From NCBI GenBank assembly GCA_001662655.1, contig KV460223.1: a DNA stretch of 64,000 nucleotides. One strand, 5' to 3'. A program made the translations under genes and the position numbers. The notes beneath the pieces were generated by a model. It searched no databases, was not told the origin of the DNA, and saw only the letters and a list, made by a program, of their open reading frames with translations. Below are positions 1 to 64,000 of the stretch, one piece after another. Each line of letters begins with the position of its first letter. Position 1 is the first letter of the stretch. This DNA is from Pseudogymnoascus verrucosus (Eukaryota).

Positions 1-22
1 ATTAATGGTGTTTTCATTTTTA

Positions 23-143
23 TACTCGAGTAGTACTCGTAGTACTCGAGTACTACTCGAGTACTACTCTACTCGAGCCCAAAAAACAGTACTCTACTCG
101 AAGATCTCTGAGTAGTACTCTGAGTAGTACTCGGGCAACACTG
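23..143. mobile_element. Right terminus (TIR plus subterminal repeats) of a hAT-like DNA transposon or MITE that continues beyond the left window edge
   Basis: Dense cluster of AGTACTCG/CGAGTACT motifs ending in ...GAGTAGTACTCGGGCAACACTG (reverse complement CAGTGTTGCCCGAGTACT...). A CAG-initiated TIR with short subterminal repeats is typical of hAT elements. Only one end is visible. Confidence 0.55.
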
Positions 144-605
144 TTATTAATTTATAGACCCCGGGATTTTATTTGATCAAAGGTTCTACAATACATGTTA
201 ACATGCAGTAGAAGTTCTCACATGACAAAGCCTTGATAATATCCGTCATGGTGCACCTTTTAACGTCAGAACTGCAAACTCCAACGCCGAGACCATGGAA
301 ATTTAGTTCTGTTTTGGGGTTGTTCAAGAATCTCCTCTTACGTGACTGCCTCACCCAACTCCTATTCCAGAAGTGCAACTACCTTCACAACGATAAATTT
401 CCTTCGACACAACAAACACCCAAAACATCACTCACAGCTCCTTGTTCATGGCTTTTTAATTAGCACCACATAACACACACGACCTTTTGTGTCTCAATCA
501 AGACAAGAAATGCCTTTGCAAATGACAAAAAGCACCATCCAAGGTTCATTGTGGACGCTTTGTTCCGAACTTTGAACTGTGTCAAAACCCCTGAACCACA
601 ACAAC

Positions 606-3600
606 ATGGATTCACCACTTCCACCAACGCTAGTTGAGGACCAGCGACACTTTCTTGACTCTCCAGATGTATTTCAACTATCCTCGCCATTGTTTGACCA
701 CAAAAGAAATTCGCTACCCACTCGCCGCCTCATAGATTTTGAACCGCTTGGGGAACCTAACACATCATATCAACATGGTCCAGACTCGCCGGGTTGGAGA
801 CAGGAACAACGTCGTCATTCCCTGCATGCCTCTCAATCATCTCCGGCGTTGCTTGATCATAGAAGATATTTGCTGCCCGCTCGCCGCCTCATCGATTTTG
901 AACCGCTCAGGGAACCTAATACAGCATATCAACATGGCCGAGACTCGCCGGATTGGGGACAGGAACAACCTCCTGATTACCTATATGCGTCTCAATCATC
1001 CCCGGCTTTGCTTGATCATAGAAGATATTTGCTACCCGTCCGCCGTCTTATTGATTTCGAACCGCTTAGGCAACCCAACACTGGATATCAGCACGGCCGA
1101 GACTCGCCGCCTTGGGGTCAGCCACTACCTCTTCATCATCCCATACGTGCGTCTCAATCCTCTCCGGCATTGCGTGATCATAGCATATATTTGCTACCCG
1201 TTCGCCGTCTTATCGATTTCGAACCACTTTGGCAAGCCAACACTGTATATGAACATGGCCGAGACTCGCCGGTTTGGGGACAACTTCTCGATCACTCGGA
1301 AGCACAAGAGCTGCTATCATTTCAATATCAGGACGACACTTTCCTAACAGCTCGCCGCCTTTACGATATTGAGCTAGTCAGTCAACCTAGCGTATCATCT
1401 CTATCTGATCGAAGCTGGCCAGATTGGGGGAAAGAGCCATTTTTTCAATTGCCAGATGCAACAGGAGTGGTTCCGCGAGAATGGTATGCGCCGGAATTTC
1501 AGATTGTCTACTCCAATGGGTGGATTAATGCGATACCCGTTCGCCCGTTGGGCTATGACTGGACCATGCTACCTGTCCAGCCCTCTCAATATGACAGAGA
1601 CTCCCTAGTCAGCGAAGATTCTGAACCCCTACCCATTAATGGACTTGGTTCATTAAAAGATCCTCAAAAGTACAAATGGCTAAGGGCCCATCACAGATCG
1701 ATGTCAATTGAGCGTGCTTGTAAGGCCTGGGAATATGAGTTAAGAAACGGTGACCCGAACTCAGATCCAATCGATGCCGACACCAAGAGCCTCTTTGGCT
1801 CACTCGAAAGATTGGAAACGAGCTTCGTGGAGAATCAGCCAGGGATAGACGCACCACAAGAATCGTTTGTTAAACAGCCACCTAAACGGTACAAAATCAG
1901 TGAGATGCCTCAAGACGATCTGCAATCGAAAACATCGGAAAAAGCCGACAAAGAGGAGTTGCCTTTCTGGCTTGGACCTAGGTTGGGTATTCGTTTGCCG
2001 CCGGGCATGGTAAACCTGGCCGCGCCGCACATCCCGCATTATCTAGTGCGTACACTCGAAGATCCGCTCAGGTTTCTCCCTTCAAAGCTTCGGTTCAAGA
2101 GGAATTTCCCATTCAAAAATGTCATTCCAAAGAAAGGTCAAATCGGCCTCCATCCAGCTTTCCGTACCGCCGCACCAGAAATCATTCTCCAGGCAGAAAG
2201 GGATCTCGAACTTGCCAAAGAACGTCAGTTCCAAACTCCGGAGGAAGCATGGAGGTCTCCTATTATAGGTGAATTCGACGGCGATACTGGGAGAGAGCCC
2301 CTGTGGGAATATCCACGGACCACAGCTTCTGATGGTGGAAGTCTCACCAGCGAGCTCGACGCTCTTGACCAGTTTATGTGGGGGGAATATCCGTTCACCT
2401 CAGTTTCCCAGCGTGGAAGTCTCACCGACGACGAGCTTCAAGGTTTGGACCAGTTGATACCGGAAACCCACAGTCGCAGTGCCGATGAAGGGAGCTTCAT
2501 CTCAGTGTTCTTCGACCAGGCAGAGGCATTGGCCGATGTAGAAGAAGTCACAATGTTGTCCGACGGAACTGAGGCATTCCCAGCTGTAGACGAAGCCATA
2601 ATGTTTTCGAACGAATTCATGGAATCTCCAGACACAGGCCCCATCACAATGTTCCCTGGCCGAGACATCGAACTCGACCAAGGCCCAATATCTTCGGATC
2701 ATGTCATGCAATCCCCTATGGTAGGACCTGTCTCGATGGAATCTCCCATTGGAAACCAAGCCGCAACGGTTGAGCATGAAGGCTCGGAGAGTTCAATTGA
2801 AGGCCAGGAGTCAGGTTACTACTTTGGCCAAGGCATGGAATACATCACTGGGGAAATATCTTTGCCGGCTGATCCCAATGCGGCCCCATCATACCCTCCT
2901 CCATCGCATAAAAATACCTACCCAGAATCGCCGTCGCTCTCGAAGAGACATCTCCGCAAAGGCACAGAATCTCCCATTGAGGACGAAGACTCAGTATTTT
3001 CAGTCCTTGAAATGGCATATCGCAAACCAAACTGTGCTCCAATAGTTTCTGACCAAGACACGGAACATCAGATTGAAGGCCAAGACCAAGAGGAAACGTC
3101 CTCTGGCGAAAGCATCGAATCATCATTCGTATTGCATGAGGATCTCCCTATCATCAGGTGGTTATACGGCTACTGGGATGAGGACTCAGAGCCAGAGGGC
3201 CAGCCCTCCTCATTGAAGCAAGTTGATAAGGACAGAGACCGCTTTAAGCGCAATAGTGCAGACTTTGCCCGTCTTCCACCTATTGATTTTACCAAACCCT
3301 ACAACGACTTCTGCAAAACCCAATTTGGTTCACTGCTAACCGGCGGTGGCTTGCAAGATTACAAACTTGCCGACGAAAAGAAGGTTGAGAAAAGGACGGA
3401 AGTAGCTGATGATCCGCTAGAGACAACCGAGGTTTATTGGCCCCAAGAACACGAGGCGCACATGCGAGAACTCTTCGCAGAGATTGAGCTGGAGGGTGCC
3501 ACACGGATCTTGACAACTTGGCAAGAAGTGTATGTAGAGCGAGGGGAAGAGGGGGAAACCAAAGAGGAAGGAGCCCAAGAGAAGCAAACTGAGACCGCTT

Positions 3601-5411
3601 TGGAAGACAGCAAGGAAAACAAAACGCAAGAGCTGGCTGTTCTACTAGAACAAAAGTATTCACAGGTGAAGAGCTGGTTTGGAGGATTCACCACCAGGGA
3701 GGGAAATAAAAAGGAGCGAAGAAAATCCCAGGCCGCTGAGCCGGAGCCGAAAGGTAAACTAATGGGCTGGATTGGAGGATTAACTAGCGCAAGGGAGAAA
3801 CCAACCCTTGAATCATTCGGAGACAGTTCCGGATCTGTACCCCCAGGACCCGCTGATCAATTGGTGCGAAAGAATTCCAAGAGGGTATCCTGGCTTGGAG
3901 GATCGCCTGCGAAGAAGCAAAAGCAAACCGAGGAAGTATTCGGGGATAGCCAGGAGAAGATAGAGACAGAGCTTATCCATCCATTGGAGAGAAAGGGATC
4001 GAAACGGAGGAGTTGGTTTGCAGGCCATTCTACTAAAAAGCAGGAGCAAACCGAGGAAGTGCTTGGGGACAGCCAGGAAAAGACAGATCCAGGGGTTGCT
4101 CAACCATTGGAGCGAAAGCGTTCAAAGCGGGCAAGCTGGTTTGGAGGACATCCTGCTGAGAAAGAGGTACGAACTTCGGAAGATAGCTATGAAATGTTAA
4201 TCCAAGAGGAAGTTCATCCATTGGAGCGGAAGGGATCGAAACGGAGGAGTTGGTTGCCAGGACATATCGCTGAGAAGGAAGAACAAACTAAACCAGATTC
4301 AGAAGACAGCAAGTTAACTCCAGCGTCTGTACATCCACTGGAGCGAAAGGGCTCGAAGCGAAGGAGTTGGCTTCCAGGACATTCCGCCGAGATGGAGCTA
4401 CAAACTTCAGAGGATAGCCACGGAAAGACAGCCCAGGGGAATGTTCAACCACTAGAGCGAAAGGGTTCGAAGCAGAGGAGTTGGCTTCCAAGACATCCCC
4501 CTGAGAGGGAGGTACAGACTTCAGATGATAGCCACGGAAAGATAATCCAGGAGAATGTTCAACCACTTGAGCGAAAGGCTTCAAAGCGGAGGAGTTGGTT
4601 TCTTGGACATAATATTGAAAAGGAAGACCAAACCCAACGCCGTTCGGAAGACAGCTATGGAAAGTCTACCCAAGCATCTGCCAATCCACTGGAACGGAAG
4701 GCTTCAAAGCGAAGGAGCTGGTTCCCAGGACATCCCTCCCGGAAGGAAGGTCAAATCAAAGGAGATTCAGGAGAAAGCTGTGGAATGTCAACCCAAGCGT
4801 CTCTCAATCTGCTGGAACGGAAGGCCTCCAAGCGAAGGAGTTGGTTTCCAAGGAGTTCCACCGAGAAGGAGGTACGAAGTTCAGAAGACAGCCATGGGAA
4901 GTCAACTCAAGGCTCTGGTAACCCACTGGAGCGGAAGGCTTCGAAACGGAGGAGCTGGTTTGGAATGGTACCCCCGGAGAACGAGGAGCCAACCGAAGAT
5001 GCTTTGGAAGGCAACGATGAAAACTTACCTCAGGGACCTGTTACTCCATTAGAGCGAAAACGCTCAAAACGAAGGAGTTGGTTTGGAATAACACCTGCTA
5101 AGAAGACCGAACAAACCCAAGAAGACTTCGACGGCAGTAAGGAAGAGATAACCCAGGGAACAGCGGAACCATCAGAGCAAATTCTAGCGAAGCGGGCGAG
5201 CTGGCTGGGAGGATTGAATACACAGAAAGAGAAACAAACTAAGAAAGTCCCAGATGACAGTCAGGACAAGATAACTCAGGGACCAGCAGATCATCCAGAG
5301 CGAAAGCATAGGAAGAGGGCGAGCTTGTTTGGATTACCCAGCGAGAAAGAGAAGACCGAGCAGGAAAATCAAGAGGAGCGGAAACGGAAGCGGAGCACCT
5401 GGTTTGTTTAA
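606..5411 (+). CDS. Large low-complexity repeat protein (~1600 aa) of unknown function, apparently intronless
   Basis: 4.8-kb open frame, first ATG at 606. Five N-terminal ~53-aa repeats (RRLIDFEPL..YQHGRDSP.WG), an acidic middle, and ~13 C-terminal ~40-aa repeats (PLERKxSKRRSW[FL]). Confidence 0.8.
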   Translation: MDSPLPPTLVEDQRHFLDSPDVFQLSSPLFDHKRNSLPTRRLIDFEPLGEPNTSYQHGPDSPGWRQEQRRHSLHASQSSPALLDHRRYLLPARRLIDFEPLREPNTAYQHGRDSPDWGQEQPPDYLYASQSSPALLDHRRYLLPVRRLIDFEPLRQPNTGYQHGRDSPPWGQPLPLHHPIRASQSSPALRDHSIYLLPVRRLIDFEPLWQANTVYEHGRDSPVWGQLLDHSEAQELLSFQYQDDTFLTARRLYDIELVSQPSVSSLSDRSWPDWGKEPFFQLPDATGVVPREWYAPEFQIVYSNGWINAIPVRPLGYDWTMLPVQPSQYDRDSLVSEDSEPLPINGLGSLKDPQKYKWLRAHHRSMSIERACKAWEYELRNGDPNSDPIDADTKSLFGSLERLETSFVENQPGIDAPQESFVKQPPKRYKISEMPQDDLQSKTSEKADKEELPFWLGPRLGIRLPPGMVNLAAPHIPHYLVRTLEDPLRFLPSKLRFKRNFPFKNVIPKKGQIGLHPAFRTAAPEIILQAERDLELAKERQFQTPEEAWRSPIIGEFDGDTGREPLWEYPRTTASDGGSLTSELDALDQFMWGEYPFTSVSQRGSLTDDELQGLDQLIPETHSRSADEGSFISVFFDQAEALADVEEVTMLSDGTEAFPAVDEAIMFSNEFMESPDTGPITMFPGRDIELDQGPISSDHVMQSPMVGPVSMESPIGNQAATVEHEGSESSIEGQESGYYFGQGMEYITGEISLPADPNAAPSYPPPSHKNTYPESPSLSKRHLRKGTESPIEDEDSVFSVLEMAYRKPNCAPIVSDQDTEHQIEGQDQEETSSGESIESSFVLHEDLPIIRWLYGYWDEDSEPEGQPSSLKQVDKDRDRFKRNSADFARLPPIDFTKPYNDFCKTQFGSLLTGGGLQDYKLADEKKVEKRTEVADDPLETTEVYWPQEHEAHMRELFAEIELEGATRILTTWQEVYVERGEEGETKEEGAQEKQTETALEDSKENKTQELAVLLEQKYSQVKSWFGGFTTREGNKKERRKSQAAEPEPKGKLMGWIGGLTSAREKPTLESFGDSSGSVPPGPADQLVRKNSKRVSWLGGSPAKKQKQTEEVFGDSQEKIETELIHPLERKGSKRRSWFAGHSTKKQEQTEEVLGDSQEKTDPGVAQPLERKRSKRASWFGGHPAEKEVRTSEDSYEMLIQEEVHPLERKGSKRRSWLPGHIAEKEEQTKPDSEDSKLTPASVHPLERKGSKRRSWLPGHSAEMELQTSEDSHGKTAQGNVQPLERKGSKQRSWLPRHPPEREVQTSDDSHGKIIQENVQPLERKASKRRSWFLGHNIEKEDQTQRRSEDSYGKSTQASANPLERKASKRRSWFPGHPSRKEGQIKGDSGESCGMSTQASLNLLERKASKRRSWFPRSSTEKEVRSSEDSHGKSTQGSGNPLERKASKRRSWFGMVPPENEEPTEDALEGNDENLPQGPVTPLERKRSKRRSWFGITPAKKTEQTQEDFDGSKEEITQGTAEPSEQILAKRASWLGGLNTQKEKQTKKVPDDSQDKITQGPADHPERKHRKRASLFGLPSEKEKTEQENQEERKRKRSTWFV
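723..1440 (+). repeat. Coding tandem repeat, 5 units of 150-162 bp
   Basis: CGCCG(C/T)CT..(A/C/T)GAT(T/A)TT anchors at 723, 882, 1041, 1203, 1353 (spacings 159, 159, 162, 150). Confidence 0.9.
3860..5408 (+). repeat. Coding tandem repeat, ~13-14 units of ~110-126 bp
   Basis: Recurrent CCA(T/C)TGGAGCG(A/G)AAGG..TC(G/A)AA(A/G)CG(G/A)AGGAG(T/C)TGG encoding PLERKxSKRRSW. Confidence 0.9.
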
Positions 5412-5942
5412 GTAGTTCTGAGGTTGAGAGAAGGGTTGTAAATGGAAGAAAAACAGGAAGATAAATATGTCAATGATGGCAGTGTAAAATTTGAGACTTG
5501 TCACAAGAAAAAAGCAGGCAAAGATGTAAGACGAAACTCAGATAGTGGAGTTGTCTTTCTATGAATGAAAAATATTTATCATAAATCGTAAACCCCAGAA
5601 TCTACGTCTAGTAGAAACCCCGAGTATATATGTGATGATGTAGTTATCAATATTTGGCCGCAGCCTAAATAGGGTGAACCCCCTGTCCCCATGAGATATG
5701 CCCAAGGGTATCCGGCAACCAATGTTGTAGTGCCCATTTTTATAGTTGAAAATTAGGTGCACACCGAGTCCTGCACACGTCCCTCTTGTGCGTGTTGAAC
5801 CAAATGCCGCAAAACCCACAGAACAGAACAGAACAGTAAGGAAATGAAATAAACGCCCCCGCAACCCCATGAACCAGTTGTAAAGCAAACATGGTATGAC
5901 AAAAGTAATTGAAAACAAGAAGCCAGCCTCAGGAGGCCGCAT

Positions 5943-7668
5943 TCAGGGGGCAAATTGCGCCCAATCTACCGCATCTGTGGCATCGTATCCCATCATTCCC
6001 GTATCGGGGAAGGTCATCGCAGTGTTCGCTAGGTGAACGTTGGTATTGAAATCTATCAATGGAGCAGCATAAGAGCCCGTAGCGCCGAACTGGTAGTTAT
6101 TCGCAGACATATCTACCACAGGCATATCCGTGAATAGTGGTGGCGGAGGCATGTGTGAAGCATCAAACGCAGAGATCTTGGGCGTGGAGTGGAAGCTGCC
6201 AAGAGGCTCAAGCAGCAATGCTGCTGAAGGTGCATTCTCCACAAGTGCAGCGACGTGTGGTTCAAATCCCCAATCTCCGACCCAATCCTTCATCGTCGCT
6301 CGACACTTGAAGTGTGACGCAAGGTGCTCCGCGCGCCCAGACCATGTAGTGAAAGTAGCACTGCAGAAGCCGCAGCGAGACCTAACGTTGCCCACTTCCG
6401 ACTTCCAGGCTTCCATTCGTGCGTTGATCTTGCACTCGTGGGTAAGCCGGAGATGCTGTTGGAAGTGATCTTTACGATAGAACGTGCGCTCTGACGGTTC
6501 CTTCATCTGGCACGCCGAGAAGTTGTGTGTCTCTAAGTGCTGCTTGGTTGGGTTTGGAAGATCGCAGAATGCGCACAGTGGGCTGATCGCGGAATCAATG
6601 ATTCCGCCCGAGAGACAACAGACCCAAGTCTCCAGGCTCAAATGCTGGGACTTTTCATGGCGCTGCCAGTCGTGTTTGGTCGCGAATGTGGAGTCTGGAC
6701 AAAACGTGCATTGGAATGGGCGGGCCTTTGCCTTGGCAGTAGGCTTTGGCGGCTTGCTTGGGTTGACCCTACGGCGACGACGGTCTCCGGCACTGATGTG
6801 GCTGTACGGGAGCTTGAGCGACGAGTATGAGAAGGACGTCTGATCCGAAAGGGACGAGCCCCCCAGGGTGCTAGTCAATCCAGTCTCATAACTAGCCATT
6901 GACTGGGCAAAGTAAGAGTCATTGTGAGAAAAGGTTGTGATCGAACGCGCAGCGTCGTAGTTATTAGGCTTCGAACTGGCCTGCTCGGGGCCAAAGAGAG
7001 CCGAAGGATAGTAGTCAAACTCTTCGTCAATAGGATCGAACAGCTTCAGCTGATTGTCCTCACAAACGGCCAAAATGACGGGTGGAGAAACGGCTTCGAG
7101 TTCGATAGGAGTGACCTTCCATCGATCAAGGGGGTTCATTTCTCCGAACGAGCGCTGTTTGGTAGGTGCACCAGCTGCCTGCTTCTGGTTGGCACGAGCC
7201 CGATTCTTCCTGCGCGTGTTGGCCAGCCACAGCGATATCTGCGAGCGTTTCAGCCCGCTCATGGTGACGAGTTCATCCTTCTCCTCGCTCGTAGGATAAG
7301 GGTTCTCTCGGTGCTCATGATACCAAGTCCTGAGAATGCTACGGGCCTCTTTCGAGAACCGACATCCTCCAGAACCAATGCGGCCACTGGGGCACTGCTC
7401 CGCGTTCTCCTCTTCGCCACAGTTGTCACCGGAAGTGGCAGATGGGGTAGATGAGTGATCGGATGAACCCTGAATCATGTTAGACGCAACGGACCAATTG
7501 ATACTCGAGACCTATTCTCACCTGGGCAACCCAGCGGGATGCGTTGCGGCACAAATCAAGTTCGCTGCCCCTGTTGGAAGAGATGCTAAGACCGCGGTTC
7601 TCAATTTCACACGATTCTAGCTCATCATCCTCAGGCCAATTAATGTCATCAAATAGATAATCGTCCAT
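5943..7668 (-). CDS. TALE/KN-type homeobox plus C2H2 zinc-finger transcription factor
   Basis: Homeodomain RFSKEARSILRTWYHEHRENPYPT...WLANTRRK (PYP loop). C2H2 fingers CTFC..HEKSQH and CGFC..HLASH. Exon 1 is 7668-7522 (MDDYLFDD...); a GTGAG..CTAAC..CAG intron at 7521-7470 joins in frame. Confidence 0.88.
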
Positions 7669-10600
7669 GCGGTGGTTAGCACGAGGCTTCGACGATGGCG
7701 GTGGCTCTGTGGATTCAGGCTTCGCAGCGCTTCGTCGTTGTTGGAAAATGGTCATCCTGGCGGTTTCCTGAAAGGCCTTTCCGTGAGATAACTTTGATCC
7801 ACGGATTTCAGGATTCAAGAAACATGGAAAGAGGAAGAAAGGAAAGTCATCGATAGAGCGGGAAGTAAAGAATGGTAGTCATCCACATGCAGCCTCGCTG
7901 CTTACATAAGCTAATGGCGGGGATATACGACCCCGATCAGGACAAGCTCCACGCCTTCCCATTTACACATCACGTGCTGACTACTGATTGTGACAATTCT
8001 GACAATCTATCGGTGAGAAGATACGCCGAGCATCGGAGGTTTCGTCGGGCTCCTTGGCAGAATGCTTGATGAACATCATTTCGATTCTAATATCAAAATT
8101 ATACTCCGTATATTATACTGAGATATCTAAATTTAAAGGGCATGATATTTAATCCCAATTTTAGTATCTACAAGTAAAGAGGCAAAATAAATTGGATGCA
8201 TGGCACTCCCCATATCCCCGCTCAAACTCGACACGCCTAATTGAGAAGAAGAGACAGCTTCCAAGGGCACACAAACATCAAAACTGATATCCCCCCGGAT
8301 GTTTCCAAACTTCCACGCGCAGAAGGTATCTGGAATACAGAAACGTGTTTGCACGGCACCCTACATCATTACACACAAACGTGGAAAACCAGCTAGGAAA
8401 GACCTGGCAATCAGTGCTACTCCTACCTGCCAAGGATGATAATCCATGACCACACGCACCGCCAAACTAGTAAAGATCCCTGGCTCCTCGATCGATCATC
8501 GATCAATGTGTGTGTATGCGTCTGTCTATTTCCTATATCTTAAATACACATTCCTTTCCACAAATATCCAAAGATAGATCCAGATACTGCTTGCTGGCCT
8601 CACCGCTCCTGAGTGAACATGCATGTTCATCCCAATCCCCTCACCGGCGCCCGCCGGCTACCGCTCATATCTCAATCCAGGTCACTGGCACGGCATATCG
8701 ATCTAGCGTCTATCAACCCACGGGCCCTTGCAGCTTGAGCCGTCTCTGAAACTTCAGAAGCTGTTGGAAGAGATAGCCAGTTGTAGGACGATATGCCCTA
8801 GACAATGTTATCTAGCACCAGTACCATAAACCCCCGCATCTGGAAACCAGCCACTGACTCCCCTCCTATATATAACTGCCGAGTCCCCCAACACAACTCA
8901 AAACCACGGCTCACAGCATCAAGATCGACGCCCGCATCTCAAAACAACATCGGCCGAGCAAAGCCGTACATCGCCACCGTACCTGACAGAAAGCTGCCGT
9001 GTCAGTCTTCCGCTTCTGGACTCAAGAGCTTAATCCCCCCTTGAACAAGTCTGTCTCACACGGCCAATATGTCAGGACCTGCAGCACTCTGCATCCAGGA
9101 GCGGCTCTTCAAATGCCCTTCCCGCCACGGCGGGTCGCCAATCTGTCATAACAGGGGACGGCATTTATCTGCCCCAGCCCAGCTGAATCGCCCACCTCGG
9201 TAAGATGCATATCGAGGGCCCGCTCTCACATCACGAGATATAACCCGCGCGACAGACTTGCGATATCGATCGACAACACCAATCTGTCATAGACGTTGGA
9301 TCTGCGCCTCCTCTCTCTCTTACAAGGTATCCCAAGGCTTCGAGCAACGCTACAGAGGACAAGGATCGTTTCACCGTCGTAGCACGACCACACACCCCTA
9401 CCCACCACGCGCTCGCTCGTGCATCCCACCAGTACAGCAGCCGCCCGCCCCTTGTCCACGACATCGATCTGCCGCACACAATTACACACCACATCCCATC
9501 CACCATGGGTCCAAGTCGCAGCACATTGTGCGACCACCCCCTCCTAATGCTGCTTGCCTCCAGAGAGAGTTCTAGAACCACACACACCGCACTTTCAACC
9601 GCGCGCACGAGGCCCACCTGCGATCGGAAGGAACGCTGTTAAGGGTAAGAAGGCTATGCATGGCAAGTCATACGTCAATGGGCTCCCTCACCCATCCCCC
9701 AAGGTTGTAGAAACGGTCTGGCTGGCCTGGTCCCCAACAACGTCCGTACGACCCCCCTAGATACAGCATCTCGATCCATACCCCCCCGGAAGGGGAAGAG
9801 GTCTCAGATCTCGATCCCTCACAAATCCCCCCATCCCACCACCCGCATCATCTCAACCTATCCTGTACGAGCTCGCGTCGTAGTTGCATCGTTACACCGC
9901 ATCAGCCACCAGCCAGTCTGCGGGGAAGCGAACTCCGGTGGGCGGACGACGTACATACGTCACGGGTACTATCCTGGCTGGTTGGGGTTTGCGGTAGACG
10001 CAGGACAGGGTCTCGAATTCGATTTTTTTCCCCCTAACTGTTGCGTTGTTTTTGCTGTTATCGTGGTGGCGAAAAATCAAGGGGAAAAAAACGTTGAGAG
10101 TGGTTGAGGTGGGGGGGAGAGGGGGGGGCGGGCCCGGTACTGGGGGCGTGTTAGGAAGGTGGACGGCGGGACGGGAGGGTCGCAGGGCTGGGCAGCAGCA
10201 GAGTAATGCAAAGCAAGCAAGCAAGACAATGGAGACCCTGGATTGATGTTGATTGAACCTGTGAATTTTCGGTTGACTTGACTTGACCTGAGATGAACAA
10301 GACAGAAATCTAAAAAGCGCCGTGGGGACGTCTAATTCTTGTAAGGAAAACAGTGTGTGTGTGCGGAGAACGAACTGCAGGAAGGGTGGTGGTTTGAACA
10401 ATGCTGGAACGACTGGCACCAAACAATGCATCAGACCTCCCTCGCAACCCATCCTATCATTCTACGCCCACACAGAAAAAGAGAAACACAACAAAGAAAT
10501 CCCAAACCCCCATATTCCCATCCCATTCCCATTCCCATCCGTTATCCCTCCCACCCCAGTCTATGCCATTGACGCCCATCCCATGACCCGAAAACAAAGA

Positions 10601-10935
10601 AACCCCTCCCACCTTCCCAGAAAAATCCGAACAACAATGCCCCCCCCCACCACCGAAACATGAAAAGAGAAAGCCCAAGCCCAAAACTTCAAAACTTTTT
10701 TTTTGCGGAGACCCCGGAGAAAGCGCTGAAGGAGGATGGGGGTGATGAACCGTCTAGTGCTGACAATTGAGCGAAACAAGTAGATTCGTGGCGTCGTGGT
10801 GCTGAAACAGAGGCGCGAGGACGGTTGCGCACAGACGATCTGGGCGGCAGCGGAGTTCTGGAAAACTGGTCAGTGGGTGTGCCGGATATGATACGCGGTA
10901 GGGAAGGGGGGCGGGTGAGACGTACGCTCGCTCAT

Positions 10936-11100
10936 CTAGCAGAGGTTGGTGCAGGCGCGGCAGGTCTTGAACTTGCAGTACTTGCATTCGAAGATGAACC
11001 AGTGAGGCCCGGAGTGGCACATGTTGCACATCCATTGGATGAGCGAACTCTCGGACTTGATGATCTGGAAGGAGTGGACGCAGCGTGTTGGTACAGCCAT
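10936..11100 (-). CDS. 54-aa Cys/His-rich microprotein (putative C1/DC1-like zinc finger), absent from the ORF track
   Basis: Hand translation: MAVPTRCVHSFQIIKSESSLIQWMCNMCHSGPHWFIFECKYCKFKTCRACTNLC*. Strong C/G-ending codon bias, GCA-ATG-G start context, flanking intron signals. Confidence 0.8.
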   Translation of the reverse strand: MAVPTRCVHSFQIIKSESSLIQWMCNMCHSGPHWFIFECKYCKFKTCRACTNLC

Positions 11101-12039
11101 TGCAGCGATTGTTGTTGTCTTTGGTTGGTGTTAGTGTTGAGTTTGTTTGTGTGTGGAAGTGAGAGTGAGAGTTGATAACCTCAAAAGGTTATAAGTTAGG
11201 ATTGGGATTGAAAAATACCTTGATTGATGAGAGCGAGTTGGATGATGTGTGATACAATCTTTACAAGAGACTGGTGATAAGATCGAGGTGTTATTTAAGG
11301 AGCGTCGGGCGAAGGTGGAAGTTGAAAGTTTTGTGGGTGGTAGCAAGCGTGGGTCTGAGGAGGACTGATGAAGAAGGAAGAGCAGCGTCTAGGCGTGAGA
11401 GAGACAGAATATCCGAAACGGCGGCTAAGTTGGAAGAGAGAAGGCCGGACAAAAGTTGACTTGAGAGAGAAAAGTGCCGGTAATTAAATAAAGAAGTTCG
11501 GGTATGGTGCGAAGATTCCAGTCAAACAAAGCCTAATCAAACAACGTTGATCCACAGAGCGTTTGCTTGGTCTTGTGGTCTCGGGCAATGAGCGACTGGG
11601 ACCGGCCGTCACAATAGAATTATAATGACAACAAAGATCGAGCGAGCACAAGGACTTTTCTCAAAAAGACCCTCGTCCGACAATTTCCTTTCCTGGGCAA
11701 CGAGAGAAAGACGGTGTGGTTGTAATAAAAAAACTGTAGCAATATATCACAGGCTAAGTCCCAATGGCGAGGCCAGGCGGCGGTTATAAAGTATCAGCGA
11801 AGAAAAGAATTTGCGGCTTTAAGACCGGATATGCGCCCTCAGATGCTTGGTATGGCGAGGGTAATGAATTTCTTTATTTTTTTGAAACGGTGTTGCAGGC
11901 CATAAAATAAAACAAAAATAAAACAGCGTGGCCGAGGTATGAGGGTGACCTGTGTGGAATGTGAAATGAAATATCAAGCCGCTTTTTCTTGTATCACAGT
12001 ACACGGCCCGAGATGCGGATTTGCATGTGGCTGCAGTGG

Positions 12040-13330
12040 GTAAACGTGACGGGTGCAAGCTTCAGGCAGGAGGACAAGGGAAAATGAGGAATAGAATGGG
12101 GTGAGAAATGTAATAGTAGAATTTGGGGAGGAATAGTAGAATAAATATATACCCTACTTTGACTTGGGGAGCGGAAAGCGGGACGGTGTAAGGTGTGTGG
12201 TGTGAGTGGAAGTGTGGTGTATGGTGTATGAGAGAGATAGAGGGTGACGAGGGAAAGCAGCAGGGGGAGTAAAAAAAAAACGGATGAGAAGGCCGGTGGA
12301 TGCAGTTTAACAGGATTAGATGGCATCATGGGCCATAACAATCCAGGTAACAGGGTAATTGCAGTGACGAGGAAAGGGCCGTGTGGCCAGTACTAAGCAA
12401 AGGAGTAGCATGGACAGTAGCATGGACATTAGTGTACCAGAGAAGGGGAGAAAGAAGCATTTCGGAGCATGCCTTTTTTTTTTCTGTCGTGGAGTAAATT
12501 AATCCTAGAAGAGAGATAGACAAGGGAAAACCAAGAGTTGACGGCAGATGAGAGACGAGAAATAACTAAGTACGAGTGGAGAGTGGGGGAGGGGCAGGGG
12601 GGAGAAGGGAGCGGCGGGCAAAGAGAGGGAAGGATGGACAGGATTGACAGGATAGACAGGAAATTTAGACAGGGAAGGCTTTACCGAGCAGTATGAGAAT
12701 GAGATTCGAGTCAGAAGTATGGTATTGGGGGGGGAGGGGTGGTGGGTTGGTGGGTGGAGGATGGATGGAGAGATAGTAGCAAGTAGTAGGAGGTAGGGTA
12801 TAGTAGAGGAGTAGGGGCGGAAGGGGGGGGGTGGGTTCGAGTATCGTACGTAGAGTAAGGTAGAGTGGGGTAGAGTAGAAGTAAGTAGTAGAGTAGAGTA
12901 GAGTAAGTAAGTACAGTAGCAGGAGAGACAGGGGGAGCAAGTAAGTAGTAGGAGGCAGGGGGAGAGTAGAGTAGAGTAGGTTAGGGTAGATTAGGGTAGA
13001 TTAGGGTAGGTTAGGGTAGATCAGGGTATAGAGTAGTAGGATCGATGATGGGTGGGTATGTGTGGGTATATGGTGAGTCGATGGTGGGAAGACGGTGCGA
13101 TGAGGGTGCGATGAGGGTGCGATGAGGGTGCGATGAGAGTGGGGTAGTAGTAGGTAGTAGTAGTATGTAGTAAGTTAGTAGTAAGTATTAAATAATTAGT
13201 AAGTAAGGAGTAAGTAGTATGTGGGTGGTGGCGTAGCATAGTAATGGAGTTAGGAAGGTATGAAGAGTATGAAATGTTTGAAGGGTATGAAGATAGTACA
13301 GTAAAGGCAGGTAGGTATGTTCGAAGTATG
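12040..13330. repeat. Purine-rich low-complexity tract (AGTAG, GTAGA, TTAGGGTAGA, GATGAGGGTGC units)
   Basis: Strong G/A skew on the + strand. Five TTAGGGTAGA-like units at 12981-13030 and four GATGAGGGTGC-like units near 13095-13140. Confidence 0.8.
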
Positions 13331-16300
13331 CGCCAGGATGGTTGAAAGTACATGTTAATTCAGTTGGGATTCCATATATTCCGGATGTATATTTGTGTAC
13401 ATGTGTCATTTTAGAAGCATTTTTGTCACTGGACAGAAAGAAAATATGGGGTGGAAGGCGACGACGACCCCACACAAGCGAGAGAGTGCGACCTTGCAGG
13501 ATGGGAAAGGGGATGGATGGGAGGGGCCGCAACTCTTACCTTCCCTGTATTGTACATTACACATTTCATACATAAACAGGCCTGTATAACGGTATTGCAG
13601 GCCTGCTGCATTGTACAATATTGTATACACTTTGTACTCTACCAGCTATATACTCTCCGTACACAGCATCACAGCATCAGTATCTACGAGTACAGACAAG
13701 CAGAAGTACAATATGCCTGTGTATGCCTGTGCTCTCCCTGCCCTGCCCTGCAGTGTCTTGATCTCCCTCATTAAACCCTGCATATATCATACCTTACACA
13801 GGTAACACATACAAAGCCGTTGCCAACACCCGCCCTGTCTGCGCGCCACCACCCTCTAGGAAGAAGAAGAAGAAGAAAAAATAATAAATATACTCCCCCT
13901 GCACACAAGATGACTATACTATCCGAACTCTCTGACAGTTACAGTACATGATCGCATGCATCATCTCCAGATCATCCTCCTCCTTTTCAATGTGGACACG
14001 GGACGCTGGAATCATAGCGAAAAGCCACAAATAGATCCATAATCTGCGCCGCCCCGCCGTGTGCCGCCAGTGCGCTGTTACCGGCCGCGCGATTCCACAG
14101 TAATCCTTCTTACTTCTAACGGGGAAGGACGCACATGCAGGGAACAGGCATCAGGGCATTTGTGGTCGGCAGAAGCAGAAGGGAGGGCGAGTAGAGATGA
14201 GATGAGATGTGATATGAGATGAATGAGCCACATGAGGCTGAAGGCGCGGGACATTAGGCGGCGTTTCCGTGTAAACAATCTCAGCACATCAATACTCTAT
14301 TATGGTATATGGCGACTCATCCGGTTTGATGACGACGGTGGTCCTGCGACGGAGATGACGCTGGATGGGCTATGAGACGGCGCGGCGGTGCTAGGTCCGC
14401 AATTGCGGCCAGGGAGAGAAAGAAGCTGAGCTCATTCTCTCTGCACACACCTACTCCTCTTCCATAACCGTTCTATCCTCGGGCTCTACACAGCACAAGA
14501 CTCACACCCTCAAAACCCCACCTTTTCGGCGAGACTTTTCGCCTCAACTTCTCCACCTCTCGCTGCTACGCCGGAGACTCAACAACGTCCGTGGGTCCGG
14601 CTACCGAGGTGCCGGTCTGTATGCCTGCAAGTGTAATAGCAACACGTGGCGGATGGGACTCGCAACGGCGAAGAAAGATGGAGATGGGGAAGGGAAGGAA
14701 GGAGAAGGCTTGCCGCGAGGGATGCTTGAGTCGTATCAGTGCCGTGGTCTCACCTCCCCGCTCTCACTACTATCGTCGACACCCCGGCGTTTGCCTCGGG
14801 TCTGTATGTACAGTACTGTCCTGTACAGCGCAGTACATCCACCACCACCACAGATCTCTGGTCGTGGTCCCCTCGTGGTGAAACGCCTGGTCTCTTTCCT
14901 CCCTTGGTGTATGGCTCCCTTCTCTCCACTCACATCCCCGCACCAGCCGATGTCTTATCTGCCCGCGTTTCCCCTTCTGTTCCGGCCTGCATTGGTTAGC
15001 TATCATCGCCGATTGGGGTTGGGCCGGCCCGTCAATACCTTCTTCACATATGCTCCCCAGCTCGAGATATTGCCCTCCTTGGCCACATACATACATGGCA
15101 CACCACCACCAACCACCACCACGAAAAGGTTCAACGGGTTCACATGTCTGTGCTAACATGCGGGCACTTATGCATACGGACACACTTGCGTACGTACATC
15201 CTCTCGGCCACATCTTTTCATACCCAATTCCTCCACACCCACCACGCACACAAGCCCCGATTTAAATTCCCGACATCCAGGGGCCGGGGCCTAATCCCTG
15301 AGGTGTGCGCATGGCGACGGCCGAGAGAATAATCCCCGTCCGCCCACTCCTCCGGTTTCGGGAGTTGCGAGAATCGACCGAGATGACACGGCCAAAGCTC
15401 TCTGCAGATTTTCTCACAAGACAAACGGAGGTGCCATGGACCGCGCCCGAGCTCTGAAAATCCCCTCAACTCGACGGAGTAGAGATAGGCGGCTTCCTGA
15501 TGCCGAATCTTGGTACAGCGAAATGTCTCGCCCATTGCCAAGCCGCCTAACTTGACCCCAGCTATCCCTAGCACCCCCCAGTTTGCTGCAGCGCGCTCAA
15601 TCTGGCTTGCCGAACAGGGGTCGGACTACAACCCCCCACTACCACGTTTTCGTCCATCGAGAGCACCGCCGAAGCCGAAGGAGAACGCGGGACGAGACGA
15701 GACTTAGCTCAAGATCTATATCAATGCAACGGTCTTGCATCATTAGAAGATTCGCATAATGATCTGAATGTGGTGTGCGTGCTGGATGAATCAGTTCTCC
15801 CCGATACGATGAGATGGCGATTTCATTTGCGATCTGCTCGACCAGCGCAACCCTCGTCTGTCCGTCCATCCACCACCCCCCTCCCCATATTCGCGCACAC
15901 CCTTTTTCACGGCAACTTCCCTCCCTCTGCGAAAAGACTGGTAGACCGCACTTGCAATCTCACCGAAACGCCGGCCCGTTCTCGGCTACACGATGCTCAC
16001 TACCAGATGGGCGCGTCCGGAGACATGCCGAACGACGAGGGCGACGAGACGGGCAAAACAGAATGCTCATCTGTGCGTAGTTCCGTGATCGACCGGTAAA
16101 GGCGCTTTGTACCTATACGATGATCCGTATATGTCTTTCGGACTCCGTGTTGTCTCAACTTAGATCGTCGGGACTATGTATCTTAGGCAAAAAGGGCAGA
16201 AGGACGGAAGAGGGGATGCGGAGGGAGAGAGAGAGGGAAAGTAGAGGACAAGGAGGGGGGGAAGCCGTATCATAATGTTCTCTTGAAGCAACGTCCTATC

Positions 16301-19125
16301 GCATCCTTCCAGGAGACGGATTGGAGTTGGTGGAGAAATTACGCATTATCACTGGCCTGTTAGCATCGCCGAGCGGGATGCTACCGTCGCATCCCGAAGA
16401 GTAGCAAGATGTTGGATGTAGGGTTCAGTAGTGATCCCCCAGCACAACGTCTGTACATGGTATTCCGAGATCCGAATTCTATGTACGTTAGCGAGCCCTG
16501 GAAGGTGGGCGAGAGTGTGACGTGAAGCGAAGACGTGCAGCGCAAACGAGATTCAAGGCCAGCTGCAGCACTCCATCATCGCTGCTGGACCAGAATCGCA
16601 ATCTCGATCTCATGCAAACCGCTCCTCCTTCGCCGTAACACCAGCACGCCACAACTTGCTCACTCCCCCCTGACGGGCCCTCTCACCGCGCTGTAGCGAT
16701 GCTCCTAATCACGGTAGGCCCGCCGTGGCGCACAGACGCCCCACTGCCGACAACGCCACGCATGACGAGGCGGCGCTGAAACGCGTAGGGACGCCTAGAG
16801 CAGCGCCGTTGCGTCTTCGGGGACTGGAGTTAGGGCTTGCTGGCGGAGGAGTGAAGGATGAGGGCCGAGACTGACGGCGGTGAGAATGGTCTCACTCTTT
16901 GACTTTCTCATCTCGGTTGCGGTGGTGGGATTTGAGTTAACAGGCTTGCTCATCTGCAGTCTCTCATCGATATTCTGGTAAGCTACTCGTAGATGGCTTG
17001 CGCACTGGCACGGAGCAATCACCGTAGCCAATCCGATATGTTTACTTGCGCTCAGAAGCCAGACTACGTCTGCACAAACACAGTAAGAAAACAATAGCGC
17101 CAACCTGCAAGTGCGGTAGCCGCAAATGGCACACAACAAGTGGATGCGGGATTTCGCAACTAAAGGCGCAACAAGCACCTAGTTGCGAAATACCACATGC
17201 AGGAAGCAGATCATCACCTTCCCATTTGTGGCCCACTGGCGCTAGGACAGGAGACTACCGGCGCGCTCTGTTCTCTCCGTCCTGCCTTTTGCCAAATCCA
17301 CGTTAGCATGACGTCTCTAAATGCCACACCGTTGCTTGACACGCCTGGGATGGGGCTTGATGGGTAGATCATCGTCCCACATGGATAAATCGCAGGATCG
17401 CGACCCTAGGAGTATACCTTCTGCTTCCGTCGAATATCAGCAGCACTACTTCGAGTAGCATGCTTTTTGGGTCAGATTCCAAATATTGCCACCGCACCGA
17501 CCGTAAGAACTTTCTCCACGGCAGAACTCATTATAGCTCGTTTCGTCAGCACTAGATTCTAGCTTATTGTTAGCCTTTCGTTGTTGTTCGGAGACGCGCG
17601 GTATTGAAAGCGGCGCCTCGCAATATCTGGAGTTTGATGAGAAAAAGGGGAAGTTTATTCGACGTTCGCGCAATTCCTACTAACCCCCCACGCGATTTCT
17701 AAACACTCTAATCAACACATAGGAGAGTTAACAAGGTTAAAACTTAAATAACTGGCCAACTTGCTTCCTGCATGCATGCAAGGACCGCACGCCCGCACGG
17801 CGTCTGCTGGGTTTCGTAGAATTTATTTTTCTTCGACGCCCGGTTGTGGGGCGGCAAGGCCTCGGATGTATTTTCCCGCCGCGGGGTCGGGATCAAGGTG
17901 CAAGGTGCTATACTATAATAACGCATCTCTCACATATATCGGTGCATCCATGGTTAGCCCAACGGATCTACCTAGCCGATCTCTCTAACCCACGAGAGAA
18001 GATGTCTCAGTCTCACCTAAACGTACGTAATACCCACTGACCGACAACGAGCAAGTCGTGAGAGTGAGATATTATCCGCTATTATTATCCGCTAATCCCC
18101 TCGTTTCTAAACATCCCAACGGCTTTCATTAACACCTCATATATCTCGCATATATCTCACCCGTTTCAACCATCAAAACACTCCCTGCCTATCACCCACC
18201 CACCCACCTATCTAGATCCAGATCCGCACACCCCCCCCTTTCCGGCCAACCCATCCATTTCAAGCACACAGCCAGACCATCATCCATCCGCCTTGGCCCC
18301 CACGGTCCCCTCCACGTAATCACATGATGCACTGACCCCCTTTCCAACCACCATCCAAGGTCCAAGCCCCACGAACCAGCGCTCCGGGACAAATCCCGCT
18401 CCGCTCCCAGCTTTCCATGTGGTGCACGGCCGCGCTCCACCGCTTCTATTGCTTCTTTACCTTCAGCAGGCCGGCTCCTTCGCCGCTGCGGTAGGTAGGG
18501 GGGGAACACAAGGTGGGGCGTTAACATGGGGGAGAAGGGCCGCTGTGGGAAAAGTGTGAGAGAGAAGGAAGGAGAGGGAGGAGGAGGGGACTGTGTAACC
18601 GCTTATACGCCCGAGCGTTTGCCAGGAACGGGAGAACGAAGAAGAAGCGCTGGAGTGGAGGCCTGGAGCTGCTTCATCAGGCTAAAGGCGCCCGACTATT
18701 GTGGACTATCTTCTTCTAGTCCGCCGCCCTCACTGAACAACCCCCCCCATTTCGTGTTCGTGTCCTCACTAGAGGATGTTTCGTATCGTTTCCGGGTCTT
18801 ACTATTCTCCCTCAAGACTGCTTGGCACGTGTAGAGCAGTTACCGAGGCTTACCGAGGGGGAGTTGGCTTCAACATTGGCAAGAGGCATTTTCGGGGGAG
18901 GGAGCCCCTATAGCGGTGTGAAAATAGTATTGGTATTGTATTTTGTATTGTAGTTCATGCATACCTCGTCGGCCTATGCCATGCAACCCGCTCCCCCTGG
19001 AGCTCCGGCTCCCGGCTCTCCCCCCTTCCTCCCCTTTCCCACGCGACTCTCACCGCCCCACGTGGCGGGCACAAATGCCGGAGTGACTTCGCTCCTTAAC
19101 CATCTTCTCCGGAGCTGTCACTCAC

Positions 19126-21602
19126 TCACTGGTTCTTCTTGTCCACCTTCAGTGCAGCGCCCTGCTTCACGGGGGTTAGTTCAAGTTCCAGCATCGTCGT
19201 CGAGACATGGCCCGAGGGTAAAGCTCACCTCAGCAATCAGCCGCCTCCCAACCCCTATCGTCTCTGCCGGACCCCTCTGCCTTGCCCAGAACCGGTCCTC
19301 AGCGGTTCCTTGGCCCGTCAGGGTCGAGCGTCTCGCCTCATCTGTATCACGTCAGCTTCAATCCCATGTCTCTAAACTGACTACGGATAAAATGTAGTCA
19401 AGCAAGACGTAGGTGTCCTTACCTTCAAGAGTCCTCCTATCAATCTTTTCTCCGGCAGTAAAGCTCTCACCCACAAACCGGTCTGCGTCCGCCTTCCCCA
19501 GAGCCTCCTCGAGGTACTTCCTCCTGATGGAAAAGCGCTCGCGACGCAGCTTCTGTTGGCCAGGGGAGTCGATTTTCGATAGCCCGTAGCGCACGGCGAA
19601 CTGCACGGCGAGGAAGATGTGCTCCGCGAAGAACATGGTGAGAAGCAGAGCCCAGCCAGCGAGCTGGCGGGGGCTCCCATCTGTTCCCATTCCGTCGCCG
19701 GAGAAGAGGTACACAAGCGCTGCCGTCGTGAGGCTGCCAAACCAGGCGAGGAAGCCAAGAGAGTCGATCCAAGGTCCGATGGAATCGGCGCGCCATGGGA
19801 TCGGGCGCTGGGTCTCGATGGTGATTTTGAGCGCGTCAGAGCGCAGCTCGATCCAGTTGTTGATGAGGAAAGAGACTGCAGTGAGTGGCCAGACAACAGA
19901 GAAGAGCGAGAGGTAGCCGAACTGCACGATCATCTCGCGGAAGTCGGTGGCGACATCGTACACGCCGAGTTCAGCTTCATTGCGGACACGAGTGAGGAAG
20001 TCGTGTTCCTCGGGGAGATCGCTGACGGTGTGGTCTTGTTTGCGCTCGCTCTTCCTGGTGGAGTTGGCTTGGACTTCCTTCACCTTGCGGAATACGCGGC
20101 GCTTGACGTATGGCACGATGACTTCGAGCGCGAGATTCACGATCTGTGCGGTGACGGTGAAGTAGATGACCTGCTTCTTGAGCCTGTCTGGGTTGATCTC
20201 AAAGCCAGACTTGGGGGCAGTCATCTGCTTTGCATTCTCAGCAAACGGCTTGACAGTTAACTGGAACACATCGAGATATGGCACCAGAACAGATGCGAAT
20301 GGGACATAGACGAATGCTGTCAGGATAATTGGCAGATACGACGTGATGAAGTTCAAGACGAATATCTTCTGAATCATTGCAGATTCATATGCATCTGTCG
20401 TCTCATAGTTCTCAATGTCGGTGAGCCTTGAGGCAAATCCGGTGAGCATAGACGACAGTGCCGGCATGAAGACTGTCAGAATTACCGTTGGTAGGAAGAC
20501 GAGATATGACTTGAATGGCCCTGCGTAAATTTCCGAGATGAAGATCTCGATGCTGAAACATGTGCAAATCAACGAGCCTAGAACAACGGCCGCGACTATT
20601 GCAAATGGAACCTGCAGCGCCTGTCTCGCCAGTCGCTTGAATGGAGAGTAGGTCCTCATCTTCTCCCCAGTAACTGGATCCGTAAATTCCCTCTCATGTC
20701 TGAACTCTGGTCGCTTCAACTGTATTTTTCCAATGCCTGTGACGTTCCATTGGAAAGCCAGATCGACCTCTTGCTTTCTCCAGTATTCAACAAAACCAAC
20801 ACACCATAAACAGTTGACGACGGCATATATTGGGGAGTAGTGACCCAGGACGACCCAGGATGTGAAACCAAAGGCAGCGGGAAAGACGAGAAACATGAAA
20901 TACGATTGCAAGAAGGCAAAATAAAACGCAATCTTCTCGCCGAAACGATCGCGGACGACCGTCAAGTCCTTAATGTCGAGAACGTATTTCGTTGACCATT
21001 CTGTAATCCATTTCTTATTGAACTGGTGGTCATGGAGCGCGAAGACGGATTCCACGTTCGCCCACTCTCCCCTCTTGGGTGTAATTCCAGCACCGCCTTC
21101 ACTGTTGGGTTTGGTGATGAGAAGATATACCAGGCGCAGACGTTCCGCTTCAGTAATAGGCTCTTCAGATATGGCTTTCTGTATATCCTTCTCTGGGGCA
21201 GCGGTTCGCACGCCATACAGCCAGTCTTGAACTCTTGCCCTGTATATTTCCGCGTCCAGATGGCGGGGAGAGGAGATTCGAACGAATACCAGGACGGCGC
21301 AGTTGTCACCATTGCGGACTTCGGTATCGAGCCCAACACGAGCCAGCGCGTCTACTAGCTTCGAAAATGCAGCTTCGGCCTCGGCCTGGTCTGGTTGATT
21401 GTCAGTGTATTGTTGACTTGGATGCAGGTCTGGCTCTTCTCACCCGTAGTCGCAAAGCGGTAGTCAATGACATAGTCGACACTGTTCAGCATCAGCGAAA
21501 CTCCTGGGGTGTAATCATGGTGAGCGCATACTTGAAAGTCGAGTGAAGTGTAGCCTTCCCGGGTTTGGGCGCTTCGTACAGCGACGGTATTGGCGACGCC
21601 AT
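19126..21602 (-). CDS. IST2: Anoctamin/TMEM16 Ca2+-activated scramblase/channel (Ist2-like)
   Basis: Motifs VRDRFGEKIAFYFAFL, FSIEIFISEIY, DFREMIVQFGYLSLFS, NNWIELRSDALK, RADSIGPW. Spliced model from MASPIPSLY (21602) to ...KVDKKNQ* (19126) with 4 GT-AG introns. Confidence 0.92.
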
Positions 21603-22236
21603 AGATTACTTCAAGTACGCACAGAGGGGACCGCCCGTGGAGAAAGCGTTGGGGAAAAGAGTGTAGGATGCGTAATAGAGGTTGAAAAATAAAGAAGAAG
21701 GGCGACGACGACGATATTCGCAAGAAGTTGGCCCCGCTGCTGTGCCTCCAAGTTGGCAGGGCCTGGCACTTCCCAGCTACCCTACAGAGCTGAAGCTGGC
21801 TGCTTTTGTGGGTATTCGTGACGTCGTGTCTCGGAGATTTCCCCACCAAACCAATTGATAAGAACGCTAGCGGCCGCCTTGATAGCTACCCCCCCATATT
21901 CCCCGAATGCACCCTTGCGGTCCAGATACTCCGATATAACCTCAATTCCTTCAATATCTCCCGTATCACCTAAATAACAGTCTTTTAGCCAAAATTGACT
22001 CGTTTGCGCTGGCTTAATATTAGATGCGAGGTTCCCGAAATTGCCGACCAACCCACATACCTACGCAGTTATGAGGCACTATTGAGCCACTTCTGCTGAG
22101 CGATTATATATCCTAAAGTCCAGTACTCAACTTCCTACAGTCCATTGGGGTTGTATAGAAGGCGCAAGTATACGCCCAGACATTGCCAATCCACCGCTAC
22201 AACTCCCGCTTGTGCCGGCCCGGTCGCTCTCTCAAT

Positions 22237-23260
22237 ATGACTCTCCCGTGGTCCTTCCGAAAATCGAAATGGGACCCTCCCTCCCTCCTCGAAAGCTTCC
22301 TCCAATCCCCCCTAGCAGTCCTCCTCGGCTTCCTACACGCCCTCCTCATCAGCCTGCGCGGCGCGCCCTTCCACCCTCCCAAAAACCGGCCTCCCATCCG
22401 CGTCGTCTGCATCAGCGACACGCACTCCCACCAGCTCTCCAACATCCCCGCCGGCGACCTGCTCCTCCACTCTGGCGACCTCACGAACGACGGGACCATT
22501 AAGTCCCTCCAAGAATCTCTGGATTGGCTCAACACGCTACCACATAAATACAAAGTCGTCATCGCCGGCAACCACGATAGCTACTTCGACCCGAGCGCGC
22601 GCAAGGAGGAGGATATAAACTCAAAGACGCGCTTGGATTGGGGGAGCATCATATACCTCCACAACCGCTCCACGCATCTGCGCTTCAAAGGCGGGCGCAG
22701 CTTGAACATTTACGGTTCCCCCGATATCCCCAAATGCGGCGGTAAAGAGCACGCGTACGTCCCCCTCCTCTCCCACATCCAAAAGAAACAACCCCCACTA
22801 ACCCCCACCCAGATTCCAATACGACCCCACCACCCCCCCCTGGCACACCCGCATCCCCCTCTCCACCGACATCCTCATAACCCACACCCCACCCCACACA
22901 CACCTCGACCTCCTCCTCGGGTGTCCCTCGCTCCTCTCCGAGATCTGGCGCGTAAAACCGCGCCTCCACGTCTTCGGGCACATCCACTCGGGACATGGAC
23001 AGGAGTCCGTATTCTGGGACGGGGGGCAAGCGGCGTATGAGAGAATCGTGGCGAGGAGGGGGGGCGTTTGGGGGGATCTGGTGCCGAGTAGGGCGTGGGT
23101 GGATGCGTGGGAGGTGGTGTGGTATGGGGTTAAGGGGGTGTTGTGGCAGTGGCTGATGGTGGGAAGGGGGGCGGGGGGTGGGGGGTTGTTGGTTAATGCG
23201 GCGTTGACTTATCAGAGTACGAGTGAGATTAGGAATGCGCCGCAGGTGGTGGTGCTGTGA
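22237..23260 (+). CDS. Calcineurin-like metallophosphoesterase (MPPED/239FB-like)
   Basis: Motifs ISDTH, HSGDLT, IAGNHD. After an intron at ~22755-22812 come ITHTPP and HVFGHIH. Confidence 0.9.
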
Positions 23261-24020
23261 TGGGAGATGGGGGGAGGGGGTTGTTGTGGGTTGGCGTTTG
23301 GGCGGAGGGGGTTAGCCTCAATAGGGGCGGACTGGCTCGGAGAAGCCTGTAAATAATGAAACATATCCAGGAGAATTATAGGCTGGCAGAATGACAGCCG
23401 GAGAAACCAATCCGCAAAAGCTGATGAGGATTATGAAGCTAGGTTAAAATCCCCTATAAATATAAACATTCACATCAAGGACAACTACTCCAGGAGATTC
23501 AAACCAGCAGCTCAACAGAAGTTACACAATGTATCGAGGGTGGTAAAAGAGAGATTCATCCATGTTTGTTGTGCGGTCAGTGAGTCGTAAGCTATATAGC
23601 TAAAACAATCCTCCTCGTTCGTTTGATGTGCCACACAATGCACACGGTATTCATTCGTCCACGCACCACGACTGTCAAGAAAACCTCACAATACAAACGC
23701 CAAACAAAGGTTTCTCCAACAGCCAACCTGACTGTCAGAGATGTGGAACTATAGATGCGCGCCCCGCCACAATATCCGGAAACAACTTCCCACTGCACAG
23801 ATATATATCGGCATTGTGGCAACAGCCCCGAGAGTATGAATGTGAGAACCCCCCGTGAAGTTCATAGTCCTCTTCCCACGATGCTCCTTTGAACCCCACC
23901 AACAAATAGGTATAAGGGCAAAACAGGACAAATAAATTCATGATCCGAACCAATCCAATCATTGTCAGCCATTCCGGTATCAAAGCACACACAAGTCGAT
24001 CCATCATACAGCGACATAGG

Positions 24021-27000
24021 TCAGTTTTTACCAAGGCCAGTAGTATCCATCACCGCCTCAGCCGCCAACTTCTGCCTCTTGGAACTCTGCTCATCCTGCA
24101 AGCCCTTTCTCAGCTCAGCATAATATGAGCGTGTCCGCTTCCCGATTGGTTGTGATTTCTTCACGACCATGGCAACAACTGATGGATGAGCAATCTTTTT
24201 CTTGGTCCTAGCGGATGCCGAGACAATTTTTCGAGGAGCATTTGGCGCTTTCCATGGATCTGTCGCCAGCATGATGGAAACCTTGCAGTTGCAGATTTTG
24301 GGCTCTTCTTTCCTCCACTTCTGGATGGCAAGCTTAGCCTGTGCAGATGTCACCAGATCAACAAACACGCATCCAGCCGGCTTATTTTTTTCCTCCATGA
24401 TCCATACTTCTGGAAAGTCAATTCTCGTCCTGGTAAATACAGTCAATAAAAGATAGTATGGGCGTAACGAAGGCCGCAAATTGATCTTTTCGGATAGCCA
24501 CTTACACATTGTAGCCCAAAAACAATTTCTCTACTTCTGCCTTGGAGGGAGTAAATGAAAGGCACCCAACGAGTATTCTCCGTCGTTCCCACGTTGCAGC
24601 CTGTCGACTTGTATACACATTCGTATCTGGTATCTCTTGGGTGAAAAGATCCAAAGACGCATTCTTATATCCGACGGTTTCTTGTGGTTTATTTGCTTGC
24701 GAGGTGTTCATACCACCTACGCCGGGGAAAAAGCCTGAAGGCGTCGGGTTAAATCCCATGTCTTTGCCGAATATAGCTACATCTCCAAACGATGTCATCA
24801 CAGGCAGTCTCCCAGCAGAGCCTGTAGTTTGAGTTCCAGTAGTATTTGACGCCGCGCCAGTAGAAAAACTGTGGTCCCCGAGTGCAGGCAGGGCGCGAGG
24901 TCGACAAAATATCATTGAGTTGCATGAGGCGGAAGATTTTTGGCTGAGGGGCGAAACTTCCTTCCGCTTTCTCCAAAGGTGTATATTGTTTAGGTTTACC
25001 TCCTTTTTAGTAGTAATGGTTGATACTGAGTACCTGCTCGGAAAACCAAGTTCAGTTTGAGGAATCCCCTGCTGGGATTTTTCAGCCCTGATGATCGGTA
25101 CTGACCCATTACTTGCGGGCTTCCATGGCTTGCCAAACTCAACAACAGGCAAACCAACTGGAGTTTGTGGAATTTCCTCCTTGCGAAAGTTGGCGCTATC
25201 TGTAGTGATAACATTTGCAGCGGCGAAATTTGCAGTGTTGACTCCTGACATCTCTACATCCGGAGAAGGAGCAAATGATCTGTCAGTCATTTTGAGCTCC
25301 GATGATGGGGCTCTTCGACCAAGGACACAAGGTTCCGTCCAAGTGCGACATGATTGTATATCATTCTCATCATCAGAATTGCCAGGTGCCATAGAGTTTG
25401 GCACAGGTTCTTCAACGCTGGGCTTGACATCGTTGTTCATTTGGTCCAACACTGAATCCACTGACATTCGTACTTCATCCATGGTTCTCAGAAGCTGGTT
25501 ATCTAGCTCTGCATCGAGGATTTCCAAAATGTCATGCCTGTCAATGGATAGTTCACATATGCTATTCGCCATGTTTGCTTCCAATTCCTAAGTCATGTCA
25601 GCTATACGTCGTCCATGAAATATCAACACAAACCAGAACATAAGCGGAATACTGACAAGTTGTCTGCTTGGGCTATCGATATCAAGTTCGGTGGCACAGT
25701 GACCGTTCGCAACACTCAATGCTCGTGGTGTAGCTCCGTGTAAGCTCGACCCAACAGTGCGCTCTATACCACCCCAGGAGCTGCCATCTCCTTTATGGTT
25801 TATAGGAGTTGATCGGATTCCAAGAGTTAATTGGCTTCTAGGAGTTGATTGGATTCCTCGAGTTGATTGAATTACAGGAGTTAATTGAACTGCAGGAGTT
25901 GATTGGACCCCCACAAAGTTGGCTGTGGGGTGAATACTCGACAACAAATCGCCGGCATGATCTTCTTTGAAAACGACTTTCTGCTCTTTGGATCCCGACC
26001 TTACATCTCGTGTCCATTTCTTCTCCATTTTGCGGCTGCCCAACGTGGCCTCTTCGAAGTCAGATTTGGATATGAATTGAAAATCTTCGTCTTCTCTTCT
26101 TTGGGTTCTCTCGGACTTTCCATCTGTAGCTGGGTTGGAGTTCTTTGCAGTAGGTCGAGACTGTTGAGCAGAATCTTTGGCGGGCGCGATACGAGCAACT
26201 TCTTCGCCAGTATGGATCACTTGGTTAATAAACTTTATCATGGAGCTTTGGAGCATATTATCATAAAGCGCGGAGTCTTTATCAAACACTGTAATGGCAT
26301 GATCCTCCTCGTCGTATAATTCATCCAGTTTCCTAAACACAGGCTCTTTCCTTCGATCGATGTCATCACGAGACTTGCGGTACTGAACGGTGGCTCGGGT
26401 TCTGTTGCCATCACGCACATTAAGTTCATCAATTAAACGACTTCGAATGTCTTCAATCTTGGTGCGCCTTGTTTGGTCCCGAAGCATCCTGGTCAATTGT
26501 ATTGATGATATGAGCAACTTCAGGAGATCCTGAACATGCAACTGACTCCGATGCACAGCGTTGTTGCGGAGCTGAGTGGCTTCCTGAAGCAAGACCCGTA
26601 ATGGGGTCTGAACATGCCCATCCAAGGCATCTGCAGGAATCCGTGCAGCCCCAAGGAGGTCTCGCCACTTGGAGATTTCAACCTGGGCCGGAGTTGTCCA
26701 CTCCCGGACTCTGGGATCAGAGGCAAACCATGTCTTCGCGAAATCAAAGCAGCTCTCTTCCAGCAATCGTTGGACAGTGTTGAGCAGAATGTGCTGTGCT
26801 TCATACGGCAGGCATTTCGGGGCACTCAACGAAACCGACCGGCTTCGACGAGGCATCTCGAAAAGAAACGTGGGGGTGGAAAACAATGCGAGAACGTGAA
26901 CTTGCTGACCTAGAATATTGTTAGTTATGTAGAATCAAGATGAAAAGATGCAGAGATGTAAAGTATACTTGATGGGGGGATGAGTGGGTTATAACACCTT

Positions 27001-27328
27001 GATGAAGTGCGGATTCGGGAGGCAGAGGCAAGGCGCAAGGCAAACTGGTTGTCCTGGAATATTGTTAGCTGTGCGAAATCAAGGTGAAACTACAGGTGAA
27101 TTCACTCACCAAAACTTGAACCTCACAGTCCCTTGGCAAATCCGAACTTCCGTATAACAGAAACTCGGAGTCCGTTGACGATGCTGAACTTTCGTAAACC
27201 AGAAAACCGGATGTGCGGACGTGAACTGACTCGTCTGAAGGGCTGTCAGTTGTGTAGGCTGGAGGCAACTATGCTCAGTACTATTTGCACTTGAGATAGA
27301 AGATATCCCAAGGTAGTTGTACCTTCAT
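24021..27328 (-). CDS. Multi-exon protein: putative HEPN-like helical domain (RNNAVH), coiled coil, disordered linker, C-terminal RRM
   Basis: ORFs 25588-26886, 24502-25584 and 24021-24509 join in frame through GTCAGT..CTGAC..TAG and GTAAGT..TTGAC..CAG introns. RRM RNP2 RILVGCLS and RNP1 GCVFVDL. The 5' exons (27328-26910) splice in frame but are less certain. Confidence 0.65.
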
Positions 27329-27435
27329 AGAATGATAAAGAAAAGGAATAGACTCACAGAAATATGATGTTGTAACGTGAAGTTAAAGAGAGTTCTGACT
27401 TTGCCAACGAAGTCAGTTGTGTGTTTCGTGGGGTG

Positions 27436-27582
27436 TGGTGTGGTGTGGTGGGTGTTGAAGGAAGGAAGGAAGGAAGGAAGGAAGAAAGGAAGGAGGGAAG
27501 TAATAGAAGGAGAGAAGGAAGTAAGAGGGATAAAGTAAGTGGAGGAAGGAAGTAAGAGGAAGTAAGAGGAGGAAGTAGCGAG
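27436..27582. repeat. GTGTG and GAAG microsatellite / purine-rich tract
   Basis: (GGTGT)n followed by (GAAG)n and GGAAGTAAGA units. Confidence 0.75.
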
Positions 27583-28677
27583 GGGTATTGTTTACTTACA
27601 AAATCGTACCAAGTATATGCCCGCCAAACAAACCAAATATAGAGGAAGGAGGAAAGGGAACACAAGCTTGAATAATACTCTAGCTTCTCAACTCGGGTGG
27701 TGCGTGATCAGGAAATGGTAGAATATACCGAGACAGCCCAGATTGTGAATCAGAAAACCAGATAATCTCGTGCTTGTGCCTGCCTTGTCTCCGTAAAAAA
27801 TGATGGGGCAGCTTCCATGCCAGAGACTTCAAGAAAAGGGGGGGGACTCCCAGTCACTGAGTTGAGTTTGAAGTGGGCATAAGAAAAGCATTCATTAAAA
27901 AAGCACATATAACAAAGCGGTACAGCGTCCACGTTATAATTGTGGGAGACAAAACATGCAGTATAATCAGCACTTTAAAACCACAAGACCAGATGGGAGT
28001 ATAGCTGTGTTAAAAGGGCCCATGGTAAAGAACTTCAGGGGAAACATGGTGAGACTAGACCACAAAATGAGAAAAGTAGAAATATGACATTTTGTTTTCA
28101 ATCTCAAAGCCATAAAAGACCCCACAATATTGCAACTGCAGCTGTCTTGTAAAGCACCGACAGATACCCAAGATCAGAAGATCATAACTCCCTGTAAAAT
28201 GCACACTCAAGTTCTGAGAGAAGTGCCACGATGTGATAGAAGCTCGCTACAAGTAGGTCGTCCCCGGGTGACTTGCACCACACCTTCCAAACCTAATATC
28301 CCTAACATAATACAGTAGTAATTCTTTCCATAACCTCAAAGTCACCAAATGGATCATGAATACTGGCAGGCGACTCGTTCCTGCTGTGTTTGAAAGTCAG
28401 TGATATTGATATTGATGTGAGATTGATGCCTGGGCGCCTGGGCGATAACAGGCCACTAGTGAGTGGGAAGACCCATGCTAGTCGCACGACCCCTCTGTGT
28501 GCTTATCCACAAGGCTACAACTCCAAACTCTAAGCTCCAAACTCCGAACTACAACCACCAAACTCCACTCCAACCTCTGCCAAAATATTTCTGCTTTGGA
28601 CTACATCACACCCTTCTTCGTTACTTTCCATCTCGTCTTGCGGCGCTTTGTCGTACGCCTCTCTGCCCTACGTCGAA

Positions 28678-30007
28678 ATGGCCCCAACACAGCCAAACGC
28701 CTTCCTCTCCACCCAGAAGTCAGATTCCGGCCTTGAGGTTGCCCTCCACCCTCTGGTCCTCCTGACGATCTCCGATTACATTACGAGGCATACCCTTCGC
28801 AACCAAACCGGGCCCATCATTGGGGCTTTGTTGGGTCAGCAGAATGGCAGAGAGGTCACTGTCGAGCATGCGTTCGAATGCAAAGTCCAGGGCGGCTCTA
28901 TAGACCCTGAATGGTTCACGACCCGCTTGCAACAGAGTACGTGTTTTCATCGCGCCCTTATTTCTCTCACCAAGCTATTTCTAACGATTGGTAGTGAAGG
29001 ATGTCCATAAGAACCCCCCGCTCGACTTTGTCGGCTGGTACACCCTCATTGCCTCGTCTGGGCCCACAGACTACCACCTTGCGATCCAAGAGACACTATC
29101 GAACCTAAATGGTCCCGAAACCCCATGCATCCTCCTTGGCTTCCTCCCCAGCGAATCATTATCCAAATCCTCCAACGAAGCCCTTCCAATTACAATCTAT
29201 GAGTCTATAGCCAAGCCCGCCGACACCAGGGCTGCTGGTCAGGATGTCGAAATGGAACAGAGCGACTCCTCACCCAAGACCGTTTTCGCCGAGCTACCAT
29301 ACGTTATCGAAACAGGTGAGGCTGAAAGAATAGCCATCGACTTTGTCGCCAGGGGTGGAGGAAATGCCACGGCTGTCTCATCATCGACCCAGAAGCAAAC
29401 AAACGCATCCGAGGAGAGCAACAAGGGCAAGAAGCGAGCGTCAGATGATACGGCGAAGGATATAGATGTCAACGATATCCTGTCCAATGAAGAGACAGAG
29501 CTGATTACAGCTTTGACTGCAAAGGCAAATGCAGTCCGGATGCTGCAGTCAAGGATCAAGATTATTCAGAAGTACCTGGAATTACAACCTCCGACAGACG
29601 CAACAGGCCAGCCGTCCGCACCTGCACAAACCTCCCACCTCGAGCCATCCCCTGAGATTCTCCGCAGCATTGCAGCGTTAATATCCCGCCTCCCTCTCGT
29701 CGTGCCTTCATCGTCAAAAGACACGGAGACCGACACCTCGAAATTCGACCACGACCTTCTCGCCTCACGCAACGACGTAAACCTCGTCAGCTTGCTAGAC
29801 ACGCTTACGCAAAGCATTCAAGGCACGCGTGAGCTTGGACGCAAGTTCGGAGTGGTGGATGCAGCGAGGAATAGGACCAAGTTCCAAGAGAAGGTAGATA
29901 GACAACTTTCGATGCAAATGCCAGACAAGGTGTATAGCCAGGGAATGATGGGGATGATGCAGGCAGGAGTGCCCATGAGGATGGATGAGGAGTATTATGA
30001 TGCTTGA
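28678..30007 (+). CDS. CSN6: COP9 signalosome subunit 6 (MPN domain)
   Basis: VALHPLVLLTISDYITR, GALLGQQNGREVTVEHAFE, DFVGWY, ETGEAERIAIDFVA, NDVNLVSLL. One intron at ~28938-28993. Confidence 0.9.
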
Positions 30008-30556
30008 GGAGTTACGAAGAAAAGGGGGCAAATCGAAATATGGGTGCCTTAGCAAGCGATGGAGTTATATAGGGCTGCTGCATATTTACGGTATTCATTC
30101 TAGAAATGCGTGCGTGAGATCCGCATGTTGGAGATCTATAGATGATACAGTGTGTTTTCTGTGCCTGTTTGGCGATACGTTGCGCTATGAATAGTGATAT
30201 TTATTGCTAGCTGCAAGCGCATGCAAATAACTCCGCTGTAATGTCACCTACATAAGCTCTGCATCATCATATTAGTCAAAATCCTTAAGAAATGCTAAAT
30301 GCAAACTACATTTCGTCCAAGTTCCTGGGCTCTCATGGCGATGCGATTGTAAAGTGTATATACGTCCCAAAGTGGAAGGCGGTGAGACGGCGCCAGGCGT
30401 TGAACCAACCGTCGCATCCATCCACGGCTGCAGTTTGCGACAGACGCGCTTATAATCGAAGACGCGCCTCCAGCAAGTAGCACCTCCTAATTCCAGCCAA
30501 TCCATCTACCAGCGAGCTGAATCGAGCGAGCGCACAGCTCGACAAAGTCCACAAAC

Positions 30557-33093
30557 ATGCCGCCCGTAAGTTCCCCCCCACTATCTCGCGCCAACCAACC
30601 GTCGAATACTGACAATTTGTAGTTCAAGGATGAGCATATCCTGGTACGTGCGGATTTCGCCCCTCTCCCCCCCCGCGACAATGAATCGCGAAGCTCGAGC
30701 AAGGGATTGGAGGGTTTGATGAGGGATGTTGGAACTGATTAGATGACAGATTATTGCCCCGGGTAGCTTGACGACGCTGGCCCAGTTGGGATTACCGGAG
30801 AGCTTCACGCCGGCGAGCACGAAGGTGCGGACGCGCATGTTCCCTGCTGGGGAGGGGAAGTGGGAACCGTATAAGATCAATGAGGTGAAGAAGGCGAGTC
30901 CGCCGGCGGCGAATGGGGGAGAGGTTACGATGGGTGGGACGGACGAGGAGGAGAAGAAGGAGGATAATGAGGCTGAGCCCGAGTTTGAGGAGGATTTGGA
31001 GTCCGATGAGGGGGCGGTATACCCTTTGACTGGTATGTGGTATGCAATGCTGTGTGAGTGGAATGGGTGCTGACTATGACATTTCAGAGGGCAGAATTAC
31101 GAACATGCCAGCGTTTTTAGCCTTGATGAACCACATCCACAGCGTCCTATCGCCTACACTTCACACCCCGATACTCCTGATCGCACAGCCAGCATGGACA
31201 GCACAAGATATCGAAGCGCTGACGCAATTCTTCTTTGAGAAGTTCAAGACCCCCGCCTTCTGCATCATGGATTCCGCGCTCGCAATCTCGTACGCATACG
31301 GCGTCCAGAACGGCACGGTCATTGATGTCGGATTCCAGAAGACGGACATCACAACTATCCACGATTTCTCGGTGCAGCATGTTGGTCGCGCCATCAGCGT
31401 GCCGGGCACGGGAGGCGACGCTATGACAGAGCGGTTGTTGGAGCTATTGGGGCCGAAGGGCTGGACGAGGGATATGTGCGAGCAGTTGAAGAAGAGCCCG
31501 TTCTGCGAGATCTTACCTGCTGGTGCGCCATTACCCGGTGCGGATGGCGCGGAGGATCAAGGAGCCAATGGCAATGGGGCTGCGGCAGGTGAGGCAGCGG
31601 CAAGTTCAACAGATGCAGCGCACGCAGATGTCGACGAGGATGATGTGGAGAAGGGCATTGATGAAGAGGGTGTTCTGGACGTTGCGAGCATTGTTGCTAG
31701 CGGCAAGACGCAGGAGTTCTTGGCGCAGCAGGAGCGCAAGAAGCAAATGGCGGCATCGAGGAAAGCAGCAAAGGACGCGAGAGACGCGGCGGAAGTTGCA
31801 GGTGCTAAGCCCATTCGACTCCCTAACTCGAAGCGTGAGAAGGTTATTTTCCACTACCAGGAGCGCAAGGCACAGGGTGAGATTGATGAAGCCCTCGAGA
31901 ATGGCAATAAGGCGGCTGCTGCAGATGTGGAAATGACAGAGGCAGTTAAGGAAAAGACGCCTGAGGTAGCTGCAGCTGAACCAGCCACCAAGGAAGCAGA
32001 ACCAGCGGCGCCTGCCCCAGAAGCCAGCGGTGAGGCCAAACCCGCTGAATCTGCGCCCGCCCCAGAAGCCACAGGTGAGGCCAAACCTGCTGAAGCCGAG
32101 CCTGCGCCAGCAGCCGATGGCGAGACCAAACCCGCCGAAGCCGCACCTGCTGCAGAAGCCGAAGGCGAGGCCAAGCCTGCCGAGGCAGCGCTTGCCACTG
32201 AAGCCAACGGAGAGGCCAAACCCGCCGAGGCCGCCCCAACCGCCCCTGACGCCTCCGTCACAGTCGAAGACGCCTCCGCAAAGCGCGAGCAAGTACGCGC
32301 CGCCAAGCGTGAAGAGAAGCGCAAAGCCCGCGAAGGCGCCGGCGACCCCATGCAATGGCGCCGCGAGATCGAGGTAGGCACCGAGCGCTTCCAGGCCGCG
32401 AGCAACGGGCTACTCGACCGAATTGCGGATGCCGTGCACCGCACTGTGTTGGCTGGGACGGAGCCTAGCAAGCGTGGCGATTTGTGGGATTCGTTGATTA
32501 TTGTGGGCAATGGCAGCCGGGTTAGGGGGTTCAAGGATGCGCTGCTCGCTACGTTGATGAAGAAGTACCTTATTTCCCCGAGCTCGGCGTCGATTTTTAC
32601 GTCGGAGTTGCCGTCGAATTTGTCGACGCCTATGGGGACTGGTGCGCAGACTCCTCAGAGGGATTACCCTGCTGGACAGCACGCGTTGCCTACGGGGAGC
32701 GGCGTTAACCCGCTACTGCTCGCAGCGACAACAGCTAGCAATCCAACGCTGAACCCGAACGTATCGGTCGCGAACTCGTTTGGCGGCGGCGGTAGTCACA
32801 GCCACAGCAGTCATGGGCAAACACCTACGAGTATGAAGATTGCGAAGGTGCCCGAGTATTTCCCTGAATTCAAGGTATGTCCCTCTCTCCTTGTCAGCCT
32901 TGGCAAAAAAAAAGCAATGAGCTAACTTGGGAAATAGAATGAGGGCTTCGAAGAATGCGTGTTCCTCGGCGCGCAGGTGGCTGCTAAGGTCATCTTTGTC
33001 CAGGATCAGGGCGTGAGCAATGGGTTTATGAGTCGTGTGCAGTATAACGAGAATGGGCCCAGTGGGATACACGATGTGGGTTTGACGTTCTAA
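30557..33093 (+). CDS. ARP9: Actin-related protein Arp9 (SWI/SNF-RSC subunit)
   Basis: MPP|FKDEHIL|IIAPGSLTTLAQLGLPESFTPA; FFFEKFKTPAF; IEVGTERF; LWDSLIIVGNGS; KVPEYFPEFK; FLGAQVAAKVIF. Ala/Glu/Pro-rich GEAKPAE repeat insert at ~31960-32250. Confidence 0.88.
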
Positions 33094-33446
33094 AGTAGCC
33101 ATTACTATGGGGGGTAAGTAGCAGGCGTTGTCATTCCGCCGGTGGTATGGTTATCGGCATGGAGTTTTGGGGTGTTTGGATGGATTGTGGAAGTTAGAAA
33201 GATGGAGGTCTACGGATGAGATGAATGTATGTAGAAATAGTATCCCCAAAAGTAAACAACTTCCAAGGCAAGCTTCTCATGGGTGATTGATATGAGCTTC
33301 TTCTATCTGGGTACCCAATAATGTAATTCGTTGTATTTTTTTGGAAAGGGCTTTGGCATGGCGGCATAGTCTTAGAAATATTTTATTTCAATACATGGTA
33401 CGGATGCTAAATACATACAGGGGCATCTATACCCTCTTTATCAAAT

Positions 33447-34369
33447 CTATAGCGCACCAAGCTCCTTCAGCTTCGAGATCATGCCATCAACATCCTCAAC
33501 CTTTCCACCTCCTTGCCTCGTCGGGGGTTCTATAAAACGTTAGCAAAATGGCTCTATACTAGCATCCCAGGAAAACTCACCAACAACTTTGAGGGTCTTC
33601 AACCTCCTGGTGGTATCAAGTCCATAATCCTCCAGCTTCTTCTTCTCAAGAGGCTTCTTCTTCGCCTTCATGATATTGGGCAAGCTAGCGTATCTCGGCT
33701 CATTAAGTCTCAAATCCGTCGTGATAATCAGCGGCAACTTCGCCCTAACCGTCTCCGCACCCCCATCCACCTCCCTCGTAACCTTCACAAAGTCATCCGC
33801 CTCGAACTCCACCTTGCTCGCCTGCGTCGCCTGGCTCCAGCCCAGGAGACCCGCAAGCATCTGTCCCGTCTGGTTGGAATCGTCGTCAATGCTCTGTTTG
33901 CCCAAGAACACCAGGTTCCTGTTCTCGTCCTTGACGACCTTGGCAAGCAGCTTCGCGACGGTGAGGGGTTCAAGATCATCCCCCTCCTTAACCTCGACGT
34001 GGAATGAGCGGTCGGCGCCCATGGCCATGGCGGTGCGGAGAATGTCAGATGCCTTCGTTGGGCCGGCGGAGAAGGCGAGGATGTCCTCGACGCCCCCGGG
34101 CGCGGACTTCTTTTCGCGGATCCGGACCGACTCTTCTATGGAGAGCTCATCGAAGGGGTTCATGGAGTGCTTGACTCCGGTGGTTTCGACAGCTGTCTGC
34201 GTCTTGTTGACGCGGGGCTTGACCTGTGAAGTAAAGTCCGTTAGCTATGATCGCATTGTGAGGCCCGCCGAGGTCATGCGCCGTCGCTCCCACGACGAGC
34301 TGCCATTGGGAAGCTTACAGCAAAGTCAATCACCCGCTTGACGGGCACGAGAATCCGTAATGCCGACAT
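33447..34369 (-). CDS. CIR1: Electron transfer flavoprotein beta subunit
   Basis: MSALRILVPVKRVIDFA|VKPR..., MNPFDELSIEE, GKQSIDDDSNQTGQMLAGLL, DLRLNEPRYASLPNIMKAKKKPL. Two introns. Confidence 0.95.
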
Positions 34370-34687
34370 TTTGGGGTTTCTGATGTGGTGAGATCCTTCA
34401 ATTGCTCGTGAGGGCGGTATACCTTGGAAGGGATCTTGGTAAATCTTGGGCCGCCGAAGCTCGGTTCGCTCGGTTCTCTTCCCCCACGTTATGCGGCGAT
34501 AGCCGGGACGAGCATTTGGAGTATCGGTGCTATCATCACGTGCGGGCTCTATCGAAAACGTCCCGAATAGGAAATTCAATGTCCCTTCTCTCCAACGTCA
34601 CGCCTAACTCGACTTCAGCGCTGCTCAGAGTCTATTGTTTTTGTTTGTTTGTCTCCCTACTGCTTCAGCTTTAGGTTTGGAGGAGCG

Positions 34688-35648
34688 ATGGCGCATCTTA
34701 CGAATCCTCTTGTGACCCCTGAGCAGCTCGTGTCATCCACGCGTATCAATGATGCGCTTCCTCGATCTGCTCAGGACCTAATCCGCTTCTCCACTGCTAG
34801 ACTCACACAAGCAGCTGGCATCCTTCTCCGGCTTCCACAGAGTGTCAGTGCCCAGGCGGTTGTGGTACTTTACAGATATTGGGCGATTGAAGAATTGACA
34901 CGCGATGAATTTAAGGTAGCATATCCCACTGAATCGAGAGGCGGTATAGATACTAACAATCATGCAGGATATCTCAGCAGCTGTGGTTTATTTAACAGCC
35001 AAAGTTTCAGCGCACCCGCGCTCTCTTCGGTCTATTGCAAACGTCTACACCTACCTCTACTCCTCCTCCTCGGCTTTAGCGTCAGTCCAGTCGCCGGATT
35101 CAAAGAGCCCGCCTGACCCAGCGACTTATTATTTAAGTCCTAGCTCATACACGAGTTTTACGAACCGCATTTTACTACTGGAAGGTCACGTTTTGAACGC
35201 TCTAGGTTTCGGCGTGCACGTGGCCCTACCTCACCCCCTGGCGATCACCTACCTCCAGACGATGGACATCTTCTCCGCCGCATACTCGAAATCTACAGGT
35301 CCCAAGCTCGCGCGCCGCGCTATAGCTCTCTTAAATACGGCACTACTGTCTCCTCAGATGCTGTATCTCACACATCAACCAAATGCACTGGCAGTTGCAG
35401 CAATCTACTTAGCCGCAAGAGAGGAAGGTGTGAATTTGCCAAGTGTGGAATGGTGGGAGGTCTTCGACGTCGAACGCGAAGAGCTGGGCTTTCTCGTCGT
35501 CGCTTTTCTGAGCCTCCAGGGCTGGTGCGCAGAGATGGGTAAGGAAGCTATAGGGGCGATAAGGAAAGTGGACATTGCGAAGTTGGCTGGGAGAGAGGTC
35601 GATGAGGAAGCGGAGATGGCGATGATGCTGGACGAGAAACCTGTTTGA
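34688..35648 (+). CDS. Cyclin L-like transcriptional cyclin
   Basis: LTQAAGILLRLPQSVSAQAVVVLYRYW; VYLTAK; EGHVLNALGFGVHVALPH; PNALAVAAIYLAAR; WWEVFDV. One intron at ~34916-34967. Confidence 0.82.
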
Positions 35649-37525
35649 TGCCTGGCTTAATGACCATGGATATGGAAATTAGGTCTATCTCATGATGGTG
35701 CCGTGGCTACGAGTTGGTCTTATGGGTTCGTGCGGGAGGATCCCAATACGACGATCACATGTCAGTTGGCACACTTAGGCTGGATGCTCTCTACAAGGAA
35801 GGTCACTTTGGGGGGTTGAGGCATCGATGAAAGGCCAAAAGAATCGAATCAGAAACGAACTTGCACCCCACATCAGCTCTCATCATATACAGCTCGTGTG
35901 CTGCAAATGATACGTTGCGTAGAGGTTATCTTCAAGGAATAGGTGAAGATGCAGACGGTTGCTTCATACGATCGCTCCACAGACGGGGAGGCTACACCGC
36001 AGGGAAACCGTCTAAAAAGCGACGTGCATGATGCTCTCTGAAGAATATATTACACGGTTCCAACTCGGCGGCTTGGCCAATTCAGTATTTTCGCGTACAA
36101 AATCACTTCGCAGGCACAGAGGGGAACGAGTTCGGATGTGAATCAGACGTCAATGTGAATTTGATCCTTCGTTCATCCTTCGAATCTTATGTTCTGTGAA
36201 GGTGTAACCGAGTTAGGCAGGGATCGGTATCGCGGCCGGGAAAACACCGATGCTAACTGGCCATCCGTGACCCTTGCTGTTTCTATTTTGAGATCTTCGG
36301 ATGTCCCTGGATTGTTGCGCCTCGAACCTTAATTTCGATTTGCTGTGGTTGGGTTTCCGAATAGAACACAAATCAGACACCAAACTAAGCAAATCGCTTG
36401 TTGTTATTTGGTGGGGGCGGCCGGGTTTCAATCTCATACTTTCTATTCTACATAGCCACATCCTTCAGCTGTCGAATGGAAAACATAGCAACTAAAATAG
36501 GTATACTTTCGCTTGCGCAGATCCAGATTCAGTGTCACAAGCTTGTTGGTCTTGGAAGAATGCTCCATCTACCGTTTCTCGGTTGAGGAACTCAAGATTG
36601 CAAGAGTGCCGAACGGATGCTCCCGTTTTCCCCCGCTTTACCCGCTATTACTATCAGTCTAGTACGATGCTATTCTCGTAATATGCGAAGCTGGCTGCTC
36701 CCAAATTCTCAGGCAGATTGCAGGAGACGAGGCATTAATATGAGGGCATCCCGGCTGTACTGGACCTCGCATACTGTGTTCAAAGAAAAACAGATACAGT
36801 ACAACAGACTCGTCCCACAAGGCGAGGCACAAGCAATTCCGATCCACTTGTTTGTGAAGGAGCATCAAAATCCACGTGATTCTCACCAAGAAGAAACATC
36901 CTTGGCAATACAGGGCCATGAGGTCCAACGCCATTGGCCACAACCACAAGGGCTGACAGTAAGTGTGGCGCTGCAAAACTTCAAGTGATCCCTGAACTCA
37001 TCAGTCTGGAGCAGGGATCATCCACACTGAAATCTAAATTAAGGTCGAAATTATCGCTGACACTCGCACTTCGGAAACGGCCCCGTACCAAGAGATTCGA
37101 CGTTGGCCCTAGGGTCAAGGCAACTATCTCCAGTGATTACTGAGTATGGGTGCGCCAAACTCGTTCCAAGAGGGACCTTGAACATATCTAATAGCGGACC
37201 TGTTAAGTCGCGTCCAGCGCCCTTGTGCCGATGCGTTTTGAGTTAAATTTGTTTGGAGGATTTGCAAGATGTGGATGCTGCAGGGGACGAATCTGACATG
37301 GATGCAATCCTCATTTCAGATGCAACAATGCTTGGTCTCCGCCGCGCCCGCGCTTCGATACCCTAGTCCTCCTCTGGCATCTGTCGAATCCGGGGCAGGG
37401 GCCTGCGATCCTTCGGGCGTAAATCCTCTGTGCGGCATATCGCTATAAGAGAAGGGGTATCCTGCTTATCCCGACGGATCATCCTCTGAAATCAACCTCC
37501 AACGAAAACAGACTTTGTCAACAAG

Positions 37526-38662
37526 ATGTTTTCCTCCATCATGAAGGCAGCCGTTGCTGCTACCGCCCTGTTCGGCGCCCCGGCCTTAGCTGGTCTCGGA
37601 AAGCCGACACTTTTCAAGGATGGTCTCTCGCCGCATGTAAACGCAGAGTTTATGCAGTACATGCCGTCAACTCCGAGCACCAGCGGCCCGTGGTCGTGGG
37701 GATGGATCCCAAAGCGTTGCGCTGACGAAGCAAACCGCGGCGACGTCAAATTCAGCTGGTACGACTTCGAAGTATTCAACGTCCAGTATGCGGATTGCGA
37801 GGAGGCTTGGATTTTCTGCAGACACACAAAGGCAGAGCTCTCGTCAGTATACCTGATATCCAGGAATGCGATTCCGTCGACGGTTCGAGGCTAACTTTCA
37901 TATTCTACAGTCAGAGCCAGCTGATCGATTACTTCGGTCGTTTACCAGTCCATGAGCGCCAGTCGGTCTCATACGTGATGGCAGTTCCAGGCGGTGGAAG
38001 CGCCTACGAGATCGGTGGCATGGTTGTCTTCCAGGGCAACACGGCTTCTGTTTCCGTATTCCAGCACGAGGTCGGACACGCTGTTGATGCATACAACAAC
38101 GCCGACGGGTCATCGAGCAGCACCAAGGAATTCTTGGATGCTATCGATGGTGATACTTGCGTTCCTGATGATTACGCCAACTCCAGTACGTAAAACCCCT
38201 TGTCCTATCATCACCGTATAGGCAGATAACTAACTCTCTGCAGGCAATGTTGAGGACTACACTCAAGTCGGTGTCCTCCTGATGTACAACACTGTTGTCC
38301 CAGGCGGACTTGACAAGATCGGCGCCGACTACAGCTGCCTTTCCAAGCAGCTGGCTGTTGTCGCTGCTCGTCAACAAGCAGCGATGGAGCTCGGCGGAAC
38401 ATGCACATGGCGCCAGACATACGGCGAGGTCATCAGCATGGGTCCAGCAAGTGGAAATAACAAGCGCTCTGTTGGCCCCAAGCCAGTCATGAACCTTGTG
38501 CCTGGCCACCCACTCGCCGTTGAGAAGGATATCAACCGTGGTGGTGAGGTTACCGTTTACAATAACATCATCTCCAACGAGGCTGAGGATGCCAAGGCGG
38601 CGCAGAAGCAGGCGGCGTGGAATGCAGTGGCAAGACACCGTGCTGTCAGGAGCACTATCTAG
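37526..38662 (+). CDS. Secreted Con-13-like protein with HExxH (HEVGH) zincin motif
   Basis: Signal peptide MFSSIMKAAVAATALFGAPALA; WSWGWIPKRC; FNVQYADCEEAWIFCRH; FGRLPV; HEVGH; DTCVPDDYANSS..VED. Two introns. Confidence 0.75.
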
Positions 38663-39077
38663 ATGATGGGGTTGGTGGTAAATAGGGACTGCTGTTTTCT
38701 ACTGCCATGATAGATTACGCATAGAGTGGTGTATGATAATACCTTCTAGAATATAATGATGCTCCCACGGTATCAACATCTTTCCAGCTCCGGTGAAGCA
38801 CGCCTTTCTGTGCGTAGACAACTCCTGGTTTGTCAAATCTTCCCAGAATAAAATAGATTCTCCTAAGCTACACTATTCTCGACCGTAGAGCCCTTGGTCC
38901 CTGAAAGGTTGAGATAAGGTTGTGGCTCCAAGATCACCTGACAGTAGATGTTGAGCAAAGTAGGCATGAGGCAAGAACGAGCAAAGTTAATAAAATAGAA
39001 TTGTATACGACTTCAATAAAACACATCTAATTGATCAGCACTGTCATAAATTATACTCTGTAAATCACCTGCCTGAT

Positions 39078-39944
39078 CTAAATCTGATCTGCACACCATC
39101 TAACCAGCCCCGCGATTTCATCTGAAACCACTGTTGTCCGCGGTACCTCATGACCTCCCCCATGATCATACCTCCTCGTATTGTCGCAAAAATGCGACAG
39201 CTGCATACTAGCCGGATATCTTGGATCCTTCGCCCCATAAATATTCACCGTAGGGATCTTGATCCTGATATCCTTCCTAAACGCCGTGAAATCCAATCCA
39301 TACACGTCATTTGCATCCGGGAACTTGTCGTGGTCATGAGATAGTTCTTCTCTATCGTAATCCCACAGCCCGAGTCCGATCTGGATTTGATCCGGTGAAT
39401 CAGCTAGCTTGGCGTATTTGGCGGTTTTGCTTTGCAGCTGGCGGCTAGTTTTCTCGTGGATCTCGTAGGCCTTTTTGGAGACGGAAAGGCCAAGATCCTC
39501 GAGTGCGGGGAGGGGGACACCGCCACAGATGAAAATTGCTGCTTTGAAAGGCAGTGGCTCGTTGGGTGTTTCTGCTGCGTGGTAGAGAATAAAGGTGGCT
39601 ATTAGAGCGCAGCCTTGGGAGAAGCAACATACGGCGTCATAGGGCCCATTTTCTGCCAAGTAGTTACGGAGCCACGCATGAGCTTCGCGGAATGAATCGA
39701 CTGTTGGCTTGGTCCAGAACGTGTAATTTGGCGGCTTGAACAGAGACTCGAACCCAGCGGTTGCGGGGCTTGGAAATGGGGCGTCGACAAAGTCGAACTC
39801 AAAGCTCGAGTCTAGCTTCGCCCGGAATGACTCTTAGGACGAATATTAGAAGAGATATGTTGGAAGTAGATATATCGGCTTACTGGTCTGAGATTCGAAA
39901 ATAGAGGCACTGGTGCCTTGTCCGTGGAGGCACAGAGTCTTCAT
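39078..39944 (-). CDS. FSH1/DUF341 serine hydrolase
   Basis: MKTLCLHGQGTSASIFESQT; FDFVDAPF; GPYDAVCCFSQG (nucleophile Ser); GAKDP; HGGGHEVP. One intron at 39883-39833. Confidence 0.9.
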
Positions 39945-41736
39945 GGTTCCTGTTGGACGGTATCACATTCACAAGAGATAAATTCAAATAAAACAGTATA
40001 ATTTCTCTTCAACAGAGGAAGTAAAAACCAACAGTGGTGTCGTTTGATAGAAAGCAAGGGACAATTTAGTTGTGCAGCTCTGACTATTATTGTCGCACGG
40101 CATTTCGGGGTATGACGAGTGTCTGCTGATTCGGTGAGGTGTTCGGGATATATACGGCACCCGACCGACGACTCTTTACTCCGGCTGCTAGAAAGGGAAA
40201 CAACAACCGGCCAGGGTCAGCACTATCAACCAATAAAGGAAATATAATTCGAATAGAAATTCAACTGGTTAACGAAGGAGCCAAGAAATGCGCTGGCACA
40301 ATGTGTGCTAGAGCACGTGGTTATCAAGGGCGGCTATGGAACAAATTACATCATCCTTTCAACATGAAGCTGTCCACCCTCCCCTTGCCTTATTTATCAC
40401 TTGATCCGAGCTGCCGGAACTGCAAGTAATATAGGTCGCCTATGCGTCTCGGAGGCCGGCAGGCTCAGTCATAGGTGCCAGTTTCACGCTCGTGGTCTAC
40501 AGACGTCAAAACAGCAAGTAGCCACATGGATACTTGTGCGTTAAATATAAGAGGTAAGGAGTGATGATACAATGCAGGCTCAACCACTCTAGGTCATCAA
40601 TAGAGTGCATTTAAAGCACTTGGGCCTCTGTGGAGTAGGTAGGGGATTTATTTATTGTAGATGGCCCGCTCTACTAAAAAGAAAAAACGAGCAAGCCTAA
40701 ATTGCCTATAATACCATATCATCATATAAAAGGAGCTAGGATTTCACAAGATAGTAAGTTATACATCTATATTTATTTTAATGCCCTCAAGTTTCTGTTA
40801 TTGTGTTTGAAGTGAAATTAAATTAAATAAAGGGCTTGATAATAATGATTGTATAAGACTGATCTAAAAATATTTTATCAAACTATTTAAAAGCTCATTA
40901 GTAACAAATATTATTATTATTTATTTTAGCTCCTATTTTATAAGAATATTACTCTTATTTACCCAAGCTCGCATTTCTTTGTTTGCATTATCTTTTATCT
41001 CTTCGTCATCCGCAGTGTCATGGCTTAGGCTTGAGACATCTGCGACGCAACACTAGTTATTTACTATCAATCATGTTCTTAATCGACGGTAAGCAATGAG
41101 ACTGGTGGGTTGCTGCATATTTCTTTCAATTCATTAGCTATGATATTTCAGAAGCTTAATCCCAAAAATCCATCCATATTGGCTACCCCGCGTTAACCCC
41201 TCGAGGGAACCCCTTGCTTCAGCAGCTGTGATAGAGCTGTACCATTCCAATCATGTCAGACTCACCGCTCAGATATCATATCAAGATCTGCCGATGATCT
41301 AAACGAGCTGTTCTTGTGAGTTTTCTATTGTATGTCCACCAACAGTATGGCATGAAAATTGCTCTTATTGAAGTCTGGTTGAAGCTAGGTCGTCGTCCTA
41401 GGCAGTCGATTCCCCCCTCCCCTCCCCCCCAGCTATAAAAGTAGTTAGCAACCCACTCCATAAGCAACTCCGCTTCCGTTTCCTTCTTACACACTCTGAT
41501 CTCACTTTCGGTGCCCTTCTGACACTGATCAATCCCACTTCTACTCTCCACACTCACCAAACCCACGCCTACTCTCCAACACTGATCGAACCTACACCTA
41601 CTTTTCAACACTGACAGTCAGTCAACAACCAAACAAAAACATCCTTCATCCAAGTAAATATAACAACCTATTCTACCACTTTAATCTAACAACCTTCAGA
41701 TCAGAATCAACAACTTCCACGCAAAACACCACCAAA

Positions 41737-42126
41737 ATGGCTCTCATCAAGTTCCTCGTCACCGCCCTCGCGGCCACCCTCATGTTCACTTCATCCGTCC
41801 TGGCCAACCCAATTCCAGCCCTCACCGATGCGACCACCACCCCAGATACCACTGCCAACCATCTCGAGAAGCGCACTTGCAACGAATTCGGATGCGGCCT
41901 CAAGTGCAAGAGCTCTATCCCCTGCAACATCCCGATCAACGAGCCCCGCGACTGCTCCGTCTGCAACTATTTCACCTACGCTGCTGATGGCACAGCTGTA
42001 AGTCCTAACGCTCCTTTGGGAGATTGTGGTGAGAAACTTTGCTAATTATGTGTATAGAAGCTGCTTTGGGATCGTCAGTGTCTCTTGATCCAGTGGGATG
42101 TGGATCCCCCTCTGTCTCATTGCTAG
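41737..42126 (+). CDS. Small secreted Cys-rich peptide with prepro region and Kex2 site (antimicrobial/effector-like)
   Basis: Signal peptide MALIKFLVTALAATLMFTSSVLA; pro-region ending LEKR; mature TCNEFGCGLKCKSSIPC...CSVC. Probable GTAAGT..CTAAT..TAG intron at 41998-42057; the unspliced frame stops at 42045. Confidence 0.8.
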
Positions 42127-42501
42127 GAGCCAAGTCATTTTCGATTCACCCGGCGAGGGCGTGGCACAGGCTGCGGTTCTCGGGCATGGGAATGGAGTCG
42201 ATGCTTGTGTGCAGATCTGGTTTGCTGGCACTTAATGCTTGTGCGATGGATGCCTGCGTTGTAGAGTCATCATGACTGCTACATTACGAGATAGGACCGA
42301 CTTATGGAAGCTATGAGACCCAAAAAGAAATGAGAAATGAATGACTTTGATTTGATTTCATGCTTCGTGATATTTCTATATGTTCTAGTGAGATGCAAAT
42401 GCAAATATGTGACACAGATTCTATCTGCGTATCAAACCTAAAATATATCGTGTAGTACGTACCCCATCCACACATACATGTCCCCATATGAACTTTTATA
42501 C

Positions 42502-45500
42502 CTATGATTTTTCCTTCTTTACGTCATCTACCACCGTAGGGGGCCCCGGTATCTCGATGCCCCTCTTCTCATAAGTCATTCCCAAGTATGCATCGCTCAC
42601 AACAAAGACGTCGATCTTCCTCGCCCTCAAATCTCCGCCTGGTAACTTCATGGATGCCCTGGCCACGGGTCTGCTTCCCACAGAAACGGTATTTTTGCCA
42701 TTGGCATTTCTCCCTACACTCCACCCAACACGCTTAACCGCAAGTACCTCATCAGCGCCGCTGTCGGCAAGGACAACGAACCAACCCTCTGTCTGTGGCT
42801 TGGGGAAGAGTGGAGTGTAAACGCGGCCATCGCGGTTGACTATGGGGTTCTGGCGCGATAACACGACAGTTAAGCCAAGAGCTGTGATGTCAGACACCTT
42901 GACATCTACGTTAGGCAGGATCGAAGCCGCCTTAATAAATGCAGATCGGGTCGCATGGTTGTCGGCAACCATCTGGGATAGGCTTTCGATGCCAGCGGGC
43001 GGCAAACGGCTCAACTCCATCAGCGACGAAGGTAGCGCTTTCGACTTTTGGGATTTGGGGGGGATCCCACCAATATCCACTCCTGGAAGGATGCTCAGGG
43101 GATTGTCTGTGGGCCAACGAGCAGATTTAATACACTGAAGTAGTGTCATCATCTGAAGCGTGCTGGAGAGGTAGCCCATCTCAACAAGGGTATCGATGCT
43201 GGCCTGCATAATACGGATGGACTGGTCGAGAACACTGTTTGAATCTCCAATGTAATCCGATAACGGCAACTCGATCCGGCTCATGTGAGACTGGAGGAGC
43301 AAGAATGACTTGACATGCGGGTCCCAAAGAGGCAGGTTGCCGAATGACTTGGCATCTATGGGGAGATTCTTTGCTAACTCTCCGTTGATGAGGTCTTCAT
43401 TGTGACGGACTGGCAATTCGTCATATTCGGTGGCAGACGACATCCAGAATAGAACATCTTCGAATGTAGCGCCACGTTTGGCATGCTTGACGAGATGACG
43501 GATGGTGTGGTGGGAGAGATAGTAGTATGACATGATCTTTCCCAGGGGCGTTGGGTCGACGTTTCCGTTGGGATAAAGCTCCAAACACTGTGACTCCGCA
43601 AGCTCTGCTAGGGAGCTATCAACCATCTGGATCATATAGTCATTTGCCATTTGTTGTGCTGTGGTAGTGTTGTGATCTTCAGCAGACAGCTCAAGACCAT
43701 AATAAGACGGGTTCTTGTGCAGACGGCGGAAGAAGAATGTCCACGTGAGGTAGTCCAAAGCGTCTTGGACAGTAGCGATGGTTCCGGCCGAGACCTCGGC
43801 ACCCAAATGGTTGTCGAGGACCTTGTGGAGCGTTGATTCTACTGGGAAGCCCGTGTGCAGGAAGTGCTTGTAGAAATCCTTCTTCGAATCCTGTGTAAAG
43901 ATGCGGGCAATACCGGTCGTATCGAATTGCGGCCGACCTGCTCTACCAAGCATTTGCAAGACATCCGTCAAATCCATGTCCTTGTATCCTTCAATCTTTG
44001 CGTCGAAGAACTGAGTCCCCTTCACTACGACGAGATGGGCGGGAAGATTGACACCCCAAGCGAGGGTGCTGGTAGCGATCAGGATTTGGATTTTATTGTT
44101 GGCGAAGAGCTCCTCCGACAGAGACCGATCAGATTCAACCAGACCAGCATGATGCAGCCCGATGCCAAAGCTGAGCGATTCCTTCAGTGTATCATCCTTG
44201 ACTCTCGCGAGGTTAAGTTGCAAATCGTCTTCAGACATTTTGAGGAAACGCCTCGGGTTGTCTTCCATGCCGCAGAAGTTGATGAGGTCCTTTGCTGTAA
44301 GTCGAGTCTGTCGGCGAGATGCGACGAAGACAATAACGGGCTTGTCCGGAGAATGAGTCTTGATGGCGAGGAATGTTGGCCGATTCATCGTTTGCATCAA
44401 CGGGCAGAAGCCGCGTACTTCAGGAAAGCCGTCGATGAATATCTCAAGGGGTACAGGTCGGACGGAATGCCTGAAATTAAACAAACCTTCCTTGACTCCG
44501 AGCCAGTTTCCAAGATCCATAGCGTTCGCACAAGCAGTCGACATACCCATCAGTCGAACCGTGCTCTTAGACTGCGAAGCAATGTAGTTCATTCGAGAAA
44601 CAATGATTTCGAGAATAGGACCACGATCACCACCGAGAAGATGGATTTCATCAATAATCACCAAGCTTACTTGTCGAACGTAGCCTCTTGTCTGCCAACT
44701 ACGAGATATACCATCCCACTTCTCAGGCGTCGTAATGATGAGATCTGCGTCGCGAATTGTACGTGTATCAGGAGTATTGTCACCAGTTAACTCGACAAGT
44801 TTCAAGCCGAGAGGCCCTGTAAGGCGAGGATGCCAATCCTTGACACGCTCTCGAACGAGAGCCTTCATAGGTGCAATATACACGACTTTTGACCCAGGAT
44901 TGTCTCGTAGGGACTGCCAGACTGCCAACTCGCAAGCAACAGTCTTTCCACTACCAGTAGGAGAACCCAGTAAAACGTTTGTTGACGTGTGATACAGGCA
45001 GTGGAAGAGCTGAGTCTGCATAGGGTTGAAGAATTGGAAGCGCTTGCTATATATCTCTTCCAACATGGGGTTCTTGAGTGCTGTTACAGGCAGAGGTTGT
45101 AGGGATAGCAGATCGGTGTACTTGCTTTCGGTTTCTGGCCGAATCAGGTGCTGGAAGGAAACGGGTGTGACTGTTTCGACTCCCAACCACCTGTCAGACA
45201 CAGCTCGGACATATATTTGAGACGGGAGAGGGTCCTGAAGAGGGATGGTGAAGTCGAGATAGTGCTCCTCGTGCATTTTCCTCCTGTTCAGTATGAAGAA
45301 CTCGTTGTGGTATATCTCAGACGTTTCAGAGTTCTCAACCCAAATATAATATGGTTCTGAAGACCCATTATGGCGGTCATTCCAGCGGAAGTCAGGTGTC
45401 AGAGTGAGATGGATTCTCAAGACGTCTCTGTTGAGAGGCGCTATTTCGCACTCTACACTTATCGTGGGGAAGTTTTCAAGAATGCGAGCAATCTTGCTTC

Positions 45501-48426
45501 CGGCACCATGGTTGTGCACCAACGAGCCGATTTCGGCAGACTCCATGTCCCGTAAAGCCTCTATGGAAGTCGAGGCACCCTTATCATCGAGCTGCCTCAA
45601 GACGGGTAGAGGAAGCTCGAACTGATGAAGGGGGTGCTGGAATGGCCAGATCCGTTTGTCTATAGACTTGCATAGAGAGAGTATAACTAGACACTGGTAA
45701 CCCCATTTCCTATTCAAGGCGATTTTGAACAAGGCTTTGCACACTCGCGCCGCCTGCTGTGCAATGTAGAATGTGTCGCTGGACAAGGCGAAATCTTCAA
45801 TCCGCGCGCGTGAGACATGGGATTGAAGGAGAATGTTAGTCTTGGTCTGCGGAGAATCGATGCCACCTCCAACATCGCAAGGGGCAAACTCGTCTCGTAG
45901 TCGCACCAGTTCATCGGACTCACTGTCACGAGACTGAATGTTATCAAATTCGCCGCACATACTAATCATCTTCAAAACATCGGCCTCGGATGCAAGGGGC
46001 GCCATCATCGTGTTGAAGATCTGAACACTGGTATGTAAAAGGTAGAACTCGCTCGCAATGCGTCCGACATCCTTACTCTTCAGTTCCTCGGTTACCTCAT
46101 TGAAGATAATCATCTGGCTCTGGTGGAGAGTCCGAGCTGCGTTGATAATGAGCTGACGCCTGCGTTGAACCAACGTCGGATCATCTCTGATCTCAGCCCA
46201 GTCTATACCATAGGTCATTGGGGCTATCTTCATGCGCTGGAAGAGATACGAGTATCCCAACCACTGCACGGCTTCTGGAACCGACGTCACCGTCCCCAGG
46301 GCGATTTCGGCATTTAGATTGTCGACCATCTTGGCACTGAACCTGGATTCGATGGGTTGTTGCTGAGTAACAGCACTCAGATAGTGATGTAACTTGTCAT
46401 GGCTGGTACAGATCATACCGATACCCGTGTCTTGAAATTGCGGTCGTCCTGCACGACCAAAGATTTGGAGAACGTCCAGAATTCCCAAGTCTACAAATTT
46501 GCCCTCTTGGGCGCTGTAGATCTGGGTTCCCTTGATGACTACTGCAGCGGCTGGAAGATTAACACCCCACGCAAGCGTAGCCGTACAGCAGAGCACTTTC
46601 ATGACTCCCTGTGAGAACAGCCGCTCAGTAAGGTTACGATCTGATCTCTGCATACCAGCATGATGGATTCCCATGCCTTTGGGGAGAAGCTCTCTCAGTT
46701 CCCTCCCCTTCGAAGTTTTCATTTCCCTCGTGGCAGCTTCATACTGAGGATGCTCTCTGGGATCAAAAAGATCCGCACAGCCATCATCGGTGGCCTTTTC
46801 GAAGAGCATCTTTGATGTGTTGAATGTATCTTTTCGAGTGTGGACGAAAACCATGACCTGATGGCCGAGTTCCAACATATCCTTGACCTTTTCAAAGCAG
46901 GTCTCGTCAATGTTATCTCGAGACTTTTTTGTTCCGGCCTTGCCCTTGACACCAATGAAATGCTGCTCTAGGGGGACTGGACGAAAGGAGGCATCAAAAT
47001 AAAAGAGGCCAGCATATCGATTGACTTTGAGAAAGTCCGCTACGTCAACATAGTTGGGTAGCGTTGCAGAAAGACCAACCATCCGAATAAGTGACTGTGT
47101 GCTTTCCACCTGTCGCGCCGTACGTGCCACAAGAGATTCGATAACAGCTCCACGTTCGTCGTGCAGCATATGAACTTCATCAATAATCAACAGGCGTACC
47201 TTTTGGACTAGCTCAGTATCGCCCGAGCCTTTCCTTGTCACGACATCCCACTTTTCAGGTGTGGTGACAATGATTTGGGTATGGACGATCTCCTGCTTCG
47301 TCAAGTGCATATCACCCGTAAATTCCCTGACTTGAATTCCCAACCATGCAAGGCGCGAGCCGAGTTTCTGGGTAATTTCCGCTGCCAAAGCCTTCATTGG
47401 GGCGACGTACACGATTTTGAAGTCCGCCGTGGCGACGGTAAAATCTTGTGCATCTGGGGACTCTGCTGGATTGGGCGTGGTGTTCTGGCCGATTGCATGT
47501 AATATGGTGAGCATGGCTGCGTCGGTCTTACCAGCACCGGTGGGCGCGCATATAAGCATGTTCTCGTTTGTCTTGTATGCAACGGGATACACCAGACTTT
47601 GCATCCTATTGAGCGTTTTGTATCCCTTAAACGTTCCCTTGCACAGCTGGTCCATTTCTGAGATCTGAACCAGCTTCCGGCCAAGTCCCAGCGTCCCGAC
47701 CTTTCCGGCTGGGATGGAGAACTCTTCATATCGCTCATGCTCCGTCCTCTCACTTCCCATGGGCAACCCATACTTGTGGCCGGACGAGCTCAGGGTATTT
47801 CCAGCAGAGTGAGCCTTGTAAACGTGAGGATATTGCGGCCCATCTCTGTCCAGTTTGGGACCGAGAGTAGCATGCTTGTGCTCGTAGTCATTTCTCCGCA
47901 GCTGTGCGTCTCTCTCCTTTCTCGTAAGCAGCCTCCCACTGAGTAGCCCGTCTGTTTGGTCAGCAACTCGAGGGGCAGCTGCTATCTCTTTGCGATGCGA
48001 GATTAACTCGATAAGGAAATCAAAATCGTCATATCCAATAACATCCGTCAGTGCTGACTGCAGCTCTTCGTCGGATATATCTGAGACAAGCAACGAGACG
48101 ATCTGCTCTTGCAGAGTTTCTGCACTGAGTCCACCTTTACTTGCCGCAAAGGCCGAACATTTGGCCTGGATCCATTCTGGTCCATAAACTCCGTCTTCGA
48201 CGGCAGGCGGCAGCGCGTCCTCTTCAAAGCCGCTGCTGTACTCGTCTGCCTCTGTGTCGTCGATGAAGTCCCACACATCATCTCCGCTGTTGAGGGAGTC
48301 TGAGAGCTCTTCATAGTCTAGGCTGTAGGGCTGATTAGAAGTTGGCAGTTTAAGATCCGCCAAAGCCGCTCTCATAGTCGATAGCTGCGCTATCCATTGC
48401 GACTCCGCCAGCTTTGCTGTAGCCAT
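42502..48426 (-). CDS. SLH1: Ski2-like tandem helicase Slh1/Rqt2 (ASCC3 orthologue)
   Basis: Two helicase cassettes (APTGAGKT..DEVH and SPTGSGKT..DEIH), each followed by a Sec63 domain. Probable start MATAKLAESQW at 48426. Intronless. Confidence 0.93.
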   Translation of the reverse strand: MATAKLAESQWIAQLSTMRAALADLKLPTSNQPYSLDYEELSDSLNSGDDVWDFIDDTEADEYSSGFEEDALPPAVEDGVYGPEWIQAKCSAFAASKGGLSAETLQEQIVSLLVSDISDEELQSALTDVIGYDDFDFLIELISHRKEIAAAPRVADQTDGLLSGRLLTRKERDAQLRRNDYEHKHATLGPKLDRDGPQYPHVYKAHSAGNTLSSSGHKYGLPMGSERTEHERYEEFSIPAGKVGTLGLGRKLVQISEMDQLCKGTFKGYKTLNRMQSLVYPVAYKTNENMLICAPTGAGKTDAAMLTILHAIGQNTTPNPAESPDAQDFTVATADFKIVYVAPMKALAAEITQKLGSRLAWLGIQVREFTGDMHLTKQEIVHTQIIVTTPEKWDVVTRKGSGDTELVQKVRLLIIDEVHMLHDERGAVIESLVARTARQVESTQSLIRMVGLSATLPNYVDVADFLKVNRYAGLFYFDASFRPVPLEQHFIGVKGKAGTKKSRDNIDETCFEKVKDMLELGHQVMVFVHTRKDTFNTSKMLFEKATDDGCADLFDPREHPQYEAATREMKTSKGRELRELLPKGMGIHHAGMQRSDRNLTERLFSQGVMKVLCCTATLAWGVNLPAAAVVIKGTQIYSAQEGKFVDLGILDVLQIFGRAGRPQFQDTGIGMICTSHDKLHHYLSAVTQQQPIESRFSAKMVDNLNAEIALGTVTSVPEAVQWLGYSYLFQRMKIAPMTYGIDWAEIRDDPTLVQRRRQLIINAARTLHQSQMIIFNEVTEELKSKDVGRIASEFYLLHTSVQIFNTMMAPLASEADVLKMISMCGEFDNIQSRDSESDELVRLRDEFAPCDVGGGIDSPQTKTNILLQSHVSRARIEDFALSSDTFYIAQQAARVCKALFKIALNRKWGYQCLVILSLCKSIDKRIWPFQHPLHQFELPLPVLRQLDDKGASTSIEALRDMESAEIGSLVHNHGAGSKIARILENFPTISVECEIAPLNRDVLRIHLTLTPDFRWNDRHNGSSEPYYIWVENSETSEIYHNEFFILNRRKMHEEHYLDFTIPLQDPLPSQIYVRAVSDRWLGVETVTPVSFQHLIRPETESKYTDLLSLQPLPVTALKNPMLEEIYSKRFQFFNPMQTQLFHCLYHTSTNVLLGSPTGSGKTVACELAVWQSLRDNPGSKVVYIAPMKALVRERVKDWHPRLTGPLGLKLVELTGDNTPDTRTIRDADLIITTPEKWDGISRSWQTRGYVRQVSLVIIDEIHLLGGDRGPILEIIVSRMNYIASQSKSTVRLMGMSTACANAMDLGNWLGVKEGLFNFRHSVRPVPLEIFIDGFPEVRGFCPLMQTMNRPTFLAIKTHSPDKPVIVFVASRRQTRLTAKDLINFCGMEDNPRRFLKMSEDDLQLNLARVKDDTLKESLSFGIGLHHAGLVESDRSLSEELFANNKIQILIATSTLAWGVNLPAHLVVVKGTQFFDAKIEGYKDMDLTDVLQMLGRAGRPQFDTTGIARIFTQDSKKDFYKHFLHTGFPVESTLHKVLDNHLGAEVSAGTIATVQDALDYLTWTFFFRRLHKNPSYYGLELSAEDHNTTTAQQMANDYMIQMVDSSLAELAESQCLELYPNGNVDPTPLGKIMSYYYLSHHTIRHLVKHAKRGATFEDVLFWMSSATEYDELPVRHNEDLINGELAKNLPIDAKSFGNLPLWDPHVKSFLLLQSHMSRIELPLSDYIGDSNSVLDQSIRIMQASIDTLVEMGYLSSTLQMMTLLQCIKSARWPTDNPLSILPGVDIGGIPPKSQKSKALPSSLMELSRLPPAGIESLSQMVADNHATRSAFIKAASILPNVDVKVSDITALGLTVVLSRQNPIVNRDGRVYTPLFPKPQTEGWFVVLADSGADEVLAVKRVGWSVGRNANGKNTVSVGSRPVARASMKLPGGDLRARKIDVFVVSDAYLGMTYEKRGIEIPGPPTVVDDVKKEKS

Positions 48427-48779
48427 GTCGTATATGTGTACACCGATGTCTATGGTGGGGTATGTTTGACGTTTGGAGCTTGAAGTCGTAGCCAACGCAC
48501 ATGCACCGGAATACGCCCGACACAACAAGAAGGGACTTTTGATAACCTCTATAGACGCTCCGCTAAATTTCTGTATCAAAATGTAAATGCTGTAAGTAAG
48601 TTCAAGATTCAAATCTTTGTCTTGTTGAATTCTTGATCATGTGACCTGACTCAGAAAGTTGATGCCTCGGATCTTGCCGCGGGGCGGTCAGGGTCGAAAC
48701 GTCACAGGCCACAGGCCCTCATTGTTTGCGCCTACAGCATCGCTTCTCCAAACATAACCACCCACTCTACACCACCAAG

Positions 48780-49530
48780 ATGAAGCTATTTTACATTGGA
48801 ATCTTTAAGAATGCCGAGAAGCCAGCGCATGAGTTGGTTTCCGCAAAAGATACCAGTTCCTTTAGCTTCTGGGAGAGGTCGACGTAAGGAACCCCTCCAA
48901 CAACTGCACGGAGGTCGAGCTAACTATGATTTAGGGTGAGCGAGTTCATGACTTTCTTCAGCAAGACAGTCGCCGAAAGTAAAGATGCTGCGCCTGGAAA
49001 ACGCCAGGAGATCTACGAAGGTAGGGCGACAGAGAAAGCAGTCTGAGGTTAATCTAACGGAGACCAGGGCCATACAAGTTCCACAGTCTTGGGCACAACA
49101 CCGGGATTGTGGGCATAATCATGTCAGACCACGAATATCCGCTATTAGTTGCACAGTCGCTGCTCAACAAGGTCCTCGACGAATTTACTGCCAAGTACCC
49201 GCGGTCGACCTGGTCCAACTCGAACCCCACACTTGAATTCCCGGACTTAACATCATACCTGGCGAAGTACCAAGATCCTCAACAGGCGGATAACATCATG
49301 AAGATCCAGAAGGAGCTGGATGAGACAAAGGTCATTCTGCACAAGACGATCGAGAGCGTGCTGGAGCGTGGCGAGAAGATAGATGATTTGGTAGCGAAGA
49401 GCCAGGGTTTGAGCGACACGAGCAGGATGTTCTATAGTAAGTTGCGCCCCGGAATTCTTGCCGGGCCGTCTCTAACAATCAATCTCTAGCCAAGGCGAAG
49501 CAACAGAACTCGTGCTGTGTATTGATGTAA
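48780..49530 (+). CDS. YKT6: R-SNARE Ykt6
   Basis: Longin MKLFYIGI...; YQDPQQADNIMKIQKELDETKVILHKTIESVLERGEKIDDLV; C-terminal CCVLM prenylation motif. Three introns. Confidence 0.96.
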
Positions 49531-50542
49531 ATACGAGGGGTTGGCTTGGATCTCATTTGGCGTTTCATTCCCTATTAATACCTACCTACTGGTTGTCTAT
49601 CAGCTGCGCTATAGCTATCAGTAATGCATAAGACTCTGATATACCGTTGCCCTGTTCAAGCTGCATAATTGCCCCAATATGGCAATTCAGATTTGCTGTA
49701 ACAGTGCTACATTTTGGAGCAGCCCCATAATATTTGCCTTAATAGGAAAGAAGACCCCTGGTAGGCTTGGCATCATAATTGCCTACCTACTCTAATAGGT
49801 ATTATAGTTCTTACCTACTACGGTATAACAGCCCCATTTGCGTGTAAGAATTCGTTTTTATTACTATATACAGTTATCCCTAATTCTGAGCGATATTTTT
49901 ACTATCTTCTTCTTTACTACGAGCAGACAGGGTTCCTGTGCTGCTAGATTTAGAACAGAGCAGCTTCTGAATTGGCCGGCCTATTGTTGCTTTGAACGTA
50001 TCAAATTGTATGAGATGTGATATCCCCTATGGTAGTAGCCCCTCGTGCATCGAATAAATATATAGAGCACATGGTCTAGTTATTCCAGCTAGAAGCACAG
50101 ATTCTGTAAATCACAGCCTTGTCCTTGAATTCACGTCTCATCGTCATTGATTTGGTAGGGATCCTGAACGCCATTTACCCGTAAAGCTAGCACATGCCCG
50201 GGCCGCATCAACGTTAATCCGCCGGCTATTCCACCGCGGTAAATCCAGGGCACATGCGGGGGAATCCCCAGATTCTATCCTCGCCCCATTGCGGAGCCTG
50301 TCCGCGACCGGGGATTTCCAATCCGTATAAATCCGTCTTGGCTTGTTTCTTGCTTCTTTCTTATCTGTTGTCGTCTATATAATTGCATCTGAGCTCGTAA
50401 TTAATAATTGTCACCCTTTTTCGCCGAACATTGCACTCCGTAAAGCTCGGGGGATCAACTACCGAAAGCTTGGATTAAGATAGTCCTTTGGAGATATATT
50501 GGACCCGCCCCCAAAGAAACTTTACTCCAACACCTTGAAATC

Positions 50543-52221
50543 ATGGCTCTCACTGGTGAGGAAGTTGCGAAGCACAATTCGAAGGATTCATTATGGGTTA
50601 TTATCCATGGAAAGGTAGGATACATTTTCTCGAAAGATTATTACATACTGACCTGACACAGGCATACGATGTGACCGAATTCGCACCTGGTGAGCCATTT
50701 CCTAAGCCGACATGATCGGTGAACTAATGAAAGCAGAGCACCCTGGTGGAATGGGCATTATCCTCAAGTATGCGGTATGTTATTGCCCCTCAAAGCATGC
50801 ACATGGCAAGTATTAATTCCAACAGGGAAAAGATGCCACCGAGACGTACGAGCCAATCCACCCTCCGGACACCCTGGACAAATACCTCGACAAGTCGAAG
50901 CACCTAGGCCCAGTGGACATGGCTACCGTAGCAGAAGTAGCACAAGAGATTGACCCCGATGAGGTGGCAAGACAGGACAGGATAGCACACATGCCCAGCC
51001 TAGAGCAATGCTACAACATGATGGACTTTGAGTCCGTTGCCAGCCGAGTCATGAAGAAGACTGCCTGGGCATACTACTCCAGTGGTGCAGATGATGAGAT
51101 TGTATGTCTTCACCTCCCTCTCAAGATGATCGCTAACCTTTCAGACAATGCGCGAGAACCACTCCGCCTTCCACAAAATCTGGTTCAGGCCCCGCATCCT
51201 CGTCGACGTCGAGAAAGTCGATTTCTCCACCACCATGCTCGGCACCAAAGTCGACATCCCCTTCTACGTGACCGCCACCGCGCTCGGCAAACTAGGCCAC
51301 CCAGAGGGCGAAGTAATCTTCACCAAAGCCGCCAAAAAGCACAACGTCATCCAGATGATCCCCACCCTAGCCTCCTGCTCCTTCGACCAAATCGTCGACG
51401 CCGCCGAGGGCGACCAAGTCCAATGGCTCCAACTCTACGTCAACAAGGACCGTGCAATCACCAAGAAGATCATCCAGCACGCCGAGGCCCGCGGCTGCAA
51501 GGGCCTCTTCATCACCGTCGACGCCCCGCAACTCGGCCGCAGAGAGAAGGACATGCGCAGCAAGTTCACCGAGCAGGGCTCCAACGTGCAGTCCTCCAGC
51601 GGCGCGGTGACGGATAACTCGCAGGGTGCCGCCCGCGCCATCTCGTCGTTCATCGATCCCTCCCTCAGCTGGAAGGATATCCCCTGGTTCCAGAGCGTGA
51701 CCAAGATGCCCATCATCCTCAAGGGCGTGCAGTGCGTCGAGGACGTGCTCCAAGCCGTCGAGGTTGGCGTCCAGGGTGTCGTCCTCTCGAACCATGGGGG
51801 TCGCCAACTCGATTTCGCGAGATCGGGAATCGAGGTCCTGGCGGAGGTTATGCCGATTCTGCGCGACCGCGGTCTCCAAGATAAGATTGAGATTTACATT
51901 GATGGCGGCGTGCGTCGCGCGACGGATATCATCAAGGCTATGTGCATGGGTGCTAAGGGCGTGGGAATCGGGAGGCCGTTCTTGTTCGCTATGTCGGCGT
52001 ATGGGTTGGCCGGCGTGGATAAGGCGATGCAGTTGCTGAAGGATGAGATGGAGATGAATATGAGACTCATTGGGTGCAGTAGCATTGATCAGCTCAACCC
52101 GTCGCTGATTGATTCGCGCGCGCTGAACTCGCATGCTACGTCTGTGCCGTGGGATACGCTGAGTGTGTCTTCATACGACCCGTTGGTCAGCCCGCAGAAC
52201 AGGGTTAAGTCGAAGCTTTAG
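50543..52221 (+). CDS. CYB2: Flavocytochrome b2 (cytochrome b5 domain plus FMN-dependent alpha-hydroxy acid dehydrogenase) with C-terminal PTS1
   Basis: b5 domain EVAKHN..WVIIHGK..EHPGG; YYSSGADDE; SNHGGRQLD; DGGVRRATD; ends ...RVKSKL*. Four introns. Confidence 0.92.
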
Positions 52222-52501
52222 TTAGGATAGACAAGGTTTGACAATGGGGGACTTTTTGCATCAATAGGATTTTTGGTTGTATAGAAAGGTTTTAAGGCGG
52301 ACTTTATAATTCCACCCATTTCACGTTGGAAATGGTATTTGTTTTGTAGGGGCTATATCTTTATCTCTAAAGTAAAGCAGAAATAACTTTTTACGATAAT
52401 CTTTGTTTTGATCCGAAGGGTGTTCAGCCCTGCCTCTTTTGATTTTTTTGATGCCGTACCCAATGCTAATGGTAAATCGCAACAATATCACATCACACCC
52501 T

Positions 52502-54154
<1,653 letters not shown>

Positions 54155-54271
54155 TGTGTATATGGATTTTTGTGATTGTGAGTGGAATTGACTTTCAGTG
54201 GAGAGGGTGAGTGTAACGGAACAGTGTGGTGATGGGAATAGCTGCTTACTAAAGCTGGACGAATCAGAATG

Positions 54272-54293
54272 TGAGTCAATGAAAATCGAGTCA
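54272..54293 (-). promoter_or_regulatory. CpcA/Gcn4-type response elements upstream of homocitrate synthase
   Basis: TGAGTCA at 54272-54278 and GAGTCA at 54288-54293, about 120-140 bp upstream of the ATG of an amino-acid biosynthesis gene. Confidence 0.6.
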
Positions 54294-54657
54294 CCCAAGT
54301 TTACTTGGTAAGGCAAAGTTAAGGCAAAATTCCCCTTGGGCAAGGCAAAGGACCAATACCCCGCCCCGAATATCGGAGAGGTTTATCCGTGGTGGGGGTG
54401 TGACGTAGAAAAAGTGGCGGTTTGTGGTTTTGGTAGGGGGAGGATACGGCGGTGGCGTTTCGACTTTTGTGCAGAGATTGCGGGGTGGACACGTGATCAG
54501 TTAGGTGGGAGGGAAATCAGGAAAGTCAGGTGATAAGGGCCAGTCTCCCGCTATTGAGTAAGAATTGATGTATTACTGCCTATGTAATTTACCCCTAGGA
54601 TTTACTGATATTCCGTACAGTGATCACGTGACGTCACGTGACTATTACAACACCCGC

Positions 54658-54873
54658 TGTCACGGCCACGCTAGACAGCACTCAGCACGCCGAACACGCT
54701 GGACAGCGTCCCTCACAACCGCGGACGCCTAAGTACGCCACTGTACTCAGGGCACGCATATGTATAGTAATAGTAGGCTCCTTGTAGAAGGAGCATTTAA
54801 CGTCTTATCAATATAATTTATGATCATGGCAAAATTGAATAGCTATGCCTCCATGTTCTACCTACTCCGTACA
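54658..54873. mobile_element. Possible solo LTR relic
   Basis: 216-bp segment bounded by TGTCACGG...CCGTACA (imperfect inverted TG..CA ends) with an internal TATA-like stretch. No target-site duplication is visible. Confidence 0.3.
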
Positions 54874-55879
54874 TAGCAAAGACCTCACTCTCACTCCCTT
54901 GGGAGCGAGAGAGACGAGAAATATCATGATGCCCACATGTCTAGAGGGTATAATCCGTTTCATCCCGTTACCTCGCTAAAACGTTTATGGGTTGCAAGGA
55001 TAAGTCCAGGAGAAGATGGGTTCAGCAAACACTCCGCGGACATCTGGGGAAGGGTAATCGGGACCATCTAGTAGACCATCTGTAAGGGATAATCGGGACC
55101 ATCCGATGGATCATCCAGTGGATCATCCAGTGGGTCATCTAGTGAGGGGATGATCGAGACCATCCCTGTAGGTAGTCCCTATCCTCTAAAAAGTAGAGCA
55201 CTTAAGCTATTACACTACGCTCCTAAGAAAGAAGGCAAGTCATAGCCCATTCGACTTGAAGTTTCTAGTTAGAACCCTTATTTTAGTCTTAGAAACTTAT
55301 AAGACAATCTATTTTTACTTTCTTTTTCTCATGTAAACCTGCTCTTACTAGACCAGAGTTGATGTTTCATGTTAATCTTGCACGTCAATGTTGAGAATCG
55401 ACGCTGTCGATGTTTGTACTTCGTTTTTTAATGCTGAGACGGATAGGAGGCTGCTAAAAAGGGCAGCTTTCGTTGTTGTTTTACGCAGCTCGCTTTTCCT
55501 AATTTCAATACTCTTACATCCCATATTAAGCGCCAGGACAACTATTTGTGGTTCACGTCGCAACGCGTTCATGCATACTGCTGCCAACTCGTCCGACCTG
55601 CATGCATGCCTTGATCACTGCGGGGCCACGACAGCCAAAACTAGCCATCACCCAACATCATCATCAATATTACAACCAGCTCCATTGCTCTTGTCCTTGG
55701 TCTCATAGACTGGCGCACATCTATTCTGATACTTATCGCTCGCTGTTACAGTTTATCATCTTATCGAGCATCTCGATGCGATCGTGTCAAACACTGACGG
55801 CCCCACAACTGTAAGAACAACAAAAGCGACGACGACGACGACGACGACGGGACGATCGGGACTACAGACTTATGGCAGT

Positions 55880-58800
55880 ATGACTACTCCGGCACCAAAC
55901 AGGCTCTCCGACAGCAAGCGAGACCGTCTTTATAACATACTACGCCGATCCAAAAAAACCGAAACCTTTCCATCGCCAAATGCACCAACTTCCACTTCGA
56001 TTGGGCAACAAACGTCAACCCCGTTGGCTCCAGCTTTAGCATCTCATAAACAGCTTGCTTCGAATAAATTGACCTCCGCTATACCCTTAACCAGTATAAC
56101 TTCTGATACCACTTTGATCCCTACAAAGGCAGCTTTAATCCCCGTCTCGTCCAGCCTTTCTTCTACCTCTCAAATTGCAACTGTGCAGCAGTCAACTCCT
56201 GTCTCTCAGCAGCGAATTGGTACGGTTACAAATTTCTGTATTGTGTCCAACATTAGTTTTGACAATACGTAAACCTTTCTGTCCCCATAAAAGCTTGATG
56301 GTAACCAGAAACATCACAGATCGAATTAAACTTTCGCCATTAATCAAGACTCCCCATAAGAATCCCAGGGTCATCAAAGCCCAAGAGGAACTCCAAAGGG
56401 TCACAGAAGAGCTCCAGGCTGAGCTTGTGAATTATGAAAAGACATTTCCTGGCCCCATTCTCGTCAAGGACGAAGATATTACTTCCTCTGGGTCATTACC
56501 GACCCAAGTCGCCACAGATTTTGGAAAGGTGGTCGCGCAAGCACTATCCGATCACAAAATAGGAGAATCTACTGTAGGAGGGAAGGTGATAGGATTCATG
56601 GAAAAGCTATATCCTATTACAAACATTGTGTTGGGTATTGTATCATTTGGGGCAGATGTGAGTTGTGGCTGTCTTAGCTATCCTCTACTCGTGGAGGGCG
56701 TGGTTTGTTAACTGATCATTCAAACTAGGCAGCGGGAGTTGTACCATTGAAGCTAGCAGCAAACACGCTGAATGTGATTGTCAACGTAAGTCTTACAAAC
56801 CTCTAATAGTTATTTGCTATATTTACAGACAGCTGAATACAATTGCAACAGCAAGCAGCTAAACAACAAACTCGCTCCAACGGGGTTATTGATTGCTTGA
56901 ACAAATTAGACACATACCAGTCTTTCTTCCAAAATATCAATCGGCTCGGATACATCCAGGTCTCTGATAATATGCTAGAAGTGTCCACGAATCTTCTTGC
57001 AGGAATCATGGGAACCTTGCGAATTAGCCTTGCTTCCCTGCGGACCAGTTTCGTCGTCAACATAGCCAAGGCAGTCAGAGGAGATGATTTTGCGGATTCG
57101 CAACAAGCGCTAACCACAGCAATGGAGGCCCTTGACCGAGCTATTCAACAGGAGCTTCTCTTTGACGAGAAGGAACGGAAGTGGAAAGATGAATGTAAAA
57201 AAACCTTAGACTTCTTATCTAAAATACCCGCAGGTAAGATGCATCATGATATACGGAACCGTCGCTTGGAGCATTCAGGGGAGTGGATAATCAAGAATGA
57301 GACATTTCAGAAATGGATGAATGGAGATCTTAAGACGCTGTGGTGTCCTGGAAAGCGTAAGCACTTTCTTTAAATCAACCTTAACAGAGCTAAAGTTCCA
57401 TGTAGCTGGTGCTGGGAAGACCTTTCTGGCGTAAGAACTCACCCTTTATGTCTTGTTGCCTTGCTAATATATAGCTTAGGTCCGTTATCATTGATCACTG
57501 CCGGACTGTATATGGCTCAAGCAATACAGAAAACGAGTCAGTAGGGATTGCTTGGATGTACTTCAACTACAATGACCAGAATGCTAACAGCATGGGTCAA
57601 GTGATTGCGAGTCTTACGAAGCAACTGATTGCTTCAGTAACCCCTGAGATAGGAAAGAGCATAATGGAGGATGCTATTGAATTTCGCGAGGAACACAACT
57701 CTGGATCACCAGGCCCGGACGACTACTTTATGCTCCTGTCCAAGGTGATTAGAAGTATGCAGAAAACTATTTTGATTCTCGATGCGCTAGACGAGTGTGC
57801 GGACAAAGACTCAAAACGTGTTAACCGCGTATGGTTAATAAAATCACTATTAACGTTAGGGGTTCAGATGTTGGTAACTTCTCGAGAGATGCCTGCAATT
57901 GAAGCGCTATTTGAACAAGCTCCCGACTTCGCTATGCTTGCAATCAGTCCAGCTAGTCAAGATATCAAGTCGTACATCCAGTGGAGAATATATGATATGA
58001 AGTACGGGAGTCCTAACCTTCGTCATCTTCTTAAAGAGAATCAATCCCTAGAAGAAAAATTATTCAAGCAGTGGTGGAAAAGTATTCTGAAATGTATAGA
58101 TCCTTTGCATTTGAACGGTAAATCTTGCTAATCCATACGTATAGCTTTAATCTAGCGCGTTTACAAATGGACACCATTAGCGAGTTTACAACAAAGGGAG
58201 AAGTGCAAGAAGCTCTCGAGACCCTTCCAATGGAAGAAAGCGAGTTTTATGGTCAGGCCATTAAACGAATCAAAAATCAGAAACATCATTCGGACAAGGC
58301 ATTGCGTATATTAGCCTGGACTCTCTGTGCCAAAAGGCCATTGTCTGTGCGAGAGATGCAACTCGCTGCAGGAATTAAGCCACGTGAATATCGTGAGGAC
58401 TTCGAAGACTTTACACTCAAAAAGAACGATATAGTTGATTTTTGTGGCGGCCTCGTACTTGTTAATTCTGATAGTGGAACTGTGGCATTCGCACACTTAA
58501 CCATTAATGAATATCTCCAGAGCGCATCTAAGAGTATATTCCCAACAGAACCTGACACAGTCATTGCTAGCACCTGCTTCACTTACCTCTCGTTCTATCC
58601 CTTTAAGAGCGGCAGCTGTCCTAGTGACAAGGAATTCGAGAGCAGACTTGAACAGAATGTTCTCTTGGATTATGCTTCTCGACACTGGGGTGAGCATGCA
58701 GAGTCAGTTCAAGACCGGGTGCTTGATGAGGCGCGCATTTTCTTAATGGATGACGATTTGGTTTCCTGTGCTGTGCAGACCATGTCAGCCCCAGGTAACG

Positions 58801-59450
58801 AATGGAAAAAAATTCGGAGGGGTTATAGTCCGAGGGGTTATAGTCAAAGATTTCCCAAACGAACAACAGGCCTGCATTTGACTGCAAGATTTGGATTGTT
58901 GTACTTGTCAGAAAGGCTGCTATTGCAACTGAGTAAGAATATTAATATCTCAGCCAACTCTAAGGACGAGCACAGCCGGACGCCACTCTCGTGGGCTGCA
59001 GAGAACGGGCACGAGGCTATAGTCAAGCTGCTGCTCGAGCAGAAGGCTGAGGTCGACTCGAAGGACACACATTGGGGTCGGACACCGCTCTCGTGGGCTG
59101 CAGGGAACGGGCACGAGGCTATAGTCAAGCTGCTGCTCGAGCAGAAGGCTGAGGTCGACTCGAAGGACAGTAATGGTCGGACACCGCTCTCGTGGGCTGC
59201 AGGGAACGGGCACGAGGCTATAGTCAAGCTGCTGCTCGAGCAGAAGGCTGAGGTCGACTCGAAGGACAGTAATGGTCGGACACCGCTCTCGTGGGCTGCA
59301 GGGAACGGGCACGAGGCTATAGTCAAGCTGCTGCTCGAGCAGAAGGCTGAGGTCGACTCGAAGGACGGGGATGGCCGGAAACCGCTCTCGTGGGCTGTAG
59401 AGAACGGGCACGAGGCTATAGTCAAGCTGCTGCTCGAAAAAGGGCGCTAA
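55880..59450 (+). pseudogene. Fungal NLR-like gene (helical N-terminus, NACHT, winged helix, ankyrin repeats) with an apparent 1-bp frameshift
   Basis: Walker A CPGK|PGAGKTFLA split by introns; Walker B ILILDALDEC; LVTSR; DIKSYI; FAHLTINEYL; five near-identical ankyrin repeats. The frame breaks at the A5 run at 58055-58059. It could be an intact gene with a sequencing error. Confidence 0.8.
58977..59450 (+). repeat. Five near-identical 99-102 bp ankyrin-coding repeats
   Basis: Units start at 58977, 59079, 59178, 59277 and 59376 and share CTCTCGTGGGCTG...GGGCACGAGGCTATAGTCAAGCTGCTGCTCGA. Confidence 0.95.
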
Positions 59451-60640
59451 GTAGATGTAAAGAATAGCTCGCGCTAAGGTAGATGCAAAGGATAGCAATG
59501 GCTGGACGCCGCTATCCTAGGCGGCAGACAAGGGGTATGAGGTAGTGGAACAGCTTTTACTCAAGCGAGGAGCTTTGGTAGGTAGAAGATCTTTATGGGC
59601 TTATAGCGCTATTTACATTTTGATCATTATCTACTTAGCTTTTCCCACCCGCCTCCAAAGTTTAGCCTCTTGTTATATACTTCTGCCTAGTTTCTATGAA
59701 TTTCTAGAAGCTATTATTGATATTGAATCACTAACACTATAGCATTAAGCTGCAAGTTAATTTTAAAACAAAGATGATATAATCAGGAGAAACCTGTTAA
59801 TATGTGCATTAACTGTTTGAAGTGGAAATGTCGTCCTCATTTTGAATAGTTTGCTAACAAATGTTTTATAAGAATTCTACAACATTTTTACCTTTCACTT
59901 GTCTTAAGTCACTTTACATACAATATCCTATGTAAAAATACTTATATAATTACATATGAGATGGTACACTCTGGTTCCTAATAGCACACTCCGCTTATTC
60001 TAGCCTCTGGTCATGACGATCGCTGCTCTGTGATCGTGTCTTGGGACGGCGGCAACAGCGTTAGCGTTAGCGACGAGGATCACTCCCCTGTACTAGTCTA
60101 AAGCATGGCGATGGCACCCTCGCCATCATCCCGGCGTCAAATAACGGGCACCACTCTCTTCGGCGTGGATATAATGGGGCTTAGTCCCTTCAGCGTGAGC
60201 GTCTATAGTCGCTCACTTCCGCGCGTGTTACTATACCATATTCGCAACTTGCGCCAAGCGATCGCTAGCATCACCATCAGCCATGGTAGGTATCACCCTG
60301 AGAACAGTCCGCGCGTCGACACAGACAAGAATAGCTGCAACAGTCAAATGCCTGCCATATGCCCGACAAAGGTTTCCACAAGAAACAGAAACACCTCCGG
60401 AGGATTCTGCCGGTCGATAGAGTTGGCGGGGATATACGATCCACCATTCACGGCGATTCTTGAAACTTTAGAGTGTTTTCATTTAAGTTAATTACCCTGA
60501 GTGTAGATCTTCAACCTCAATTATTCCGAAGCTATACATATGATAAAACATCACTCTGGAGTGTTTATAAAGATGTTTCCCCGCCGTCGAAAGGAAGTAC
60601 TTGCTAAGAATCACACTTCTCCAGCTTGAATATCCCAATA

Positions 60641-61425
60641 ATGCGTTCTTCTACGTTGTTATCACTGGTGGGGTTGGCAGCAACAGCCTCAGCTCACGGG
60701 TTTGTCTCCCCAACGTCCTGTTTCGAATACATTACTGACCTCCTCACAGTCATGTTCACTACCACGTACTGGGCACTCAGACCTACACCGGCTACCTCCC
60801 CACCAAAACTCCGGATTTCACAGCCGATGCCCCCAGCATCGTGCGACGGGTTGGCAGCGATGGGCCGGTCGAGCTTCTGACCGGCGCCGAAATGGCATGC
60901 AACTTCAACGCCGTCCCAATCCTCGACGGCGACGTTTCTCGCGTCGGGGCTGTCCAAGCAGGAACAAACATCACATTTGACTGGGACGCTGACTTCCCGC
61001 ACTCCGGGCCAATCTTGACGTATATGGCCAAGTGCGAGCCCGACTGCGGACATTTCACTGGGAATGAAGGGGCCGTCTGGTTCAAGATCGATGAGGCGGC
61101 TTATGGCACGTCGTGGGCGACGCAGACTCTCTTCGATCAGGACAACAAGTGGTACAGCAAGGTCCCCGAGTGTCTCGCGCCAGGCGAGTACCTGATTCGA
61201 CATGAGATTATTGCTCTTTCAGGGTGCGCGAAGATAAACAAGTGCCAGTTTTACCCCAGCTGTGCGCAGGTCAAGGTGGAGGGGAGCGGGACGGTGGTGC
61301 CATCGACTGGTCTGATTGCCTTCCCAGGGGGTTATACGTTTGCGAATGTCAAGTGGGATTCAAACACACAGGCTCCAAAAGACTATGTTCTGCCTGGTCC
61401 CCCAGTCTTCGAGTGTCCGTCTTAA
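60641..61425 (+). CDS. AA9 lytic polysaccharide monooxygenase (no CBM)
   Basis: Signal peptide ending ATASA followed by mature His1 (HG|HVH after an intron at ~60700-60749); HSGPILTYMAKC; WFKIDE; PGEYLIRHEIIAL; QFYPSCAQ; PGPPVF. Confidence 0.92.
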
Positions 61426-61427
61426 AA

Positions 61428-61485
61428 AGTCGGGAAGAGCAGTCGGGAAGAGCAGCCGGGAAGAACAGCCGGGAAGAGCGGTCGG
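61428..61485 (+). repeat. 13-bp tandem repeat (AG(T/C)CGGGAAGAGC), about 4.5 copies, immediately after the LPMO stop
   Basis: Direct inspection. Confidence 0.85.
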
Positions 61486-62944
61486 CATCGTGGAATGGAC
61501 ACGGGAAGTTCTAGGTCCGTTTGTCAATAGAAATTAGCAGAATATGTATGATTTGCAGTATATTTTCCAGTACAGATGTCCTACTTCTCCAACAGCCTCT
61601 AAGCGCAGCCTTGTGATTTCCCACTACTGCAGCAACAAACCGCACCTTACTCCACCTTACTCCCCAACGATCTGTCATACGGCTGTCATTTCCTCTTTAG
61701 TCCAGCCTGACGCACCCAGCGCGCCAAAATACCAGCAGCCGTCCAGTCACTGCGCGTCTGTCCCACATCAGGCGGACAGCGGCAGGAAGGGCGGGAAGCA
61801 AGGGATCGGGGGAACATCCCTTCTGCATCCGACTGCCGACTCCCCCCAACCCAACCCGTCCGATCTCATCGATCAATCTGTAGGTGTCCGAGTCATCATG
61901 TACTGTTACATTGTGCTTACACATGAAATATGCTATAGAGAATCGAATCTATTCTCGATCGTGGTGGCTTCGCAAACAAAGGGATCGGACGACTGCCTGG
62001 AAATGGCCCGTTGTTGTGCGCCAGGGCCGCGGAGCTGGGAGGAATGAAAGGTATGCTTACGTGTCGCTTTGTTTGGAGGTTTATTGAGATGCAAACAGAC
62101 GCCACTGTTAGAGATGAGATGAGTCTCACGATGGGTCGGGCGTCGAGGGAAGGGACAGCCTTCCGTCCTGTCTCTCCTGGCCGTCCCTCGCCTTACAGTG
62201 AAACAACACGGGGATGAAACGTTGAACCACAGATCACAGATATTCACTGTAGATGATACAGATGATAAAGATGATACAAACAGACAGATACTGTATAAAG
62301 TGGACAACTGCCAGCCACTAGTAGCCTTATTGACCGACGATCGATCTGACCAAGAAGCGGGCAATAGGGCTGGTAACATCTCGGACCACCGACGGGCCAG
62401 CCGCACGTCAACACACCCATCCGAATCCAAAACACTGCATATCCCGCCGCCTATCAGTATGTGTACCATACATCCGCCCCGTCACTTCTCTCTTCTCATA
62501 TCACAACATACCCAGCGCCGTGGCAACACCCCACCATCATCATCCTTCTCGAATAAAGCGTTTCCTTTTTCATCTTCTTCCCGCCCTTCTCGTCGCCTGC
62601 GGTCTGGCGATCTCTCGGCCAACTCGCTGAAATGGGATATGTGGTATGCATGTTGGCATATTCCACATTTGAGATCTGATCGTATGCCTAGCCGCGCGCA
62701 TTAGACCCTGAGTGTGAGTTCCTCTTACTGTCTCAGTATATGGAATATATCTTACCCTCCATTTTCCCTTGTTTCGTTTCTTTCGTTTCTTTCGTTTCAT
62801 TCTTTATCTTCACACATTCTCCTTAAAGTCTCATACACACATCTATCTACCTATCTATCTATCTATTGATCTGTCTGAGAAACATCCGCGTCACGGTCCC
62901 GAGCCACAACATTCTCTGCCTGAGTCCTGTCCCTTCGGCCTAGA

Positions 62945-63970
62945 ATGACCGACATGTCCCCGTGCCGGTTGTGCGCAGCACCCTTCCCGCCCGTGATTGT
63001 TCGCATAGTCGACGCACCCGCGCTCCCAGCCCTCCCCGAGTTTGAGGATAAATGGCCCAACTTCCTCGATTCTCCACTTCCGCCAATTCCTCACCCTTCT
63101 CGCTCTGCTAAGAAACAATATTACCGCCTATTCCCACACCAGAGAGCAATGCCTCCTACGCCGCCGTCGTCGCCGCGGCACTTCAAGCTTGTGACCAGCG
63201 ATAGCACTATCCCAGCGTACGATCTGCACGCTCTGTCGCCCCTCTCGCCAATGGAGCAACTCTTCCTTGTCACCCCGTCAAGCGACACATCGAGTCTGAG
63301 CGACCCGTCAATCCACTCCCCCTCAGACGAAGACGACGACTATGACGCCTCAGGACTCCCATCCTGGCACAACTCCTACGACTTCCCCGCCACCCCCAGT
63401 GCATCGCCCACCGAGCTATCACCTCTATACAGGTGCAACTCCCCCTCCAAATTCGCATTCGACATCTCCTCCATGCCACCCCCACCAATCCCTCCACGCT
63501 CCTCATCGCGCAACTCCAACCACACCACCAAGTCCCCCCGCCAACGTCCCCAAGCTGGACCACCTCTCCACTTCGCTGCGCCGCGCCGTGCGCCGCAGCT
63601 CGTGGCACCGGCGTTTAGGCACCATGCGACGCCCCCGCTGCCGCCGCCTGGGTTTGCACCACAAGGAACTATACAGCCACTTCACCCATCTACTTATTCT
63701 ACAAATACGAGTCCTTTGAGCCCCTTGCTTCCTCCTAGCCCTCTTGCTCGTGCGGTGCCACTGCCTACGTCGCCGGTCTTGGCTGAGAGGAGCGTGTTTG
63801 ACTATGAAGAGGAGGGTGCGAGGGGGTTGAAGGGTGTTAAGGCGAGGTTTCATAAACATAGTGTCTCGTCGGGGGCGCAGGGTGGGAGGAGGAAGAGCGC
63901 GGGGGAGGTGGTGAAGGGTATATTTGGGGGTTGGTCTGAGAAGGGTGGGAGAAGTGGGAAGGGTACATGA
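62945..63970 (+). CDS. Pro/Ser-rich hypothetical protein
   Basis: 341-aa open frame after a pyrimidine-rich leader, with the C-to-G skew seen in other genes here. Motifs PPPPIPPRS and ERSVFDYEEE. The start is uncertain. Confidence 0.6.
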   Translation: MTDMSPCRLCAAPFPPVIVRIVDAPALPALPEFEDKWPNFLDSPLPPIPHPSRSAKKQYYRLFPHQRAMPPTPPSSPRHFKLVTSDSTIPAYDLHALSPLSPMEQLFLVTPSSDTSSLSDPSIHSPSDEDDDYDASGLPSWHNSYDFPATPSASPTELSPLYRCNSPSKFAFDISSMPPPPIPPRSSSRNSNHTTKSPRQRPQAGPPLHFAAPRRAPQLVAPAFRHHATPPLPPPGFAPQGTIQPLHPSTYSTNTSPLSPLLPPSPLARAVPLPTSPVLAERSVFDYEEEGARGLKGVKARFHKHSVSSGAQGGRRKSAGEVVKGIFGGWSEKGGRSGKGT

Positions 63971-64000
63971 GATGGTGGTTAGGAGTTTTTGGACCTGGGA

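Follow-up and report, generated by a model that had tools for sequence, protein, structure and literature searches.

On the minus strand of the window (the whole stretch of DNA analysed here, 64,000 nucleotides from Pseudogymnoascus verrucosus) I find one three-exon gene whose product of 896 residues is probably a modular, RNA-directed protein. Its N-terminal domain would represent an unnamed HEPN branch, nearest to the Swt1/Abi2-like domains and with its catalytic-type motif intact, and a divergent RRM lies near its C-terminus. The RNase activity, the RNA substrate and the biological role of the protein are my inference. The gene is laid out as follows:

24021..26856, minus strand: whole coding region, three exons and two introns, 896 codons plus stop (sequence and orthologue models)
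25657..26856, minus strand: exon 1, residues 1-400; its start ATG (26856-26854) is kept as start in P0005, P0006, P0008 and P0009
25588..25656, minus strand: intron 1, 69 nt, phase 0, GTCAGT...AG (sequence; the orthologue proteins skip it)
24506..25587, minus strand: exon 2, residues 401-760 and two bases of codon 761 (sequence)
24430..24505, minus strand: intron 2, 76 nt, phase 2, GTAAGT...AG, interrupting the RRM after helix 1 and before strand 2 (sequence, orthologues)
24021..24429, minus strand: exon 3, residues 762-896 preceded by the final base of codon 761, with the TGA stop at 24023-24021

The first-pass annotation of this DNA had proposed that three stop-to-stop open reading frames on this strand (25588-26934, 24502-25587 and 24021-24530) splice in frame into one protein, and this is confirmed by the sequence and by orthologue models. 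Joined together, the segments 26856-25657, 25587-24506 and 24429-24021 give 2691 nt, with 896 codons and a sole, terminal stop. Both introns are of the GT..AG type, the first carries a CTGAC branch-like site, and five annotated Pseudogymnoascus orthologues (P0007-P0011) cross both junctions with identical flanking residues; in all five the exons are one gene. A wrong gene model, in which the RRM exons sit on a separate transcript or the locus is decaying, and related genomes share a fusion created by annotation, is very improbable. Such a reading could draw on the ORF-style calls P0005 and P0006, which end after exon 2, and on the gene model of P0004, which omits part of the RRM. However, the 896-codon frame stays open through two canonical short introns, the junctions are identical in five orthologues that show 53-68% identity to the window over exon 1, no separate Met-initiated start was found just before the RRM, and all three indels listed for related contigs (two of 18 nt and one of 3 nt) are multiples of three. 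In addition, the domains are conserved well above the linkers, with 52-84% identity to the orthologues as compared with only 41-62% for the S/T/P/G-rich linkers at residues 217-400 and 451-735.

The N-terminal part of the protein contains the following features:

26476..26823, minus strand: HEPN-like four-helix domain, residues 12-127 (AlphaFold2, VIA-align neighbours, conservation)
26758..26760, minus strand: codon of E33, a near-invariant Glu in helix 1 and the upstream Glu of the first-pass annotation
26677..26679, minus strand: codon of E60, a nearly invariant Glu that caps the N-terminal end of helix 2, which starts at residue 61
26548..26568, minus strand: R97-N-N-A-V-H102-R103, the R-x4-H that ends helix 3 and the invariant next Arg
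26209..26475, minus strand: long helix, residues 128-216, a single helix in AlphaFold2 (pLDDT 93-98), predicted to pair with a second copy as an antiparallel coiled coil

According to the HEPN survey by Anantharaman et al. 2013 (PMC3710099), the source of the Abi2/Swt1 group, a HEPN domain consists of four bundled helices, with an insert separating the second from the third, an Rx4-6H motif closing helix 3, a polar residue right after the R that contributes to catalysis, and an upstream acidic residue, canonically in helix 2 near the motif. AlphaFold2 models built on 128-sequence alignments (pLDDT 92.8 for 230 residues; pLDDT 93.5 and pTM 0.85 for 132 residues) show this topology, with helices at residues 18-43, 61-70, 86-102 and 108-124 and an insert at 71-85 between helices 2 and 3. 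In an exhaustive structure comparison with VIA-align, HEPN domains, assigned as such by their titles or by the survey (PMC3710099), make up 12 of the best 25 chains at modest Z scores of 5.6-8.6, and once the long helix was trimmed away the generic bundles fell and HEPN entries took the top of the list. No KEN structure is found among the best 50 VIA-align matches; murine IRE1 (4pl5_D) appears only in the Foldseek list, with E 4.8. Foldseek searches of the PDB with the 230- and 132-residue models gave no match at E<=0.001, and the matches listed are generic bundles with rmsd 7-20 A. The assignment of the N-terminus to HEPN made in the first-pass annotation is thus upheld by topology and by the exhaustive comparison, and finds no echo in Foldseek at that threshold.

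The motif itself, R97-N-N-A-V-H102, is encoded by 26568-26551, exactly where it had been placed, and helix 3 ends at residue 101-102 in the models. A lone R-x4-H within a 400-residue sequence is within chance, and the motif therefore derives its weight from its conservation. Among 158 relatives, which come from five classes of Pezizomycotina, R97 is kept in 156, H102 in 155 and R103 in every one, so that the expectation of R and H being conserved in homologues is borne out; a polar residue occupies position 98 in 156 of 158 (H in 102, N in 50, D in 4), and the motif of the family takes the form R-[N/H]-x-x-x-H. Retention across five classes is what a functional catalytic site would show. Two acidic candidates, placed by the topology of the models, are about equally constant, E60 capping helix 2 (156/158) and E33 within helix 1 (156/157). 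An upstream Glu had indeed been pointed out in QRLLEESC, and E33/E34 of this LLEE stretch sit 64 residues upstream of the motif; the canonical acidic residue of helix 2 nevertheless fits E60 rather than a Glu of helix 1. On the grounds of topology and profile register, R97 and H102 would be the equivalents of catalytic HEPN residues.

A true HEPN fold could also serve as a non-catalytic module for RNA binding or sensing, in which case the protein would be an RNA-binding scaffold or regulator. The HEPN of Roquin is not known as a nuclease; its halves flank an inserted ROQ RNA-binding domain, whereas the RRM of the present protein lies at the far end. A non-catalytic HEPN has likewise been inferred for Swt1, whose own HEPN has lost the motif (PMC3710099). 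The same survey describes inactive HEPN versions as having lost the motif; here, however, 155-156 of 158 relatives retain the R, the polar residue that follows it and the H, and I consider this explanation rather unlikely.

Links to known HEPN families at the sequence level are weak but in register. In the family proteins scanned, no Pfam HEPN family is matched above its cut-off. Below it, 4 of 127 members have weak matches, three to HEPN_Swt1 (E 0.12-0.17) and one to HEPN_RiboL-PSP (E 0.012), and all four cover the RxxxxHR motif. Aligned by hhalign with 30 genuine bacterial HEPN_Swt1 domains, the family profile has R, N/H and H in register, with P between 0.0049 and 0.016 across runs (0.016 and 0.0066 included) and a probability of only 2.8-5.8%; two genuine HEPN families set against each other reach only 39%. 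The local score of 20.2 is beaten by one in 100 column shuffles (21.4), the reversed profile scoring 17.2, and in global mode the score is 15.7 over 90 colinear columns, as compared with a maximum of 13.0 in 60 column shuffles. No match was obtained by hhalign with the RiboL-PSP HEPN (score 12.5, P 0.26), nor any HEPN match at E<=10 by phmmer and the family profile among PDB sequences.

These data also bear on the suggestion that the four helices form a bundle unrelated to HEPN, which would resemble it only in the common up-down arrangement, and whose conserved Arg/His/Arg cluster would have a different role, for instance in contacting a partner protein or a ligand that carries phosphate. This is improbable, as trimming the long helix dropped the generic bundles and left HEPN entries at the top of the structural list, the motif occupies the exact HEPN topological site with the expected polar residue after its Arg, and the four independent weak Pfam matches as well as the hhalign alignment fall on the motif in register.

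The probable HEPN branch differs from each of its known counterparts. Compared with Swt1-like HEPN domains (PF18731), which it resembles only marginally in sequence (P 0.005-0.016, probability below 6%), the fungal family keeps the motif and has its own invariants, namely LEE and a Q-H pair within helix 1 and an Arg right after the His, and it carries no PIN, WW or AAA+ ATPase fusion. The KEN domains of Ire1 and RNase L are eukaryotic HEPN RNases with R-N-x-x-x-H spacing, the same as in the present protein, but they follow a kinase domain and are activated by back-to-back dimerisation. Bacterial HEPN toxins from HEPN-MNT systems and related defence systems (1wwp, 1jog, 5yep, 7ae2, 8xdj) are also close; in contrast to these, the protein is eukaryotic and multi-domain, its HEPN-like domain being joined to a long helix and an RRM, and its gene has housekeeping neighbours in the window and no nucleotidyltransferase antitoxin partner.

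Active HEPN RNases usually have a composite site, in which two motifs meet at the dimer interface. A coiled coil had been predicted behind the HEPN-like domain in the first-pass annotation, and of this the helix at residues 128-216 is confidently predicted and its pairing is seen in the dimer model; the heptad signal is weak (hydrophobicity 0.48 at a/d positions vs 0.34 overall). The homodimer model has an ipSAE of 0.78, as against 0.00 for the best of three controls, at least 96% contact agreement between runs and a partner pLDDT of 87. For orientation, the dimer mark was reached in a microbial benchmark by 21 of 30 same-chain pairs and none of 23 single chains, and in a eukaryotic benchmark by 17 of 29 pairs and none of 30 single chains, with only one of seven among the pairs that lack an older solved relative. 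In the model the long helices run antiparallel, centred at residue 173, so that the numbers of contacting residues sum to about 346, and the interface shows a 3-4 spaced, antiparallel pattern. The listed interface comprises residues 3-27 and 133-214 and does not include residues 97-103. As the helices are antiparallel and the motif is absent from the listed interface, this dimer model does not support the notion of a coiled coil that sets two RxxxxH motifs opposite each other. The predicted outcome would instead be a dumbbell, with a HEPN domain at each of the two opposite ends, and because the modelled dimer keeps the motifs apart, a meeting of two catalytic motifs would require end-to-end or higher-order association.

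Downstream of the long helix, the protein consists of the second linker (residues 451-735) and the following elements:

25657..26208, minus strand: linker 1, residues 217-400, of low complexity and poorly conserved, with an 18-nt tandem repeat at 25804-25907
25438..25587, minus strand: acidic helical island, residues 401-450, conserved (50-86% identity to orthologues)
24222..24582, minus strand: RRM and flanks, residues 736-830, split by intron 2, with RNP2 from residue 738 and RNP1 from residue 780
24024..24221, minus strand: Lys/Arg-rich C-terminal tail, residues 831-896 (K 15%, R 8%), with basic stretches conserved in the orthologue alignment

The long disordered linker of the first-pass annotation is recovered as regards composition and poor conservation, but is broken by the conserved helical island. 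The C-terminal RRM that it had recognised is confirmed in an orthologue. A structure search of the atlas with residues 705-805 of the orthologue P0008, which are 79% identical to the same region of the window, returned RRM_1 clusters in 10 of 10 rows (TM by query 0.67-0.80; feature score 0.90), with the beta-alpha-beta-beta-alpha-beta fold of PF00076 found in this orthologue; of nine PDB profile matches, eight are RRMs. RNP2 and RNP1 are in the places expected of a canonical RRM, but the Pfam scores lie at or under the cut-off. The best RRM_1 score, that of P0011 (E 4.7e-4, 20.4 bits), remains under the gathering cut-off of 20.7, P0008 scores 13.6 bits, and the other six orthologues scanned have no match. 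The three exon products scanned singly against Pfam gave nothing meaningful and no RRM match. Canonical RRMs carry aromatic residues at position 2 of RNP2 and positions 3 and 5 of RNP1, and these are partly replaced here: the RRM of the window carries L, C and F there (one of three kept), that of P0011 I, Y and F (two of three). Canonical stacking of RNA by the RRM in the window is uncertain, judging from these residues.

If the protein is indeed a modular HEPN ribonuclease, its HEPN-like domain would, like characterised HEPN enzymes, cut RNA internally without a metal and produce 2',3'-cyclic phosphate ends. The divergent RRM and the basic tail, connected to it through the two disordered linkers with the short conserved helix between them, may hold or select the RNA.

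The HEPN-like domain is not confined to Pseudogymnoascus. A search at E<=0.001 yields 565 representatives (at 50% identity) throughout the Pezizomycotina, a family for which there is no Pfam model and of which many members are misnamed "ubiquinol-cytochrome-c reductase cytochrome c1". Within the 64-kb window, a domain profile search found no second copy; the gene has a paralogue of about 400 aa. At least one family protein has an attached, putative NB-ARC/TPR sensor, putative fusions to DNA polymerase kappa also occur, and 59 longer members share a conserved N-terminal region, whose profile finds nothing in the six frames of the window, the present gene being without it. In the tree, the six members that start with a RanBP2 zinc finger at their N-terminus all belong to a group sister to the Pseudogymnoascus clade, and the joint clade of both (n=24) has a support of 0.953. 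The first-pass annotation knew of no described fungal protein of this architecture. This needs to be divided, as the domain is common to a large family, whereas the RRM fusion is seen only in the Pseudogymnoascus clade within the sequences examined. Few HEPN proteins are recognised in filamentous ascomycetes beyond the universal Las1, Ire1 and Swt1. A literature search found no paper on an ascomycete HEPN family of this kind; the family alignments of PMC3710099 may already include such proteins.

A wider and distinctly tentative reading, which I hold to be possible rather than probable, is that the Pezizomycotina family as a whole consists of unrecognised active HEPN RNases, antiparallel dumbbells activated by end-to-end or higher-order assembly, that may act in RNA-level conflict with mycoviruses or retroelements or as cell-death effectors, and to which RNA-binding heads would have been added per lineage, the RanBP2 zinc finger in one clade and the RRM in Pseudogymnoascus. 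If true, hundreds of unnamed or misnamed fungal proteins would gain a testable prediction of motif-dependent RNA cleavage. A propagated annotation error is corrected as well. The two kinds of RNA-binding module, independently attached to the same domain, could give a handle on substrate choice, and the predicted dumbbell poses a concrete question of enzyme activation. The value lies mostly in the family, the single gene of the window being of moderate interest.

Antisense to the gene, open reading frames occur at 25061-25591 and 25903-26319; neither has a Pfam match and both are taken as chance. Three read sets compared with the window consist of contigs, with no splice joints reported; the one that carries a transcriptomic label is probably DNA, and its contig at 24311-24461 extends into intron 2. 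The calls P0005 and P0006 are unspliced and read through intron 1.

On the minus strand of the window, three stop-to-stop open reading frames abut (25588-26934, 24502-25587 and 24021-24530 in the ORF listing), and they can be joined through the following features, all read from the sequence:

26856, minus strand: start ATG
25656-25588, minus strand: intron 1, 69 nt, GTCAGT...AG, with a CTGAC branch-like site
24505-24430, minus strand: intron 2, 76 nt, GTAAGT...AG
24023-24021, minus strand: TGA stop

The joined exons amount to 2691 nt or 896 codons, with the terminal stop as the sole one. A search of longer proteins returned eight relatives with 53-68% identity across exon 1, those named being from Pseudogymnoascus. 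The five annotated Pseudogymnoascus orthologues (P0007-P0011) cross both junctions with flanking residues identical to those of the window gene, while two ORF-style calls (P0005 and P0006) read on into intron 1 and end after exon 2; all three exon indels in related contigs (18, 3 and 18 nt) are in frame. The predicted splicing rests on splice signals and conservation, and the observation in the first-pass annotation that the three ORFs form one in-frame protein is confirmed.

AlphaFold2, run with a 128-sequence alignment, models the N-terminal region with a pLDDT of 92.8 for residues 1-230, and of 93.5 (pTM 0.85) for residues 1-132. The modelled helices span residues 18-43, 61-70, 86-102 and 108-124; in addition there is a short helix (48-52), an insert (71-85) and a single long helix (128-216). 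The HEPN survey (PMC3710099) describes a four-helix bundle with an insert separating helices 2 and 3, an Rx4-6H motif where helix 3 ends, a polar residue after the R of the motif and, upstream of the motif, an acidic residue that lies in helix 2 when present. The predicted model, in which R97-x4-H102 closes helix 3, and the conserved residues fit this description, with E60 (helix 2 cap) and E33 (helix 1) as the two candidates for the acidic residue that would lie beside the motif. A single R-x4-H motif in a single sequence means little, and its weight comes from conservation: R97 is retained in 156 of 158 aligned relatives, H102 in 155 and R103 in all 158, with position 98 being H in 102, N in 50 and D in 4, so that the R and H are indeed conserved among homologues, as the proposal of a HEPN ribonuclease would have it. 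The near-invariant residues in this alignment are Q21, H22, L25, Q29, L32, E33, C36, F39, W43, W53, E60, L61, W64, P74, A77, R97, A100, V101, H102, R103, D127 and R130.

Foldseek, which had been suggested as a check on this region, gave no match in the PDB at E<=0.001 with either model (1-230 or 1-132). VIA-align, comparing the trimmed model with 48,161 representative chains, supports the HEPN-like fold.

Top rows of the VIA-align comparison, three values per chain, the first being Z
3mfn (function unknown): 8.6, 3.0, 96
Roquin 4txa: 7.6, 3.1, 97
1wwp: 7.4, 2.9, 94
Csm6 4rgp: 7.2, 3.2, 95
HEPN 2hsb: 7.0, 3.2, 98
sacsin HEPN 3o10: 6.8, 3.4, 96

Lower rows contain Csm6 6tug, Swt1 4pqz, 1jog, GlnE 3k7d, HEPN 4nqf, MtlR/YggD, the HEPN toxin 8xdj, AbiA, Cas13 and others. 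Six of the 25 best chains (two of Roquin, AbiA, two of Cas13 and 1ufb) I take to be HEPN domains. Apart from these, 12 of the 25 are HEPN by title or by the table in PMC3710099, at modest Z values (5.6-8.6).

The sequence link between the fungal domain and HEPN is marginal yet consistent. Weak Pfam matches to HEPN families occur in 4 of 127 family members, namely to HEPN_Swt1 in P0053, P0134 and P0155 (E 0.12-0.17) and to HEPN_RiboL-PSP in P0032 (E 0.012), and all four matched stretches include RxxxxHR and fall on the motif end of the HEPN profile. A set of 30 genuine HEPN_Swt1 domains was drawn from genomes of the cyanobacterial phylum (30 of 301). Compared with this set by hhalign, the full family alignment gives P 0.016 and a probability of 2.8% over 52 columns, and the R, N/H and H stay in register, as does the Trp of helix 2. 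The trimmed domain scores 20.2 in local mode (P 0.0066, 38 columns; reversed control 17.2; 100 column shuffles with median 11.3, 95th percentile 15.4 and maximum 21.4) and 15.7 in global mode (P 0.0049, with 90 colinear columns spanning the full profile of 115 positions; maximum of 60 shuffles 13.0, reversed 9.9). No match was found to RiboL-PSP HEPN (P 0.26; 29 domains from 30 loci returned, the underlying search having matched 59 of 251 genomes); as a yardstick, genuine HEPN_Swt1 against RiboL-PSP HEPN reaches a probability of 39% over 23 columns. HEPN is the best explanation for this domain, and as far as the fold is concerned I consider it very probable.

When exon 1 is used as query in an exhaustive phmmer search, 565 representative proteins pass E<=0.001 and 180 pass E<=1e-10, almost all covering residues ~8-200 of the exon 1 product, and the earlier claim of an architecture without fungal precedent is thus wrong at the domain level. 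The genera of the named members presumably belong to the Leotiomycetes, Sordariomycetes, Dothideomycetes, Eurotiomycetes and Lecanoromycetes, and the Atlas clusters of the family are 100% Eukaryota, with Ascomycota the commonest. No Pfam model spans the domain in any family protein scanned. A frequent UniRef/NCBI label in the family is "ubiquinol-cytochrome-c reductase cytochrome c1" (P0018, P0020, P0053, P0178, P0182, P0193); neither Pfam nor any other result supports this name, which looks like a propagated misannotation. The usual member has ~390 aa with the domain beginning near residue 130; the ~400-aa Pseudogymnoascus paralogues P0176 and P0177 show ~30% identity, and the conserved N-terminal region of this type is absent from the window gene. 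Literature searches, which did not extend to the supplementary family alignments of PMC3710099, listed no paper describing the family.

Six family members carry an N-terminal RanBP2-type zinc finger, and in a midpoint-rooted FastTree phylogeny of 158 domain sequences over 213 columns every one of the six falls within the group sister to the clade of the window gene, the joint clade of 24 having support 0.953. The domain would therefore have gained a zinc finger or an RRM inside a single family branch, and since both are commonly RNA-binding, an RNA substrate fits. In P0174 (1452 aa, Paramyrothecium) the HEPN-like domain (residues ~1180-1365, hhalign probability 99.8%) is C-terminal to NB-ARC, DUF7779 and TPRs, an NLR-like arrangement seen in this protein alone, where two gene models may have been fused. 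In two proteins of Sordariomycetes, P0175 (992 aa) and P0180 (1049 aa), DNA polymerase kappa domains (IMS, IMS_HHH, IMS_C) follow the domain; this may be a true fusion or conserved adjacency merged by annotation. The two tandem domains of P0032 (321 aa; RxxxxHR at residues 74 and 239) resemble tandem HEPN pairs in other systems.

The coiled coil had been proposed as a dimeriser. A two-copy ESMFold2 model of residues 1-230, made without the family alignment, has an ipSAE of 0.78 versus 0.00 for the best of three controls, contact agreement between runs of at least 96% and a partner pLDDT of 87. In calibration the ipSAE mark was reached by 21 of 30 microbial one-chain pairs and 0 of 23 single chains, and in eukaryotes by 17 of 29 pairs but by none of 30 single chains; among the 7 eukaryotic pairs that had no relative solved earlier, only 1 reached it. 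As the residue numbers of the contact pairs 166-180, 173-173, 144-202 and 140-209 sum to ~346, the helices are modelled as antiparallel about residue 173; residues 3-27 of either copy contact the distal end of the partner helix, and the HEPN domains would sit at opposite ends of the dimer. The motif residues lie outside the listed interface, in which residues not listed are merely uncertain. In Ire1, RNase L, Csm6 and Las1 the two motifs lie side by side, and if this enzyme requires paired motifs as well, it would need end-to-end or higher-order assembly. On this model the helices would pair without bringing the motifs face to face, and the proposed dimerisation mechanism needs revision.

How far each region is identical in the orthologues
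HEPN-like domain: 58-83%
Long helix: 54-81%
Helical island 401-450: 50-86%
RRM region 736-830: 52-84%
Linkers: 41-62%
C-terminal tail: 38-57%

Because intron 2 interrupts the RRM, this domain was examined on orthologues instead. Pfam RRM_1 matches P0011 (E 4.7e-4, 20.4 bits versus a cut-off of 20.7) and P0008 (E 0.062), and none of the remaining six of the eight relatives; a five-orthologue profile reaches E<=10 with nine PDB sequences, of which eight are RRMs on the same region (best E 0.07). The C-terminal RRM is borne out by the Atlas model of residues 705-805 of orthologue P0008, for which 10 of 10 rows are RRM_1 clusters (TM 0.67-0.80, feature scores up to 0.90). At the RNP positions that are aromatic in canonical RRMs the protein encoded here has L, C and F, so it may bind RNA in a non-canonical way. 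Clusters of basic residues (at 606, 735 and 837) may point to nuclear import. Taken as a whole, with the predicted ribonuclease activity, antiparallel pairing and RRM targeting included, the reading of the protein as an RNA-directed member of an unnamed HEPN branch is somewhat favoured.

Linker 1 contains an 18-nt tandem repeat (window 25804-25907, 5.8 copies, 76% matches) coding for a reiterated Q-S-T-P-like hexapeptide, and its repeat number differs between relatives, one unit of 18 nt being missing at 25873 in a related contig. Amid the disordered region, an acidic helical segment (window 25438-25587, residues 401-450) shows a degree of conservation equal to that of the folded domains. It matches no family and might serve to bind a partner.

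The genes flanking the window gene, at 19358-23040 and 28534-32925, are ordinary, encoding an anoctamin/TMEM16 (minus strand), a calcineurin-like metallophosphoesterase, a JAB/MPN + MitMem_reg protein and an actin-related protein, with no clustered defence-type genes seen among them. In the 2-kb composition profile, the GC skew reaches +0.41 at 12001-14000 and +0.20 in the 2 kb before, far exceeding the remaining window.
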